Part shown: one piece after another, positions 1 to 5,897 of the stretch
Numbering within the stretch: position 1 is the first letter of the stretch
How the letters are laid out: the number at the start of each line of letters is the position of its first letter
IMG/VR virus record: IMGVR_UViG_3300022758_000044
Span: 1-5,897 of that record
Strand: one strand, 5' to 3'
Source of the DNA: a virus
DNA length: 5,897 nucleotides
Translations under genes and position numbers: made by a program
The notes under the pieces: generated by a model
What the model saw: only the letters and a program-made list of their open reading frames with translations
Told to the model about the DNA's origin: nothing
Databases searched by the model: none

Positions 1-127
1 CCCCAGCCCCATTTGCGCTTGCTGTATCGCTGCTGCTTGTTGTGCTGCCGCGCCGTCGGCTCGACCTGCTTCGGCGCCTCCTGTTTCGCCTTGTGGTGCG
101 CCTGTTGTTGCTCCGCCAGCGCCGCCG
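1..127. repeat. Exact 127-bp direct terminal repeat (1..127 is identical to 5771..5897). It is a circular-contig overlap, so the unit genome is 5770 nt.
   Basis: Base-by-base comparison of the first 127 nt with 5771..5897 shows perfect identity. A length of 127 is typical of de Bruijn assembler k-mer overlaps on circular molecules. Confidence 0.95.
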
Positions 128-465
128 GCGCCACCTCCTCCGTACATGAGGCCTACTGACAGTCCCGCGTCTTCCATTTGTTCGCGCATTGCTGCGTAAC
201 TTTGGTCTTGATACGACCTTTCATACATTTCCATTTGTCGTTTGTACGCGTTTTCTGCAGCCATTTCTCCGTATTCGTAGTTGAGTTTTGCTGCTTGCTC
301 GTTCAGCTCTTTTTGTGCCTCTACTTGGCGCTTCATGCGCTTTTTTGCGCCGATTCCGCCGAATAGCGCGCCAACTGCTCCGGTTATACCCGAAGCGAGT
401 CCGCCTGTTAATCCGTCGGCAGTCGCATTTCCTACGCTATTGAGGAAGTCTCCAAATTTTCCCAT
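1..465 (-). CDS. VP2: N-terminal 155 codons of the same DNA pilot protein, with ATG at 465..463. The full protein is 384 aa (465..1 followed by 5770..5081).
   Basis: Manual minus-strand translation, in frame with the 5782 Met (which corresponds to position 12), gives MGKFGDFLNSVGNATADGLTGGLASGITGAVGALFGGIGAKKRMKRQVEAQKELNEQAAKLNYEYGEMAAENAYKRQMEMYERSYQDQSYAAMREQMEDAGLSVGLMYGGGGAGGAGGATTGAPQGETGGAEAGRADGAAAQQAAIQQAQ-MGLGLV... The first in-frame stop (TAG) is at 513..511 and the first ATG is at 465. The N-terminus is Gly-rich, as is typical of microvirus pilot proteins. Confidence 0.75.
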   Translation of the reverse strand, partial: MGKFGDFLNSVGNATADGLTGGLASGITGAVGALFGGIGAKKRMKRQVEAQKELNEQAAKLNYEYGEMAAENAYKRQMEMYERSYQDQSYAAMREQMEDAGLSVGLMYGGGGAGGAGGATTGAPQGETGGAEAGRADGAAAQQAAAIQQAQMGLG

Positions 466-570
466 ATTGTTCGATTGGTTTAATTTTTTCGCGATTTTTT
501 GTAAAAAAATCTAAAACATACCTTCTTGTTATAAAAGTATAATCGTTCACCAAAAACGATTTTGTTAAAA

Positions 571-592
571 AGGTCGGATTTTAACCCGACCT
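571..592 (-). terminator. Intrinsic-terminator-like hairpin downstream of the 117-aa ORF. On the mRNA strand: AGGUCGG-GUUAAAAU-CCGACCU followed by UUUUAAC.
   Basis: A 7-bp GC-rich inverted repeat (aggtcgg 571-577 / ccgacct 586-592). On the minus (coding) strand it is followed immediately by a TTTT run. A second, weaker stem (aatcgtt 541-547 / aacgatt 555-561) follows it. Confidence 0.5.
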
Positions 593-616
593 GTCAAAAG
601 TTCGTCATGGGTGCGA

Positions 617-970
617 TTATACGGCTGCTCCGTCATGAGGGGTCCCCTTAGGGGTTGCTTCTCCGGCTTCTCGTCCGCTCTGCTTTTCTAGGTTTTCTCC
701 TCCCATGATTTCTTCCGTTTTTGCTGCTTCGGCAAATTTCACGCTGTTGAGCTTCTCCATGGCCGCTTGTGCGATTTCGAATCTGTCTGTACGAATGTCG
801 TATTCAGGAATTACCCCTTTACTTTTCTCCGTGTAAATCATCGGCGCAACCGCTTCGATCGGTTTTTTCTCTTCTGTCGCTTTGCGCAGTTTTACCTCCA
901 GCGGTTCTGCTTCGTAGCTGTCATTTTTGATAATGCCGTGCGTTTGATAGCTGATGTTTTCTTTGTACAT
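617..970 (-). CDS. Hypothetical acidic 117-aa protein. It is a possible internal scaffolding protein (VP3-like).
   Basis: A complete ORF packed between VP1 and the pilot gene on the same strand, with no competing frame. The composition is Glu/Lys-rich and acidic, which is consistent with microvirus scaffolding proteins. No recognisable motif is present, so the function is inferred from position only. Confidence 0.5.
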   Translation of the reverse strand: MYKENISYQTHGIIKNDSYEAEPLEVKLRKATEEKKPIEAVAPMIYTEKSKGVIPEYDIRTDRFEIAQAAMEKLNSVKFAEAAKTEEIMGGENLEKQSGREAGEATPKGTPHDGAAV

Positions 971-1002
971 TTTTAGGCGTTTTTAAGTGTTTTTATATCA
1001 AA

Positions 1003-1020
1003 GTGAGGGTTTCCCCTCAC
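1003..1020 (-). terminator. Stable GNRA-tetraloop hairpin (mRNA: GUGAGGG-GAAA-CCCUCAC) 22 nt downstream of the VP1 stop. It is a candidate partial terminator, attenuator or mRNA-stabilising element.
   Basis: A perfect 7-bp inverted repeat (gtgaggg 1003-1009 / ccctcac 1014-1020) with a 4-nt loop that reads GAAA on the coding strand. It is followed on the mRNA by UUUGAUAU, a short and imperfect U-tract. Confidence 0.45.
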
Positions 1021-1041
1021 CTTGATTGTTTGATTTGATTT

Positions 1042-3033
1042 TTACAGGTTCGGAATTTGTTTTGCTGACATTTTCCGTCGTACGACGCAGTCGATTGCAC
1101 ATTGTACCCAGATGTTTTTTGCTGATAGTTTTGCATCTGCGAATGCTACGTTGTACTTCGTCGGGTCAATATACGTCGTCAGGTCGCTGATTGTTCCTGT
1201 GCTGTCATGTTCGTAGCTTCTGTTCATGGCCATGTGTGCTAGCTCTCTGAATGCAGAGAACGACCCGAACGACTGATCTACGTTAGTCATGTACTCTTGC
1301 CATGCTACTTGCTTTCCGGCTGACCTCCATACTATCGTACCGTCGGCGTTCACTTCTGTGTCGAATGCAGCCATTTCGTCCGTGATCAGCTCTTGAAACG
1401 CAATCCCGTCGAGGTTAGGCTTATGGAAATCATTCATCGTTTGTAGCCTCGTCCACCACTTGTTGCCCTGTGAGTAGTCAACGCGCGGGGTGAAGCTTCC
1501 GATAATCATGATCATCGACGGTTCTCTAATTTTGATCTTGATGCTGTTGCCTCCTCGTGCTCGGCGTTCTGCTCCTCGGCCTGCCAGCGTTCCCAGCGGC
1601 TGATCCTCTGTTGCGCTGTTGCTTACTACTTCGTCGAACACTACTTCTGACGACATTCCGCCGACATACATAGGCGATTCTGCGATTCGCAAGGCTTTTT
1701 CGTCGTATACTACTTCCTGCCATGATTGATAACTCCCATCGCTTACGGCGATTCTGTTCATCATGTCGTAGATTTTTTTCGCGAGTATCAGCGCGTCCAT
1801 TTTTAGCATGCCATCGCTGACATCTACGCTTGTAATATCCGCGATTCCGCCCTCCCCGTCAATCCATTCGGTAGATAGCCAGTTGTTGAATCTGTCGGAG
1901 AGATACGTTTTGATGCCTAACCCCGCTTGATTGAACCACGACGCGTTGCCGTTTGCGTTCGTTTCGTTTACTGTTGCGTCTGCAATACTTGCCGTGTATG
2001 GCAGACTGTTAAGGCTTCCGATGTCGAACGGTGCTGTTTTTGGCGCCGCGAGAATTGCTTCTCGCATTTCGTCGATGTTTGACAACTCGAATTTCGACAA
2101 GCCGATAGTTTCGTTGTCTACTTCGTACGCGCTTTCTCCCGGTTGAAAGTTTGTTGGGTTTGAACTCGATTTTGATGTAAATATCCAGCTGGTTGAGTTT
2201 TTCCCTACCCAGCCTGCCGGCCGTGCATCCCATAGTGCTTTGTTTTTCAAGTCGAACGTTGTACTGCTTTCTGGCGTTATTTTTACGCTTCGCGCTGTGC
2301 TTTCGTTTACTTCGCCGTTGAATATCACGTTGATTCTCCATTCGCCAGTTAATGTCGTTGAACCTACCTCTTGCCACTTCTTTTTGCTGTTTGTTTGATA
2401 CTCCGGCGTTCCGTTTGCATTATATACGGTTATTGTTTTGATCAATCCCTGTCCTTGGGTAATCACGTACCCTACTTCCTCCTGCTTGTTTGCGTAGTAA
2501 TTCTTGTAGGTGTCCCAGTACATGAGCAGAAACATTGCCGGAAATGTTCTCGCAAACGACGTTTCTCCTGTTTTGCTTCGGCCAAGGCCCCGGATTCCCG
2601 TGTATGCCATTAGGCTGTCTTGGCTGATTTGCTGGCTGTTCAAGTCGTCTTTTGTCATGTCCGGCTGATTTGCTCGTAGTTTCATTACCGGTAGTTTGAC
2701 GTTTTGCATTTTCATGCCGATTCCCAGTGCGTTGTTGTGTAACACCCTGATGTACAGCCGTATGGGCGCATGGAAGACATCGATTTGATGTTTCAGTCGT
2801 CCGAATATTGGTCCATTCGTTGGTAGTGTTCGAATTTTTGTCGTCAGGTCGATGTTGTACGTCGTGCCGTTTAGCCCGATGTCGCAGAAGTACGGCACTA
2901 GTGTTCCGATTGCTTGGTCAGTTTTGAATAACTGTCCGATGTTGTGACTACTTCTGTTGAATCCGTGCAGAGTCACGTTCATTTTGCTGCCGGAGCCGAG
3001 CCTCTCGCCTCCGAGTGCTTTTGTGATTGCCAT
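1042..3033 (-). CDS. VP1: Microviridae major capsid protein VP1 (F-like jelly-roll capsid protein), 663 aa.
   Basis: The N-terminal region NVTLHGFNRSSHNIGQLFKTDQAIGTLVPYFCDIGLNGTTYNIDL matches the conserved microvirus VP1 N-terminal signature (H-x-F-[DN]-R-S ... [LI]-[IV]-P-x-F-x-[DE]-x-x-x-[PN]-G-[DT]). At 663 aa it is in the Alpavirinae-like size range and is the largest ORF in the genome. The 6 nt between the upstream ORF stop (3040) and this ATG indicate tight packing. Confidence 0.95.
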   Translation of the reverse strand: MAITKALGGERLGSGSKMNVTLHGFNRSSHNIGQLFKTDQAIGTLVPYFCDIGLNGTTYNIDLTTKIRTLPTNGPIFGRLKHQIDVFHAPIRLYIRVLHNNALGIGMKMQNVKLPVMKLRANQPDMTKDDLNSQQISQDSLMAYTGIRGLGRSKTGETSFARTFPAMFLLMYWDTYKNYYANKQEEVGYVITQGQGLIKTITVYNANGTPEYQTNSKKKWQEVGSTTLTGEWRINVIFNGEVNESTARSVKITPESSTTFDLKNKALWDARPAGWVGKNSTSWIFTSKSSSNPTNFQPGESAYEVDNETIGLSKFELSNIDEMREAILAAPKTAPFDIGSLNSLPYTASIADATVNETNANGNASWFNQAGLGIKTYLSDRFNNWLSTEWIDGEGGIADITSVDVSDGMLKMDALILAKKIYDMMNRIAVSDGSYQSWQEVVYDEKALRIAESPMYVGGMSSEVVFDEVVSNSATEDQPLGTLAGRGAERRARGGNSIKIKIREPSMIMIIGSFTPRVDYSQGNKWWTRLQTMNDFHKPNLDGIAFQELITDEMAAFDTEVNADGTIVWRSAGKQVAWQEYMTNVDQSFGSFSAFRELAHMAMNRSYEHDSTGTISDLTTYIDPTKYNVAFADAKLSAKNIWVQCAIDCVVRRKMSAKQIPNL

Positions 3034-3039
3034 GTTTTT

Positions 3040-3399
3040 CTACTTTTTTTTCGTTCGATTTTGTGTTTCCCATGCGTCGCGATACACTGCCGTGGCGATA
3101 AAAATTAGGTCCCATCCTTTTTCGTCCACTGCTTTCTGTGCTGCTTCGATGGTTTTGTATTTTTCCGGGCTTACAGCCTGTCCGGCCAGCACCAGTGTAT
3201 ACCCTTCCTTTCGTTTTCCAACGGCGTAGAACGGCCCGCGTTTGAGCGGCGCCCAATCGAAATTTTCGACTTTTTCCGTCGTTTCTTTCACTTCAGAAGA
3301 GTTTGAGCTGTTCAGGAGCTCTCTGAATTTCCCCGATTCTTCTGATTGTGTGCACGTACGTGCCGTAAGGTTCTTTTTGCTCGATGATTTTTGTGCCAT
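3040..3399 (-). CDS. Hypothetical protein, 119 aa from the first ATG. The true start may instead be the GTG at 3291..3289, giving 83 aa.
   Basis: An ORF ending 6 nt before the VP1 ATG. The C-terminal two-thirds (FDWAPLKRGPFYAVGKRKEGYTLVLAGQAVSPEKYKTIEAAQKAVDEKGWDLIFIATAVYRDAWE) looks like a folded domain. The N-terminal 36 aa are low-complexity Ser/Lys and overlap the 66-aa ORF in another frame. A GTG lies 2 nt after that ORF's TGA. Confidence 0.5.
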   Translation of the reverse strand: MAQKSSSKKNLTARTCTQSEESGKFRELLNSSNSSEVKETTEKVENFDWAPLKRGPFYAVGKRKEGYTLVLAGQAVSPEKYKTIEAAQKAVDEKGWDLIFIATAVYRDAWETQNRTKKK

Positions 3400-3493
3400 A
3401 GCTTTTGTAAATTTTGTTAGTTAGTTGTTGTTTTGACCATATCACCCCGTCCTCGTCTACGTATGTAACCGGGAGATATTTTTTTGTTTTCAT
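3293..3493 (-). CDS. Hypothetical small protein, 66 aa.
   Basis: A complete ORF whose ATG (3493..3491) lies 1 nt after the TAA of the preceding 67-aa ORF (TAAcATG), typical of translationally coupled phage genes. The sequence is non-repetitive and protein-like (MKTKKYLPVTYVDEDGVIWSKQQLTNKIYKSYGTKIIEQKEPYGTYVHTIRRIGEIQRAPEQLKLF). Confidence 0.5.
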   Translation of the reverse strand: MKTKKYLPVTYVDEDGVIWSKQQLTNKIYKSYGTKIIEQKEPYGTYVHTIRRIGEIQRAPEQLKLF

Positions 3494-3494
3494 G

Positions 3495-3698
3495 TTAGTA
3501 CGCTGCGTTGTTTGTTTTTGTTTTTATCCACATCTCTACCGAGTCTGTGTGTAAGCCTTTTTTGTGCAATATGTAACTTGCACTACAGCTCGTGAACGTC
3601 AGTATTATTGTCACAAGCAAAGCAATTATCGAGATAATCACTTTCGCCCATGTCGGCTTTGTCTTTGCCCAGTTCAGAAATTTCGTGATGTATTCCAT
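3495..3698 (-). CDS. Small single-pass membrane protein, 67 aa. It is a candidate lysis protein (phiX174 E-like amurin or holin-like).
   Basis: An amphipathic N-terminus followed by a clean 19-residue hydrophobic helix (VIISIIALLVTIILTFTSC) and a short polar, basic C-tail. It overlaps the 3' end of the 112-aa ORF by 116 nt in a different frame (overprinted arrangement). Confidence 0.5.
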   Translation of the reverse strand: MEYITKFLNWAKTKPTWAKVIISIIALLVTIILTFTSCSASYILHKKGLHTDSVEMWIKTKTNNAAY

Positions 3699-3921
3699 AG
3701 CGTAATAGTTCTTCTTTGATTTGATTTAATTTGTACTCGGTTGTCCAGATGTCTTTTAATAGAGACTCTTTTTTGAGGAGGAGCTCGCCCCAGCTCTGGC
3801 GCAGATTTTTGATTTTCCATTCTTTGTTTGTCATAGTGATGTTGTTTTCTGCAAATGTATAAAACTTTTTCCTTATAATCCAAATTTTTTGCGGCTTTTT
3901 TTGTATTTTTTTAAGTTCCAT
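3583..3921 (-). CDS. Hypothetical protein, 112 aa from the ATG at 3921 (overlapping the Rep 3' end by 49 nt), or 84 aa from the ATG at 3834.
   Basis: An ORF on the gene strand immediately after Rep. Its central region is coiled-coil-like (KEWKIKNLRQSWGELLLKKESLLKDIWTTEYKLNQIKEELLRYG). The start codon is ambiguous and there is no SD to arbitrate. Confidence 0.4.
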   Translation of the reverse strand: MELKKIQKKPQKIWIIRKKFYTFAENNITMTNKEWKIKNLRQSWGELLLKKESLLKDIWTTEYKLNQIKEELLRYGIHHEISELGKDKADMGESDYLDNCFACDNNTDVHEL

Positions 3922-4811
3922 GGTTCCGCAGGATAACCGAGAGCTACGTTTTCGTCTTGTCTGTATTTTAGTGCTTGGTCGTACTCTCGTTCGCCCTCCA
4001 TTGTTGACACGTCGATTTTTTCACCTCTGACGTATCGCGTTTGTTTGTTGAGTTTTTGTAGCCATAGTTGTTCGCGTTCCTCGTCTGTCCATAGTTTGTT
4101 CCGATAGTATATTGGTAAGGCTAGTTTTTGCCCTGCCGGCGTTTTGTAATACTCTCGTGTGTTTTCTCCTTGAAACTTATTGAGTCTTGCGTCGTATCTG
4201 TTTAGCCACCCTTTTCCTAGTCCTTTTGATGCGAATACTTTGCTTGTAAATCCTGAGTGTGCCGTGTCTACCTTGCTTACATATTTCACGCAGTATCCCA
4301 CTGACCTGTCGTTTACGTACTCTCCTGTGTCCACCCATCCGTATCCCCATATTTCTTCGATTTCTGCGGCACTTTTTGTTGTCCATAGAAAGCCGTGTAA
4401 GTGCAGCCTTTCTGTGCTTTTGTGAAACTCTGCTCTTTTTCCGTGGCCCAATTCCGTGACGAGCCAATGTTTGATTGATTCGTTGTATTTCTTAATCCAT
4501 CGCTTTCCAAATAGCTTGATAGCTCGGGCTGCTATCTCGTTCGGGTCTTCTGTTTTGCATTCTTTTTCCAGTTTATCGAGTGCTTCGTTGCTGAAGGTCA
4601 TTGTCATGAAGAGTGCCCGCGCGTCGTCTTTCAATTCTTCGTGTAGTCGCACTTGCCACTCGCGCGCTTTTTTTTGACGGCATTCTATGCATTTTCCGCA
4701 TCCGAAAGGTACTGCTTTTACGCGTGCGTCCGGCGCCTCTGGTACAAAGCCGCCGTTTTTCCGATTTGGCAAATATTTTGGGTTTGTCCCTATCCTGCTA
4801 TACAGGCACAT
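3873..4811 (-). CDS. VP4: Microviridae replication initiation protein VP4 (HUH rolling-circle endonuclease, phiX174 gpA family), 313 aa, with the start refined to the ATG at 4811..4809.
   Basis: Motif I is FMTMTF, motif II is HLHGFLW (HUH), and motif III is YCVKYVSK (two catalytic Tyr; compare phiX174 gpA YVAKYVNK). The N-terminus MCLYSRIGTNPKY...PFGCGKCIECRQKK matches the microvirus VP4 start (MC...P[CF]G.C..CR). The 148 codons upstream in the track ORF (4812..5255) are an Arg-rich translation of a GC-rich non-coding region and are excluded. Confidence 0.93.
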   Translation of the reverse strand: MCLYSRIGTNPKYLPNRKNGGFVPEAPDARVKAVPFGCGKCIECRQKKAREWQVRLHEELKDDARALFMTMTFSNEALDKLEKECKTEDPNEIAARAIKLFGKRWIKKYNESIKHWLVTELGHGKRAEFHKSTERLHLHGFLWTTKSAAEIEEIWGYGWVDTGEYVNDRSVGYCVKYVSKVDTAHSGFTSKVFASKGLGKGWLNRYDARLNKFQGENTREYYKTPAGQKLALPIYYRNKLWTDEEREQLWLQKLNKQTRYVRGEKIDVSTMEGEREYDQALKYRQDENVALGYPAEPWNLKKYKKSRKKFGL

Positions 4812-4833
4812 ATTGATGATGATAACACTGTAG
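4809..4833 (+). promoter_or_regulatory. Candidate viral-strand replication origin. It is a 25-nt segment, cacatattgatgatgataacactgtag, similar to the phiX174 gpA origin CAACTTG|ATATTAATAACACTATAG. The TTG|AT nick dinucleotide is conserved.
   Basis: An ungapped alignment gives 19/25 identities, including the complete ATAACACT core and the TTGAT nick-site context. It lies at the 5' end of rep, where phiX174 has its ori inside gene A. The match is on the window + strand, antisense to the genes. The comparison is to the phiX174 ori as recalled from memory. Confidence 0.35.
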
Positions 4834-5080
4834 GTATATACTAATCGCGCTGCCGTTAAGAATGGCCGAGTAATGATTTCCGGTGCCGAAGAAATCGCGG
4901 ACGCGAGTTCGAGGCCCTGAAATCGCGCAGGCCGTTTAGGCGCGCAGTTCTCGCGCTCGAAAGTACCGCCTTTCGAAGCGTATAGTAATTGTTGTGAAGG
5001 CAGAGCGGTTGCCCGCCCTGCCTTGCTTGCGCGTTGTGACTTGTTGCGTGTGTGCGCGTGTCTGACACGTGCGCGCGCGC
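4812..5080. promoter_or_regulatory. Structured GC-rich intergenic region between the pilot stop and the Rep start. It is a candidate complementary-strand origin or primosome assembly site, or a Rep/host-factor binding region, and presumably holds the rep promoter.
   Basis: The region is about 58-60% GC, against about 47% for the rest of the genome. Hairpins occur at 4875-4896, 4953-4980 and 4999-5022 (a 10-bp stem; on the coding strand the loop is a GNRA GCAA tetraloop). There is a perfect 13-bp palindrome cgtgtcTgacacg at 5057-5069, flanked by alternating purine-pyrimidine tracts (5046-5062, and (GC)5 at 5071-5080). A direct repeat GAAATCGCG occurs at 4891-4899 and 4919-4927, with TAATCGCG at 4842-4849. 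No ORF here has a credible composition. Confidence 0.55.
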
Positions 5081-5897
5081 TTACCAAATCATTCGCGCCA
5101 CAGGTTTTCCGTCGGCGCCGTATATTGTAGGCACATCCACTTTTTTGACAGCGTTTTGCGGACCTCGGAGCGCTTTGGCTCCCGCCTTGAAGCCAATGAT
5201 TCGCCCGGCAATGTCCGTGAGCATCTGTGCCCCTTGCGCTGCGTAATCTGCCCATGTTTTCCAGTTTGTGTATTCGCCTGTTTCGAAGAGCGTCGCCAGC
5301 TCTTTGGCTTTCGCTTCCAGCATGCGCGCATCTGCGTTTTTCGCCGCCGCTAGTGCTTCCATGTACACGTATTTCTTTTTCTCTGTGTTCAGTTCGGCGA
5401 GTGCTTTGGCTGCTGCTGCGTTTTGCTGTCGTTCGTAGATTTGCGCCTGCGTGTTTAGCACGTCTTGCGTTCCCTGTCGTGATTTTAGGCGACGTCCGAT
5501 AATCGAGTGTTCTCCAAACATGTCGTCGTATGCGTCGAGTCTGTCCTTTTCGTTTCCTTCGAAAGCGTCGTCGAAGTAGCTTTCCAGATTTCGAATATAC
5601 TCGCCTTTTCCTCTCTCGAAGAGCTCCCGATATTTGACTGGTCGCATTTGCATTTCCGTGATTTTCTGTTCGGTGATGTTCTCTGCTTCTGCTCGCTGTT
5701 TTGCTGCTGCTGCGTTGATTTCGTCAATCTGTGCATCTTTCACTGCAAGGTCTTTTTTCATCGATACGAGCCCCAGCCCCATTTGCGCTTGCTGTATCGC
5801 TGCTGCTTGTTGTGCTGCCGCGCCGTCGGCTCGACCTGCTTCGGCGCCTCCTGTTTCGCCTTGTGGTGCGCCTGTTGTTGCTCCGCCAGCGCCGCCG
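5081..5897 (-). CDS. VP2: Microviridae DNA pilot / minor capsid protein (VP2-like), C-terminal part. The reading frame runs open off the window end and continues, by circular wrap, into 1..465.
   Basis: A 233-aa ORF (5081..5782) rich in Ala/Gln/Glu coiled-coil sequence (AAAAKQRAEAENITEQ... QQNAAAAKALAELNTEKKKY). The frame stays open upstream through the 127-bp repeat. The gene sits between VP1 and Rep, as in gokushovirus-like and Alpavirinae-like genomes. The stop codon TAA is at 5081..5083. Confidence 0.8.
   Translation of the reverse strand, partial: GGAGGATTGAPQGETGGAEAGRADGAAAQQAAAIQQAQMGLGLVSMKKDLAVKDAQIDEINAAAAKQRAEAENITEQKITEMQMRPVKYRELFERGKGEYIRNLESYFDDAFEGNEKDRLDAYDDMFGEHSIIGRRLKSRQGTQDVLNTQAQIYERQQNAAAAKALAELNTEKKKYVYMEALAAAKNADARMLEAKAKELATLFETGEYTNWKTWADYAAQGAQMLTDIAGRIIGFKAGAKALRGPQNAVKKVDVPTIYGADGKPVARMIW

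Follow-up and report, generated by a model that had tools for sequence, protein, structure and literature searches.

The window, as the whole 5,897-nucleotide stretch of viral DNA analysed here is called, carries all of its long open reading frames (ORFs) on the minus strand, and these match microvirus proteins. The 127 nt at the start of the window are identical to the 127 nt at its end; removal of one copy leaves a circle of 5,770 nt, across whose junction the pilot protein VP2 runs as an uninterrupted ORF of 384 aa. The nearest GenBank record, MG945515 from dog faeces, shares 88% nucleotide identity across 94% of the window, with MG945634, MG945452, MG945511 and MG945396 as remoter relatives. 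A capsid-seeded scan of bacterial genomes found integrated relatives on large Dysgonomonas, Paludibacteraceae and Phocaeicola contigs, indicating that the hosts of these viruses are Bacteroidales. The features relevant to the locus are the following:

Within 5255..3873, minus strand: replication initiator VP4, identified by its match to microvirus proteins.
3583..3834, minus strand: upstream coiled-coil ORF, 83 aa from a probable start at MTNKEW; the frame is open from 3921.
3495..3698, minus strand: gene for the predicted 67-aa lipoprotein precursor, with an ATG start and a TAA stop at 3495-3497.
3642..3698, minus strand: n-region of the leader, codons 1-19 (MEYITKFLNWAKTKPTWAK), which form an amphipathic helix and carry the conserved motif W..K..P.W.K.
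3588..3641, minus strand: hydrophobic core and lipobox positions -4 to -1, codons 20-37 (VIISIIALLVTIILTFTS), covering most of the top 19-residue Kyte-Doolittle window (KD19) and lying within the AlphaFold2 helix 16-37.
3585..3587, minus strand: TGT codon of Cys38, at which lipidation is predicted and with which the mature lipopeptide would begin (+1).
3498..3587, minus strand: predicted mature lipopeptide, codons 38-67 (CSASYILHKKGLHTDSVEMWIKTKTNNAAY), where purifying selection on the gene is at its strongest (dN/dS 0.20).
3293..3493, minus strand: downstream conserved 66-aa ORF, whose ATG lies one base past the stop of the lipoprotein gene.
3033..1042, minus strand: major capsid protein VP1 (Phage_F, phrog_514).

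A sequence-only reading of this DNA had drawn attention to the 67-codon ORF as a small overprinted membrane protein, and the ORF is present as described, with its ATG and TAA on the minus strand. Its coding part of 201 nt specifies the protein MEYITKFLNWAKTKPTWAKVIISIIALLVTIILTFTSCSASYILHKKGLHTDSVEMWIKTKTNNAAY. The amphipathic N-terminus that had been claimed was borne out for residues 2-13, which have a helical hydrophobic moment of 0.53, compared with 0.26 +/- 0.13 for shuffled sequences (1.9% of the shuffles reach 0.53), and which AlphaFold2 models as a helix. The 19-residue stretch that had been quoted as a hydrophobic helix, VIISIIALLVTIILTFTSC (residues 20-38), is exactly the most hydrophobic 19-residue window of the protein, with a Kyte-Doolittle mean of 2.64. 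The "short basic tail" was half right: the 29 residues that follow Cys38 include 4 K, 2 H, 1 D and 1 E and are thus mildly basic, but they are not especially short. AlphaFold2 places a second helix at residues 16-37 and a low-confidence beta-hairpin at 41-50/53-62, in a model that is weak overall, with a mean pLDDT of 65 that falls to about 50 across the mature part. The gene and the downstream 66-aa ORF form a co-oriented, tightly packed cluster, and homologues of the 66-aa ORF (MKKY(L/M)P(V/T).YVD..G...) also lie 3' of the lipoprotein gene in loci L001-L005 and L038-L043.

The length of the ORF is in itself no evidence for a gene, because a six-frame count of the window yields 71 ORFs of at least 30 aa. 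Its status beyond chance rests instead on conservation and on the pattern of substitutions. About 190 homologues were recovered in all: 107 at E<=0.01 in a profile search of 5.8 billion proteins, nearly all of them on contigs that do not exceed a microvirus genome in length, and 87 in an exhaustive HMM search of 1.84 billion representatives of 50%-identity clusters, of which about 75 share the layout and are 58-120 aa long. Wherever the genomic context could be read, the homologues lie in microvirus genomes or Bacteroidales prophages. A length of exactly 67 codons is kept in all 25 complete close relatives among viral and metagenome contigs, so that the conserved small ORF that had been expected at this position in relatives is there; stop codons or loss of the hydrophobic segment in relatives, which had been named as grounds for dismissing the gene, were not found among them. 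Pairwise comparison of 20 unique sequences, with codons 2-38 taken as the overlap with the upstream ORF and codons 39-67 as the free part, gave dN/dS values in the lipoprotein frame of 0.45 and 0.20, respectively, and the purifying selection that had been proposed as a check is therefore evident in this frame. Within the overlap, 25 of the 38 third positions of the lipoprotein frame are variable, as against 15 first and 14 second positions (Fisher p=0.009). The same codon-position pattern recurs in two independent clades with a different mature peptide (type B, below), in one of which the leader varies at 2 first, 3 second and 13 third codon positions and the mature part at 1, 0 and 14, respectively.

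That the ORF might stand open by chance, merely through its overlap with a true upstream gene in AT-rich sequence, would fit the abundance of ORFs of such sizes in the window and the fact that the closest GenBank record leaves the ORF unannotated. This reading is exceedingly improbable and is ruled out by the comparative data: the free half of the ORF has the lowest dN/dS of the region, codon-position variability inside the overlap tracks the lipoprotein frame and not the upstream frame, and homologues exist where the gene overlaps no gene or a different one. The 67-codon ORF is a genuine, conserved gene of Bacteroidales-infecting microviruses that is under purifying selection in its own frame.

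The overlap itself is of a different nature than had been supposed. Overprinting on the 3' end of a 112-aa ORF, as the sequence-only reading described it, is real, and the 116 nt shared by the two frames comprise 38 sense codons of that ORF and its stop, corresponding to codons 1-38 of the lipoprotein gene and hence to the leader only. The 112-aa frame (3921..3583) is indeed open, but its full length is probably not translated; judged from the sequence, it most likely starts at an internal ATG at 3834, past the VP4 stop, and encodes 83 aa (MTNKEW...). This internal start is seen in all relatives with enough upstream sequence, with the single exception of one that reads NLTNKEW, and in one GenBank relative the ORF is named "similar to VP5". 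The conserved part of the upstream ORF (3697-3834) stops at ...L(L/K)(R/K)YG, which reads ...LLRYG in the window, and the lipoprotein ATG is embedded in the TAT-GGA codons of this Y-G pair. The remaining 36 upstream codons, within 3583-3698, form a non-conserved tail that is overprinted on the leader, and the upstream stop TAG arises from the final T of TGT (Cys38) and the AG of Ser39. The dN/dS of the upstream ORF rises from 0.34 in its free part to 0.94 in this overlapped tail. In other clades, the tail has 7, 13, 37, 41, 45 or 70 residues of unrelated sequence, and in some lineages the lipoprotein gene adjoins different genes, overlaps another gene, or does not overlap the upstream ORF at all. 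No stops form across the hydrophobic stretch because the T at the second base of its hydrophobic codons falls on the third base of the upstream frame (NNT), and the upstream tail thus stays open passively. The analogy with phiX174 E embedded in D that had been drawn for this locus does not hold, as the overlapped part is an unconstrained tail of variable length and not an essential coding region; the tail evolves neutrally, and the overlap is passive.

The hydrophobic segment had been taken for a plain transmembrane (TM) anchor, a view that has to be revised because the segment ends in an invariant lipobox cysteine. It is most likely the h-region of a lipoprotein signal peptide, and the product is most likely a cleaved and lipidated peptide of about 30 aa. 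In an alignment of 38 family members with 15-91% identity (A2), Met1 and Cys38 are the sole invariant columns. The cysteine is retained in 107 of 108 family members, and 100 of the 108 match a PROSITE-type lipobox core, four of the eight exceptions being N-terminally truncated gene calls; 71 of the 82 further representatives listed fit a slightly relaxed form of the pattern. Among the 100 matching members, position -1 is S in 75, G in 23 and A in 2, position -2 is mostly T, and position -3 usually has F or A in place of L, giving a family form [F/A/L]-T-[S/G]-C that reads F-T-S-C in the window. The window sequence, ...IILTFTS-C, has the uncharged core and the lipobox [LIVMFWSTAG]2-[LIVMFYSTAGCQ]-[AGS]-C, and its n-region is positively charged, with 4 K and 1 E in residues 1-19 and K6 within the first seven. 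Most members carry a single cysteine (101 of 108), and the predicted mature part, 30 residues in the window protein, has a family median of 31. Positions +2 to +4 are occupied by S, T, A, V, N or Q, with one Asp among 100 members and no acidic residue in the window protein. Acidic residues after the cysteine act as the export signal of Bacteroidota surface lipoproteins (PMC12889592), and the mature peptide is thus probably not surface-exposed.

Scans of the 67-aa protein against Pfam, PHROGs, NCBIfam and PADLOC returned no significant family; the weak NCBIfam matches, all sub-threshold and confined to the signal peptide, are almost all to lipoprotein families. The cysteine at residue 38, which is also the family median, lies beyond the 15-35 window of the PROSITE PS51257-type rule because of the extra amphipathic n-region. 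In short-leader members, which resemble textbook signals for signal peptidase II (SPII), the cysteine is found at residues 25-33; an example is MKNLSPNVKKAIYGVLTALVALAAALLGLTSC|NVTR... from a Paludibacteraceae prophage, encoded directly upstream of VP1. Taken together, it is very probable that the ORF is a real gene for an SPII-type lipoprotein. The n-region is unusually long and conserved if it is merely an export signal.

The homologues constitute a previously undescribed microvirus protein family, in which a conserved leader is joined to mature peptides of several unrelated types. The shared leader, ME.lKK.l.WlK.lP.W.[KR], is followed by about 18 hydrophobic residues and [ST][SG]C even where the mature peptides are unrelated; its P-x-W-x-[KRQ] motif is found in 40 of the 75 small cluster representatives, again including members with unrelated mature peptides. 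By mature peptide, 27 of these 75 belong to type B (..VVQSAYNTATGDSIVIRYEQ.GK), 14 to type A/C (..G(V/I)H.D(S/T)V..., the type of the window), and 34 carry other sequences that are often rich in S, T and N. Two chimeras, P0063 and P0064, join a type-A leader to a type-B-like mature part. Members of the "other" class adjoin microvirus capsid genes on contigs of 1-2 kb, and one type-C member lies in a prophage beside FimD/FimE-type and ZnuA genes. Long forms of 172-217 aa also exist in the family (loci L067 and L069). A member is present in six of eight further GenBank microviruses, among them Blackfly microvirus SF02 and several viruses from rodent and lemur faeces. In GenBank, ORFs of the family are unannotated or labelled "hypothetical", and gene catalogues of gut microviruses consequently under-count it. 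One truncated member, P0107, bears the nr name "MAG TPA: Lysis protein".

The question of how these phages leave their hosts gives the family its interest. An understanding of host lysis in the Microviridae is confined to phiX174-like phages (PMC3394797), and the occasional M15 peptidase of Bacteroidales gut microviruses has been proposed as a lysis candidate (PMC3394797, PMC9239249); the main surveys discuss only M15 peptidases in this role outside the phiX174 group. Gokushovirus-like and Alpavirinae-like microviruses had been described as lacking E and, usually, peptidase genes, and scans of the genome in the window against Pfam, PHROG and PADLOC agree with this: no ORF of the genome, the re-joined VP2 included, matches a peptidase, lysozyme, holin or defence family. 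By inspection, no other small ORF on the gene strand, VP2 aside, has a comparable hydrophobic segment.

Hydrolases were sought with three query sequences in 27 related loci with a length of 4.5 kb or more: 21 carry the lipoprotein gene only, 3 a hydrolase only, none both and 3 neither. This table is small and non-independent, as many of the lipoprotein-positive loci are close relatives of one another and were found via the lipoprotein. Seven of the loci form an unbiased, capsid-seeded set, in which 3 have the lipoprotein only, 3 a hydrolase only and 1 neither (Fisher p about 0.11). Of the six related loci without the lipoprotein, three carry a hydrolase, Peptidase_M15_3 in L011 and L012 and Amidase_2 in L015, and in all three the hydrolase gene lies directly upstream of VP1. 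A small TM ORF is found near the hydrolase in L011 and L012; that of L015 sits elsewhere, after VP2. The complementary distribution of lipoprotein and hydrolase suggests that the lysis function falls to the lipoprotein, which is the best candidate for the factor that mediates host exit of these hydrolase-less phages; a role in lysis or progeny release has about an even chance of being correct. A holin acting with a nearby endolysin does not fit, as the genome has no hydrolase and the hydrolase-bearing sister genomes are without the lipoprotein gene.

Most known small lipoproteins encoded by phages serve in superinfection exclusion or as spanins and are not sole lysis factors. The principal rival is a lipoprotein that excludes superinfection or masks a receptor, either by binding the outer-membrane receptor of the phage or by blocking the conduit for DNA formed by the VP2 pilot protein; as with T5 Llp and phi80 Cor, it would shield infected or lysogenic cells and spare the loss of progeny on debris. 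The lipoprotein architecture is in keeping with such a role, as are the retention of the gene in integrated prophages (L014, L067), its absence from part of the clade, and one weak match, in 1 of 38 members, to the entry-exclusion lipoprotein family EexN (E=0.068). The several unrelated mature types on one conserved leader, together with the chimeras, form the pattern that a specificity module in an arms race would be expected to show; this diversity counts against lysis, in that it would also suit an arms-race function such as receptor masking. Within a type, however, conservation of the mature peptide is strong and diversifying selection is not in evidence, and no significant similarity to exclusion or defence families was found. 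Moreover, a size-constrained genome of about 5.8 kb retains the gene in most of the sampled lineages, its distribution is complementary to that of peptidoglycan hydrolases and not independent of it, and, were it solely an exclusion factor, the genome would have no lysis candidate. Lysis or release is therefore preferred over superinfection exclusion, which is the less probable of the two although it retains a substantial share of the probability.

A further possibility is that the protein is not cleaved at all and functions as a single-pass membrane protein, an E-like amurin or holin-like factor whose active part consists of the amphipathic and TM helices, the conserved cysteine serving otherwise, for instance in a disulfide at the membrane surface. 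Across the superfamily, the leader, with its conserved Pro15 and Trp17, is better conserved than the mature part, which recalls phiX174 E, where activity resides in the TM domain and the C-terminal part is replaceable. The position of Cys38 outside the window of the PROSITE lipoprotein rule points the same way, and two members match Phage_holin_1 weakly (best E=0.022, sub-threshold). Nevertheless, S, G or A at -1 in nearly all members, combined with an invariant cysteine, is a lipobox signature that a plain anchor leaves unexplained, and the short-leader SPII members (P0066, P0093 and L014) have no amphipathic n-region. There is, in addition, no Microvir_lysis match, and no endolysin is encoded that a holin could release. 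An uncleaved protein is thus improbable; what probability remains falls to some other envelope role.

The maturation of the precursor can be outlined from the established lipoprotein pathway, which consists of Sec, Lgt and LspA. The precursor would insert into the inner membrane, where Cys38 would be diacylglycerylated, and LspA would cut between Ser37 and Cys38. This cut would free a lipid-anchored peptide of about 30 residues at the periplasmic side, with the 37-residue leader peptide remaining in the inner membrane. Less certainly, the lipid-anchored peptide would act as an envelope effector for lysis or release, in outline like the colicin lysis lipoproteins, and the lipoprotein would thereby replace the cassettes of TM protein and peptidoglycan hydrolase that sister microviruses carry beside the capsid gene. 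A more specific and distinctly tentative proposal is that of single-gene lysis by a lipoprotein, in which interchangeable lipid-anchored beta-hairpin peptides of about 30 residues, brought by the conserved leader to the periplasmic face of the envelope, would block an essential step of envelope biogenesis, possibly at a peptidoglycan-precursor, Bam or Lpt component, so that the Bacteroidales cell undergoes autolysis without any muralytic enzyme. If true, this would amount to a new class of phage "protein antibiotic" and to the first lysis mechanism defined for Bacteroidota microviruses.

Full-text literature searches found no published link between the Microviridae and a lipobox or a phage-encoded lipoprotein. 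The gene offers a concrete and widespread lysis candidate for genomes without a peptidase, with Cys38 as the single residue predicted to be critical. If its role is confirmed, a lipoprotein route would join the known single-gene lysis strategies, and it could point to a vulnerable target in the Bacteroidota envelope.

Comparison with known systems places the predicted lipoprotein among several small phage and plasmid products without equating it to any of them. The E protein of phiX174 (PF04517 Microvir_lysis), an amurin that targets MraY from inside the membrane and is no lipoprotein, is encoded entirely within the essential gene D. Like E, which acts by inhibiting cell-wall synthesis (PMC3394797), the 67-aa protein is a small, membrane-targeted microvirus product whose gene overlaps another in a different frame, and it stands alone as a lysis candidate in its genome, where no muralytic enzyme is encoded. 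Unlike E, its gene overlaps its neighbour with the leader only, onto a neutrally evolving tail, and a Pfam scan detected no sequence similarity between the two proteins.

The Rz1 protein of lambda and other o-spanins, which act in lysis at the outer membrane, are likewise small phage lipoproteins with genes that overlap a neighbour. The NCBIfam spanin2 match of the family is sub-threshold (E=0.031; score 14 bits, cut-off 100), and in contrast to Rz1 the predicted mature peptide shows neither a richness in proline nor a second cysteine. By inspection, no i-spanin partner was found, the upstream ORF being without an N-terminal hydrophobic segment, and a spanin reading was rejected because there is no such partner, no endolysin and no holin.

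T5 Llp and the Cor proteins of phi80 and N15 are small phage lipoproteins that are exported through SPII and act on the cell envelope, and the 67-aa protein resembles them as a small phage lipoprotein with predicted SPII export. Its mature part is half as large, and its gene is distributed in a manner complementary to lysis enzymes; no PHROG, Pfam or PADLOC match links it to superinfection-exclusion lipoproteins.

A further parallel is with the colicin lysis proteins (PF02402 Lysis_col), such as ColE2 CelB and the bacteriocin release protein (BRP) of cloacin DF13. In some BRPs, the leader peptide is stable and adds to toxicity. Both the colicin lysis proteins and the predicted lipoprotein are very small lipoprotein precursors, and their mature lengths are alike, with 27-30 aa after the cysteine in the former (alignment A6) and 30 aa in the latter. 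The colicin lysis proteins act alone in releasing a macromolecular cargo, and the producer cell dies by quasi-lysis when they are expressed (PMC9517006), which sets a precedent for lysis by small lipoproteins. An hhalign comparison of A2 with A6 gave a probability of 68% over 19 columns, which correspond to the hydrophobic core, the lipobox and five residues, and Lysis_col is absent among the families listed by a per-member Pfam scan at E<=10. Homology was rejected, as the mature peptide of the colicin lysis proteins (CQANYIRDVQGGTV...PSS) is unmatched and the alignment is confined to the lipobox region; the resemblance is functional and architectural, not homologous. Compared with the colicin lysis proteins, the lipoprotein of the microvirus has a leader that is twice as long and includes a conserved amphipathic n-region, it is encoded in a phage genome instead of an SOS-controlled colicin operon, and its hosts are Bacteroidales rather than Enterobacteriaceae.

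The window carries an identical direct repeat of 127 nt at its two ends (1-127 = 5771-5897). This is the signature of a circular contig that was assembled with an overlap, and the true genome size is 5,770 nt. Only once one copy of the repeat is removed does the gene for the pilot protein, VP2, become intact as one ORF:

465, across the junction, to 5081, minus strand: VP2, a single intact ORF of 384 aa

The 3' end of VP2 overlaps an extension of the frame encoding the replication initiator, VP4. This frame contains 148 further open codons (4812-5255, minus strand) 5' of a conserved MCLYSR start, the start used by all relatives. The extension is rich in Arg and Ala and lies where the genome is GC-rich (GC content 0.55-0.57, versus 0.36-0.40 in the small-gene cluster); it is probably untranslated.

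The window has a second overlapping gene pair, which shares 107 nt on the minus strand (3293-3399):

3493..3293, minus strand: conserved 66-aa ORF, its 3' 107 nt shared with the 119-aa ORF
3399..3040, minus strand: conserved 119-aa ORF, its 5' end overlapping the 66-aa ORF in a different frame

Both ORFs recur with a comparable overlap in related genomes (L001-L005 and L038-L043), and both partners look conserved, unlike the overlap that involves the lipoprotein ORF. The lipoprotein ORF itself is unannotated in GenBank (MG945515, 1114-1317; MG945511, 1088-1300; OM869549, 4801-5007), while its overlapping upstream neighbor is annotated in two of these three records (MG945515 and OM869549). One nr entry for the lipoprotein, a truncated gene call of 39 aa, is named "Lysis protein", a label without traceable basis.

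Several homologues of the lipoprotein depart from the usual architecture. Members with a type-C mature peptide include long forms of 172-217 aa (P0135, P0153-P0157, P0167, P0182, P0185; locus L069, 1512-2114), in which a normal leader and mature peptide are followed by a low-complexity extension of ~130 aa. All of these terminate in ...RRGGRRG..(K/R)P(K/R)..K.IPLGG(S/K)HL, and they end directly upstream of the Rep gene, a position that in the related prophage L067 is occupied instead by a separate, unrelated 104-aa ORF. The long forms could be products of read-through or of a frameshift, or fusions with a basic DNA-binding protein. Two further homologues (P0063 and P0064, on contigs of 1,127 nt) are natural chimeras, joining a type-A leader near-identical to that of the window to a type-B-like mature peptide, CSASHYVAQSVSSYTKGDTTTTIIKYEQVGNIRK. 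Their composition indicates modular exchange at the lipobox or just past it.

Two microvirus-sized contigs are filed under non-Bacteroidota, a 5.7-kb contig in an Acinetobacter lwoffii assembly (L010) and an 8.3-kb contig in a Faecalimonas MAG (L013). Since all truly integrated copies lie in Bacteroidales contigs, these two are probably contaminants or were mis-binned, and do not point to such hosts.

Among sister microviruses or prophages that lack the lipoprotein, three loci encode a Peptidase_M15_3 (L011, L012) or an Amidase_2 (L015), together with a small single-TM ORF of 86, 48 or 47 aa:

L011, 5018-6004: hydrolase and TM-ORF region
L012, 2759-3243: hydrolase and TM-ORF region
L015, 3511-3936 and 7408-7551: hydrolase and TM-ORF regions

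The 86-aa ORF matches the Amj family (alternate to MurJ) weakly, below threshold (E=0.0036). In two of these loci, L011 and L012, the TM ORF is a near neighbor of the hydrolase gene, and this proximity suggests a possible minimal holin-endolysin pair.

Follow-up and report, generated by a model that had tools for sequence, protein, structure and literature searches.

In the microviruses phiX174 and G4, synthesis of the complementary strand is primed on the packaged strand from hairpin-rich elements, namely the n'/PriA hairpin of the F-G intergenic region in phiX174 and the DnaG hairpins in G4. The phiX174 c-ori hairpin is about 55 nt long, and G4 has three short hairpins. We know of no microvirus outside the phiX174/G4 group in which the complementary-strand origin has been mapped, and gut ssDNA viromes are dominated by such microviruses. 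The minus-strand origin of the Ff phages (M13/f1) and Frpo of the F plasmid are long imperfect ssDNA hairpins that serve as promoters from which the host RNA polymerase makes a primer. The single-strand origins (ssos) of plasmids are orientation-specific, fold only as ssDNA and bring in RNA polymerase or primase from the host (PMC4595007). In other small microviruses, the reekeekee- and roodoodooviruses, conserved rep-adjacent hairpins with compensatory substitutions were proposed as possible (-)-strand start sites (PMC9865509).

The window, that is, the whole stretch of 5,897 nt analysed here, was found to be a circular microvirus genome of 5770 nt, with positions 1-127 repeated at 5771-5897, and all of its genes are carried by the minus strand. 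Its clade is large, gut-associated and Alpavirinae-like (132 GenBank VP1 relatives), has the gene order Rep, small ORFs, VP1, hypothetical ORF, VP2, and is abundant in gut samples of humans, pigs and dogs. The VP2 homologue of MG945515, a relative with 88% identity, is annotated 'similar to VP2'. The features of the window are listed in Table 1. The frame that is open into Rep in the window contains two stop codons in MG945515, and the block 4812-5080 is therefore non-coding. On this basis, neither a hidden protein nor an N-terminally extended Rep was accepted; a 70-aa ORF was also rejected as coding sequence, being Arg-rich and replaced in a variant-A relative. The GC content of the block was 0.558 versus 0.473 genome-wide and was uneven along its length, with values of 0.27 (4812-4845), 0.57 (4846-4990) and 0.66 (4991-5080). 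An earlier note on this DNA had described the block as non-coding and GC-rich, with hairpins, a palindrome, a (GC)5 tract and three copies of AATCGCG, and all of these were confirmed within 4812-5080. Its statement that the genome is tightly packed elsewhere did not hold, since two further non-coding gaps were present at 467-616 (150 nt) and 971-1041 (71 nt). The note had also proposed the block as a complementary-strand origin like those of phiX174 and G4, or else as a binding platform for Rep or a host factor, or a packaging signal; upon folding of both strands the block was structured beyond shuffled sequence (z = -4.9 for the + strand and -3.5 for the gene strand), but sequence similarity to these origins was not found.

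Table 1. Coordinates of features in the window (strand given as + or -; genes lie on the - strand)
Feature	Position	Strand	Description and basis
Whole non-coding block	4812-5080	.	Bounded by the VP2/pilot stop codon (5081-5083) and the start ATG of Rep (4811-4809); ORF map
Rep (VP4) gene	3873-4811	-	Pfam PF23343, E = 2.6e-10; directly adjoins the block
VP2/pilot gene, 3' part	5081-5770	-	ORF map; runs over the circle junction to an ATG at 466
Cassette 5' end	4827-4840	+	Degenerate mini-hairpin ACT-GTA-GGT, then TATATA box (4835-4840); alignments
Domain I, variant B	4847-4945	+	99-nt rod-like imperfect hairpin, apical loop GGAC; RNAalifold, covariation
Hairpin II	4953-4981	+	29 nt; 11-bp stem, bulged A, invariant loop TACCGY
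Cassette 3' flank, conserved	4982-4989	+	ATAGTAAT; consensus A-A/G-AGTAWTAY; alignments
GC-rich hairpin	4997-5024	-	10-12 bp stem, gene-strand loop GCAA
Pu-Py hairpin	5046-5080	+	16-17 bp including 4 G·T pairs; loop is T(5063); directly adjoins the stop codon of VP2
Origin-like motif	518-545	+	ATACCTTCTTG/TTATAAAAGTATAATCG; CTTG at 525-528; non-coding strand, upstream of VP2

The core of the block, at ~4826-4990 on the + strand, consists of a TATATA box, a 99-nt rod-like hairpin (domain I) and a 29-nt hairpin (hairpin II), together called the cassette. Sigma-70-like hexamers stand 5' of it on the same strand. The mini-hairpin at its 5' end has zero predicted stability in the window. In other lineages, a 5-bp covarying stem (CACCGR...YCGG) occupies this place immediately 5' of TATATA; at its pair 16/23, 37 sequences have GC and 34 have AU. 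This hairpin-0/TATATA part is lineage-specific and domain I is exchangeable. For variant B, RNAalifold on eight sequences returned 36 pairs, with G·T conserved at four positions of domain I and no A·C pairs. The energy of domain I was -22.3 kcal/mol on the + strand versus -19.3 kcal/mol on the minus strand, where the outer helix was missing; the full rod formed on the + strand only. Across the whole variant B structure, 98.7% of cells were paired and compensatory changes were observed in 10 of 47 pairs. Shuffles averaged 2.9 compensatory pairs and none of 500 reached 10, while slid controls gave at most one. The variant A structure, from 73 sequences, showed compensatory changes in 9 of 39 pairs. 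Variant B cells included ~30 G·T versus 0 A·C, and because of these G·T wobbles the cassette folds fully only on the anti-gene strand. In the hairpin GACGC-GNA-GCGTC, the loop G and A were invariant and N was found as all four bases, which we take to be the d(GCGNAGC) mini-hairpin signature of Hirao and Yoshizawa. A relaxed query for the hairpin II loop yielded zero new variants. The folding-energy asymmetry of whole intergenic regions was discarded as a strand test, being too noisy and pointing the wrong way in L014 and L009.

The three AATCGCG copies of the block, at 4843, 4893 and 4921 (spacings of 50 and 28 nt), were all found to be stem arms in domain I. Five copies occur in the whole window against 1.8 expected, a number reached by 5 of 200 shuffles. 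Close relatives, including L001 and L005, read TATCGCG or AACCGCG at these sites. An iteron array, taken as at least three conserved, regularly spaced direct repeats, was therefore rejected, as the spacing is uneven and the copies are not conserved in L001 or L005. Of the features that the earlier note had suggested looking for in an alignment of relatives, the stems were kept, with compensatory changes, and the repeats were not. The conserved structures do not fold on the gene strand, taken in the note to be the viral strand, but on the opposite one.

At the other end of the block, the 13-nt palindrome CGTGTCTGACACG (5056-5068) proved to be the tip of the Pu-Py hairpin, which also contains the (GC)5 tract (5071-5080). 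This hairpin formed a single stem on the + strand only (-15.0 versus -7.4 kcal/mol), and the same strand preference was seen in L001, L007, L103 and L008, all from the A-rich clade. The equivalent hairpin of T-rich L003 and L004 folds on the coding strand. An IMG/VR search with the Pu-Py hairpin gave matches only from the window's own clade.

The cassette was present in ~130 gut microvirus contigs, the exact hairpin II motif being found in 87 IMG/VR stretches and 43 metagenome contigs. Only two GenBank phage records contain the cassette, and it is unannotated in both. Domain I and hairpin II were 96-97% identical across lineages whose Reps are 29% identical (157 aa) and whose VP1 proteins showed no significant similarity when compared; variants A and B were each found in both lineages. 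That the module is exchanged although the Reps of these lineages differ so widely suggests dependence on a host factor, not on Rep. A different, third module was present in L007, the Rep of which is 93% identical; only the Pu-Py hairpin is retained there, and the hairpin at 4997-5024 is replaced by another hairpin followed by TTTCCTTCT. The earlier note had held that unrelated sequence at this place in a close relative would speak against its proposal. Such a replacement occurred once, in L007, and in its context looks like cassette exchange, as among plasmid ssos, rather than absence of the function. In temperate relatives, the cassette lies ~15 nt 5' of an origin-hairpin-like element, which is the classic sso-before-dso layout, and has a separate dif-like attP at a distance of ~490 nt. 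The majority lineage has a terminator-like hairpin and T-run 5' of the cassette and a small ORF and Rep 3' of it. There the cassette also falls within what is likely the 5' leader of the operon of the small ORF and Rep, where an RNA-level role is possible.

The origin-like motif at 518-545 is preceded by the hairpin GATTTTTT-GTA-AAAAAATC (493-511) and is conserved on the non-coding strand all through the A-rich clade. Alignment matched it to the mapped origin of phiX174, CAACTTG/ATATTAATAAC, as well as to the coding-strand hairpin loops of SpV4, L109, L110 and L014. The family-wide hairpin motif (C)TACTTG(A/T)TA matches the phiX174 nick site, the only one mapped experimentally, and lies on the T-rich strand together with the cassette. 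Among the A-rich genomes, a PWM located the motif on the non-coding strand of 16 of the 17, and alignment did so for every one. The coding strand carries it in T-rich L109 and L110, which have the same gene order, and in SpV4, Chp2, phiMH2K and phiX174. The strand bearing the cassette was the best origin-motif strand in 70/71 T-rich and 6/6 A-rich genomes (76/77 overall). An A excess on the cassette strand was absent from all 43 independent metagenome contigs (AT skew ≤0.01), and in contigs up to microvirus size this strand was T-rich, with AT skews of -0.10 to -0.37. At four-fold sites, the window's clade showed frequencies of A.44, C.19, G.28 and T.09, the complement of the usual microvirus pattern of A.11, C.27, G.14 and T.48. 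AT skew alone was rejected as a polarity marker, phiMH2K being A-rich yet having its origin-like hairpin on the coding strand; L012 is a further odd case. A mirrored skew at synonymous sites is known from inversion of the mitochondrial control region, through which single-stranded time switches strand (PMC13602327); that case concerns an organelle dsDNA genome, whereas the window is a packaged ssDNA virus. Two further nick-site candidates were given less weight. Positions 4809-4833 share 19 of 25 nucleotides with the phiX174 origin, which none of 200 shuffles reached; however, comparable gene-strand matches exist, and the motif conserved in the clade and family sits at 518-545. The pattern of GGTATATA as a clade-wide nick box was inconsistent in the wider A-rich clade.

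Like ssoA, ssoU, ssoT and ssoW of plasmids and sso1 of ICEBs1, the cassette is non-coding, is 100-200 nt in size and has extensive intrastrand pairing that is relevant only in ssDNA. Extensive intrastrand structure is conserved in variants A and B. As with plasmid ssos, the orientation is strict with respect to the nick site, here the origin-like motif, and the cassette is exchanged independently of Rep among replicons with unrelated Reps, as expected of a host-specific rather than Rep-specific element. Its placement in temperate relatives also resembles that of ssos, which are often found just 5' of the double-strand origin. It differs in that no sequence similarity to characterised ssos was detected and a BLAST search of PLSDB gave no match, and it is carried by a microvirus whose host is probably a member of the Bacteroidota. 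The role proposed here is the same as that of the phiX174 n' site and G4 oric, but the cassette shows no sequence similarity to either, being one rod plus one hairpin without detectable homology in architecture either, and is placed before rep and, in the window's clade, on the anti-gene strand. The TATATA box with its flanking stems prompts a comparison with the Ff origin and Frpo, although a -35/-10 pair could not be placed in the cassette stems and the hosts, probably Bacteroidota, have another promoter consensus. The hairpins of the reekeekee- and roodoodooviruses are unrelated to it in sequence and lie on the coding strand, and neither exchange nor a flip was reported for them (PMC9865509).

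Three observations, namely a conserved structure specific to one strand, cassette exchange between lineages, and an orientation shared with both the origin-like motif and the T-rich strand, lead us to infer, with about even confidence, that ~4826-4990 is a modular, host-dependent, sso-like complementary-strand origin on the packaged, anti-gene strand. The c-ori option of the earlier note is partly supported and is the best supported of its options, by the covariation, exchange and origin-motif strand, albeit on the other strand. The cassette would be active as DNA only when single-stranded and folded on the packaged strand. It may then be recognised by a priming enzyme of the Bacteroidota-like host, which could be RNA polymerase, primase or a PriA-type primosome, and this enzyme would start complementary-strand synthesis after infection and during rolling-circle replication. 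The Pu-Py hairpin, on the same strand, is probably in the same single-strand control region. A cassette of this kind must share the displaced strand nicked by Rep, and the CTTG/TTATA motif is found there, which would make the complement of the coding strand the packaged one. All cis-acting single-strand elements of the window's clade, namely the cassette, the Pu-Py hairpin and the origin-like motif, are on the strand complementary to the genes, and the antisense strand would accordingly be packaged. It is thus judged rather probable that members of this clade are 'negative-sense' ssDNA phages, in which rolling-circle forks would run head-on to transcription. A literature search for negative-sense or skew-reversed microviruses found none. 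Behind the orientation rule there is, in essence, a single evolutionary flip, that of one clade relative to the rest. Exchange of cassettes via conserved flanks would also keep the orientation automatically, which is a caveat on this rule.

The G·U pairs and covariation would suit a structured RNA equally well, either the 5' leader of the majority lineage's Rep operon, as the position between the terminator-like hairpin and T-run and the small ORF and Rep would allow, or a divergent + strand ncRNA of ~230 nt in the window's clade, where a sigma-70-like TTGATG-18-TATACT is present at 4813-4842 on the + strand. No Rfam family was matched, the search of the block giving only a chance match to mir-466 (E = 5.7) and variants A, B and C giving zero matches at E up to 1; no tRNA or tmRNA was found in the region. 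The -35 region is unconserved, and the TTTG/TAnnTTTG promoters used by the likely Bacteroidota hosts, present near the prophage attR, are absent 5' of the cassette. In the window's clade the RNA would face away from rep, with neither a terminator nor a downstream gene. C-GNA-G triloops are a hallmark of DNA, and an RNA leaves unexplained why the cassette strand is both the origin-motif strand and the T-rich strand. This explanation is considered unlikely. A Rep-dependent element of the packaged strand that acts other than in priming, such as an auxiliary Rep site, a termination/re-initiation enhancer or a packaging signal, would also share its strand with the origin-like motif. It would be in keeping with the location of the block beside rep and, in temperate relatives, beside the origin-like hairpin, with the division into a lineage-specific and an exchangeable part, and with the resemblance of 4809-4833 to the phiX174 origin. 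The near-identity of domain I and hairpin II despite the divergent Reps argues against Rep specificity, however; no repeated binding sites are conserved, and the family-wide nick motif is elsewhere (518-545). To our knowledge, no packaging signal is known in the Microviridae and packaging is coupled to replication, which further counts against such an element, and it was rated as improbable.

Two other possibilities were given far less weight. The long hairpin could be a folded single-stranded attP for XerC/D integration, as in CTXphi, and some cassette-bearing relatives are indeed prophages with flanking dif-like sites (TTATGTTAAAT arm). Use of Xer/dif has been proposed for microvirus prophages of Bacteroidetes, some of which have a second inverted dif-like site (PMC3091885). 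Mapping of the prophage junctions largely refuted this role for the cassette, which is intact inside the prophage, the crossover being at the separate dif-like sequence ~490 nt away. The window contains no dif-like sequence at up to three mismatches, integration signs are absent in most cassette carriers, and a search of 185,579 representative genomes revealed no prophage copy of the cassette, the five matches being chance ones inside coding genes. An attP is accordingly very improbable. Hardly any credence was given to an ordinary gene-strand intergenic region, comprising a VP2 terminator and a rep promoter or 5' UTR with hairpins incidental to the high GC. The hairpin at 4997-5024 does favour the gene strand in its pairing and could form a 3' element of a transcript, and the palindromic TATATA box could be a rep promoter element, but the covariation exceeds that of shuffles, the cassette is nearly identical across unrelated lineages, the main structures fold on the opposite strand, and a search for an intrinsic terminator detected none.

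With the reading as an sso-like origin, a structurally defined 165-nt c-ori candidate is at hand that occurs in natural variants (A, B and the third module), and whose modules appear to move between unrelated microviruses in the fashion of plasmid ssos. The mutational skew and three cis elements independent of one another would all indicate that the anti-gene strand is packaged throughout the clade. If this is true, the Microviridae are not uniformly positive-sense, contrary to the textbook view, thousands of database genomes carry reversed strand assignments, and (C)TACTTG(A/T)TA is a practical marker to orient metagenomic microvirus genomes.

The GC-rich hairpin at 4997-5024 lies outside the cassette and behaved differently from it, with -13.3 kcal/mol on the gene strand versus -11.3 kcal/mol on the + strand. 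One stem position forms a G·T pair when read on the gene strand and is A·C on the other. The 10-bp stem noted earlier at 4999-5022 was present in the window, with the loop GCAA; as a shared feature the GNRA loop was not confirmed, since it reads ACAG in MG945515. This hairpin probably belongs to the RNA level, as a 3' element of the VP2 transcript.

The window holds a complete microvirus genome, circular and 5770 nt long, with positions 1-127 duplicated at 5771-5897; all of the genes are on its minus strand. All of the sequence features that the earlier note had listed for the block at 4812-5080 were found there. The block was also confirmed to be non-coding, since two stops interrupt the Rep-continuous open frame in the close relative MG945515 (88.5% identical), and no tRNA or Rfam family was found in it. 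The genome is less tightly packed elsewhere than had been described, with two extra gaps. The AATCGCG copies were rejected as iterons, because they are stem arms and are changed to TATCGCG and AACCGCG in close relatives; over the whole window, five copies were observed against 1.8 expected, a marginal excess reached in 5 of 200 shuffles. Apart from the 'iteron' label, the observation is real.

Features of the window and of the compared genomes
Feature	Genome	Position	Strand	Remark
VP2/pilot	window	466 to 1, then 5770 to 5081	minus	
Rep	window	4811 to 3873	minus	Pfam REP_ORF2-G2P
Several small ORFs	window	after Rep in gene order	minus	
VP1	window	3033 to 1042	minus	Pfam Phage_F
117-aa ORF	window	after VP1 in gene order	minus	
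Non-coding block	window	4812-5080		VP2-Rep gap
Further non-coding gaps	window	467-616 and 971-1041		
Hairpin in gap 467-616	window	493-511	+	
Origin-like motif in gap 467-616	window	518-545	+	conserved across A-rich clade
Purine-pyrimidine (Pu-Py) hairpin	window	5046-5080	+	beside VP2 stop
Cassette part 1				small hairpin and TATATA box
Cassette part 2				variable 'domain I'
Domain I variant B	window	4847-4945		99-nt rod
Cassette part 3				hairpin II, invariant loop TACCGY
Cassette part 4				AGTAWTAY flank
Hairpin with loop (C)TACTTG(A/T)T	Chp2	2904-2945		
Same	SpV4	511-545		
Same	phiMH2K	3297-3340		
Same	L109	2054-2086		
Same	L110	2980-3010		
Tandem repeats	pig virus L003	~1965-2040	minus	
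Tandem repeats	pig virus L004	6850-6960		
Prophage example	L127	~5060-5090 and ~10930-10960		also L139, L141, L143, L152, L156

Fragments of the block matched non-coding DNA upstream of rep in distant pig microviruses, with the orientation to rep reversed. The 20-mer TCGAAAGTACCGNCTTTCGA (window + strand, 4957-4976) was present in 87 IMG/VR microvirus stretches, and a slightly extended version in 43 metagenome contigs, predominantly from human gut. This 20-mer is the second hairpin (hairpin II) of a cassette of 130-190 nt, whose domain I occurs in two forms. Variant A is Y-shaped and includes a GACGC-GNA-GCGTC triloop hairpin in which the middle loop base can be any of the four; variant B is the form in the window. 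Covariation in the cassette was strong. For variant B, 98.7% of cells were paired and 10 of 47 pairs were changed on both sides, compared with 2.9 in shuffles (0/500 reached 10) and at most one in slid controls; for variant A, 9 of 39 pairs were compensatory (73 sequences). The non-Watson-Crick pairs were nearly all G·T on the cassette strand (variant B, ~30 G·T cells versus 0 A·C), so that the + strand of the window alone allows the complete rod to form. C-GNA-G triloops, which are unusually stable in DNA, were seen in several single-strand elements (GATTTTTT-GTA-AAAAAATC, ACT-GTA-GGT, ACC-GCA-GGT and GACGC-GNA-GCGTC), located at window 493-511 and 4827-4835, in variant A cassettes and at 3440-3470 of the related genome L007.

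Of the neighbouring hairpins, the Pu-Py hairpin folds on the + strand into a continuous 16-bp stem with four G·T, and the gene strand yields no more than fragments of it. The same preference was seen in L001 and L007, and likewise in two genomes of the same broad clade, L103 (15-bp stem) and L008 (12-bp stem). The pig viruses L003 and L004, which are T-rich, have an equivalent hairpin that folds on the coding strand. The hairpin at 4997-5024 pairs better on the gene strand and probably serves the VP2 transcript as a 3' element.

The cassette is carried by three lineages or more. One is large and makes up the majority (order cassette, 66-aa ORF, Rep, VP1), another is temperate and was found as prophages, and a further one is the window's clade. 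Between the window and the majority lineage, Rep is 29% identical over 157 aa and VP1 similarity is not significant; the cassette is 96-97% identical over 140 nt. Both variants were found in the window's clade and in other lineages. In L007, with a Rep 93% identical, the Pu-Py hairpin is kept and the cassette is replaced by a third, unrelated module. A non-coding element moving among replicons with divergent initiators is most likely host-dependent rather than Rep-dependent. The single-strand origins (ssos) of rolling-circle plasmids move between such replicons in the same way. They depend on orientation, take up their fold only in the single-stranded state and bring in RNA polymerase or primase from the host (PMC4595007).

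The cassette strand was then compared with base composition. The coding strand carries the cassette in 84 IMG/VR genomes and is rich in T there (AT skew -0.18). The window's clade has an A-rich coding strand (+0.35 to +0.37), with the cassette on the other, non-coding strand. Four-fold degenerate sites of the two groups (A.109, C.268, G.145, T.478 and A.435, C.192, G.279, T.093, respectively) are near-exact complements. An independent metagenome set split identically, the cassette strand always being T-rich in its contigs of microvirus size or smaller; AT skews were -0.10 to -0.21 where cassette and genes share a strand, and between -0.30 and -0.37 where the genes are opposite. Of GenBank genomes whose VP1 shares 35-55% identity with that of the window, all seven sampled were A-rich; more distant ones were T-rich. 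The known preference of ssDNA phages for NNT codons has been ascribed to deamination of C to T while the DNA is single-stranded (PMC3278643), and phiX174, Chp2 and SpV4 follow it. Skew alone is not decisive, however, since the isolated gokushovirus phiMH2K, a Bdellovibrio phage, departs from the rule with four-fold sites that are A-rich and G-poor (A.45, C.23, G.07, T.25), yet has its origin-like hairpin on the coding strand. A separate case is L012 (IMGVR_UViG_3300016457_000340), whose coding strand has four-fold sites nearly without C (.033) and a GC skew of +0.54; its best origin-motif match, CTATTACTTGATAATATAAC, is on the non-coding strand.

The origin-like motif provides stronger evidence on the strand question than composition. 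The AT-rich gap upstream of VP2 (467-616) is kept across the whole A-rich clade, with CYTTG(A/T)TA(A/T)TAT...GCGTA conserved on the non-coding strand. This motif can be aligned to the viral-strand origin of phiX174, CAACTTG|ATATTAATAAC, which was mapped by experiment, the nick sites corresponding as CTTG|TTATAAAAG in the window and CAACTTG|ATATTAATA in phiX174. On the coding strand of SpV4, Chp2, phiMH2K, L109 and L110 it lies in 11-18-nt loops of 9-14-bp hairpins, and the majority lineage likewise carries it on the coding strand. These hairpins, of which no description was found in the searchable literature, are candidates for a family-wide Rep nick hairpin. Across 22 A-rich genomes, the non-coding strand has 28 copies of CTTGATA and the coding strand a single one, where composition alone predicts ~2:1. 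With a PWM built in part from some of the scored sequences, the best match was on the non-coding strand in 16/17 A-rich genomes and on the cassette strand in 70/71 T-rich carriers. A promoter explanation fails because L109, which has the full gene order of the A-rich clade, and L110 carry the motif in the same place upstream of VP2 but on the opposite strand. In the window gap 971-1041, the gene strand has a hairpin, GGTGAGGGGAAACCCTCACT, followed by TTGATATAAAAACAC, matching the phiX174 origin at 18/30 positions; similarity to phiX174 at 4809-4833 is ambiguous for this reason.

Judged from these sequence patterns, the best explanation of the cassette is an origin of the complementary strand, sso-like and acting on the packaged strand, where it would start complementary-strand synthesis. 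The earlier proposal of a complementary-strand origin is thus supported in part, but the element lies on the opposite strand. The cassette is probably not the Rep nick site, as the presumed nick motif is at 518-545. An RNA-level element is conceivable for the majority lineage, but fits the window's clade poorly and leaves the strand rule unexplained.

A corollary of an sso acting on the packaged strand is that the window's clade would package the strand complementary to its own genes. Three independent elements and base composition support such antisense packaging, which is inferred from comparative data and depends on a single ancestral flip and on a nick motif for which phiX174 provides the sole mapping. 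The literature yielded no published statement of a reversed polarity of this kind; Roux et al. (2012) noted that, one ORF aside, no complementary-strand genes were reported in Microviridae (PMC3394797). The cassette thereby raises a more surprising and directly testable question, whether a major clade of microviruses has its genome polarity reversed.

The temperate relatives have the order VP2, cassette, origin-hairpin-like element, Pu-Py hairpin, Bacteroidota-type promoter, dif-like attP, Rep. The cassette immediately precedes the presumed nick site on the 5' side, as ssos usually do in rolling-circle plasmids. Prophages of this T-rich lineage were found in Bacteroidota-like contigs of up to 111 kb, flanked by dif-like sites containing the E. 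coli XerD arm TTATGTTAAAT, and the same chromosomal site was occupied in both orientations (L127 versus L139). The cassette was rejected as an att site, as att in the prophages is a separate dif-like sequence, and the window lacks one.

Two pig microviruses, MT135441 and MG945229 (6.2-7.1 kb), carry 2-3 tandem ~34-nt repeats (GCATCTCTCGGTAGTAACTTCCTGCACATAGCGTT) upstream of rep, to which L004 adds four CGCGCCACCCAGCAT-like repeats. Such arrays are truly iteron-like and have no counterpart in the window. In the majority lineage, the 66-aa ORF between cassette and Rep (MDYFDFRPR...AWFADE) is conserved (L014, 2100-2300, and homologues). The contig L150 (ERZ1024489 NODE_2, 8343 nt) contains the cassette and VP2 region twice, at 5176 and 7830, reflecting either a tandem partial duplication or multimer assembly.
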